DNA of 41,960 nucleotides. Source: Dimargaris cristalligena. Lineage: Eukaryota. The stretch spans positions 1-41,960 of the forward strand of contig ML002323.1 of the NCBI GenBank assembly GCA_003614675.1. Reading direction: 5' to 3'. How positions within the stretch are numbered: the first letter of the stretch is position 1; each line of letters opens with the position of its first letter. The notes under the pieces are model-generated. The model saw only the letters and a program-made list of their open reading frames with translations, did no database searches and had not been told where the DNA came from. A program made the translations under genes and the position numbers. Shown here one piece after another: positions 1-41,960 of the stretch.

Positions 1-54
1 GAGAGCGCTCGCTTAGCATGCGAGAGGCACGGGGATCGATACCCTGGTCCTCCA
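1..54 (+). tRNA. tRNA-Ala (anticodon AGC), 5'-truncated by the window edge
   Basis: Anticodon arm CTCGC-TTAGCAT-GCGAG (AGC at 15-17). T-arm CGGGG-ATCGATA-CCCTG has the ATCG loop typical of eukaryotic tRNA-Ala. Acceptor 3' strand GTCCTCC plus discriminator A, followed by T-runs. Confidence 0.93.
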
Positions 55-72
55 TTCTTTTTATTTTTTTTT
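55..72 (+). terminator. RNA polymerase III oligo-T terminator of the tRNA gene
   Basis: TTCTTTTTATTTTTTTTT immediately 3' of the tRNA. Confidence 0.75.
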
Positions 73-605
73 ATTTTGCCCATAACTCGGATTTGGCCCC
101 TATTTTAGTGTTCTTGATATTTAATAAAAGATTGTGGTTATACATGGTATTTTATTACTCATATTGAACTGTAGGTGGAGAGAAATATAAATATGAAATA
201 TGGCTGTTTTTGTTACAATATCAATTATTTTTACATATAGCATATATTGCAAGTCAGATTAAATATAGATGCTCCCTGGTCACTACCAGTATAACAGGTA
301 TTTGGTTTGTCTAGGCATATTCCCCCCCCCCCATTAATACATAGTACAAAATAGGCATTTTATCTTAATCACTAAGTAATTTGTAATAAAGGGGTGCTGA
401 TGAAAAATAATTCAATGGCAAATTCAAATGTAAAAAGACTCCTTGTAAACAGCTACATAGTTTAGAAAAAAAAATATTCAAGATCAGATAAAATACATTT
501 TCTTTTGAAGAACTACTCACTGCTGACTTTTTTTTTTTGAAGTTCAGTCATGGCCAACAAAAGTGAGACACCAAGCCTTATCATTAAAACAAATAAAAAG
601 GCCAC

Positions 606-1187
606 TGTCAGCCCCCCTAATCCGACTTAATCTGAACCTAACAATTGCCCATCCCTATTAGGCTGTATAGTACCATATTAACCCTCCTATAGTCACCCCT
701 GGTACTATGGGGTTATCAGTTATTATATAACCCCTCTCCTTCTGGCCCTAATACTTTATGCCCAAATACTCAACTTACTAATCCAAGACTCTTCCAGCTC
801 CCATAAGAGTCTTCCTGATGTAAAGTTGTCTAGTTGGATTTTCATCTACATATACCTTAATCTTAGTAGTATTTCCCTTAGGACCTCCCTCTGGAGCTGT
901 CTCTGTGTATATATAACCAGGCCCCATGGGGACTGGTTCAATTCCTTAGCTTATTCATATCCCCCAGTTTACCTCAATAAACTCTATATATACTCACCCC
1001 CCTTATACTAACTAGTAAATGTGCCTGTTGCACATCCCTGGTATTTACCTGCATTTGTCCTTTATTGGTTAGTACTATGCATCTATCCTAACACTAGTAG
1101 CTGCTTAACCGAGTCTGAGCCCCACCTACTGCTAGAAGCCTATCCTTAGGACTCTTGATGAACTAAGAGTGGTTAACCCAGGTGTTA
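606..1187 (+). mobile_element. Solo LTR (copy 1) of an LTR retrotransposon
   Basis: Starts TGTCA and ends TGTTA (decayed TG...CA). Perfect 5-bp target-site duplication GCCAC at 601-605 and 1188-1192. Internal TATATATAA (~908) and AATAAA (~976). Colinear with copies at 38673-39255 and 40935-41513. Confidence 0.9.
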
Positions 1188-1283
1188 GCCACTATTTTAA
1201 TTTAATATATCTACTTGTATACATAACTATTTATAGTAAAAATAATTACATTAGAAAGCCAGAGTAAAGTAGAATACTTTTAT

Positions 1284-2337
1284 TTAATATTGGCTTAGAC
1301 CACCCTTAGCATCAATCACAGCCTGAATTCTACTTGGCATGCTCTCAAAATATAGTGCTGGGTGGGTAGTGTCAATAGCTTTCCATATTGAAGTAATAAT
1401 ATACTTGGCTTTATCCCAGGACCAGTGGCCTGGAAACTTCTTGGCCAGATCTATATTTTTGAACCCAGATGTGCTCAATGAGACTTAAATCAGGACTTTG
1501 AGCAGGCCAATCTAAGACCCCATATTTCTTCTCAGATAGCCATGCTCTCACCATTTTGGTTGTGTGTATTGCTGCATTGTCTTGCTGAAATATCACTGCA
1601 TGGCCTTCCTCAATAAGTTTATTGATCACTGGAGCCATCTGGTCCTTTAATATGTATAAATAGGCACTGCTAACCATTCCTCTTTGCTGGATGGGTGTAG
1701 TGATAGGCCTCTCCCAAAATATAATGTTGGCCTTGCTGAAACTGTGGATTCCCCCCCAGACCATAAGGGATTGGCAGCTAGAACTGAATGTTAGCAGAAG
1801 GTTTTGAGGTGCATATGCCTGACCAGGCCTTTGGAGTACTCTTTAGTTTGCATAGGTACCCCCAATTTGAAATGAACTTTCATCAGAAAAAAAAAAGACA
1901 AATTTCCACTTTTTGATGCTCCAATATTTTCGCTCCTTTGCAAAGTTGAGATTCTTGATCCGGTTAGTGGGTGATATGTATGGCTTCTTTCTTACTACCC
2001 TGGATTCTATATTGGCCTCCTTTAATGCCCTTTGAATTGTCTGCCGTGATATACTCTGACCAGGGAAGACAATGGCCGTAATACCCTGGTTGGTATTAAA
2101 TGGATGGGCTACTGCATATCTGACTAGTTTGTGCTTGGCATAGTTGTTGAGAATCTTGTTACAGCCCCCGCGTTGCTTAGGAGCCTTTGATCCATTATTG
2201 TTACTTGCTTTTATCACCCAGTAAACTGTAGCTCATGAGACACTAAGAATATACATAATCATTGGGACTTGTACATCTTCTTTAAACATATTACAGAGAA
2301 TATCACGCTTCTTAGGGGACAAATGGGTGTATGCCAT
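1284..2337 (-). pseudogene. Tc1 transposase pseudogene
   Basis: ATG at 2337 (MAYTHLSPKKRD...VS*ATVYWVIK, HTH-like), then ISRQTIQRALKE, RKKPYIS, FSDESSF, MVWGGI, FQQDNAAIH and WPAQSPDLSLIEHIW (34 residues between D and E), ending SMPSRIQAVIDAKGG. In-frame stops at 2233-2235 and 1843-1845, and a frameshift near 1465. Confidence 0.93.
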
Positions 2338-2663
2338 AATGAAGAGGAGGCACGAATTAATTAGTTATGGTATAAGACATTTAAAAAGAAAGAAATATGA
2401 ATATGAAAAATTGGGGCTTAATATATGGCACCCCATCACAATAATTTTTTGTCTCACTTTTGCTGGCCATGACTGTACTCCCATATAAGATTCGTTGAAG
2501 GTACTTCCATACTTTAGTGTGGCCAACCTACACTTAATAATTGGACCTGGGACGAGGTGACTACAGCGCAGTGCCATTTTGATACCATTCAAGCCCATCA
2601 AAAACAGCAGACGGACATGTAGATTCCTCTTTGAACTGTATAAATAGATATAGCTTCGCCTCC

Positions 2664-2807
2664 ATATGGGAGAAGTTCATTCAGGCTGTATAATGAAAAA
2701 TCCGTTGGATGAGGCCAATATTACTGGTTAAAAGCTATTCCCACATATGTTTGCCCATCCACATATTATGTAAAGCCTTATACAGTTGGTTTGAATTTCA
2801 TCCATAT
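2664..2807 (+). mobile_element. 144-bp MITE-like dispersed repeat, copy 1
   Basis: Imperfect ~30-bp TIRs (ATATGGGAGAAGTTCA..CTGTATAA / TTATACAG..TGAATTTCATCCATAT). Core AAATCCGTTGGATGAGGC..ACTGGTTAA is shared with two other copies of identical length. Confidence 0.8.
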
Positions 2808-2994
2808 TCAGCCGACATCCACTTCACCCTCTACCACACTTTTACCAATTTCACTGCGGTAAGCCCAACATTACACTGGTTCTTCGCCTCCAACTTCTTC
2901 ACCAGACTATTCTTCTTTATTTCTTAGAAGGGACCCCACCTGTCTGACTTATCTGTCCTTACTTTTATACCCTCCACTGTCTACCCTTAGCAAA

Positions 2995-3726
2995 ATGCGT
3001 CTCTTTGGAACAACTTCCCTACTCATCCTGGGCGCCCTCGCCCTCAGCCATGCCACCGACCAGGATAACCCTGACATCAACCTCAATAATTTCATCAATT
3101 CCAGAAGCCCCGCCATTTCTTATGAGGTTGCCGCTGCGGATCTAATCCAAGGTCCCTTCTTCAGGGAAGCAACATGGCAAGAAACTTCCGAGTATATTGG
3201 GGGACTTAACGGTCATGAGCTAGAACTTTACATTGGTTTACTCGAACACTACATGAACGACGAGAAAGTTAAACGATCCCACCTCAATGAACAGGAAACA
3301 TCCCTTGACTCTATTGCTGGAGGTCACCATGACGATTCGGCGGTGGTCCACCCAGCGCGCTACTAGGCCGAGGCCAGTGGTTCTGGCTCGGGAAGCGGCA
3401 GTCGCCCGGTCCCGGAACCCCAGCCTCTCGCTCCCCAACCATCGCACGGGAACCCCGCCGAAGCGCAAGCATGGTATTGCTATATGCAGCCCATCTATGA
3501 GCAAATGAAGAAGGATTTGAATCATCGAATTGACTGTCCGGTATGTAAAAAAATATTTACTTTCTACACTGCTCGCGATCGTCACCTGCGCATTCACACG
3601 GGTGAAAAACCCTTCACTTGCAATCAGTGTGCTAAAGGATTCGCATGTAAAGATAAACTAAATTCGCATCAATTGAGAGCCAAAGGCTGTGGGCCAGGCG
3701 TAAACTGTCCCCCTTCGGACAATTAA
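2995..3726 (+). pseudogene. Predicted secreted protein with C-terminal tandem C2H2/C2HC zinc fingers; one in-frame TAG at 3364-3366 (pseudogene, null allele, read-through or sequence error)
   Basis: ORFs 2995-3366 and 3484-3726 share a frame and are joined by an open linker (AEASGSGSGSGSRPVPEPQPLAPQPSHGNPAEAQAWYCY). N-terminus MRLFGTTSLLILGALALSHA is signal-peptide-like. C-terminus CPVC-x12-HLRIH-TGEKPF-TCNQC-x12-HQLRAKGC. Confidence 0.8.
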
Positions 3727-4474
3727 CCATGCTAGCCAATATCCCTAGGCTAAACTGGCTGAAATGGGCCTGACCACTTCCCAATATATGTCTTTTATGA
3801 AACGTAGCCACCCCTCCTTTATGATGGGTCTGCTATCTATTTTTTTTTACATTTGTGGTTTATTGGATCAACTTTTCTTTACACTCCATCCCATCAAATA
3901 AATCCTCATTTTGTTTAGACTTATACATCGATTTATGTATAACTGAATTATACATGCTCATATTGGAATTGGTACCGGAGTCTGTTTACCCTAATTGGCA
4001 TAATTGTTTCTCTGGGATATGTCAATCTTGGCCCCTTCGTTTCTAGGCATGTTGACTGTCAGGTTTTTATAGTAACAAATTACCAGCTTGGGGTCAAAAT
4101 AGGCCACTCTTATAAAAAATACAACCGTTAGATTCCTTTTACTCGAACTGTTGGTTATAATTTGATTCCACTCTGAGAGGGGCCCTGGGAAACCCACGGT
4201 CCTTAATGGAGAGAAAATCGGGATGTCTTTGTGGATTAAGGGCCCACTACACTTCCTTTCTGTTATCAGCCTGAGTTCGGGAAATTAAGATCCATTAATA
4301 GCCTTGTTGGTTTGAAGGTCTTACTTGGGCCTGGACGTATTAGATAAGGCCATACTATATTGTAGGATTATATAATAATAAATGAATGGTTCTATGGCAG
4401 CGCTAGTGCTGAGTCTGGTATATTGATGTACCCACCACCCAGCATTAATGGGTCAAATAAAGATTAGGTCATCA

Positions 4475-4618
4475 ATATGGGAAAGGTTCAACCAGACTGT
4501 ATAACGATAAATCCGTTGGATGAGGCAAAAACCACTGGTTAATAATGGATTTCTCATATACTTTCCCATACACGTATTATCCAAAACTTTATACATCTGC
4601 ACTGAATTCCACCCATAT
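4475..4618 (+). mobile_element. 144-bp MITE-like dispersed repeat, copy 2
   Basis: ATATGGGAAAGGTTCAACCAGACTGTATAA...AAATCCGTTGGATGAGGC...TTATACATCTGCACTGAATTCCACCCATAT. Same orientation as copy 1. The right end runs into (AT)10 at 4615-4634. Confidence 0.8.
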
Positions 4619-6033
4619 ATATATATATATATATTGCCTGATGGGATAAGAGGTATCAGGTTTCCGGGGGCAAGTGGTCACTAATTAAACCTTACCGTAG
4701 TTCGATAGAACCTACACTGTTTACATTTATATATATGTGTGTTTTTTTAAAGGCGCTATTGCTCTGATCGGACTCCAATGTCCCATTTACCGCTCTGGCA
4801 AACTAACCGGGTATGGCCATTATATGATATATACGTGGGTCTGAGACGACTATCAGTTTGGCCTGTTAACTGATGGTGTATACACTAGGCCCCGATAACA
4901 GGTAGATAGACGGAGAAAATCGGGGACAAGAGATGGGATGACCACGCAGGCCGAGATTTCTTTTTTCGATCCTTGGTCTGATTGATTCGCCAATTATTAT
5001 TATTATTTTGTAAAAAAAAAAATGTCTAGCCCATGGGACAGACGAGAAAGGTGGTAAGTAGGCATCTAAAAAATTATTGGGGACATAAAAAGACGCAACA
5101 GTGCTGGTGAGGACGGCAGGTATTGAACAGGACAACCTTTGAAATTCAGTATTCGGAGGTATCGCTAATAAAAGGGCCACCATAGTATGGTATAATCCCC
5201 AACATCCTGTTAAGATGGTCTCACTATGGAATGATCATTATCCCCTTTATGTATAATATTGAGCACCCGATTTATCATTAGAAAATCAATATCACAGTCT
5301 GTTATATACCAAGATACTGTAGGTTGGATTGTCTCTTTACGGGTGGACAACTTGATACACTTTGATACGGTATTTATTTCCATACGCCTCTTGTTTTTAT
5401 CTATGCATAGCTGGACTATACCTTTTTATAATGAATGGACTTTTTTTTCATGATAGAGAAGTTAATTTTACTAATACTAATTCGTTACATGCACGGAATC
5501 ATATCATTCCCGGATTTTTATAATTTGACAAATCCGCCAAAAGAGGATTTAATTAGTATCGAATATTGAGAAAATAAATGACAAAAAATGCAATAAAAAG
5601 AATGGGTATAGAAATATATATAATGGGTATGTGTGTGGATATATGTGAATATATAAAACGGGAATGTGAGAATGGATGGGTGTGATTGATCAGACTGATG
5701 TATGTATATGTAGGTATGGAAGAGTGTAAGATGCAGGAGGTGATGGCACCACAATGAATAAGCAGAGGTGACTAAGCGGCAAATAGAATTTTTTTAAAAA
5801 AAATCGATAGCTGGTTCATTTCAAAATGACAGATCCCGTATACAAAATATGTACGTCCCAGTCCGACAGTGAAGGCAATAGACAACAAACACTAATAGCA
5901 TAAGTAATATATCAAAAAAAAAATCGCCAAGAGGAATTATTAAAACATGAGAAAGATGTAGGGGACATAGAATTGAAGGGGTAGGGCAGCTGAGGTAAAT
6001 ATGAAGTGGAATTAGAGCCACCGCCACCCCTAC

Positions 6034-7661
6034 CTATTCAGCTAAAGTGGGAGTAGTAGCGGTAAGAGTCGCCGACATGGGTGAAGGTGACCATGGTACG
6101 GTATGATGGCTCGGCTCGACCAACCCACCCCTTTCCTCCATCGTCAACAGCGGGGTCGGTGCCGGTGTGACCAGCGCCTTCACCCTCTCCCCAGACCCCC
6201 GCTGACCGAGACGTAGAATCGGACGCGCCGAGGCCAATTCGGAAATAAGGGGTGTGGTCGGCGGCTGCTGATCCAGGACCCCCGGTGGCCGGGGGATGGG
6301 CCCCGATCCGTCCCGGTCCACCCCTTCAGCCACCGAGTCCGATTTTAGAGCCACAGTATCCGCTGACTGTCCTGACGACGGCTCCTGCCGCCAAGTCGAT
6401 CGGAACGACGGGGAGTAAGGGGTAGCGTAATTAGGGTACAGCGAATTCGCCGTATGGGCGGACGTAAGCCGGGCGGGGGTTAAAAAGGATGATGTAGCGT
6501 GAAATGAATTAGGAACAGGCGTAGCAGTAGTCGGAGTCGTTGTTGATAGGGCGGTAGTGGGAGTCATGGGTTCCTGACAATACCGATCTCCACTCAATAA
6601 TGAGGTGAGTTCACCCCCCCTGGAAAGACTATGCCTACTAGAACCACTATTGCGGTGCTGGTGCCCGTAGAGGTCCAAAAGAGTGGGCCGCTTCCCCACC
6701 AATACCGTCTGCAACGAATTACTGCTGCCACTGCTACTACTATTACTACTACTGCTGCTGATATGACTCTGGCCATTATCATGGGAAGATGCGGATACTA
6801 CGTCGGATTGCTGGAATAGCAGCATGGCCTCGGCCGCATTGACCATGGTCGATGGAGCGGGATAATGCGGGTGATTCGAGCCAAGGGTGGTCGAAGCGCA
6901 CCGCTTAAGCCGGGGAGGTTGGGGATCGGTGGCCGATTGTGAAACGGCGGTGAAATTCGGAGGATAACTGAAATACCGGGTTGACAGGCGCTTGGTCGGG
7001 GTTTTAAAGTCCGACCCCGCTGCGGAAGACGATGACGACGACGAGGAGGAGGAGGAAGAGGTAGTGATGGTGGAAGGTAGATGTAGGTTACGGGACGACG
7101 AATGGATATGAATACCGGGCTGTGCACCCGTCATCTCCGGGTAAGTCAAACCCGAACCGGAATCTAGGGATACTAATGATGAAGATGATGAGGACAATGT
7201 CGAAGATTGTAGAGATGTGAAGGGCGGTGGTGGTTGAATAGCCGAACCCTTCCAAACCGACCTGCCTTCGGGAATGCCACACGCCTCCAGATGAGCGGTA
7301 TTTAACCGCTGGCCCACCTCGGGCACGGTGTGGAATGAGATACCCGGAATGGCCTGTTCCAACGAAAGTCGAAGGCGTTTCCGGGGGGTCAGCGATCCAT
7401 CACCGGGCACATGGGCGGAATCGCCTATCGATTCCCGGGAGGTCGACGGGGACACTGATGGATCAGCGCCGATATCCGTAGCTCCAGTATCGTTTTTTTG
7501 AATGAAGAGACGGTGGATCTTAGTGCGTTCGGTTTCGGGGAGCCGGGCGTAAAGGGCGGTGACTTGTTCGAAGGACTTGTCTTGCCAGCCATAATCAACC
7601 TTGAATTTGGCAAAGGAGAGGGTGGCGTGGAGAGTATCGGCAATCTAAATGGCGTTGACAT
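6034..7661 (-). CDS. Uncharacterised Ser/Thr/Pro-rich, probably disordered nuclear protein (~542 aa if the -1 shift at 7493-7499 is corrected)
   Basis: Long open frame 6034-~7640 with no ATG until 7134. The overlapping frame from ATG 7661 (MSTPFRLP...TVSSFKK) has the same S/P-rich composition and joins it across an A7 run. Basic clusters TPRKRLRL, TPTKR and RLKR, poly-Ser tracts, short helix NAAEAMLLF. Confidence 0.7.
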
Positions 7662-9530
7662 GGAAGCATGGGATCGTAGAGGAATGTGAGTGAGATACGC
7701 CACGATATAAAAATTATCCGTATTATTTTTTTAAAAAAACGGGAGTTATGAGCGGTAGAATGGCGGGAAGCGTAGATAGGAGGGGTCTGGCGAACGAGAT
7801 ACTATGGCTAATTAAACAAACCGCTGGTGTGAATCAGAGGTGCAAAGGAAGCAAGTTTGGGATGGGGAAAGCGAGTGAGAGACAACAGAGGCGCAGGGGG
7901 AGACTCCCTCACCGCAACCTTGCCCGCATCCCCCTCTCCCAGTGAGCTCCCCCCGCGCGCGCTGTTGTCGTTGCCCTAATGACAATCCCTCCTAACCCTA
8001 GCTAGCCAGCTTAGTCCCGTTTCCATACACCAATACTTTCTCCTCTTGACGCTACACTGCCCCAATAATGAAGCACTGTTTCAAGCAAGAGTTATTAGAA
8101 ATGAAACAACAGCCCACTACTGCCGATAATATATATATATATCTACTATATATTGATCGAGCCAAGCGACTATAGACAAACAATAGAGCGGATATAACTG
8201 GGAGATGCTGACTGAAAGGCGCCCTAAACGAGCGTTATATTCGCTTCGTCTCTCTGTAACTCAGCCAGCCATATACGTATGTACACCAGTCATTCAGGTC
8301 TTCACACACACTATAGGGAGAAGAGGAGGAAGGAATACCACACACAGACAGATAGACACAGACACATACAGACATAGGCCTAAACGACATTCCTATCTAC
8401 AACCAATGGCTGATGAGCCCCCGACGATTGTCAGTGCGCATACGCCTGATACAGACAACAAACTGCACCTGTGCCCCCCTCCTTCGTTTTTCCTTCGCCT
8501 CCCTCCCTCCCATCCTCTCGCACACTACTAACAGCTTATGTAATATGTGCTACCCCAAAGAGCGGTATAGGTATAGGTAGCGATAACACCCCCCACCCTT
8601 AGCAACTACACTAGTGACCGAGAGTGTGTTTTCAGGACGGCTACGGCGAGCGCATAAATGAAAGGGACCAGTATAATGTGCTGCTGTTATGGCCTCTTAT
8701 CTGCTATATATACATATAACCACAAACAACCTACCTTACGTGCCCGGCGTTTCGAGACTATATATTCTCGGGTGTCTGGAGGTAAAACAAAAATGGTAGT
8801 TGGTAGTCTAGCCGACTTCCGACGGGGTGTATGGCTGCTATGGGCGGTGCAAGTAGTAGTGGTGGTGGTGGCGGTCCGAAAAGGGTCATCGCTCAACATT
8901 ATGTCGGTGAATCGGGTGGTAAAACCAAGGAGGTGGGAGGGGGGTACCAGTTGGCGAAGGAATCGCGGGGTGGGTGTGTGTGTGTGTGGAGGGGGTGTGT
9001 ACAAAGACAGTGTGTGGACCCAAGCAGCGGCCCGAGTGGGGAGGGGCGGGAAGAAAGAAGGAGGTTACGGAAGGGCTACGGCGGTCGGGTAATAAGGAAT
9101 AGGTATATCGCTCTGGGATACACGACGGGTAGCAAAGAAAAGAACAGAGAGACGTGACCACGGATAGTCTCTTATGGGGACAGAGAAACAGCGGTTGGTG
9201 GTATACAATACGTACGTACAAGCAAGTGGACAGTATATATATATATATATAGGTCGGGGAATGCGCCACTGGAGTAGAACAGGTCACTGAATTCAAAGGC
9301 GAATTGGGAAAGAAAGGGAAGGGAAGAAAAGGGAAGGAACTGCGAGTGGATTAGTCGTGTCTGTGGGATAGGGTAGGGTAATAAAAGACCGACGACGGGG
9401 AGAAGAGTTGGGCGGGAAAGAAATATAGCAGTGCCCTCCAATACGCTATAGGCCATAAAAACCCACCAAGCTTCTACTCTATACCATCATATAATAATCA
9501 TCATCAACGGGGTGGGCTAATAATATTCCC

Positions 9531-9614
9531 TCCTCCTCTCCCTAGCATTATTTCCCCCTCCTCTCCCTAGCATTATTTCCCCCTCCTCTCCCTATCATTA
9601 TTTCCCCCTCCTCT
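9531..9614. repeat. 25-bp minisatellite, about 3.4 copies
   Basis: Unit CCTAGCATTATTTCCCCCTCCTCTC at 9541-9565, 9566-9590 and 9591-9614 (1 mismatch), with a partial unit upstream. Confidence 0.9.
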
Positions 9615-12600
9615 ACCCCGCAACCGTACTATTATACATCGGAGTGACTGCACACTTGTTAAGAGAGTAGACCATTAATCACGAATCACAATCCCCGATT
9701 TTCCTAGAAACAATCCCGCACCCACCATCACTACTACTACAATACTATACTTCACTGGAAGACCTCCTTCTTCCCCATCGGAAGCTTCAGCATGAATATA
9801 TGTATACACTTACCATTTACCCGCAAACCACCACTGGGTGAAGAAGGAATCCCGCCGGGATATTCCCCAGTAGTAGTGGGTGGACGCGGACGGATCAGAC
9901 CCGCTGCTGGTTAAACTAACTAGGCCCAATTATTCACCCTCGGCTAGCCACGTCAGCATCGCGAGAGAGGTATTGGTGGGGACCATCCTTGAATTCAATA
10001 GACGAGTGAGGGTGAAGGAAAGAGAAACAGAGAGGGGTAGGGGAGTGGGACGTCGGAGTTCCGGGGATCCCACCCTCCCCACTTAGGGAGGGCTGCTTGC
10101 TAGGCGGGGCAAGGAAAGTGTCCCCAGAAAAAAGTATACACATGTACAGGAGGAAAAAAAATCCCCGGTGGAATGACTTATGATGCTGACCAGAGTGAGG
10201 GTAAGAAGGGTGGTACAGGTAAGAATGGTAGGCAGGGTGGGTGATGGACCAGTATTAGATTAGAAAAGAAATGCAAGGGAGAGTGAAGGAGTCCTCGAAT
10301 AATACAAAGGAAAGGCCGCAGTGGGGACTCACTTTACGCTTTTGCCTTTTATTTACCAGTCCTATTCGTAGGTGACTAATTATAGAGAACACGGCGGTAA
10401 AGAGCACATCGCGGTATTCGAGTATATATATATGTAATCTAGCACTCATCACCACCGCCGACAATCCCTGACCACCGATAAAACAATGCTGGTTAATTCA
10501 ACTCGCTTATTCTGTTCATTCCGTTGGCCCAAGTGTCCGGTTACCGCGACCCAAAAACACCCTGCTAATATAACGTGAGTTTTTAAGCTGATATAATTTA
10601 ATATAATTCATTAAACACAACCGCCTCCTCCTTTACCCAAATAATGCCCACCTCTACTACAATATAGATACCCATACAAATGAGAGTCACTGGGACTCGC
10701 AGCCTCTAACATTTCCTTGCTTCCATCCTCTCATACACACACACACACACCCTATTGCTTTGTCCATTCTCGAAAATCAATGAGCCACCTGGCCCAGTTA
10801 GCAGGTCCCGGTTCACCGCATACATATATATATATATGTATGCACTAAATTTACACTTCCACATGTCATTATTAATCTTATCCACTCTTAATAATCATGG
10901 GAAACACTGGCCTGTCGCCGTTTGTGTGGGTGTGTACAAATTGGACATGTTGATTGTTTACATTAACCCAACTGGCCAATCAACAACGGGTACTCCAAGG
11001 CTCCTCGGTGGGCGTCGGCCAATAGCTGCCTAATCGGGCATAACTCAATTAAGGAAATAGAGTGAAAGTCAGTCTCGCTCTCCTCTTTTTGTTTTTACAC
11101 ACTTAAAAAGGGCGGGGGATTTCCCTTCCAACTGGTTGGCTGATGGACGCGACGCGACTGTATCTGGGTAAAAAATGTTATGCAGGCAACCAAGAAAATC
11201 CCCCACACTCCAATCATTAGAGAGTGAGAGAAAGAGCCCTTGCATAATTTTAATAACAATGGGAGGAGGAGGACAAACCTACCGGCACGTGAATTTGATA
11301 AATTCCGACCAATCCCTTAACAATCAATGGGGGTTAGTGTAGAAGAAGAGGGGTTGTTGGGCGGCCATATTATCGCTATGTTGCAGCGAGAAGTAGTTTA
11401 GATTTGCTGGGAGAATGGGACCGTGGATTTAAAAATATGCATTATTAGTGGCAGGGGGGGGAGACTGTCAAACAAAAAGAGTTAAAAAAAGTGAAAGCCT
11501 AAAATACCGGCTGACCCAGCCCCACCATAAGTCATTTGATTCTGAAACTAGGGATACTTCCTAAACAAAAGCAACTTCATTAGCATATATCAAGGTCAGT
11601 CAAAGTGTAGAAGATTCCGGCAAGCTGTTCCAACTGTTTATTTTATCAAAAATAGGTATTAATTCCGTTACCAAGAAACTGGTAAAATGAAAGAAGTGCG
11701 TACACGCCACCCAGGGAAAAACGAATGGAATAGGTAACCAATTCGAGTGGTAATCCAGGTTTGGAATACCGTTTAAAGGACGGGGGGTGGGGTGGTGGAG
11801 AGATGCAAAGACAACGAGACAGCAACGATGCAATGGCTCTCCCTTAAATAAAGTGTAGGGGAGCCGTCTAGAGAGCACAAAAGAAAGGGACGGGATGCGA
11901 TACAGTGGAACAAACTCAAAACTAATTGAAATTCCGATTGTGAATGGATGGATTGTAGAACACAACCGCCATAAAACATGTATAAGCGAGAATAATAAAA
12001 TTAAAACTCGGCCCCGTCATGAAGTAGGACAGGTTCAACTGCCAAATAGAAAGGTGTCTAAAGGGGAGTGGATAAAAGAATAACGCAAGAGAAGGGCCAT
12101 AAAGTAGGGTCCAAAAAAATGGTAGGGGCGCAACAGGTCAATATCGTAACGGAATCAACAAAAATATAGATGGGGGAACAGATTGGATAAAAGCAAGCAC
12201 GGAAGCAATGTTAGGGGGAGGGGTTCGCGCACAGCAAGACCATAACTTCCTCCTATAATCATCCAAATTATTAGTACGGGAGGTGTCTAACATAATGGTC
12301 TGGAAAATGGGAACAAGGGGGAAGAGGGAGGGGAGGTCCCGAGGCGTCGAAGGGGAGGGGGAACTGGGGCGAAGCCGATTCGTGAATAATGGCGGGTTGG
12401 GGCGTACTCTTGCTAAGGGAATGCGCTCCCGGAGATTGGAGGGGGGGAGGTCAGATATTGGATCATAAAAATAAACGGATGGCCGCGGGCAGGCGGGCGG
12501 GGGATAATCATGAGGATAGATTGAGTGTGGGGGAGTAAGTGTGTAGCCATAAATCGACCAAAATCAGGGCGAATTGACATGGAAAGGGCAGACACCCAGG

Positions 12601-13363
12601 GGGTAGAGCATACATAAGTTGTGGGGGAGATGGATAAACTTCATAACTGTACCGAACCCGATAATACCACACCGAAAAGTGAACGAGCCGACGAAGAACA
12701 AGAAACCAACAGACGAAGGAGAAAATACCGCTTGGCGAGTGTGTTTGGGGTAGCCCGAAATGAATCACCAAGTAACCACCCTCTGTGTTCTCAAAGGCAA
12801 AGGGAATTAAGGCAACGAGAAACAGGATGGATTAACTGGATAACAACGGGGTTCAGGAATCTCACTCAAGCGCCATGTGTGCAGAAGCGTCGGGTGGGAA
12901 CAAATTGGGATGAAAAGCGAGGGGATGTGCAGATTTGCGGGTGGTCGGACGAATTCGGTGTTGGGGATTAAACGATAAAGCCATCGTTGGATAATTAAAC
13001 GTGGAAGAAACCAGTAAGAATCATAACGGTGGAGGGAGTGTTGGAGTAGGGCATACGTAAGAGGAATAGCGGATTGTCCCGCGAAAGGGAACTGGACATG
13101 TGTAAAAAATATATAGTAAAATGACAAACGATGGCATCCCCTCCATTCAGGGTTATAGTAGGAGGAGTGAACATTTGTAGGTCAAAGGATTAACGATTTC
13201 GAGATTCACGAATCAGTAAAGAGAGGTCACTTTATGATGATATTGGCAATAGGACTCCAGTAAAGAAGGGCACACCAGAATACTAAGGGACAGTTAAAGG
13301 GGGTCCAATAAGAAAGAGGGGGTAGAGCAAAGAAGGGAAATCAACTCAGTTCTAGCATCTGAC

Positions 13364-15010
13364 TTAAAAGCCGTCCATCATAAAGATGCCGGTGGGCGGG
13401 GAGCAGGCCGAGGTGGAGTGCAAAGACAGTGCGCTCAACTTGGCGGACAGATAGGCCGAGTGGGCGGAATTGGCGCCACCCTTGGCCAATTTATTTTGGG
13501 AAGGCATGGAAATAGGCAACTGCTTCTGGTTGATGGGCATGGCCGAGGCGGCGGTGGAGCTGAGAAAGGCGTCATCGAAGGAGAGGTCTTCGAGTTCGTC
13601 GTCATCGTCATCAGCCCAGCTGCAGTAGCGAGCGTAAGAGCTGGAGACGAAGGTCGGGGAAGCGGTGGCGGTCGAAGTGGTGCTAGTTGGGGCAGCCACG
13701 GGAATGGGACGGGTGATGGCCGAAGGGGCAGCGACGTGGGAGACGCTGGGAAGGGTGGGTGAAAAGAGAGTAGAGGTGGATGAACCGATGGAAAAGGACA
13801 GGGGCTCGTCGTCATTTTCATCGTCCTCGTCGGCCCAGTTGAAGGGCATGGTGAAGCGAACAGCCATGGAGGGGACCAGAAGGTGTGAGGGACGGGACGG
13901 CGAGGCAGCCGCCTGTTGGATGGGGATGGCCTGGGGAGCGGGGGTGGAAAACAAGTCAAAGTCGTTAGAAGACTCCGCCGTCTCTTCCTCCTCTGACAGG
14001 TACCAGTCGTCCTCGCTGAGGGGGGTCGAGTCGAAAGAAGGGCGGTAGGGAAGCGGGGCCACTTCCACGGCCGAGGGGGCGGTGAAACTAGAAAGGTAAA
14101 TATTATCGAGGGAGGAGGTCCACTCGGCAAACTCAGATACAGAACAACGAACCATTTCGTGGCAGAACACACGGCGGTGCAGGAAAGAGGCCACTTCTTC
14201 GGGGCAGTTTACGCGGTCGACGAGAAAACGAACTCCGTCACGGACGAAGGCGGCGAAAGACTGAGAGCTAGCCACATCGGGCTCGGACCAGGGGGTAACA
14301 CCGTAAAACACGTTGAGAAAAATAATACCGAGGGCCCAGATATCCGACTTACTGGACGAATAAAAGGTACGTTGGGTACTACGGTTCTCCCGGCTCATGT
14401 AGGGGCGACTACCGCATTCAAATTCATCGGAGCGGTCGCATTCGGTGGCCAGACCAAAGTCGGTTAGCTTAATGCGGTAGTGCTGGCGGGTGATGATGAT
14501 GTTTTCGGGCTTAATGTCACGGTGGTAGACACCTTGGGCGTGGACGTGGGCCACGGCATCAAGCACCTGCTGGAAAATGGACTTGTAGAGGGTAAAACGC
14601 TTCACCTGGTTAGCCCGTGTGTCCTTAGTGGGGTGGACACGGTTCAGGGAGTCGGACGTAATCCACTCATACAGATCTTGCCCATCGGCAAACTCCATAA
14701 CCAGGAAGCGCCAGTCGGCGGTCTCGAAGGCACGGTCAATGGCCACCACGGATTTGTGGTTGCTGACGCGCTGGTGGAGACGAAGCTCCAGGCGCTGCAT
14801 TTCTAGCTGGTCTTCATCAAGGGAAATTTTAGATAGGCATTTAATCGCCTGGACAGCCCGGGTTCGGTTGTTCTGTGCCAGGTACACCACGGCGTACGAG
14901 CCGCTACCAATGACGGACTTGAGGGTGTAACTTACGTTTCCACTTGGGTCGGCAATGATGCTACCAACCTTGAAGGGGATTTCGGAAGAAGAGCCAGCAG
15001 AGAAAGACAT
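13364..15010 (-). CDS. Ser/Thr protein kinase, fungal Ran1/Pat1-Ksp1/Sks1-like family, 548 aa, intronless
   Basis: ATG at 15010 in ACC-ATG context. Motifs GSGSYA, AIKCL, HRDIKPEN, KLTDFGLAT, CGSRPYMSRE (Ran1-family activation segment CGSxxYMSxE) and DIWALG. Acidic, low-complexity C-terminal tail. Confidence 0.92.
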   Translation of the reverse strand: MSFSAGSSSEIPFKVGSIIADPSGNVSYTLKSVIGSGSYAVVYLAQNNRTRAVQAIKCLSKISLDEDQLEMQRLELRLHQRVSNHKSVVAIDRAFETADWRFLVMEFADGQDLYEWITSDSLNRVHPTKDTRANQVKRFTLYKSIFQQVLDAVAHVHAQGVYHRDIKPENIIITRQHYRIKLTDFGLATECDRSDEFECGSRPYMSRENRSTQRTFYSSSKSDIWALGIIFLNVFYGVTPWSEPDVASSQSFAAFVRDGVRFLVDRVNCPEEVASFLHRRVFCHEMVRCSVSEFAEWTSSLDNIYLSSFTAPSAVEVAPLPYRPSFDSTPLSEDDWYLSEEEETAESSNDFDLFSTPAPQAIPIQQAAASPSRPSHLLVPSMAVRFTMPFNWADEDDENDDEPLSFSIGSSTSTLFSPTLPSVSHVAAPSAITRPIPVAAPTSTTSTATASPTFVSSSYARYCSWADDDDDELEDLSFDDAFLSSTAASAMPINQKQLPISMPSQNKLAKGGANSAHSAYLSAKLSALSLHSTSACSPPTGIFMMDGF

Positions 15011-15464
15011 GGTGAAGAAATAAAGCGGTATGAGGGGGGGGGGTGCAAAGGGGAGGGGAGGGGTAAAAAAATGAAGAGTACAATACACACTAACGCGGAA
15101 CAGTGGCCACGAACGGACAGCAAAGCGTGAGGGGCGCGCGACAACTAAACTATGTGAGAGCGTAGGAGTCGGGCGCGAAATAACAATAGTTAAAGAAAAT
15201 GGAGACTGAATAGAATAGGAATAAACTTAGAAAATGGTGGAGCGACGAACGAGGAGTTTCGGGGGATTATTAAGGGGGGAGGGGATAATAAACTCAGTAG
15301 TAAAGTGGGAGTGGAGAGGTGGTGGGTCAGTAGTAGGGGGTCAATATATACTGAGTATTATACAACGAAACTCAACAGGTGGGAAAGGTCACTCTTTGGA
15401 AAGAAGGTATCAAAAGGGGTAAGGTGGGAGATGTTTTACAAGACGAAGAAGGATTAAAGTGTTA

Positions 15465-15476
15465 TTACAAACTCAT
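15465..15476 (-). promoter_or_regulatory. Minimal uORF (ATG AGT TTG TAA, followed by a second TAA) upstream of the kinase
   Basis: One of only two minus-strand ATGs in 15011-16530; A at -3. Confidence 0.55.
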
Positions 15477-15557
15477 TCTGTATCGAAACCAGCGGGGGAC
15501 GAGAGAAGAATGGTAGGGGACGGGAGGATGCAGGATAGAGCTGGGGAAGCGGACGAG

Positions 15558-15566
15558 CTATAGCAT
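15558..15566 (-). promoter_or_regulatory. Minimal uORF (ATG CTA TAG) upstream of the kinase
   Basis: One of only two minus-strand ATGs in 15011-16530; A at -3. Confidence 0.55.
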
Positions 15567-16501
15567 AATTAAGAGTCGGGAAGAAAGGGAGCGAGAGAGA
15601 GTGAAGGGGAGAGACAATAAAGGCTTGAAGGAATATCCAAACCTAGTATGAAGATGCGGAGAGGGGGACTGGCTGTATGCAGTGGAACTTAGGCAAAAAG
15701 AAGGTGGACAGGAAAATTGCGCGGTTAACACAGAAGGGTCTGGAACGGTGCGCGGGGTTGGATATATGCGCGGTCGAGCCACAGTAATAGAGTCTCCTTC
15801 AAATAAAATTTAAAAAAAAATGGATGTGCTAGACAGTGGTAGTAGTGGTGGTGAGATGGACACAGGCCGCTGGTACCACGGAGGGGAGATAGACAGGACA
15901 CTCAACACAGTAACAGTGAGGAAGATGCGAAGGAGAGGAAGGAGCCCAGGTGAGGTCGGCACTTTTAAATAGCGAAGAGGTTGAGAGAGTGAGAGACGTA
16001 GCAGAATAACAGAGAGCTAGAGAGGGGTTGGAGGCCCAACGTGTGCGAGAGAGTAAGGGGACACAACGACGAACAGACCAAAGAAGTGTGAAGAAGTTGC
16101 GACAGGGGCAGCCAAGGCTGGGAGAGAGAGAGTAGGCTCGTCAGTCTTCGGAATGCGGATGGAGAAATATAGAGTGCGTTCAAAAGGCAAGGGAGAGTGG
16201 AGTAACGAAGACTGTGGTGGGTGGATTAATGGAAAATAGAGAGAGAGAGAGTAGAGGAATAATATAAAAAAGTCCTATTATCGAGTAGACGAGGGAGTGG
16301 ATACTGCTAACTAACAGACGCACACTAGAACTATGGGGAGCACAGCTAGTAGAGAAGTAGTTTAGAGTTAAAATAAGAGAATAGAATAGAATAAAATAAG
16401 GAGGGGAAAATAAAGGACAGTTGGTGTTGAAGAACGCAAACGCAAACACGCGAAGTGGGGAGGGCGAGGGTGAACTATCCGAGGTGGGGGAAGACGCCCT
16501 G

Positions 16502-16509
16502 CTTATATA
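16502..16509 (-). promoter_or_regulatory. Candidate TATA box of the kinase gene
   Basis: TATATAAG on the minus strand, where purine/pyrimidine strand skew flips and where the ATG-free, pyrimidine-rich leader begins. Confidence 0.5.
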
Positions 16510-19500
16510 TACCGTTCTGGCCTGTATGCGCATATACCCTCTCCTCTATATATTGTATAGCATATAGTCAACTCTACTCTACTATACTATGTGAGGTGGG
16601 TGGGTTGGGTGACTCTCTCGTTCTCTCCTCTTCCATTCACCACACGTATTCTCCTCCTATTCTAACATCCCACCATCCCCAAAAAAAGTACCATCCGGAT
16701 GGCGGTGGGGCCAGGGCGATCAACGACCATTGGCTAAGGGGATTTCCCGGCAAGTGACTAATCCGGCCTGATTATGACACACCGCGCCTCTCCCCCACCC
16801 CATCCCGTCCCGTCCCATCCCATCCCCCCTCCTCCTCTTCCTTCTTCTTTGCCCAAATGGGCTCTACTGGCCCAACCCTCTCCCTCACTCTATTATTATT
16901 ACTACTACTACTAGGCTGTACTGTAAACAATGGGGGCGAATCCCCTCCCCCCCACCTCACCCCTATTTTCTGGCTTGGGCCTGTTCCCCTCCTCTTCTAC
17001 ACATACACACGCCTCTCCCTGGGCCCGTTTTGCCACGTACTAAAAATACTAAGAGCCCTTCCCCCCCTACTCTCCACCTTTTCTCTTTATTCGCCCTGCA
17101 GTATTCAGGCATAGTGCCTACATGACCTACCCATTATATTCTATTACACGCGCCCCGGTAGTACTAGGAAGCCAGCTGGCTATTCAAAGCCGACGACGGT
17201 CGTTTCTTCCCTTGAAATTATAATAAAAATAATCTTATCACCATCTGGGCTTTAGCCTAAAATGGGCAAACCCCCAAAATTCATCCGCGTGACTAAGCAA
17301 GCCGTCTACGAACTAAAGGCTTACCGCACGTTAACTATACGATTCCTTCACTATATTATACACACATAAACTACAGTCCCGTCGGTAGCTTAGCCATCCA
17401 GGGTAAACAAACCCATGCTACGGCAAACATGGTGGTTTCAGCTGGGAGGTAGAGTGGTGGTGGGTGAGTGAGTGAGTGAGAGTGCATTAAACCTCCGCAC
17501 AAAATATTATGCCTCAGACTCACCCTTCGCTGTCATCATCATCACACCATATTTGCCATGCTCAGCTATGAGAGGAGAGATCCGGTTCCCCCGTCTAAAC
17601 TGGGCAACCACAATATAAGGCACCTCCTATAGGTCTGGCGATGCTGATCCAACTTTGAGATACAACGACATCGACCTGTTCGCCTATTTACTACTTACCG
17701 CTAGACCATTTAGATAGATGGGCTGACGAGGAAGCTATCCCTATAGCGTGTATACGAAATACGGGAAGGGAGCGGGGTATAAGCTAATGACACGGCTATT
17801 TCCTGCCCTGTAATCACCGCCGCCATTTACTCCACATCTACCCTATCCGCTCGGCACTCCCTTCCCGAACGCACCAATCCGAGCTTCGCTCATCTCGTGG
17901 TGCTCGATGGCCACTACTATCTCATGATTATAATAGTATCACTCCACCAACCAGCCGGACTCGCAATCACAGGAACGTTGCCCTCCCTCCAGCTTGGCAC
18001 GGTTATTTGACTCATTAGCATTATCGCCATCACTACTAATGGTTAATTGTGCGATTGTTGTTAGTCACCACGCCATCAGACAACTCTGCTAGTGGTTATA
18101 AGGGGATATCGGGTTGCCGTTGGTCGCGCGGCCCATACCCGATTTTATCTCAGCCTTCTCACTTAGCGTGAATAAATCGATAAAAAAAGAGCCCTCGTAT
18201 TTCGGAATACTTATTCCAAGGGCGGTGTAGACTTACTTGCCGCGCGTAGTTATGCTTTTATTATTAAAAAAGAGGAAAGGTCACATTAAGGGAAGAGCGG
18301 TGGTTGGGTCACTTACACCAGCCACGGCTTAATCCACCCCACCTCTACTGCGGCCAGAGTAAAAGGGCTGGCTTCAGTAATGATTAATAATAGTAATAGC
18401 GTTGAGAGAGGCCTCCCCCAGACGAGGGTTTTTTTTACGTGTACCTTTTTCATCTTCCCCTTACTTTTCACCGACTGGTTAGCCATCCGTAGTCGATACG
18501 TGGAAGGCGTTGGTGGATGAAGGGGCCACACACACACACCATAGAGCAGCAGGTATATTTAAGCGGTTCTAATTGTATAGGTAAGGAAATGCCTACACAT
18601 AAAAGATTATTCTAGAACTACGCTACATCATCATCTAGTAACAACCATAATGTGGTTCGATGGTCCAAGACTTGTAGGACGAAGATGATATAGAACAACC
18701 ACCAACCAGCTGACCGCCGATCGAGTGTAAAGTCAAACTTGACCACTCCAAGGCACCAGAGGACAATCCCAAGGAATGTCACGGTTGATGAGTGGCTGAA
18801 TCCTACAGTAGAGTAGAGGTCCTGCGGGCGCAGTTTGGCTGGAAGTGACTTTGAAACCCGGGGTTTCGGATACCCTGTATTCTATTCTATTCTATTCTAT
18901 TATTATTTTATTTTAATTGGGGGGAGGGGTGCCCTCCCGATGATGCGACGATAATGGATATACTCCGCAACCATTCTCGAGCCATGTTTACCCTCTACGA
19001 CCATATTATTGACTCCGTTTCTACATGGCCGAGCCCTTATCGCATAGCAATGTTTACGTGAGAGCCGACAGCATTGGTATTGTTTCACCTTGGGGACTAA
19101 AGGCAAGCCCACCCTACCGCTCCTCTCTCCATGAGTGGATTTCGGTTGTCGACAATTGGTCAATACCACCACCACTACTTACCATCGTCTCTCAGCCCCC
19201 CCCCTTCCTGTATGTAAGCTGATTATCGTTTCCCCCCTCGCTTATCTAACCCCATTTGGGCAAGGCCCTTTCTCCTCTCGGCCCATCGTTGCTGCCATGT
19301 CCTCCCCCTCTTTTAGGCCGCCCGCCCCTCCCTCCTCTTCCTCCAATCTCTTTAGTCCCGAATCAAGTATATTCCTAGAATCAACCAGCTGGTCCCAATA
19401 GGCTTTACCTACTATACCCCTAGGGTACCAAACTACCGAATCCATATCATATTGCCATACCCCGGCTGCGTAATGTTTATCTTGGGCCAACGAAAATCCC

Positions 19501-22500
19501 ACCACATTCAATAATACTGGCTGATGAATAGAGCTGCGATTGTAGAGGGAACTTTTCGCTGTGACACCCCTCCTACCACTACCGCCAGCCATTCACCCTG
19601 GCTGGTTTCCCTTTTTGGTGTACCCATTAGCTGCTAACAACCCATCCCGCCCGCGGGTTAGCCGAAAAGAACTTTGCCTACTTCTCCGCCATTGAGCTAG
19701 TCGACTAAAGCGGGTATTGAAACGGGAATAAGAGGTAAGGTAGTACATGTTATACTTCTACTTTCCCAGCACCTCCGAGTATTGCTGTCTGAATTGAAAA
19801 AGCCAATGCTACCACCGCCAATCTCTAGAACTAGACTCCGGGGCACTGACTGATATCACCCCTCCCTTTGATATCCGCGGCCCAAGGAATCGTTAGCTCA
19901 GGGTGCTCTCACCCACTCCGGGGCGATCCCTCCGATTAACCAACGGGTCTATTTGTGTGTGAGGAGGAAGAGAAAGTGTACGTTCTCTGCTATACTATAT
20001 ACCGAGATGGGGCGACTTCAACCATTATTATAGGTATGCACCAACCCGGCCGGTGATCGTCGAATCGAGTTCAAATCAAATAAATTGCCAAATGTAGACA
20101 CGACAGCAGCCCTCTCTCTCCCCATGGAGAAGCGGGGGAAGGAGGAGGAAGTGTAGGGGCTTGCCTGAGTTAATATACCTCATTTCTTGGGCCGACTTTG
20201 CCACATTTCCCCTCCCCGTTGGGCGTGTTGCTCTAATTCCTTGATTCGATTCCTTCAACTCTACCTTCTCCACACTTTTCCATGCATAAATATCCATCCT
20301 ATATATACACACACACAGTCACTGCACGCATCAAACGGGCCCTTCCGATCTCTTTCTTTATCCAAGCCTCATTGTATGTCCCAATTTTCCCTTGAAGGCC
20401 CAAATTCCCGCGGCGGATCCCAGCCAACTTGTAGAAATATGGGCACAGCGTGCAGGGGTTTTTTCTCTTGTTGGTTGGTTAGTTGGTTGCGATCCCAGGG
20501 TGTGTAACAGTGGTCCATAAAGAGGAGGCAATTGAGTGCAATGAGCGAGAGGCTTGCCCCTGGGAAAATGCGGCGCCAATAAGACGCAGCCAAGTTTGAA
20601 CTAAAACTAATAATAATATGTGCACCACACACACAACCTATACAATACACATATACCCCCATCTGGGGCAGTAAATTGCAATAGATACGGTTAGTAGGGC
20701 ACGGTAATCCCGCGGGGGTTCGACTATCCAAGTATCGAACAGGTGGGAAAGTAGAGCGTGGAGCGGAATGTGTCGAACTGTGGTGGCCACGACGACTGGG
20801 ACTGACCAATATCTCCCTAATTTCATTACGGCCACCACAGTGTGCGGAAGAGAGACTACTCTATTCTGCCCCGCCTACTAGAATTAGTAATAAATTGCCA
20901 GCGTGTCACAGGTACACGCACGTACATACATCTCTATACATCCATTCATACCCATTCATATTGATAATGCTGATGGAGAACCACCATCTAGATTTTTTTT
21001 AAAAAAAAACTTGCCAATGGCATCACCTTAATCTTCGATAATTATTACTACTGCTACTGCTGCTACTATTCCTGGTTTTTATCTCAAAGTATAAGCAGTA
21101 AGTATAATTCACTGTCCGATAGTATACCTCCAGGGGCACTGTGAAACCATAGAATCCAAATGCCAGTCTAGGTCGACATGCGGTCATGGGCTCACCGTCT
21201 CCTACTGATCAGGCGGGTAGATTAGCGAGGAGGGGGTGTAAGTGTGTGTCTTGTACATTGCCTTGGCTGATGGAGGCGTGCGGTCTATGACCCCAATGAA
21301 TATTCCACCCTCCCTCCTTTCATTCAGTCGAATTATATAATCAGCCGGTCTCGTTCGGAGTGAAGAAAGGCAAATGGACCCTTCTTTCACATTGGATTGG
21401 AATGAATGGGCGGGTGAGAGGGTAGAGGGGGGCAAAGCCTCGGTCTGGGTCGACGGCCCCCCTTTCTTTGCTGCGACCTATAGATAGATACTGGAATGAA
21501 TGGGGGGGGTACTGCTGTTGAGCCAGGTGGAGGCAAGAGATGGAGGAAGAGGTGGGGGGGGGGTGAAATGGGTGTATAGGTGTGGTGTGAGGGTGGTGGT
21601 GGGGGGGAGGGGAATCGGAGAGTGTGCTCTAGAAGGTACTACATTAGTGTGGATGAGTCGAATGAGGCAGGTTAATCTGGGGCCAGGGTCGATGACTACT
21701 ATGGAGCGGTGTGTACTGGAAGGAAATAGGGAGGGCGACTGCGTACCGTATACCTCCGGAGAAGCCGGCCGGGTGACTGCGAAGCAGATTATTATGCAGC
21801 CAGCTCAGCATCTCCTTCCCTCTCTCTCCTTTGGAGGGGGGGGGGTTGCTGAAAGATAGAGGAGGAGAAGGAGCCACAAAGCGCACCCGCTTCACAGTAA
21901 ACACCTAATCAGCCCAACTATCAGGAAGAACCGGCGGTGACGTATCTACAGTATAGATTGTGGTTTTACACACCTTCTGGGGGTGGGGAGAGACAGAGCG
22001 AGCAAGAGGGTTCTTGGAGGAGGATTCAGCAGCGATCACTGTGAATCAACGAGTGGCGGCGCTACTGGAATGAGACTACTATAGGTAGGTTAGGTTAGGC
22101 GTATTGTGTGTGTATGGATGTGAAACCGTTGCCAATCACAGTCAACCAGATTGAAGGTCACGGCTATATCCAATAACAATGGGCTTAGAGCCTGGTCCAC
22201 ATCACACCCCAAGAGGGATGATGATGAACGTCAGTCAGCTCCGGCTACGGTTCCTCGTTTTATGGCCTGACTGACCGACCTGCCAACTACTAGAAGGCCC
22301 CATTACAATTTGCCCTGGAAGACGCTTTAGTCTCACATGGCAACAGCGATAGGAAGTGGAAACGAAAGAGGAGAGGAAGGGGCGGGGATTATACGTCAAT
22401 GGGCCTTGGTGCGTGAAACCTCCTCCTACTCCCACACCACGCTCCCAGTTTATCGTTGTTGCCTTCTCCCACACCGCCCAACTAAACCCGCGGGCACCTA

Positions 22501-23650
22501 GTCTGCCCATTACGTATATGGCTCCGATTGCTCTGAAACCTCCGATGGCTACTTATAGAACCCTCCTCCCACCTTTTGGGGGGGCTAGCCAGGGGGTAGT
22601 GTAGCATAGTGTGGTGGTGATAATGATGACGATATGATGTTCTTCAAAAGTCGGCTCATCTATTATTCCCTCCTACTCTGCCCTGGTTCTCCGTGGCCTG
22701 TATATTATAAGTCAGGGCCAGACCAGACTGGACCTGCCCTTCACGGTCGCCTGATTGACCTATGGGGATGTTCATCCACTCGGGGCAGGCCTGGTCACCC
22801 AACTCCCAAGTGCTGGTCGTGAATAAATAATACACCAGTAGTGGTAATGTATATGGTATATGTGGGCACCACCATCGAATAATGTGATCTTGAATCGCCG
22901 GGGGGGAGGTAGAGAGAAAGAGAGTGAGAGGTGGACCGGCCGAGACTGGGGGGTGGGGTAGGAAGCAGAGTCGGGGTAATCAGTCGGGTTCGGTTGGTCC
23001 AACAGGCCCGTTCCTGCACAGAGAGAGTGAAGGGCTGGGCGGAGAAGGGTCATAGAACTAGCCTGGCCACAGGTACGGCAATGCGGGTAGGGAGAGAGGA
23101 GGAGGAAGGAGACTTGAGGGGTGAACGACAGAGAGAGAGAGAGGGCTGCTGAGTGAAGAGGTATATTATTAGGAAGGACCCAAGGGCGAGGTTGAAGATG
23201 ATGAGGCGGAATTCCGAGTTTCACAGTGTACAACCGAGGCCCTGGGTTTACACCCCCGCTTACCTTTACGAACTCTTCTTTTTTATCGCCCTCCCAATTC
23301 CTCCGTTGGTGGTTCCACCGGACCCACTGGCCAATCTCAGCCCTCAGTGTCCAGCACTGCCCGTCCATGTTTAACTTGGCCCAGACTTCGCTCCGGGACC
23401 TTTCGGCGGTTATTTCTAGGACCGGTGATTTTACACCACCACCACCTCCTTCCTCCTTATCCGGCACCACCTGGCCCGCTTCAGAGTCACCCTTTGTTCT
23501 AGTGCCCTCCCGAATAAATCGGGGAGAATAAACCTCCCATGTTATCTAGATATCGCACGATTCTTAAAGCCATGCCAAGCCAGGTCCTTCCTTATCATTC
23601 GGAGGTCATTATTTATAGATGTTTTGGTTAAAAAAGTCCCAGTGGTGTCC

Positions 23651-23682
23651 CGTATACGCGCGCGTGTGCGTGTGTGTGTGTG
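23651..23682. repeat. Alternating purine-pyrimidine tract ((CG)n/(TG)n)
   Basis: CGTATACGCGCGCGTGTGCGTGTGTGTGTGTG. Confidence 0.8.
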
Positions 23683-24878
23683 AGTGTGTGTGGTGTATCC
23701 GCTGGGTTTGGGTAAAATTAATGGACCAAGCCCTTTTCTTTTCAGCCGCAAACTATGGTAGAATGTCCCCTGCCTAAAGGTGTAACCCCAGCGGTACTTC
23801 CAACGGAGGAGGAGGAGAGGAAGAATAGGTGTGATTAATAGCAGCGGAATAGACTGGCCAACCGTTTCATCTCCGCGAATAATAGTATATTCCGACATGA
23901 ATTGGTCTCTCTTCGCCAAGCCCCCTTATACTCCAATTTCATCACTAATCACCTAGTACACCGGCAAGGTTAATGGTCCGCATTCATATTATTAAAGAAA
24001 TACCCCGGTCGTTGGATACTATTTTTTTAGCAAGGGCGAGGGGGGTTACGTGGGGTTAAGATGCTGTGGTAATACTTTGGTGAACGGACCACCGGCACCC
24101 CCACTGCCGAATTTGTCACCTAAAATTAACTAACTTAGCCGATTCGAGTAGTAGTCCTTCGGGGGAAGAGCCAAGGCAAGGCAGGTAACTCTCCCTAACC
24201 GGCTTTCCCTTCACTTTTATGGCATCGTGCATAATTATCCTCTTCATCCCCCCTCTCCTGCCCTGCCCTGTCCTTCATAATTAAGCCCGTCGAACATATT
24301 CCATGTAGCATCAACGACCAACCGGTCATCGTGCCCTGATCTACCAACCCGAATCGGTTTAGTGGATACTAATAATAGGTGAGGGGAGGTGGAAGAGCGT
24401 CCACCCTTTCTTTTCGACTCTGTGTCAAAGATATACTCTGCCAAGTAATTATTACCACATATGACAAAGATCCGTCCAGACGAGCTTCCAGTGAAGCAAA
24501 TGGAGTCGTGAAGCCATCGAGAAAGAGAGTATGTGTGTGTGCTAGGGTGCCAATCCCACCGATTGCCGGCTCATTACAGTGGCCAACGAGGATCGGTTGG
24601 CTGTGTGGATAAGGGGACGAAGTATGAGCGGAGCGACATGAACTGGAACGCAATCGCTTGGATGTAAATTACTAACTTACCCAGTAAATCATTTTTAGGG
24701 TTGGTGGTTCACTGCTCTGGTGCCCGACTATGATTGACCAGACCCTTTCAAGGGGTATAGTTGAATTCCGGCGCTTTCACCTCACTTTATCCATGTATGA
24801 TTTATATTTTAGAAAATATTGCATGCCGCGGCATACTAGGTCAAGGTAACTTTAATATTGCTATAGGGAGTAATATAT

Positions 24879-25022
24879 ATATGGGTGAAATTCGGCCCAG
24901 CTGTATAAAGTTTTAAATGATAACTGTATGGGATAATGTATGGGAGATTTATTTTTAACCAGTAATATTTGCTTCATCCAACGGATTTTTCGTTATACAG
25001 CTCGGTTGAACCTCTCTCATAT
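24879..25022 (-). mobile_element. 144-bp MITE-like dispersed repeat, copy 3 (inverted)
   Basis: Reverse complement reads ATATGAGAGAGGTTCAACCGAGCTGTATAACGAAAAATCCGTTGGATGAAGCAAATATTACTGGTTAA...TTATACAGCTGGGCCGAATTTCACCCATAT. Abuts an (AT)n run. Confidence 0.8.
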
Positions 25023-25116
25023 CAATGCGACTATAATATGCCTATTTCTGCAGCTATAGCCACTTAGCAAGGGTAGCAACTAGCTGTTTGTCCCACCTAC
25101 TTTCATTTAACCCGTA

Positions 25117-25136
25117 ATATATATATATATATATAT
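25117..25136. repeat. (AT)10 microsatellite
   Basis: Read directly from the sequence. Confidence 0.85.
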
Positions 25137-28100
25137 ACACTATTGTTCGGCAATTTTTTTTGGCGTGTAGCCGTCTAGGGTAGGCAGCAAGGGTGGCTGA
25201 GTAAAGGTAATAGGGTGTAAATGTAGGCCCGTGTAGACTACTTTATTCCCAAGTTTTGTGAAACACCATTATTACCACTATTACCACTATTGCCACTATA
25301 ATAATGTAATGGCACCCAGACCCTGTCCCTTGGTTGGTGCCCCTCCCACCCTTTTGTTTCCTTTCTCCCACAATAGCGTACTATTGGGGCCTATTTTTAT
25401 CGCATAATACCTTATTCCATTATATATATATAAATGTGTGTGTTCAATGGTAGCGAGTACCCCCGCCGAGACCCCACACATCCCTTTAACAACGAAGCAC
25501 AGCTAGACAGGGTCCACCGTTTGTATTTTACGGAAAGCGGGCGAGCGGGAGAGTATCATTACCCTTTACTCCACCACATCCAACCTGCACCACCCACTTT
25601 TCTCCCGTTCGCTCATCAAGCCTTGTGTTCTTTATTGAAATATAAAAAAATGCAGAGTCAGGTGGCCATCCATTATTGTACATCCTTTAATCTGATGCCC
25701 GATATAAACCAAGGGGGGTGGTTGGCTGGGTGTAGAAAGTGAAAGAAGACGAAGGAAAAGGATCTGTGGGCTCATACAGGAGAGAGCCGCAGGGCCGGGA
25801 TTAGGCGAACTGTGGTTTACAAAAGGAGGGCGAGGGCTCGTATATTAGCTTGGCTCCAATATATTTAATTCTTCAAGAGGAGAAGTCTACTGGAGGAAGG
25901 GAGGGCTGAAGGTATATGAATACCAACTATTCCTCACGTCTCGAGTTAAGTCTGTAATCGTCAAAGGGAGGAGGGGGGAGGGCATTGGCTTGTCATGAAT
26001 ACTACAGAGACGCCTATCCTTCCTTTACCTCCTTATTTGTGGGGCAGAGTCATACGCTGCACAACCTTTGGAGTCATCTAGACTAATTGACCCAAGATTG
26101 ACGACTTAGCTAGTCCCAGCGAGACTTATATGTTGGTTACACTGTACCCCGATGGACTATTTAAAACAGGGGGGGGGCATTAGTGGTTTATTCCTAAAAT
26201 TGCAATATCCATCCCAAATCAAAATCCATTTTGCTAGTTCATGGTCAGTATTATCAACCCATATTTGGCGGCATCTTCCCAAAGGCAAATAAAGCTTTAC
26301 AGCCGTCTATAGTTGGCATCACGCACCGCCACCCACTATACTGAAAGTCGCGATAAATAAATAAAAGTCGCGGGGTTGCAATTCTAATATTTTTGTAGAC
26401 CCCAATCGACTTAGTGTATATTGGCTTGCGAGAACGGGTGACAGGTGGTAGATGGCTAGGGGGGTGGAGGGAAAGCGGGCGCACGCGAATGTAGCACTGA
26501 ATTGTGCGGTGCGCACCACGTCACATCGCGACCAAGAGGCATGGTAATAATAGGTCGGGGCCAGTCGCGTTTCTAGTTGAAGACCCATGCGTATAGAGAC
26601 AAAGTGGTATTATTCTCTAGAATAACGACCTGGCTGTAGGTAACGTTCACCTAATCATCAATTTACCCTACCTAGTGCGATTAGCCTGAGTCATCTGACC
26701 CTTTTTTCCTGCCCTTATTCTTTTCACACACATACACACACACATACTCATACACACACACGCACGCACTACACATACCCACATCGACATATTCACTCCT
26801 CGGTCGAGGTTGGCAGACATGGGCTGCAGCAACCACTGCCGCGGGTGGAATTCGCAATGTCGAATTACCAAAAAGGAAATACTGGAATGATGAAGTAGAG
26901 GCAGGTGTGGTTGTGCAGAGAGGTATGTGGGTCTCCCCGCATGGGGTGAGGAAAGTGTCAAGGGGCGGGAGGTAAGTAGGGACCTCCCCGTTCAAAAGGT
27001 CAGAATCGGGCTGGGGCGATTGAAATCTAGTAGAACGCGTGCCCTCATTAGACTGATTGATGGACATGGCTAGACATACCCTTATTATTTTATTTTTATT
27101 ACATGCGCGCGCTGAACCTATTGTTTCTGAATCGGACCGTTTCAATTCTTACGATTGTAGTAATCCTCCGCGAGTATACAAATAGGGTCGATGATATAGG
27201 GTGATATTTGTCAACGGATTAGCCCCGTCACTTCCCCGGTTATTTCCTTACTATTAGCACACTTCACCACGATTATTGACGAACTTTACGACCCGTTCTT
27301 CCCCACCGGATTGCCCTACCTTCTCCTCCCCCAGTCCCATTATTCTCATATGGGTATTTCCCTGTTTCGGGTTGATCTGGGAGTAAACTTTTCACCCGTC
27401 ATCCACCAACTCCCACCCAGGTCTCCGACTCTTCACTGTGAATGTGTCCCATGGATGATTATAAACCACTACTAAACAATCAATCATTCCATGTTTACTA
27501 ATCGGCGTGGTGAGTTAGGTGGGCAATCCCCCCTTCGTGCCTTGTGTTGGCGAATATATTATATTAATGGCAGCAGCAGTGAATACACTTTCCTTGCCAC
27601 AAGCACCAACAGTGGTGGCGAAACCCATCCTAAAGGCATATGGGGGAACAGTCCACCATGGCTACGTTGAGGGTGAGAGGCGGCGGTGGCGATGTTTTGC
27701 AGATTCCGGCCACCCATGGTTTCTATAATAGTCGGAACTTTGAAACATCTGAGATGTGGTTAGGGTGGAGTCGATACAATCCCACAGTGGCATATTTTTA
27801 TTGTGGTTCGACTACTAATGTAACAGTATTTGGCGGATTTCAGACCCAATCGCGGGTGCAGTCCAGGGCAAAGTATTGGAGTAAGGGGAAGGGAAGGAAA
27901 GGGTAGCAAGGTCAGGGTTTTCTTTACAGCTAACCAAGTACCCTTTTGGATACTATAGCCGTGTGCGTGTTTTCCCTCTATTATTTACGCCTCCTCCCCT
28001 TTATTCCCTCCCCCCCCCTCACGTTAATTATCCAGTTAGTTCTCCCTCGATCTTTACCCCTCGCTCATACAAAAGGGTCAATTGAAGCCGGGTCAAATGT

Positions 28101-28805
28101 CCCTAACTAGCCATATACCCAACAAATTATTTTAGGTGGTGTGACGCCCGTTATATGATCTTTGGTGGCCGGGATTCTTTATTCGAATTGGGTTGCCAAC
28201 CCAGCCCAGCCCATCCCATCCCAACTCACCCAGTCCTTTCCCCCCAATTTCCAGGGTGTCTTCCTATACTTCAACCGTGTTATTATTATCTCACTACTTC
28301 CAACCCCAACGTGAAACGTGTGCTACTTCTAGCGAACCTGGAACACCCATGCATCGTCTGTACCTCTTTGGGGGAACCCGTCACTTGACCGCTCAACCAA
28401 AAATACTGAAGGTGTATCTTTCGCCGAATTGACTTTTTTAAGCAATCGGATGATTAATATTGTATAGGGGTCGCCATTGATTTCTTGGTATCCGCGAGAG
28501 GTCTTATTCACCACATGGTGGTGAGTATTTCTTAATTTAGGCTACGCGCACAAGAAAATATATTACCCTTGTGATTGTTCATACCAGAATTTTAAATTTT
28601 TAAATAATTATGTGAAGTAACAATACTAAGAATGTGATATATTAGGTATCCCTAGAAGGAAAGAAATATCCGTTATTCGCCCCAATTTGACATTTCCCCT
28701 TTTTTGGACATTTCTTCCCCATAATTATATTCCTGGGGGGATTTTCATTACCCCATCAATTCCTTACTAAACCTCAGATCCCTGTTATATATTTTTAATT
28801 TTTTC

Positions 28806-28829
28806 TAAATAAATAAATAAATAAATAAA
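28806..28829. repeat. (TAAA)6 microsatellite
   Basis: Read directly from the sequence. Confidence 0.85.
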
Positions 28830-29141
28830 CGGACATGTATATTCCAATGTTATTATGAAAATTAGCCGCAGCTCATTTCTAGTGTAATTATTTTTGGGTG
28901 TACCAGCGGCGTTTGCTTTCTTCTCCGAAGGATCTGCACCCTTTTTTCACTACCCCAACTTCCGATTTCACCCCATTCTTATTCTATATTTGGCCGGTGT
29001 CACTACGATCTCCCTCTTCTGTCATCCCAACTTTTTCATCCACTTGGACAGATCTATAGAATTCTATATCTGGCCCGGTTCTTTACTCATCTGCGAGATT
29101 TCGATTATTCGTTTTATCTTGACACGTCGCCTTGAATGTTT

Positions 29142-29179
29142 CGCGCGCGCGCGTGTGTGTGTGTGTGTGTATGTGTGCA
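29142..29179. repeat. (CG)6(TG)n alternating purine-pyrimidine tract
   Basis: 38 nt of uninterrupted pyrimidine/purine alternation. Confidence 0.85.
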
Positions 29180-32100
29180 GGGGGGGGTGTAATTCCTAGG
29201 GATCAATTATTACATGTTTTTATTAAATCTGTACATTTTATAATTATTAAAGCAAACTATTGATATATACTATAGTTTGGACTTACCCCACCTCCCATAG
29301 TAATAGTTTCATACATCGTGATTGCTAACCATTGGACCATGTAATAGTTTGGTAATGAGACCATACACCATTTAGCAGGTCAGCTGGTATTTCTGACATT
29401 TATAAAACTATTGGACTAGATCAAGTATACCCCCTGCACCTCCCCCCCCCCACACTCAACCGAAAATGCTCAGCAGAATGTGAAGGCGGATAAGGCATTA
29501 ACAATGATGCGACTTTCTTTCGAAGGTGGGGGCGCGGGTCTGCCTAACATCCTTTGTTTTGATCAATGGATATGGCTGGATCAATCCAACGAAATCCTGC
29601 CAGCAGGTTTGTTCCACTTGGACGTGACTAACTTGATCGATTTGCCCACCCCTCCTCTCTCCTCTATCTTACCTACCAGGTTGCCCGATTGTACTGGCAG
29701 AGTAGTATTTTGATATTGGGGTATAACCTCTCCCCAAAGAACCACGTCAGATTCCAGAAATAGGCACACCAATGGCAATTCGGTCAGTCGATCAGCTGTT
29801 GGCCTGCACTCTGATTGGGCGGGGATCACTCTATCCACCCACATCAATTAGACCATTTGCGTAGTAGTATGATATACGAGAAAATAAAGATGGTTCCAAT
29901 GTAATAATAATTACTTGTCCTATGGGGCACAGTTTGCTATACGTATTACCACCACCAACGGCCCACTCACTTACTGCTATACTCCCCAGAGCTATCAGAC
30001 GAATATGGTCCACCAACAACTCTTCCTAATCTTTTGGCCTTCCAATCAATCACGGCTAGTATTGAAACTATCAGCTACTGCGCCCTTCAGTAGCCGCCCC
30101 TGGATTTTCTCATTCCCTACCTATACTATATACTCTTAGCATTCGAGTAAGGTGTGTACTTTTGGGCAGCATATCAGCCCGCAGCACCTCCTCAGTTCTC
30201 CTAGTGATTCATTCCTTAAGTGGGCGCAGCCACATTCACCACCACACCACCCATCATTGAGTGAGGTGGTTGTTTCTTTGCTTTCTAATAACCATTTGGT
30301 CACACACACGTACACCAACCACCACTAACACCACAGGACGACCAGTTTTTCTTTCCCACATCACATCTTTTCTCTCCCTCTTCCCCCTCCGTCTTTCGTA
30401 ATCAGATAGTGGCAGCTGAAAGAAGTAGTACCTCTCTCACCTTCAGTTGGACTGATCGTGGTCAATGCATCACTGTGTTGACCGGTTTCGGGTTTCGTTA
30501 GTGCCAAAGCACACTTGTTTCATCCACACATAGATTAGTATATAAAATAAATAATTGGTCATTAAAAGGGGTGAATGCGAGTTAGTAGTGTTGGGCGGCT
30601 TATAAACTGTCCAAAGAATTGTCCCCATGTGACGTGTGGTGGTGCACCTGTGAGTGGAAGGAACAATGGTAGAGAGAGGAGGCTGGCTATATGAGATTTG
30701 TAACAATACGAGAATCTGGTCCCCCACCTTATTATTGACCCTCCCTTGAGCGGTTCCTGAATTTTACCGGAGAGGAGGGAGAGTACCTTATTGAATAGAG
30801 GGGCGACTATTCACGGTACCTGCTTCAAAGCCAAAATCACTTATTCACTCAGTTGGGTAAGATATAACCGAATCTGAGCATTGAATGGTCCGCGTGATTC
30901 CCGCGCGCGTAGCAAGCAGCACGTCCTGGAGGGCAGTCTATATTGATGCCACTCTGCCTGACATTGTCCGACCAAGTTGGGGCACATCTCTCAATTCATC
31001 CCAAAACGGACCCACCATCGTCCTCATCCCCGGGACATTGGCCCAAACAATAGACTGGTTTTCCACAGATTGGGTAAGGTATTAAGTAACCTCTCTCTAT
31101 TGCATTGAACCTAATCGGCAAGGGCGGATCTAGGGGAGGAGAAGGAGGGGGTGGGGCACTGAACACCGTGCGATTCCAGCAACTATAATCGTTTCCTATC
31201 TACACCCCCGTCCGGGTCGTAAGTTAGTTTCTAGTCGCGCCCCTTTCCAAACATACGGCTAGATTGAATCACATCGGCAGGGTCTGTAGCACTCCACTAA
31301 AGTAAGGGGGTCCTATATCCTAATTCGTTTCAATCGGCCCGTTTCCTCCCTATCTATTCCCTTGGTACCGGGTGTGGGAGGGGTGAGGTGGAGAGATGGA
31401 GAGGGGGAGTTTTTTAATGGCTCTCGCACTCTCGGCTCGGATATCGGAAATTGCTACAGTAAGTCACTTATTTAACCCGAATCAATCTTAAACCGAACGT
31501 ATCACTCACTGTCTCGGTTAAGGGGTTGTCTCCGGCAACAGACTCGACCGAATGGGGGGCCCCCAGGACTCCCGTAAAGACAGGAGATATCTAAATGAGT
31601 TCTCTCTTCGCCAATTTGGTCACGATTACTACCGAGCACATCTTCGGATAATAGCATCTGCCGATCCAACTGAATGTTCTCTCTTCCTCCTCTTCACTGC
31701 CTGCCCTACCCATACAGCTATATTGCTGCTGGGCCGATTTAGCGTATTTAGCTTAATCAGGAACTTTACTCGGCAGGAGACTGCACTATAATCTTCTTAT
31801 CACTTCCTTCTTTCGGCTGACTTTGGGATTTCTTCCCTGGCAGCAACTCTCCACACTACCTACTGCATACATGTCCTCCTTCCCTCCCTTCCTACCCCCC
31901 ACCCTGCCCCACTCCTTTTGTAATTCAGTTATATTCCAACTTGAGTCTCTCTTCGTCCGCCTCCTATACTCCTCTGGTTCTTTGGTCAACGCATGCATAG
32001 GCTTTGTGAATATATATCCTTCAATGACACAAGGGTTAAACAGTATGGGGCGGGCAACGGGCCGAGTCTAGACTGTGGGCGGGGGCTGTAGGGAGAGGGT

Positions 32101-35100
32101 TGAAGGCCCGGCTCCTATTTTCTGGCTATTTTCATACAGCGTCGATCGACAACCGGGCCCAGCAATATAAAATAAAATAAAAGAAGTTCAATGAGAGGAA
32201 CTTCACCGACCGGACTGGGAAATCTGTACTTCGGCAATTCCAAAGTGTCTCTTTCGCCATAGTAAAGAGGCAAACATAACCCATGAAAGAGTTGGCAGTA
32301 GTGGAGGAAAGAGGGCGGACTTATCATGCCTTAAGCAAATGGCGAATGTATCTCTCCTCTATTCATTAGAAGGATCACTGTTGACGTCGCTGCTGTTATT
32401 ATTACCCTTGCTTTTTCATATTGTCCTACCCTGGCCAGTGCAATTCACTGATGCCGAGTTGAAGGATACAAAGCAGTGGGTAGCAAAATATCAGCGGCAT
32501 TAACCTGGCATACATGTGCGAGCAGTTGATACCCAAACCCGGCTCATACATGGTGGGAGTGTGTGTAGGATGGACAAGGCTAGTATAATGTAACGATGCC
32601 TGTCTGTCTCTCGCTTGCAGAACCTCATCTATTTAGAATAAATTGGTCGGGGTGGTGGTTGCATTTTTTTCGTCACCTCAGCTGACTAGATGATATCAGC
32701 TCCCGGCCAGCCAAACTGTTCAAGTGTATCTCTTTTGTTGGTCCATGATCTTTCATCTTAATTATATTTGACTTGTTGATTACAGGCTGTTGCAAAAATA
32801 TATTGTTTACCGATATGTCGACTCCCAGTCGATCTTTAATGACTCGGCATACACATATAAATACATGTGGGTTTACACCTACATAATCAATTAGGGGGTG
32901 GGGAGTCAGGTTCTAACTGATTTATGCCAAAATCTATTGAAAATTATATATTTGATTTAGTCTAGAAAGTTGTAAAGAAGTTCACCAGGGTTTAAGTCAT
33001 GTTGCTCATTGTACAGCTATATATAAGTTTAGCAACTAAACTCTTCTATTGTGGCATTAAAATGGGGGTGCGTAGCTCTGGATACCCTGGCGTTTGTGGG
33101 TCCAGGATCCCTTATAGGAGCTAATGCCTGATAATCAATCACTCAGTTGCCAAACTAAACCAGGGCATTGAGACATGCAGTTGAGTAACAGATGCCACCC
33201 CTGGTCGATTAGCACAGTAAACGGACAACATCGGCTAATAGGCCCATAGTTGCTACATAATTTTCGTTGATTAACCACCTAGCTTACGTTGGTGATAAGT
33301 GAAGTGATGATCGCATTGAATCGCCAAGTAAATCGAATAAAGCCTTCCACCAGTACTTATAGAAGTTTGGATGGAGCAGTCAGACCCCTTTACTGTAAAA
33401 CAGTATAGTCTGGTTGAATTGTTACCGAATCCGTTAATGATATCATAACTAACCCTACTAACGTGGCTCTCGTCAGACAATACCGAGTCGCATATTTCCG
33501 GTTGATTTTGGTGGGTATTGGCGAGCATAGATATTCCGTTTAGGGTATGTCGAAGTGACAATGTAAATTGTTTTTCTAAACCGGTCGACAGAAGCCATTT
33601 GACTTAAAGGACGTCTATCGACGCACAGTTAATTCAATTACTTTTTCTTTTCGGCGAAAATTTCACCCACCTGACTATCCTTAAAAAATATCCTAAATAT
33701 TACCCCATCATCCTGGGCTAATCCTCGTTAGGTTTTGGAAAGTCTTAAAGCTAGGAAAGTCCATACGGCGTTGCGTGCGCTTAATGTATGTATACTCTAT
33801 TTAAATTGCGCCATTGTATTCCGGTAGGAATTAATTGGTCGTCTGGGCTGTGCCCAGTAGTCGGAAGCGTTGCACTAGGGGGAGGTGGCCAACCAATGCT
33901 ACTCCATGCGCACGGTATTCTTGGCAATCCTACCTTGTGACCATGCGATATTCACAGTCTTGAGATTGACCTCCCCCCATTTCGCTTTCTCTTATTCTTT
34001 CGTCATTTCACAGGAAGCCCTTTTAAATAGTCGGTATGCCAACCAAAACACCATTAAGATATCAAATCCTTTTAGACCGGGTGCCTCGATTTATTATAAA
34101 CGTATATAGGCCGCTCAATTCCAATCCACCTCTTCTCCGCTACAGCGCATCCGTTTAGCGGATGACCAAATGATGCTGATTGATTAGAAGCAAGTCACTG
34201 GTTGTACACTCTCGCCCTTTTGGAATCCTACCGGGGAATGGAAATGGGTAGACCGGCAGTCACTTGGGCAATGTAAAATGTAATATTTTAGTTCCGATAT
34301 TTACTTACGGTGCTGAAATATGAAAGGTGCCTTTTTCGACTCAGGGGATGATTTAGTTGAAAGTATATTACGTTGTAAAGCAAACAGGGTAAAATACCCA
34401 TAGTAATACCCGCCTTTCTTCACCATTGTAAGCCACCGAAGGCTTGGAACTACTATGTCCAAATCACGAAGCAATCCGTTAAAGCCATTGGTCCAGCCGG
34501 GCCTGGGACTCGGGCGCCTTGTATATTTCAATGGTATTGGGATAATAGGATATTATACGCAATTGTAGTCTACACCTTACCACCTGGCACCGTATTCCCC
34601 TGGAGCTAGAATACATCAGCCCACGCCCATTCCCACCCGTCACGCGGGATACTGCCACTTTCAGTCCGGCTGAACGCTCCTTCATGAATCCGGATTTAGG
34701 GTCTGTATGGGTCCGATTATAGCAGCTCGACCACGACAGCTCAAGGAATGTAGAGACAGCGAGTTTCCACGCTGCAAAAGGGCTATCCCTGTGACCCCTG
34801 CCGCCCCCTGAACCACCACCACCACCTCTCATCTAACCAGTCTGACCACCTGTATATTACTTCACTTTGCTGCACCCTATACGCCATTCCATTGTCCTGG
34901 AACTGGCCACCTTAAACCACCTCAGGCTAACTGCAGTACGTCAGAGAAAAGAGGGGAATACGGGGTGGGTGGATGTCAATGAGAGGGGTGCAAATTAGTG
35001 TTAAGCAACCAGTCACACCTAACATGGAGGTGGTTCCAACATGTTGCATAGGGGGATTCGTGATCACCTGTAAAACAAGGCTGGTGTGGGATACATGGGC

Positions 35101-35807
35101 ACACGGAGAAGGGCGATGAGTATGGTCCTTAATGGTTAGTTGGTTGATTAGCTTCCGGTGTTTTAGTATATTGCATCGCTCATACGTTGCTGATCGCATC
35201 AGAAGGTCCATTAACCGACCGATAATAGCTGATATGGGTTGCCTATTTCTCCTTCACAGTCATACTTGCTACTACATGCCGCCGCGTAAATGTTGCACTG
35301 AGGGAAGGATGATGCTGAAACTCAGGTCGCCGGTTCACATGAAATGGTTGGGAAGACGTCTCTATCCCACCCCCTCTCATATTTTTTTAACTGTTATTTT
35401 GGGCGTCTAGACTAGTTGGTGAGTTCAGTGAAGGGGGGTGGGGGTTTCAACATCCGGCACCGACGGCTCCATTCATCCAATCGAGTACCCGCCGATAATG
35501 CGCCATTTCCCTAAAAGCTAGTCCCCTGGTCAGGCCGATTCACCTGGCTGGCTTCTTTACTGCAAGTCGTACACTGGGTCCGTGAGAGGTGTTCACACAC
35601 TCGCACCCAATTGCGCCCTTCAGACATACACCTGTGTAGCTTGACCACCGGACTGGGGTAATGAAGTTCTATGTAATTCCTGGGGAGGGGGTGAGGAGGA
35701 CATCGGGAACCATCGGAGTCCGCTATACCCTTCCTCCCGCCCGTTGCGGCCGCTTCTCGTTCACTCTATCTCTTCATCGCTAATAAACAATGGGTTCGTT
35801 TCATTGC

Positions 35808-36040
35808 TAGCCGATGGCTACTATTCGCCGAAGTTCCCACCCGAGGCGTGTCAGCTGTGTATGTTTGCTTATTTGTGCCGAGAAGCGTCCTTCTTTTCTC
35901 AACACCGCCACTTCTTTTACCTTGGCCCAGTAATGCGCCCCATTACCAGGATGCACTCCAGGGCCATTCAGCGGACTGTACGGGGAGAGGTAGAGGTGGC
36001 CAGGACACTAGTCCCCGCGACTCTGAATGCATTGAATAAA
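35808..36040 (-). pseudogene. Possible ancient relic of an IS630/Tc1-type transposase C-terminus
   Basis: Hand translation of the minus strand gives IQSRGD*CPGHLYLSPYSPLNGPGVHPGNGAHYWAKVKE, resembling the family motif IxSRGxxxxYLPPYSPxLNPIExxWxxxK. Spacing is disturbed and no TIRs are seen. Confidence 0.35.
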
Positions 36041-38672
36041 ATACTTGGAGTTCCATTGGCTTCCATTGTGACTTGCCACTGAACTTGGGAGGATGAGGGT
36101 GGTTTCCGTTTTGGGGTGGTGATGCAGCGAAGCCAGGTCATGTGTCCTACTTTAATGACACTCTAGGAATGAATATGTACTGTTCTATACACTGGGTGAA
36201 ACACACATATCTGTTGCTTTAACAACTTTGTTGACTGTCTATGCATTCACTTCACCTCACGGGTTCCCGTAGGATAATCGTCATTCGGCCAACAATGTCC
36301 CCCACACACAATCCCAGCCAACACCCGCCTAATGGTTCGTTTTCTTTTTGTTGCGCCATATCCACCCCCCCAGTGGGTACATCCCTAATAGGCGTGACTT
36401 ACCCCGTTTGGTCGTGTTTTAAGGCCTTTATTGATACTGGTGGACATTGTGACCACTAATGCAATCATCAACAGTCCCAACATTTACATTTACATTCACA
36501 TTCCTTCACTCACCCCTCGTTTTTTTTAACTCACACACATCCATCAGTGAACTCAAACTTGCCTATAGACCACTAAAAAACCCACCGGGGATGGGGCAAT
36601 CCGTTAGGTCCATGTCGTCACTAATGAGAACATATGGAAAACATTGGCTGGGAACCCCGAACGAAAAAATGTTTATTTCTGAAAGGGGCTGATGGCAATT
36701 GAGCGGGCAGCTCTCCTACACATCCCAATCCAACGATCAATCGTGGGAGCGGCGATAAGATGGAATACAAAACCCACCGTCTTCACAATTGGACCCGCCC
36801 ACTGGGTTTGTTGCTTGGTACGTGGGGAGGGTGTATTTAAAACCCCATTTACATGTACCCAAAGCCGAATCAGTCGATTCCTCCTAGGACAATAACAGTC
36901 CTACTCACCTGGCCCTCCACCACCTCTGCTATTCGAGGAATACCTCCAGTTCATTAACCCATTGAGGCAGGGTGTGACTTGAGACAAAACACTAATTTCC
37001 CTCACTCGGTCAGTTACAGTCGAGTCATTTATTATTACAATCGGAATATCTTCTTAGAGGGCGGGCTAATACTGGTCATACGGGGGTTTTTATTTACCAT
37101 TGTTGTTACTTCCATATTGGCATACTATACTCCTCCACTGTATTTGGCTATGCTCGGTTTAATTCGAGATTACGGGCTTCCGGGTCTTAATTCCCATACA
37201 GCCATTGTTTTAAGGACATGCATGGCCGGGAAAATGTTTCAAGCTGGCAATGACAACTCGCTTACGGCATTTCAGTAATATAGTATATTCCCGCCCTACT
37301 ATCCACTATATTCCGGCGGAATTGGTCAAGACCCCCTCCCTACACTCGGTCGTAATTCCGTATATGGAGGAGTGTCAATAACTATTTAAACAATTAAGTA
37401 CACAATTTAGCACTGTCATATATTTTATCCTTCCTCTAGACCATCGGTACAGCGGTCTAGTCTATTGGGTATAGTATCATGATATCAAATACCAGGAAAA
37501 ATCGACCTTTCCTATAATAATATTCTCGTTAAATACTGTTGTGCCTTACTTGCATTTTTGGCCAGTTAAACAGCCTTGCTTCAGAATCGTTGGTCTTAAG
37601 AACTTCCCCGCATACTTGGTATTTCCTAATGTCGTAGGTTATTGGTTTCCCAAAAGAGACAATCCTATTTTCGGGATCCGCGTCAATATGGAAGAACAAT
37701 TAACGTCTCCATTTCATCTCAGTTAGATGTATTCTATAGTAGTTTCATGCCAGGCACTGGTGGTGGTGTTTACCAAGTTGACCATTATACCACCTGTACG
37801 CCTTATCTAGGCCATTAAATGCTAGCTACAAAGACTGAGGCTTCGTTCCAGATTGGTGTCTACCCTATCGTAATAAATTCACTGGGTCCCTCAAGTCGAT
37901 AGTAAAATATCAACCTGTATTTGACCCTTCCAACGTTGGACAGGATGGTGTATTTGGGTCTTTAAATTAAGGGACATACCAATGGATCATTTCGAGATAA
38001 TTAGTCCTCCGAATAATGTGCCTTCAGAGCAATGTGTAAGGCGGGGCAGGTATACTAGATTATTGACAATAACGGTGGCCTTATTTTATAATCGAGGAGC
38101 TTAATAGAGAAATCCGATTATTGCCGATATTGATATTTGATAATTGTGAAATATATTTCCGACTTAGTAATATTGTAGCTGGGTGCTAGCATGCCAATGC
38201 TTTGCCAACCGAATACATATAAAAATAAAATGGCATTCATTTCACCTGGCGAAATAACTATATAGATGCAGTTAATAAAACTCGGATCTTCATTTTAATT
38301 CTGGCCCAAAGTTTTGGCTTAATAAAATAACCAATACAAGTAACATGAAGTTGTCAAACTTGAAATATAGACTAGGATATAGATTAAGACCAGCACATCA
38401 ATTAAATATAAACCACTCATGAACTGATGATGTATACCAAGTGGTGAACTCAAAATTATACACTAGATTGCAAGTCCTACCTATCCCTCACTCTATACCT
38501 GACACAAAAAATACTATTACTAAAAGCCCAATCTCATTAATTATAGGAAATTATAAAGTTTTGTTGGCTTATTCCATATGGAAAAGTTCTTAAGTCTATA
38601 TTAATTCTGGATAATCTTTTATATTGAGTCTTCAGCAAAATCTATGTAGGGATTTTGTTAGGTATTATTGTA

Positions 38673-39255
38673 TGTCATCTAGGTTAGCCACTCTTAGTCT
38701 ATTAAGAGTCCTATGGATATGCTTCTAATGGTAGGCAGGGCTTAGACTTGGCTAAGTGGGCTACTAGTGTTAGGTATATTGTATGGTACTAACTAATAGA
38801 GGCTTCAGTAGGTATATGTAAGGGACATGCAGTCAGTACACTTACTAGTCAGTACAAGGGGGATGAGTATATAAAGAGTTTATTGGAGTAAACTAAGGGG
38901 TAAGAAATAAGCTAAGGAATTTAACTGGTCCTAATGGGGCCCAGTTATATAAATGTGGTGATAACTCTAGAGGGAGGTCCTAAGGCAAGGATACTACTAA
39001 GACTAAGGTATAGGTAAGTAAGCTGAATGGATAGTTATAGGTATCTGGAAGACTTTGAGGGTAACTGGAAGAGTCTTCAGATTAGTACTTGAGTAATTAG
39101 TACAAAGAGGTGGAGTCCAGAAGGGGAAGGGTTATATAATATAGGATGATCCCATAGTACTGGGGGTAACTGTAGGAAGGTTAGTATGGTGCTATAAGGC
39201 TTAATATAGTCAGACACTAATCCAACTGGATTAAGGTGGATTAGATGGTCCAATA
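38673..39255 (-). mobile_element. LTR copy 2 (inverted, most diverged copy)
   Basis: Reverse complement aligns end to end with 606-1187 (TATTGGACCATCTAATCCACCTTAATC ... CTAAGAGTGGCTAACCTAGATGACA). No clear TSD. Confidence 0.85.
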
Positions 39256-40633
39256 GTACTGAAAGATAATTCATATATTTTAGTATTTATGTACTGCTGC
39301 ATAGTGCAGGATTAGGGGAAGCTTATTCTTATCAATTTCTTTATCAGTTCTATCAAAACCTAGATCATTACTTTATATATTCTCTTTATCCCAAAACAAG
39401 TGTTAAGATCAAACTCACTGCCTAGATCTAGCTGTTATATCTGAAGCCATGAGAGGTGATTTTTTTAGCAATGAGATCATAAGGTATTGAAGGAGAATGG
39501 TTGAGGCCAGAGAGATCATCATTGATGACTGTTTGGCACCTGTCATAATTATTACATTTTAGTCTTGCAATTCAGGTATAAAAACCCACCCACTTTACTC
39601 CCTAGTTTGAAAAGAAACTGAATCATCACAAATTAGTCTATATTATCAATTCTCCAGCTATAACCATTTCGTAAAAAATAAAATCACTTTCTAAAAACCC
39701 ATATAAAATTTTAATTTATCAATTAATTCATTTGATAAAGCCATTGAGAGCAAATAATACAGAAGTGGCCACAGATTTCAGTCCCCATATATATTAATTT
39801 CAAGTATAATGTTTTTCTTTATCATATTTTTTTCCTTTTGTTAAAACATTACTATGTTTTGTTCCAAATGTCCATTCACTGGAACCCCTGAAGTATCACC
39901 ATCACCTCCCCTGTCTCGCCCTCACTTACCACTTGAGCAGTTGTTACAGCTGCCCTCCTCCTCGTGGTCCAGTGTCCCTTAACCTGGTGGGGCCAAGTTG
40001 AACTCTCTCAGATCCCCAGGCCACATCAATACAGTTATTCCAGATGGTATATATTGGTGTCCAGGAGAACCATCTGATCAATGGTGAAAGAATAACAGGG
40101 AAATCATGTAATTATTAACTGGGGGGTGGAAGCTAATCTCTATAGAATAGGTAATTATTATAGAAAAGTTGTTAGTATAAAACACTAGATTTATGTAACA
40201 GTAAGAATAAAATATCTGATCTAAAAAGGTGTTATGACAGGCTGGTATTAAGGCCAGGTACCACAGGATGGACCAGACCTCAAAGGACAAGAATAAGTTT
40301 ATTAGGATAAATATCATAATAAGACAAAATAAAAGAGAAGTTGTAAGCTAAAGAGCAAGCTGTGGGAAAAGAGTTGGGGTTATATCTAGACTCAAGGGGC
40401 AGAGAAAGAATAATGATGACTAATGAATATGAATCAGTATCTAGATAATATGGGGAATATAATAATGGGAAAAAAAAACAGTAGGATAATGGGGATATAT
40501 TTCTATAATATTAATGTTAATTTACCCATCTGTTGGTATGGGTTTTTACTTGTATGGCTGGTTATTCTTATAGTTCAAATTAACCAGTCATGACAAAAGG
40601 GTACAAAGAGTAACTTATATTTCCATAGTCCAC

Positions 40634-40934
40634 TTATTCAATTAGTGTAGCATACAGCAGTCCAGATTCTAATATGGTCATATATTGTCCAGTTCTACAT
40701 TTATCAATCAAATCCTGAGTAAAATTTGGTTTATCTAATGGAAAGATTTTGAAGGAAAGGTTGACCCAAACAAGATGCAGCAAGTCCAAAGTAGCATACT
40801 GGTCATAATTAACTAGACCTATCTCAGTTGGGTTTAATAACTGATAGTTTATGTTATTTATCACTGGGTGGGCAGCTTGAATCTAAATGATAGTTACAGC
40901 TCAACTAATGTTTTTTCCAGGCTCCAATGTGACT
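40634..40934 (-). pseudogene. Degenerate coding-like remnant of unknown family abutting LTR copy 3
   Basis: 76-codon open frame with protein-like composition (NYQLLNPTEIGLVNYDQYATLDLLHLVW...FPLDKPNFTQDLIDKC) in AT-rich DNA. Upstream in-frame stops are TGA/TAG, compatible with C-to-T decay. Confidence 0.3.
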
Positions 40935-41513
40935 TGTTGGCCCCCCTAATCTGACTTAATCTGGATATAATGATTATCCACCCTTATTAGGCCTTATAGC
41001 ATCCTATTAACCTTCCCATGGTTACCCCTGGTACTATAGGATTATCATTTATCATATAACCCTTCCCCTTCTAGACCCTAATACTTTGCACCAATCACTT
41101 GACATGCTGATCCAAAGACTCCTCCAGTTACTGTGGGAGTCTTCTGGATATGAGTGGCCATCTGGTTGGCCTATTTATCTATACCTTAGTCTTATAGTAT
41201 ATTCCCCTTAGGACCTACCTCTAGAGCTGTCCCCACATATATATAACTGGGCCCCCTTGGGACTGGTTAGTTTCCTTAGCTTATTCATACCCCCATTTAC
41301 CTCAATAAACTGTATATGCTCACTCCCTTGTACTAACTAGTAAGTGTGCCTGCTGCACATCCCTTGCATTTACCTGCACTTGTCCTTTATTGGTTAGTAC
41401 TATACCCCCATCCTAATACTAGTAGCTTGCTTAGCTAAGTCTAAGCCCCACCTACTGTTAGAAGCCTATCCTCAGGACTCTTGATGGACTAAGAGTTGTT
41501 AACCCAGGTAATA
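40935..41513 (+). mobile_element. LTR copy 3
   Basis: TGTTGGCCCCCCTAATCTGACTTAATCTG ... CTAAGAGTTGTTAACCCAGGTAATA, colinear with 606-1187. Flanks TGACT/ATATA do not form a TSD. Confidence 0.9.
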
Positions 41514-41960
41514 ATATATGTGTTTATTGATATTAGGTGGGTGAATGTCGACATCTAAAAGGGTTCATTATAAATAGAAAAACAAAAATATGAGGAGAAG
41601 GAATATGGTTCTAGATATTAGTTACTAGTAATAAAACATGACAATTATTATATGATACTAGCATGACTTTAGAGGCTACACTAAATGAACAGGAAAAAGA
41701 TAAGAATATCTACATTAGACAAAGCAACTGGTGAGTCCCAAATCCATAAGGCAAGGCCTGCTAGTCTGGGGGTGTTATAGTAAACTTACCATATTTTTTA
41801 CTTACTTTTATTTTTAATCCATTTTTCGCACTTATTGGAAGTACACCCCCTGATAAGTGAATGAGCCCCTGCCCCTGCCCCTGACAAGTATAGTTATTTT
41901 TCTTACATTTTCATTATTATATTGTTTTTTCTATTATTATATTTTATACCCTTGACTGTC

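Follow-up and report, generated by a model that had tools for sequence, protein, structure and literature searches.

Does the stretch of Dimargaris cristalligena DNA shown above join a secretion signal to DNA-binding-type zinc fingers in one gene, and does this copy still make the fused protein? A preliminary description, drawn from the letters of the window (the whole analysed stretch, 41,960 nt), had proposed such a fusion at positions 2995–3726 and envisaged a product exported by a parasitic or symbiotic fungus to act in a host nucleus. Its observation as a whole is confirmed, while its interpretation is partly supported. The reading preferred here, to which we assign a probability of roughly 0.6, combines the observed build of the locus, its homology, the presence of both halves within one gene and a real in-frame stop with a probable secretory N-terminus cleaved after S-H-A. 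The locus would thereby be one paralog of a small, lineage-restricted family in a haustorial parasite of fungi.

Layout of the locus and the in-frame stop

With its TAG read through, the segment 2995–3726 comprises 243 codons plus a terminal stop, exactly the single interrupted frame that had been described from the sequence (Table 1). The 123-aa ORF ahead of the TAG is an annotated protein on record, and its ATG at 2995, the first of the open frame, carries A at −3 (gcaaaATGc); ATG 3484, in the downstream part, has a weak context with T at −3. A GSGSGSGS run stands directly ahead of a Pro/Gln-rich spacer, both 3' of the TAG, so that the reported Gly-Ser/Pro-Gln linker, the two TGEKP-joined fingers that follow it and ATG 3484 are all present. 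The openness of this downstream part is more than chance. Specifically, after mononucleotide shuffling of 3367–3723 an in-frame stop was absent from 98 of 20,000 sequences, only 25 of the 4207 stop-to-stop intervals in the six frames of the window reach 119 codons, and the remaining two frames of the segment contain 5 and 7 stops.

Table 1. Coordinates of the features at and around the locus (window numbering; a dot marks features without strand).
Feature	Position	Strand	Details
Tc1/mariner-type transposase remnant, frameshifted over three frames	1284–2232	-	DDE_3 E 1.3e-7 on 1411–1764
147-nt very-high-copy MITE-like repeat	2661–2807	.	188 nt upstream of ATG 2995
Second copy of the 147-nt repeat	4472–4618	.	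downstream of the gene, 75–76% identity
Further copy of the 147-nt repeat	24879–25022		sequence match
Signal plus acidic ORF	2995–3363, then TAG 3364–3366	+	123 codons from ATG 2995
Signal-peptide-like N-terminus, residues 1–20	2995–3054	+	M-R, apolar run LFGTTSLLILGALALS, S-H-A before T-D
Acidic Cys-free N-domain, residues 21–123	3055–3363	+	family-specific; homologous to P0001, P0002, P0004 and the N-terminus of P0007
K-R pair, proposed Kex2 candidate	3271–3276	+	in the window copy only
TAG nonsense codon	3364–3366	+	relatives at this column: R (P0001), R (P0004), G (P0010), F (P0007), gap (P0002)
Post-TAG open frame	3367–3723, TAA 3724–3726	+	119 stop-free codons
Linker region	3367–3534	+	Gly-Ser linker, Pro-rich spacer, conserved pre-finger segment (QAW...PIY...L...D); includes ATG 3484
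Finger 1	3535–3597	+	C-x2-C-x12-H-x3-H; helix contacts −1, +2, +3, +6 = F, T, A, R
TGEKP inter-finger linker	3598–3612	+	sequence; zf-H2C2_2 match
Finger 2	3619–3690	+	C-x2-C-x12-H-x6-C; contacts C, D, K, S
Family-specific tail N-C-P-P-x-x-x plus TAA	3703–3726	+	N80, C81, P82 and P83 invariant (finger alignment)

The TAG is a genuine DNA feature. Contigs from all four DNA runs compared, taken from two studies, carry no other letter over it; five runs of these two studies hold the stretch, and contigs of this kind can drop rare alleles. The spanning contigs cover 3025–3511 in X2, X3 and X5 and 2711–4100 in X1, and no variant occurs inside the gene. An assembly error at the TAG is thus ruled out by the agreement of the four runs. 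An intron excising it is likewise rejected, since P0001 has an Arg at this column and both P0002 and P0010 align to uninterrupted DNA; inspection by eye showed no GT...AG pair near the codon that would delimit a credible intron of the length usual in fungi. The fusion product that had been proposed for this copy does not stand, because the stop does: the copy can yield only the 123-aa signal-plus-acidic part, unless the codon is read through.

The gene lies in a transposon-rich flank, as the preliminary description had recognised, marked by a high-copy repeat, transposase debris and low GC (0.36–0.40 over 1–3000, against about 0.45–0.58 across most of 6001–37000). The 147-nt repeat is classed as MITE-like on its imperfect terminal inverted repeats and AT-rich ends, and the contig depth summed over its copy at 2661–2807 amounts to about 2e5–6e5; over the gene, the corresponding depth is about 8 in X1 and about 200–800 in the other three runs.

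A small family with intact and truncated members

A word-indexed search with residues 1–123 returned two proteins among 57 candidates, both hypothetical proteins of D. cristalligena: P0001 (190 aa; 79% identity, E 3.6e-56) and P0002 (229 aa; 58% identity, E 8.1e-31). The same residues, compared by phmmer with 1.84 billion representatives, gave five matches at E<=1e-3, three of them true, namely the query itself, the finger-less P0004 (156 aa; 52% identity, E 7.9e-28) and P0007 (1491 aa), whose N-terminal 111 residues match at E 2.9e-4 by phmmer over the whole library and at E 2.4e-13 by tblastn. The other two, bacterial repeat proteins with many short multi-stretch matches, are spurious. A profile of four members found five matches among 7797 candidates, all of them in-family, and added P0010 (240 aa, D. 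cristalligena). No second member was detected within the window by tblastn. Every named member is assigned to D. cristalligena, although one of 156 aa is filed under Syncephalis pseudoplumigaleata as well, and the intact finger-bearing members were seen in one annotated assembly only (member_sequences 1 each). The family therefore appears small and lineage-restricted.

P0002 and P0010 are intact ORFs in which the signal-like N-terminus, the acidic domain, the Gly-Ser linker, the spacer, the two fingers and the N-C-P-P tail follow one another; intact paralogs with both signal peptide and fingers, for which the preliminary description had suggested searching, thus exist. Each aligns to the locus as a single tblastn match that crosses the TAG, P0002 through residues 1–228 on 2995–3720 (E 2.5e-69) and P0010 through residues 1–239 (E 1.4e-58). 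These two intact genes and their single alignments over the stop indicate that the two halves are one ancestral gene, and the TAG that parts them makes the window copy a truncated family member. The ancestral single-exon gene would have begun with a cleavable signal (about 20 aa) and an acidic domain (about 100 aa) free of Cys, continued through a Gly-Ser linker with a Pro-rich spacer, and ended in two classical TGEKP-linked C2H2 fingers and the N-C-P-P tail, and a point nonsense mutation at 3364–3366 would have split its frame between acidic domain and linker.

Identity to P0002 amounts to 64/111 before the stop and 61/118 after it, and identity to P0010 to 57/118 and 54/119. Because the downstream part is nearly as similar as the upstream part, retains 119 open codons and keeps all 8 zinc ligands, either the stop arose recently or the remnant remains under constraint. 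We read the window copy as a recently truncated paralog, whose current sole product would be the 123-aa signal-plus-acidic protein, predicted to be secreted; its finger part would be a recently orphaned and still open remnant.

The N-terminal module also occurs in another setting. In P0007 and P0009, annotated as D. cristalligena "transmembrane protein", it heads a polytopic AI-2E-type protein (PF01594, E 2.3e-11), a position expected for an ER-targeted N-terminus. These two proteins share the signal-like N-terminus, the N-domain and the Ser/Gly linker with the window copy, whereas a polytopic membrane protein of about 1350 aa takes the place of the fingers. That the N-domain stands by itself in P0004 and heads a membrane protein in P0007 speaks for an independent function, either within the secretory pathway or extracellular, and offers no pointer to a nuclear role for that part. 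Moreover, the finger-less P0004 and the annotated 123-aa model of the window copy suggest that the fingers may be dispensable.

The N-terminal module and the zinc fingers

Residues 1–20 of the window copy read MRLFGTTSLLILGALALSHA, with T-D as the next residues, so the hydrophobic N-terminus ending in S-H-A before T-D is present as described. Its 9-residue Kyte-Doolittle maximum is 2.97, within a family range of 2.3–3.0. All six family architectures exhibit one Arg, an apolar run of 13–19 residues, small residues at −3 and −1 and a polar acidic continuation, the three residues before the putative cleavage point being S-H-A, S-H-G or S-W-A across the family. A crude signal rule, written after the family had been seen, passes 8/8 family entries and none of 116 Met-starting non-family C2H2 proteins (from 118 kept among the finger-profile matches listed); the signal reading is accordingly a post hoc one from sequence rules, namely hydropathy and the −3/−1 residues. 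The earlier remark that secretion signals are normally absent from proteins with C2H2 fingers holds as a rule in these controls, but an exception is already in print in MoHTR1–3. In the intact paralogs, the N-terminus probably acts as a secretory signal that is removed by a cut after S-H-A.

Behind this segment, residues 21–126 have a pI of 4.5, with 19 D+E against 6 K+R and no Cys; the acidic region had been correctly noticed, although it extends over about 100 aa rather than about 70. The domain is rich in aromatic and aliphatic residues. In searches of the window ORFs against Pfam it has no match above the cut-off (best ACC_central, E 0.0018, and KASH, E 0.092), and Pfam assigns no family to P0001 or P0004. 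A PDB search with the N-domain gave nothing below E 0.5, and an ESM Atlas search gave no usable match. The AlphaFold2 model of P0002, built on a 4-row alignment, is unusable (mean pLDDT 37.4, pTM 0.26).

The K-R pair at 3271–3276 is present, but its assignment as a Kex2 processing site is not borne out by the relatives: the corresponding columns read ER, SQ, KQ, RQ and GY, the dibasic pair being kept in 0/5, and the family alignment of the linker contains no conserved dibasic pair. A Kex2 pro-region is therefore not indicated. Following signal cleavage, a mature intact paralog of about 23 kDa would consist of the acidic, aromatic-rich domain and a basic two-finger DNA-binding module. From the acidic domain with its aromatic and aliphatic residues we infer that this mature protein may have the layout of a minimal activator (acidic domain, linker, DNA-binding domain).

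The two fingers are TGEKP-linked and of C2H2 type, as first described, except that finger 2 ends in H-x6-C. The 80-aa finger part matches zf-H2C2_2 (E 3.8e-10, 40.0 bits, cut-off 40) and zf-C2H2_4 (PF13894; 30.4 bits, cut-off 27) and falls just below the cut-off for zf-C2H2 (25.1 against 25.2 bits), a family to which the intact paralogs match at 39.2 bits (P0002) and 29.9 bits (P0010) with the same cut-off of 25.2. Finger 1 is canonical. Finger 2 departs from the canonical H-x3-5-H ending, the last ligand being C in the window copy and in P0002 (H-x6-C) and H in P0010 (H-x6-H, with a Cys at x6). At the helix contact positions, both fingers of P0002 and P0010 have Arg at −1 and +6, and their finger 2 has Asp at +2; by the recognition rules for C2H2 fingers, such an arrangement would favour G-rich triplets. 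Only one of these four Arg residues survives in the window copy, which has F and C at the two −1 positions and S at +6 of finger 2; the loss of the other three fits decay and fits equally well the diversification of a live gene.

A finger profile searched against the PDB matches ZNF568, Zif268/EGR1, KLF4, WT1 and CTCF, with two-finger matches at about E 1e-20 (Zif268). Compared with Zif268/EGR1, KLF4 and WT1 (PF00096, PF13465), the family shares the C-x2-C-x12-H-x3-H pattern, the TGEKP linker and, for P0002 and P0010, the Arg residues at −1 and +6. In contrast to these classical fingers, it carries a secretion-type N-terminus, Arg at the hydrophobic +4 position of finger 1, and a finger 2 that ends in H-x6-C/H and is followed by the conserved N-C-P-P tail. 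Basic clusters are short and confined to the fingers, and a separate nuclear localisation signal was not detected in the family sequences; a finger domain can act as one in its own right. P0010 also has a weak match to zf-C2H2_jaz, below the cut-off (E 3.8e-4).

No donor of the finger module can be named from a profile search of longer proteins, which gave 124 matches, mostly animal poly-finger proteins whose numerous repeats account for their scores. Of the 120 matches listed out of these 124, P0002 and P0010 are the sole ones to cover 99% of the query together with the family-specific flanks; a poly-finger protein of a frog, also listed, reaches 99% coverage at 35% identity.

Known systems, alternative readings and meaning

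D. cristalligena belongs to the order Dimargaritales of the Kickxellomycotina. According to the accessible part of PMC9866270, Dimargaritales parasitise other fungi via appressorium and haustorium, which bears out the parasitic-fungus source that had been surmised from the sequence. A secreted C2H2 nuclear effector is an already known concept: in the parts of the sources available to us, Magnaporthe oryzae possesses three such effectors, MoHTR1–3 (PMC7672089, PMC10189765), and MoHTR1 and MoHTR2 are secreted proteins seen in rice nuclei, with their binding elements mapped (PMC7672089). As far as those parts describe them, the MoHTRs resemble the Dimargaris family in being shorter than 300 aa, in carrying an N-terminal secretion signal (here a predicted one) and one or more C-terminal C2H2 fingers, and in being lineage-specific products of a biotrophic, host-invading fungus. 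If secreted, the Dimargaris family would follow the same principle.

The differences are equally specific. The MoHTRs have, in the same available parts, a single C2H2 domain, flanking basic residues and an NLS. The Dimargaris family instead joins a pair of fingers through TGEKP, finger 2 being C2HC-like, and adds an acidic domain of 100 aa and a Gly-Ser linker, while a separate NLS was not detected in it. Magnaporthe attacks a plant and Dimargaris a fungus, and the latter parasite is an early-diverging member of the Kickxellomycotina rather than an ascomycete. The MoHTRs are described as reaching host nuclei and binding DNA by experiment, while the Dimargaris family is known from sequence alone. 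The likeness is drawn from architecture as described and not from sequence relatedness; no M. oryzae protein is found among the five family-profile matches or the 120 finger-profile matches listed.

For the window copy itself, two other products have to be weighed. The locus might now be a split gene that makes a 123-aa secreted protein and, from ATG 3484, a separate 80-aa two-finger protein. This is very improbable, even though the downstream frame is open with all ligands intact and P0001 has a Met at the column of ATG 3484. The Met is absent from that column in P0002 and P0010, the start carries T at −3 where ATG 2995 carries A, three of the four Arg contact residues are gone, and eukaryotic ribosomes rarely reinitiate behind an ORF of 123 codons. 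Scarcely credible is a full-length fusion still made here, whether by stop read-through, by RNA editing or from an intact allele absent from the contigs. That the frame after the stop is conserved as well as the frame before it, and that assembled contigs lose rare variants, would fit such a product; the four runs without a variant count against it, as does the codon context, TAG-GCC being to our knowledge not among the known read-through contexts. A recently truncated paralog thus remains our reading of the window copy.

The alternatives for the intact paralogs concern where the protein goes and what its fingers bind. The N-terminus might stay uncleaved, the family then being the parasite's own nuclear or membrane-tethered transcription factors. 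Secretion is predicted from sequence rules, and removal of the first 20 residues leaves a protein arranged like a minimal activator, yet this reading is quite improbable: an apolar run of 13–19 residues with small −3/−1 residues is the pattern of a cleaved signal and not of an anchor of 20 or more residues, the segment begins at the first ATG of the frame in good context, every member keeps it, among them one in which it precedes a polytopic membrane protein, and such an N-terminus is found in none of the 116 other C2H2 matches. Alternatively, the family may be secreted without acting on host nuclear DNA, its fingers serving in zinc scavenging or in binding RNA, extracellular DNA or protein, or being accessory to a working N-domain. 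We regard this as unlikely, though less so than an uncleaved N-terminus. It gains from the N-module occurring without fingers in P0004 and on the AI-2E-type membrane proteins P0007 and P0009, from the failure to detect a separate NLS, from the unusual H-x6-C/H spacing of finger 2 and from the weak resemblance of P0010 to zf-C2H2_jaz, a double-stranded-RNA-binding finger. It loses from the classical tandem TGEKP fingers, which match the DNA-bound Zif268, KLF4 and WT1 chains, from the Arg at all four −1/+6 positions of the intact paralogs, and from the existence of secreted C2H2 proteins that act in host nuclei, as the available part of PMC7672089 describes.

Beyond the preferred reading of a truncated member of a family with a secretory N-terminus, two further steps can be proposed by analogy. 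It is possible that the intact paralogs are delivered from the haustorium into the fungal host and bind G-rich DNA in the host nucleus as MoHTR1–3 do. A broader proposal is slightly more tentative still: D. cristalligena may secrete a private two-finger C2H2 family via haustoria into Mucorales hosts and reprogram nuclear transcription there, the acidic N-module being a new delivery or activation domain that is shuffled onto fingers, onto a membrane transporter or onto nothing, and the window copy being recently lost or neo-functionalised in a family that is turning over. If so, it would be the first effector resembling a transcription factor in the parasitism of one fungus on another, and likewise the first in any early-diverging lineage of fungi.

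Our literature searches turned up no description of a secreted protein with zinc fingers from Dimargaris or any other mycoparasite. Of the two Dimargaris genome papers, supplements aside, PMC9866270 does not mention "zinc finger", and PMC6784888 has none of the words "zinc", "secreted" or "effector". Mycoparasite effectors in early-diverging fungi are almost unstudied, and the present family is compact and testable, with two intact genes, one truncated and one finger-less, in an organism that grows with or without its host. Should its members not be secreted, they would represent a small family of odd transcription factors and one pseudogene. Secretion of the intact paralogs and their arrival in host nuclei, should both hold, would extend the principle of the MoHTRs, a pathogen-encoded transcription factor at work inside the host, from plant to fungal hosts.

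Paralogs of the signal and acidic module

Within the finger 1 coding sequence of the window gene, at the codons for C-P-V-C, lies the hexamer GTATGT (3541–3546), a consensus fungal 5′ splice site. The annotated model of P0001, a 190-aa D. cristalligena relative sharing the N-terminal module, departs from the family alignment exactly after D-C-P; the gene predictor may have spliced at GTATGT, thereby hiding intact fingers in this paralog.

In P0007/P0009, the family signal, acidic domain and a Ser/Gly linker stand at the head of a polytopic protein of 1491–1554 aa that bears an AI-2E_transport domain. This arrangement, found in two independent annotations, reflects either module shuffling or repeated gene-model fusion.

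The 156-aa member P0004 has a cluster mate, P0008; the same protein is recorded under two accessions and assigned to two taxa within Zoopagomycota, including Syncephalis pseudoplumigaleata. The latter fungus belongs to a different subphylum from D. cristalligena, and both were reportedly sequenced in one single-cell study. Assembly cross-contamination is a possible explanation, the alternative being a gene common to both taxa.

Contig depth and breaks within the gene

Three runs show an approximately two-fold rise in contig depth at 2957–3058 and 3467–3517, together with contig breaks at 3025/3054 and 3498/3511. Together, the depth increase and the breaks fit k-mers common to paralogs, located in two segments: that of the signal peptide and MQPIYEQMKKDLNHR.

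Repeats and open frames of the window

Copies of a 147-nt repeat flank the gene on either side, 1811 nt apart. In the three runs with deeper coverage, the summed contig depth of this repeat exceeds that of the adjoining gene by a factor of hundreds to thousands; the excess is even greater in X1, the run shallowest over the gene. Its ends are AT-rich and carry imperfect terminal inverted repeats, and it is therefore probably a very abundant MITE. In the GC-richer contig core, the kinase frame is an ordinary housekeeping-type neighbour.

Repeats, transposon remnant and other open frames in the window
Feature	Position	Strand	Evidence
Tc1/mariner-type transposase remnant, broken across three reading frames	1284–2232	−	DDE_3, E 1.3e-7 on 1411–1764
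147-nt repeat	2661–2807		
147-nt repeat	4472–4618		
147-nt repeat	24879–25022	−	
536-codon open frame, Ser/Thr/Pro-rich	6034–7644	−	Only a weak match to the Whi5 motif (E 0.0018, under the cut-off)
620-codon open frame, protein kinase domain	13364–15226	−	Pkinase, E 3.3e-46

Follow-up and report, generated by a model that had tools for sequence, protein, structure and literature searches.

The window, i.e., the whole stretch of 41,960 nucleotides that was analysed, carries on its minus strand a protein kinase gene preceded by a long region holding only two ATG triplets. The features of this locus, with coordinates counted from the first base of the window, are as follows:

13364..15010, minus strand: Ser/Thr protein kinase gene, a single exon of 548 amino acids plus stop, with the start context CACC ATG T
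15011..16530, minus strand: ATG-purged, CU-rich and weakly folding stretch, read from ATG counts and folding as the putative 5' leader of the kinase mRNA
15011..15461, minus strand: ATG-free spacer of 451 nt between uORF2 and the kinase start, over which the initiator tRNA complex could be regained
15462..15476, minus strand: uORF2, ATG AGT TTG TAA TAA (Met-Ser-Leu-stop-stop), with A at -3, 466 nt 5' of the kinase ATG
15477..15557, minus strand: spacer of 81 nt from the uORF1 stop to the uORF2 ATG (90 nt from ATG to ATG)
15480..15487, minus strand: TTCGATAC box immediately 5' of uORF2, picked by eye, with a tentative likeness to an ascomycete TTCGAATAC box
15558..15566, minus strand: uORF1, ATG CTA TAG (Met-Leu-stop), with A at -3, 556 nt 5' of the kinase ATG
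16502..16509, minus strand: TATA-like box TATATAAG, where the pyrimidine-rich zone without ATG has its upstream boundary

The Pkinase domain (E 2.5e-46) occupies residues 28-248 of the encoded protein, whose best relatives, all from Dimargaritales, share 49-54% identity with it across 78-100% of its length, and the host of the gene is a Dimargaritales-like fungus. Both the N- and C-termini align with those of the Dimargaritales relatives and the start codon agrees in three orthologues; since the N-terminus aligns with all three, a hidden upstream coding exon was rejected. As to the family, the kinase has the eukaryotic Ser/Thr catalytic domain that is a trait of the RAN family (Ran1/Pat1, Ksp1 and Sks1/Vhs1). 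The nearest solved structures found in the PDB search were the MELK, MARK, CIPK and CaMK1 kinases, and the labels returned by the atlas search, the cluster names and the PDB search were generic or CAMK-like only, one relative being labelled CAMK-unique. Among the 120 long basidiomycete relatives listed for the window kinase, two bear the name "negative regulator of sexual conjugation and meiosis"; among the 120 listed for one ascomycete locus (L065), the same name is found once and "ksp1" four times. In a table of A. nidulans kinases in PMC3591445, An-Ksp1 and An-Ran1 are classed as Other/RAN, and the same source names An-Ksp1 (AN2265) in A. nidulans and stk-39 (NCU06230) in N. crassa as relatives. 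The "Ran1/Ksp1-like" label thus comes only from the source names of relatives and from this RAN family table (PMC3591445).

On the minus strand from 16530 to 15011 (1520 nt) there are exactly two ATGs, at 15566 and 15476, the very number that a preliminary description of this DNA had counted by eye, and the sense strand is, as also described there, rich in pyrimidines (70.2%, with G at 12.8%). A first-order Markov model predicts 9.9 ATGs for this stretch, and the observed-to-expected ratio (O/E) of 0.20 is the lowest among all 64 triplets on its sense strand. The preliminary description had proposed that the depletion be judged against dinucleotide-shuffled sequence, and it withstood this comparison: in 5000 dinucleotide-preserving shuffles of 16530..15011 the mean was 9.87 ATGs (s.d. 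2.70) and no more than 9 shuffles held two or fewer, although the P values for this stretch are post hoc and only nominal, since its limits were picked after the ATG-free run had been seen. No ATG-free run on either strand of the window is longer than the 967 nt between 16533 and 15566, the runner-up being 557 nt, and a 1520-nt sliding scan of both strands placed the lowest relative ATG content of the window in this same stretch.

Only the sense strand, and only the sequence 5' of the gene, shows the depletion. On the same strand, the upstream control (16531-18050) held 35 ATGs against 32.9 expected (O/E 1.06) and the 3' flank (11000-13363), which is also pyrimidine-rich, 32 against 30.8 (O/E 1.04); the antisense strand of the leader held 21 against 25.1 (O/E 0.84). 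None of the sibling words on the sense strand was depleted, with 24 TTG against 23.1 expected, 26 CTG against 24.6, and 16 GTG against 10.4. Repeats were considered as a cause of the missing ATGs and rejected: the region is not repetitive, just five tiny tandem arrays were detected and, as a dispersed copy in the window, one 31-nt match.

At 16500 the pyrimidine fraction of the minus strand rises, in the direction of the leader, from 0.34 to 0.70, immediately past the TATA-like box (16509-16502), in agreement with the earlier statement that the leader begins at a sequence element where the strand skew flips. The nearest ATG beyond this upstream edge lies at 16533; it opens an ORF of 117 codons (16533-16180), a candidate that was set aside, as it gave no Pfam match and its ATG sits upstream of the TATA-like box. 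The transcript would be expected to start some tens of bases 3' of the box, roughly at 16480-16440, and, if transcription begins just past the box, the leader would be about 1.45 kb long. Mean folding energies per 120 nt were -12.9 kcal/mol in the leader, -28.4 kcal/mol in the coding sequence and -29.8 kcal/mol upstream. The donors GTAAGT, GTATGT and GTGAGT are all absent from the leader; the donor-like sites that it does contain are weak and lie at 16325, 16323 (GTGCGT), 16315 (GTTAGT), 16311, 15094 and 15090. Furthermore, no known RNA family of Rfam reached the gathering score anywhere in the window.

Both leader ATGs open ORFs of at most three codons (two in uORF1 and three in uORF2), which in shuffled leaders is true of just 9.1% of ATGs, the median there being 24 codons. 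The reading given in the preliminary description, with Met-Leu-stop at 15566-15558, Met-Ser-Leu-stop-stop downstream of it and an A at -3 in both, was recovered unchanged. The 12 nt past the uORF1 stop are CTCGTCCGCTTC, with G or C at 8 of the 12 positions, and uORF2, with its three codons and double stop, has an AT-rich 3' context.

In an attempt to place this leader among those of related kinases, we compared 72 of 80 metagenome loci, namely those with a definable start, which belong to clades other than the window's own (Kickxellomycotina, Mortierellomycota and Basidiomycota). Over the 300 nt upstream of these 72 starts, taken in 100-nt bins outward from the start, the sense ATG O/E was 0.20, 0.22 and 0.39, and the antisense O/E in the same bins was 1.04-1.08. 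The ascomycete clade, comprising 19 metagenome loci of Pezizomycotina relatives, some of them named ksp1 or ran1-like by their sources, had 37 sense ATGs within at most 1 kb upstream, compared with 114.4 expected, and 309 antisense ATGs, compared with 299.5. In a FastTree tree, the window kinase clade and the ascomycete clade meet in a polytomy; a third clade (49 loci) followed another pattern, a single tiny uORF lying 49-107 nt upstream in some of its members. As to whether the short metagenome contigs might be transcripts, a terminal run of A was seen in one of 45. These data are in keeping with a long leader that is scanned and in which ATG is selected against: depletion is seen only on the sense strand 5' of the gene, folding is weak, no good donor was seen and the homologous loci are depleted as well.

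Fourteen ascomycete loci had at least 520 nt of upstream sequence. Each of them carries one or more ATGs at -520 to -250, none has an ATG less than 250 nt from the kinase start, and 10 have, at -520 to -250, two uORFs of five codons or fewer (2-5 codons each), whose ATGs lie 106-136 nt apart, compared with 90 nt in the window. The window and these 10 Pezizomycotina loci share a pair of uORFs in the same order, each of at most five codons, 250-560 nt upstream and in an ATG-poor leader. The peptides vary among the ascomycete loci. The first uORF encodes ML, MLL, MLS, MLA, MST, MSL, MPS or MIRL, with ML-stop, the form found in the window, as the modal one (3 of the 10 paired loci) and the rest having 3-4 codons, mostly with Leu; Leu is present in this uORF at 7 of the 10 loci or, if L057 and L059 are counted too, at 9 of 12. 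The second is MSL-stop in 6 of the 10, the others being MSLG, MSC, MTLGY and MTTRH, and uORF2 of the window encodes this modal peptide MSL, yet its Ser, Leu and stop codons are not those of the ascomycete loci. Position -3 of the uAUGs is a pyrimidine in 19 of 20 ascomycete cases and A at both uAUGs of the window. Past the uORF1 stop, CGA and then a T-rich stretch are found in the ascomycete loci, and the TTCGAATAC box 5' of uORF2 is clear, by eye, in 3-4 of the 10. It was also observed that the uORF1 nucleotides of the ascomycete loci, TTA TAA CGA, appear better conserved than the peptide.

In a shuffled leader, the chance that two random ATGs open ML-stop and then MSL-stop was 3.9e-6, and it was 8e-6 when the wider sets of observed uORF peptides were admitted, both figures being post hoc; among the 1355 ATGs on both strands of the window, ML-stop occurs at two and MSL-stop at one. 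At the nucleotide level, an nhmmer profile of the 10 ascomycete modules found its best window match elsewhere (E 1.5), blastn-short between the window and these modules returned CT runs only, and MAFFT misaligned the window against them and yielded no nucleotide homology. Single-sequence folds of the window module and the 10 ascomycete modules gave z-scores of -0.90 to +1.28 at the uORFs, none of them a significant sign of structured RNA. The conservation in related leaders for which the preliminary description had called is thus found in the pair itself, at 10 of 14 Pezizomycotina loci, but not as detectable nucleotide homology. The occurrence of the same ordered pair in the leaders of Pezizomycotina relatives supports the view that the pair in the window is more than a set of leftovers.

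Among known systems, GCN4 of S. cerevisiae and its fungal homologues resembles the window in its long leader, its serial uORFs of 2-3 codons, its AUG-free spacer and its role in nutrient signalling. It differs in having four uORFs where the window has two and in encoding a bZIP factor rather than a kinase, and the spacer of 451 nt after the last uORF of the window is long by comparison. The two-uORF logic is shared with ATF4 of mammals, whose first uORF has three codons. Nevertheless, the ATF4-style layout that had been proposed is absent: the inhibitory uORF of ATF4 overlaps the coding sequence, and no uORF overlaps that of the kinase, uORF2 ending 451 nt upstream of the ATG at 15010. Another parallel is the S. 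pombe protein kinase gene hri2, which has a dipeptide uORF as the window does; the Gcn2-dependent control of hri2 and fil1 has dipeptide uORFs as its positive or negative elements, the dipeptide uORF of hri2 (MI) being positive and a later uORF negative, and codon identity in the tiny uORF matters (PMC7498311). The hri2 leader differs in having four uORFs of other sequences; the passages of PMC7498311 consulted describe no cross-phylum conservation, and these passages, together with one supplementary file, make no mention of ksp1 or ran1. GCN4 uORF1 requires an AU-rich 3' context (PMC5972666), whereas the 3' context of uORF1 in the window is GC-rich. Of the GCN4-style layout suggested earlier, the two short uORFs in series (2 + 3 codons), which delayed reinitiation of this type requires, are present, the first being small enough for scanning to resume, but the GC-rich context of uORF1 and the AT-rich one of uORF2 are the reverse of the GCN4 uORF1 rule.

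Long 5' UTRs are further carried by the fungal regulators UME6 and WOR1. Together with C. albicans EFG1, a regulator whose long 5' UTR affects translation (PMC6034079), these genes share with the window a leader of at least 1 kb on a regulatory gene with a bearing on translation; AUG purging or a conserved pair of minimal uORFs is not described for leaders of the EFG1 type in the parts of the sources consulted. The arginine attenuator peptide (AAP) of arg-2/CPA1 and the plant CPuORFs (PMC2075485) are likewise conserved over large distances, but their peptides, some 20 residues long or longer, work inside the ribosomal exit tunnel, and the uORFs considered here have 2-5 codons, those of the window, at 2 and 3 codons, encoding no conserved peptide of exit-tunnel length.

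On balance, we regard it as probable that the kinase gene has a long scanned 5' leader with an old, functional pair of minimal uORFs working by termination-reinitiation. It seems quite improbable that promoter or spacer makes up most of the region and the UTR is short, in which case the depletion, the tiny uORFs and the ascomycete likeness would be accidents of CT-rich composition. CT-rich tracts are common near fungal promoters, the boundaries are post hoc, and the ascomycete modules lack detected nucleotide homology to the window; against this, the composition-matched controls miss the depletion (9 of 5000 shuffles, and O/E 1.04 in the equally CT-rich 3' flank), the peptide match would arise by chance at about 4-8e-6, and sense-strand-only depletion recurs across the 72 homologous loci. 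An unstructured, pyrimidine-rich leader would also suit a separate non-coding transcript or a platform for cap-independent entry, the kinase AUG not being reached from the distant cap, but counterselection of AUG from one end of the stretch to the other is the hallmark of linear scanning and needless for internal entry or a separate RNA, so that this proposal, which also finds no Rfam family match, is extremely unlikely.

The uORFs might, on the other hand, matter in one isoform only, a downstream TSS or a UTR intron giving a short, uORF-free mRNA and isoform choice being the regulatory step. Switching between long and short leaders is described for fungal developmental regulators (Histoplasma preprint 10.64898/2026.08.26.747414), and GTTAGT at 16315 or GTGCGT at 16323, with branch- and acceptor-like sites, could bound an intron of 1.16-1.18 kb that removes both uORFs. 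We nevertheless consider this rather unlikely, as the depletion spans all 1.5 kb, which is unexpected for sequence 5' of the main TSS and likewise for an intron, where selection would not remove ATGs; a canonical splice donor is absent from the leader; and the retention of the pair in relatives implies that the uORFs are in use. As for the idea that the uORFs are codon- or amino-acid-specific sensors, pausing at the Leu codon when leucyl-tRNA is scarce, or an effect of the peptide or tRNA at termination, would set the passage of the 40S subunit. Both uORFs of the window end in Leu-stop, most ascomycete forms contain Leu, MSL is common to the window and six ascomycete loci despite different Ser, Leu and stop codons, and the identity of the last codon alters the reinitiation potential of dipeptide uORFs (PMC7498311). 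This idea is improbable all the same, given that some ascomycete variants lack Leu or have a longer peptide (MST, MPS, MSC and MTTRH), that the nucleotides of uORF1 seem more conserved than its peptide and that 2-3 residues are too short for the exit tunnel.

In the reinitiation scenario that we favour, the 1.5 kb before the kinase gene would form the 5' leader of its mRNA, transcribed and scanned from the cap, with transcription most likely starting right after the TATA box. As this leader is CU-rich, G-poor and almost unstructured, 43S complexes could scan about 0.9 kb of it without encountering an AUG, and would then reach Met-Leu-stop and, 90 nt on, Met-Ser-Leu-stop-stop. uORFs as short as these would let the 40S subunit remain on the mRNA after termination, and past uORF2 it would cross 451 bases without AUG before the kinase AUG, which stands in good context. 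With the subunit so retained, kinase synthesis would hinge on termination-reinitiation, that is, on how quickly the subunit acquires the eIF2 ternary complex anew and on the permissiveness of each uORF. Because the order, size and modal peptide of the pair are kept in Pezizomycotina relatives, the pair may be read as an old functional module and not as a leftover. From sequence we infer the transcript start, the translation of the uORFs, the mechanism of reinitiation and the direction of regulation alike; for the last, a GCN4-like increase upon eIF2-alpha phosphorylation is our leading sub-hypothesis, held tentatively.

Translational control by uORFs is textbook knowledge. To our knowledge, however, conservation from one fungal phylum to another has been established for very few uORFs, and those that span phyla belong to metabolic regulators, e.g., GCN4/cpc-1 and arg-2/CPA1. 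In our search of the literature, we found no report on uORFs of Ksp1 or Ran1 kinases, and the recurrence of the pair before distantly related ascomycete kinases points to an old, undescribed module of translational control. The question is open to direct test in model ascomycetes that possess the relatives named above (An-Ksp1, AN2265; stk-39, NCU06230), where either of the two RAN genes may be the one with the module. More generally, ATG depletion together with tiny uORFs can mark long leaders in genomes for which RNA data are lacking.

It is conceivable, though doubtful enough to be put forward only as a proposal, that the ML-stop/MSL-stop pair represents a switch older than the split between zoopagomycetes and dikaryans, retained on RAN/Ksp1-like nutrient-signalling kinases and coupling their synthesis to the status of the eIF2 ternary complex or of amino acids, possibly leucine; if so, the kinase would be a translationally controlled output of the starvation response beside GCN4/cpc-1. 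Confirmation of the pair would add a Ran1/Ksp1-type signalling kinase to the short list of genes with uORFs conserved across fungal phyla, and would suggest that the dosage of the kinase is set at translation, possibly via the eIF2 pathway reading the supply of amino acids.

The leader, i.e., the minus strand from 16530 to 15011 directly 5' of the kinase start at 15010, carries two ATGs in all in its 1520 bases, each opening a tiny upstream ORF (uORF). The elements concerned are as follows.

15010 to 13364, minus strand: kinase ORF of 548 aa (Pkinase domain, E 2.5e-46)
ATG at 15566, minus strand: uORF1, ATG CTA TAG, with A at -3
ATG at 15476, minus strand: uORF2, ATG AGT TTG TAA TAA, with A at -3
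16509 to 16502, minus strand: TATATAAG (TATA box), at the upstream edge of the pyrimidine-rich zone

A first-order Markov model predicts 9.9 ATGs for the leader (observed/expected ratio, O/E, 0.20), which confirms the ATG-poor leader noticed in the preliminary description, and ATG is the most depleted there among all 64 triplets. The depletion also holds against dinucleotide-preserving shuffles of the leader (n = 5000), which gave 9.87 +/- 2.70 ATGs and two or fewer in 9 of 5000, a probability that, like the others for this depletion, is nominal because the limits of the region were set after the fact. On both strands of the window, the longest ATG-free run is the 967 nt from 16533 to 15566 (runner-up, 557 nt), and a 1520-nt sliding scan places the greatest ATG depletion at the leader. 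Base composition (70.2% pyrimidine and 12.8% G on the sense strand) does not account for this. The same strand 3' of the gene (11000-13363), equally pyrimidine-rich, holds 32 ATGs against 30.8 expected, the same strand further upstream 35 against 32.9, and the antisense of the leader 21 against 25.1; the sibling triplets on the leader's sense strand reach or exceed their expected counts: TTG (24 vs 23.1 expected), CTG (26 vs 24.6), and GTG (16 vs 10.4). A repeat search found no repeat build-up in the leader, and no Rfam family matched it. Depletion of upstream AUGs (uAUGs) is general in 5' UTRs, and no other triplet has a 5'/3' ratio as low as that of AUG (PMC7889888). Leaders average 84 nt in S. 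cerevisiae, and Cryptococcus and Neurospora have longer ones rich in AUG (PMC7049704).

At the upstream edge of the leader, the sense-strand pyrimidine fraction goes from 0.34 to 0.70 at 16500, bearing out the composition flip described there, and from 16533 onward in the upstream direction ATGs again become frequent. Mean folding energies per 120-nt window are -12.9 kcal/mol for the leader, -28.4 for the CDS, -29.8 upstream of the TATA box, and -18.5 for the 3' flank. None of the splice donors GTAAGT, GTATGT, and GTGAGT was found in the leader, and the sole possible intron removing both uORFs (1.16-1.18 kb) has a weak donor. Since neither an intron nor DNA upstream of the transcription start site would be purged of ATG, the evenness of the depletion argues that the mature, scanned mRNA includes the whole stretch. 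About 300 nt 5' of the TATA box, the sense strand carries G-tracts (GGGA/GGGG repeats, about 40 nt, minus strand 16790-16830), possibly a G-quadruplex-forming promoter element.

Direct reading of both ATGs likewise bears out the two tiny ORFs, ML-stop at -556 and MSL-stop at -466 (90 nt apart). The ORFs that ATGs open in the shuffled leaders have a median length of 24 codons, only 9.1% being of three codons or fewer; the immediate closure of both surviving ATGs is a second oddity, because stops are rare in the leader's composition.

The best relatives of the kinase are hypothetical proteins of Tieghemiomyces (54% identity), Dimargaris (52%), and Dispira (49%), followed by proteins of Kickxellales, Harpellales, and Mortierellomycota; this marks the window as DNA of a Dimargaritales-like fungus. 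Because its N- and C-termini both align with the three Dimargaritales proteins, the ATG at 15010 is the real start and the gene is intronless. The closest solved structures are those of MELK, MARK, CIPK24, and CaMK1. The putative Ran1/Ksp1-like label rests on source names, 'ksp1' or 'negative regulator of sexual conjugation and meiosis', carried by a few relatives; a kinome table of A. nidulans places An-Ksp1 and An-Ran1 under Other/RAN (PMC3591445).

The window is otherwise gene-poor: 18 long open frames (at least 120 codons) were scanned against Pfam, and besides the kinase only two reached the gathering score, both from a transposase remnant.

1411 to 2232, minus strand: Tc1/mariner-type transposase remnant (HTH_Tnp_Tc3_2, E 1.4e-13; DDE_3, E 2.1e-7), the two parts in adjoining ORFs with a stop between
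6034 to 7644, minus strand: open frame of 536 codons with a weak Whi5 motif below threshold (E 0.0018; 18.3 bits, cut-off 25)

The 536-codon frame does not begin with an ATG, which makes an upstream exon likely; 5' of it lies the 557-nt ATG-free run (8899 to 9456), the second longest on the minus strand. On the minus strand from 11000 to 13363, the pyrimidine bias runs on for 2.4 kb past the kinase stop (plus strand, 57-67% purine), with normal ATG density and ORFs lacking a Pfam match; possible explanations are a long 3' UTR and a strand asymmetry of wider extent.

Among metagenome loci encoding kinase relatives, 80 were kept of 576 confirmed (29-42% identity); the start, taken as the first ATG in frame that follows an in-frame stop, was definable in 72, and the other 8 were dropped. 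In the three 100-nt bins nearest the start, the sense ATG O/E across these 72 loci was 0.20, 0.22, and 0.39; beyond them it was 0.7-1.06, with 0.87-1.19 on the antisense. The long scanned leader purged of ATG, as proposed at the outset, is a reading well supported by the sequence statistics, with depletion limited to the sense strand, and by the relatives.

A FastTree phylogeny of the 72 loci, the window, and 31 named proteins chosen by hand (104 rows in all) gives three groups, whose branching order it does not settle. The first unites the window with Dimargaritales (support 99), Kickxellales/Harpellales, Mortierellomycota, and basidiomycetes (support 100) and contains no metagenome locus; the second is ascomycete (Ogataea and Pezizomycotina, 19 loci); the third holds 49 loci, Basidiobolus, and a second Coemansia kinase. 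The best Pezizomycotina match of the window kinase, from Ophiocordyceps, shares 62% identity, along its entire length, with the protein encoded by one ascomycete locus, L065, which in turn is 92% identical to one from Hyaloscypha.

In the 19 ascomycete loci, the upstream 1 kb, or the part of it present, holds 37 ATGs against 114.4 expected, and its antisense 309 against 299.5. Fourteen of them have at least 520 nt upstream: all 14 carry at least one ATG at -520 to -250, the 250 nt next to the start are ATG-free in every case, and 10 carry two uORFs of at most five codons at -520 to -250. The first uORF encodes ML (three loci), MLL, MLS, MLA, MST, MSL, MPS, or MIRL, mostly on the pattern ATG ... 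TTA TAA CGA; the second encodes MSL in six loci (ATG AGC/AGT CTC TGA) and MSLG, MSC, MTLGY, or MTTRH in the remaining loci, with a spacing of 106-136 nt between the two ATGs. Among 59,130 ATGs in shuffled leaders, ML-stop has a frequency of 0.0050 and MSL-stop of 0.00079 (product 3.9e-6, or 8e-6 for all ascomycete peptides observed); among the window's 1355 ATGs, ML-stop occurs twice and MSL-stop once.

Conservation of the uORFs in related leaders appears to hold for the architecture and the peptide pair, but not for nucleotide homology. A profile of ten ascomycete modules (the ordered uORF pairs) missed the window's leader, its top match lying elsewhere (E 1.5); blastn-short of the modules against the window returned CT runs only, and a MAFFT alignment of modules misplaced the window. 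Position -3 of the uAUGs is a pyrimidine in 19 of 20 ascomycete cases and A in both of the window's; at the ascomycete main AUGs, -3 is a purine in 9/10 and +4 is G in 10/10. The shared MSL is written with different Ser, Leu, and stop codons. With no nucleotide match found and differing AUG contexts, the likeness lies in architecture and peptide, and it is seen between a single zoopagomycete sequence and several ascomycete ones.

Further features were seen in the relatives. Ascomycete loci L062 (position 2221), L066 (643), L065 (2135), and L075 (2070) have a third uORF that lies farther out than the pair, roughly 729-868 nt 5' of the kinase ATG; it spans 11-12 codons, with its peptide kept per subclade (MFSTTLRQVFQ/MFSSTIRQVFQ in one, MISKQVTEIVLR/MISTRQSGTVL in another); no counterpart exists in the window. 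Folding of single sequences predicts a 4-5-bp hairpin between the two uORFs, some 30-45 nt past uORF1, in L035, L062, L063, L065, L066, L068, L071, L075, and L079, whose stems, not aligned in register, vary yet stay complementary (GGAC/GTCC, GAGCC/GGCTC, GGGCC/GGCTC, GACC/GGTC, GAGC/GCTC); the window has no clear equivalent. In the third clade (L008, L019, L021, L022, L028, L038, L041, L042, and L045, among others), the leaders of loci whose proteins begin M[LIY]PTPPASP are free of ATG over at least 250-450 nt, and many of these loci carry a single tiny uORF at 49-107 nt from the start (MF, MSC, MLV, MI, MIVL, MIC, and others), a layout unlike the window's.

Mechanistically, a leader of about 1.45 kb would be scanned from the cap, and uORF1 would present the first AUG reached. 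After termination two codons on, the 40S subunit could go on scanning, as short uORFs favour (PMC5972666 and PMC7498311); 81 bases further, subunits with regained ternary complex would translate uORF2, and the last 451 AUG-free bases would leave room to reload before the kinase AUG. GCN4/ATF4-style control, as originally suggested, fits in its series of tiny uORFs, but the ATF4 layout is absent and the 3' contexts of the window's uORFs are reversed relative to the GCN4 uORF1 rule (PMC5972666); we treat that specific claim as a hypothesis. GCN4-like induction under eIF2-alpha phosphorylation would hinge on a poorly permissive uORF2. Dipeptide uORFs control the kinase gene hri2 of S. pombe (PMC7498311). 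Our literature search did not turn up uORFs described for Ksp1- or Ran1-type kinases; papers or supplements outside its reach may describe some.

Within a reinitiation-type reading, induction by starvation is plausible but less likely than not. The two uORFs look like an old module that has been conserved, and they probably exert a functional, conserved control of the reinitiation type over the synthesis of this kinase.
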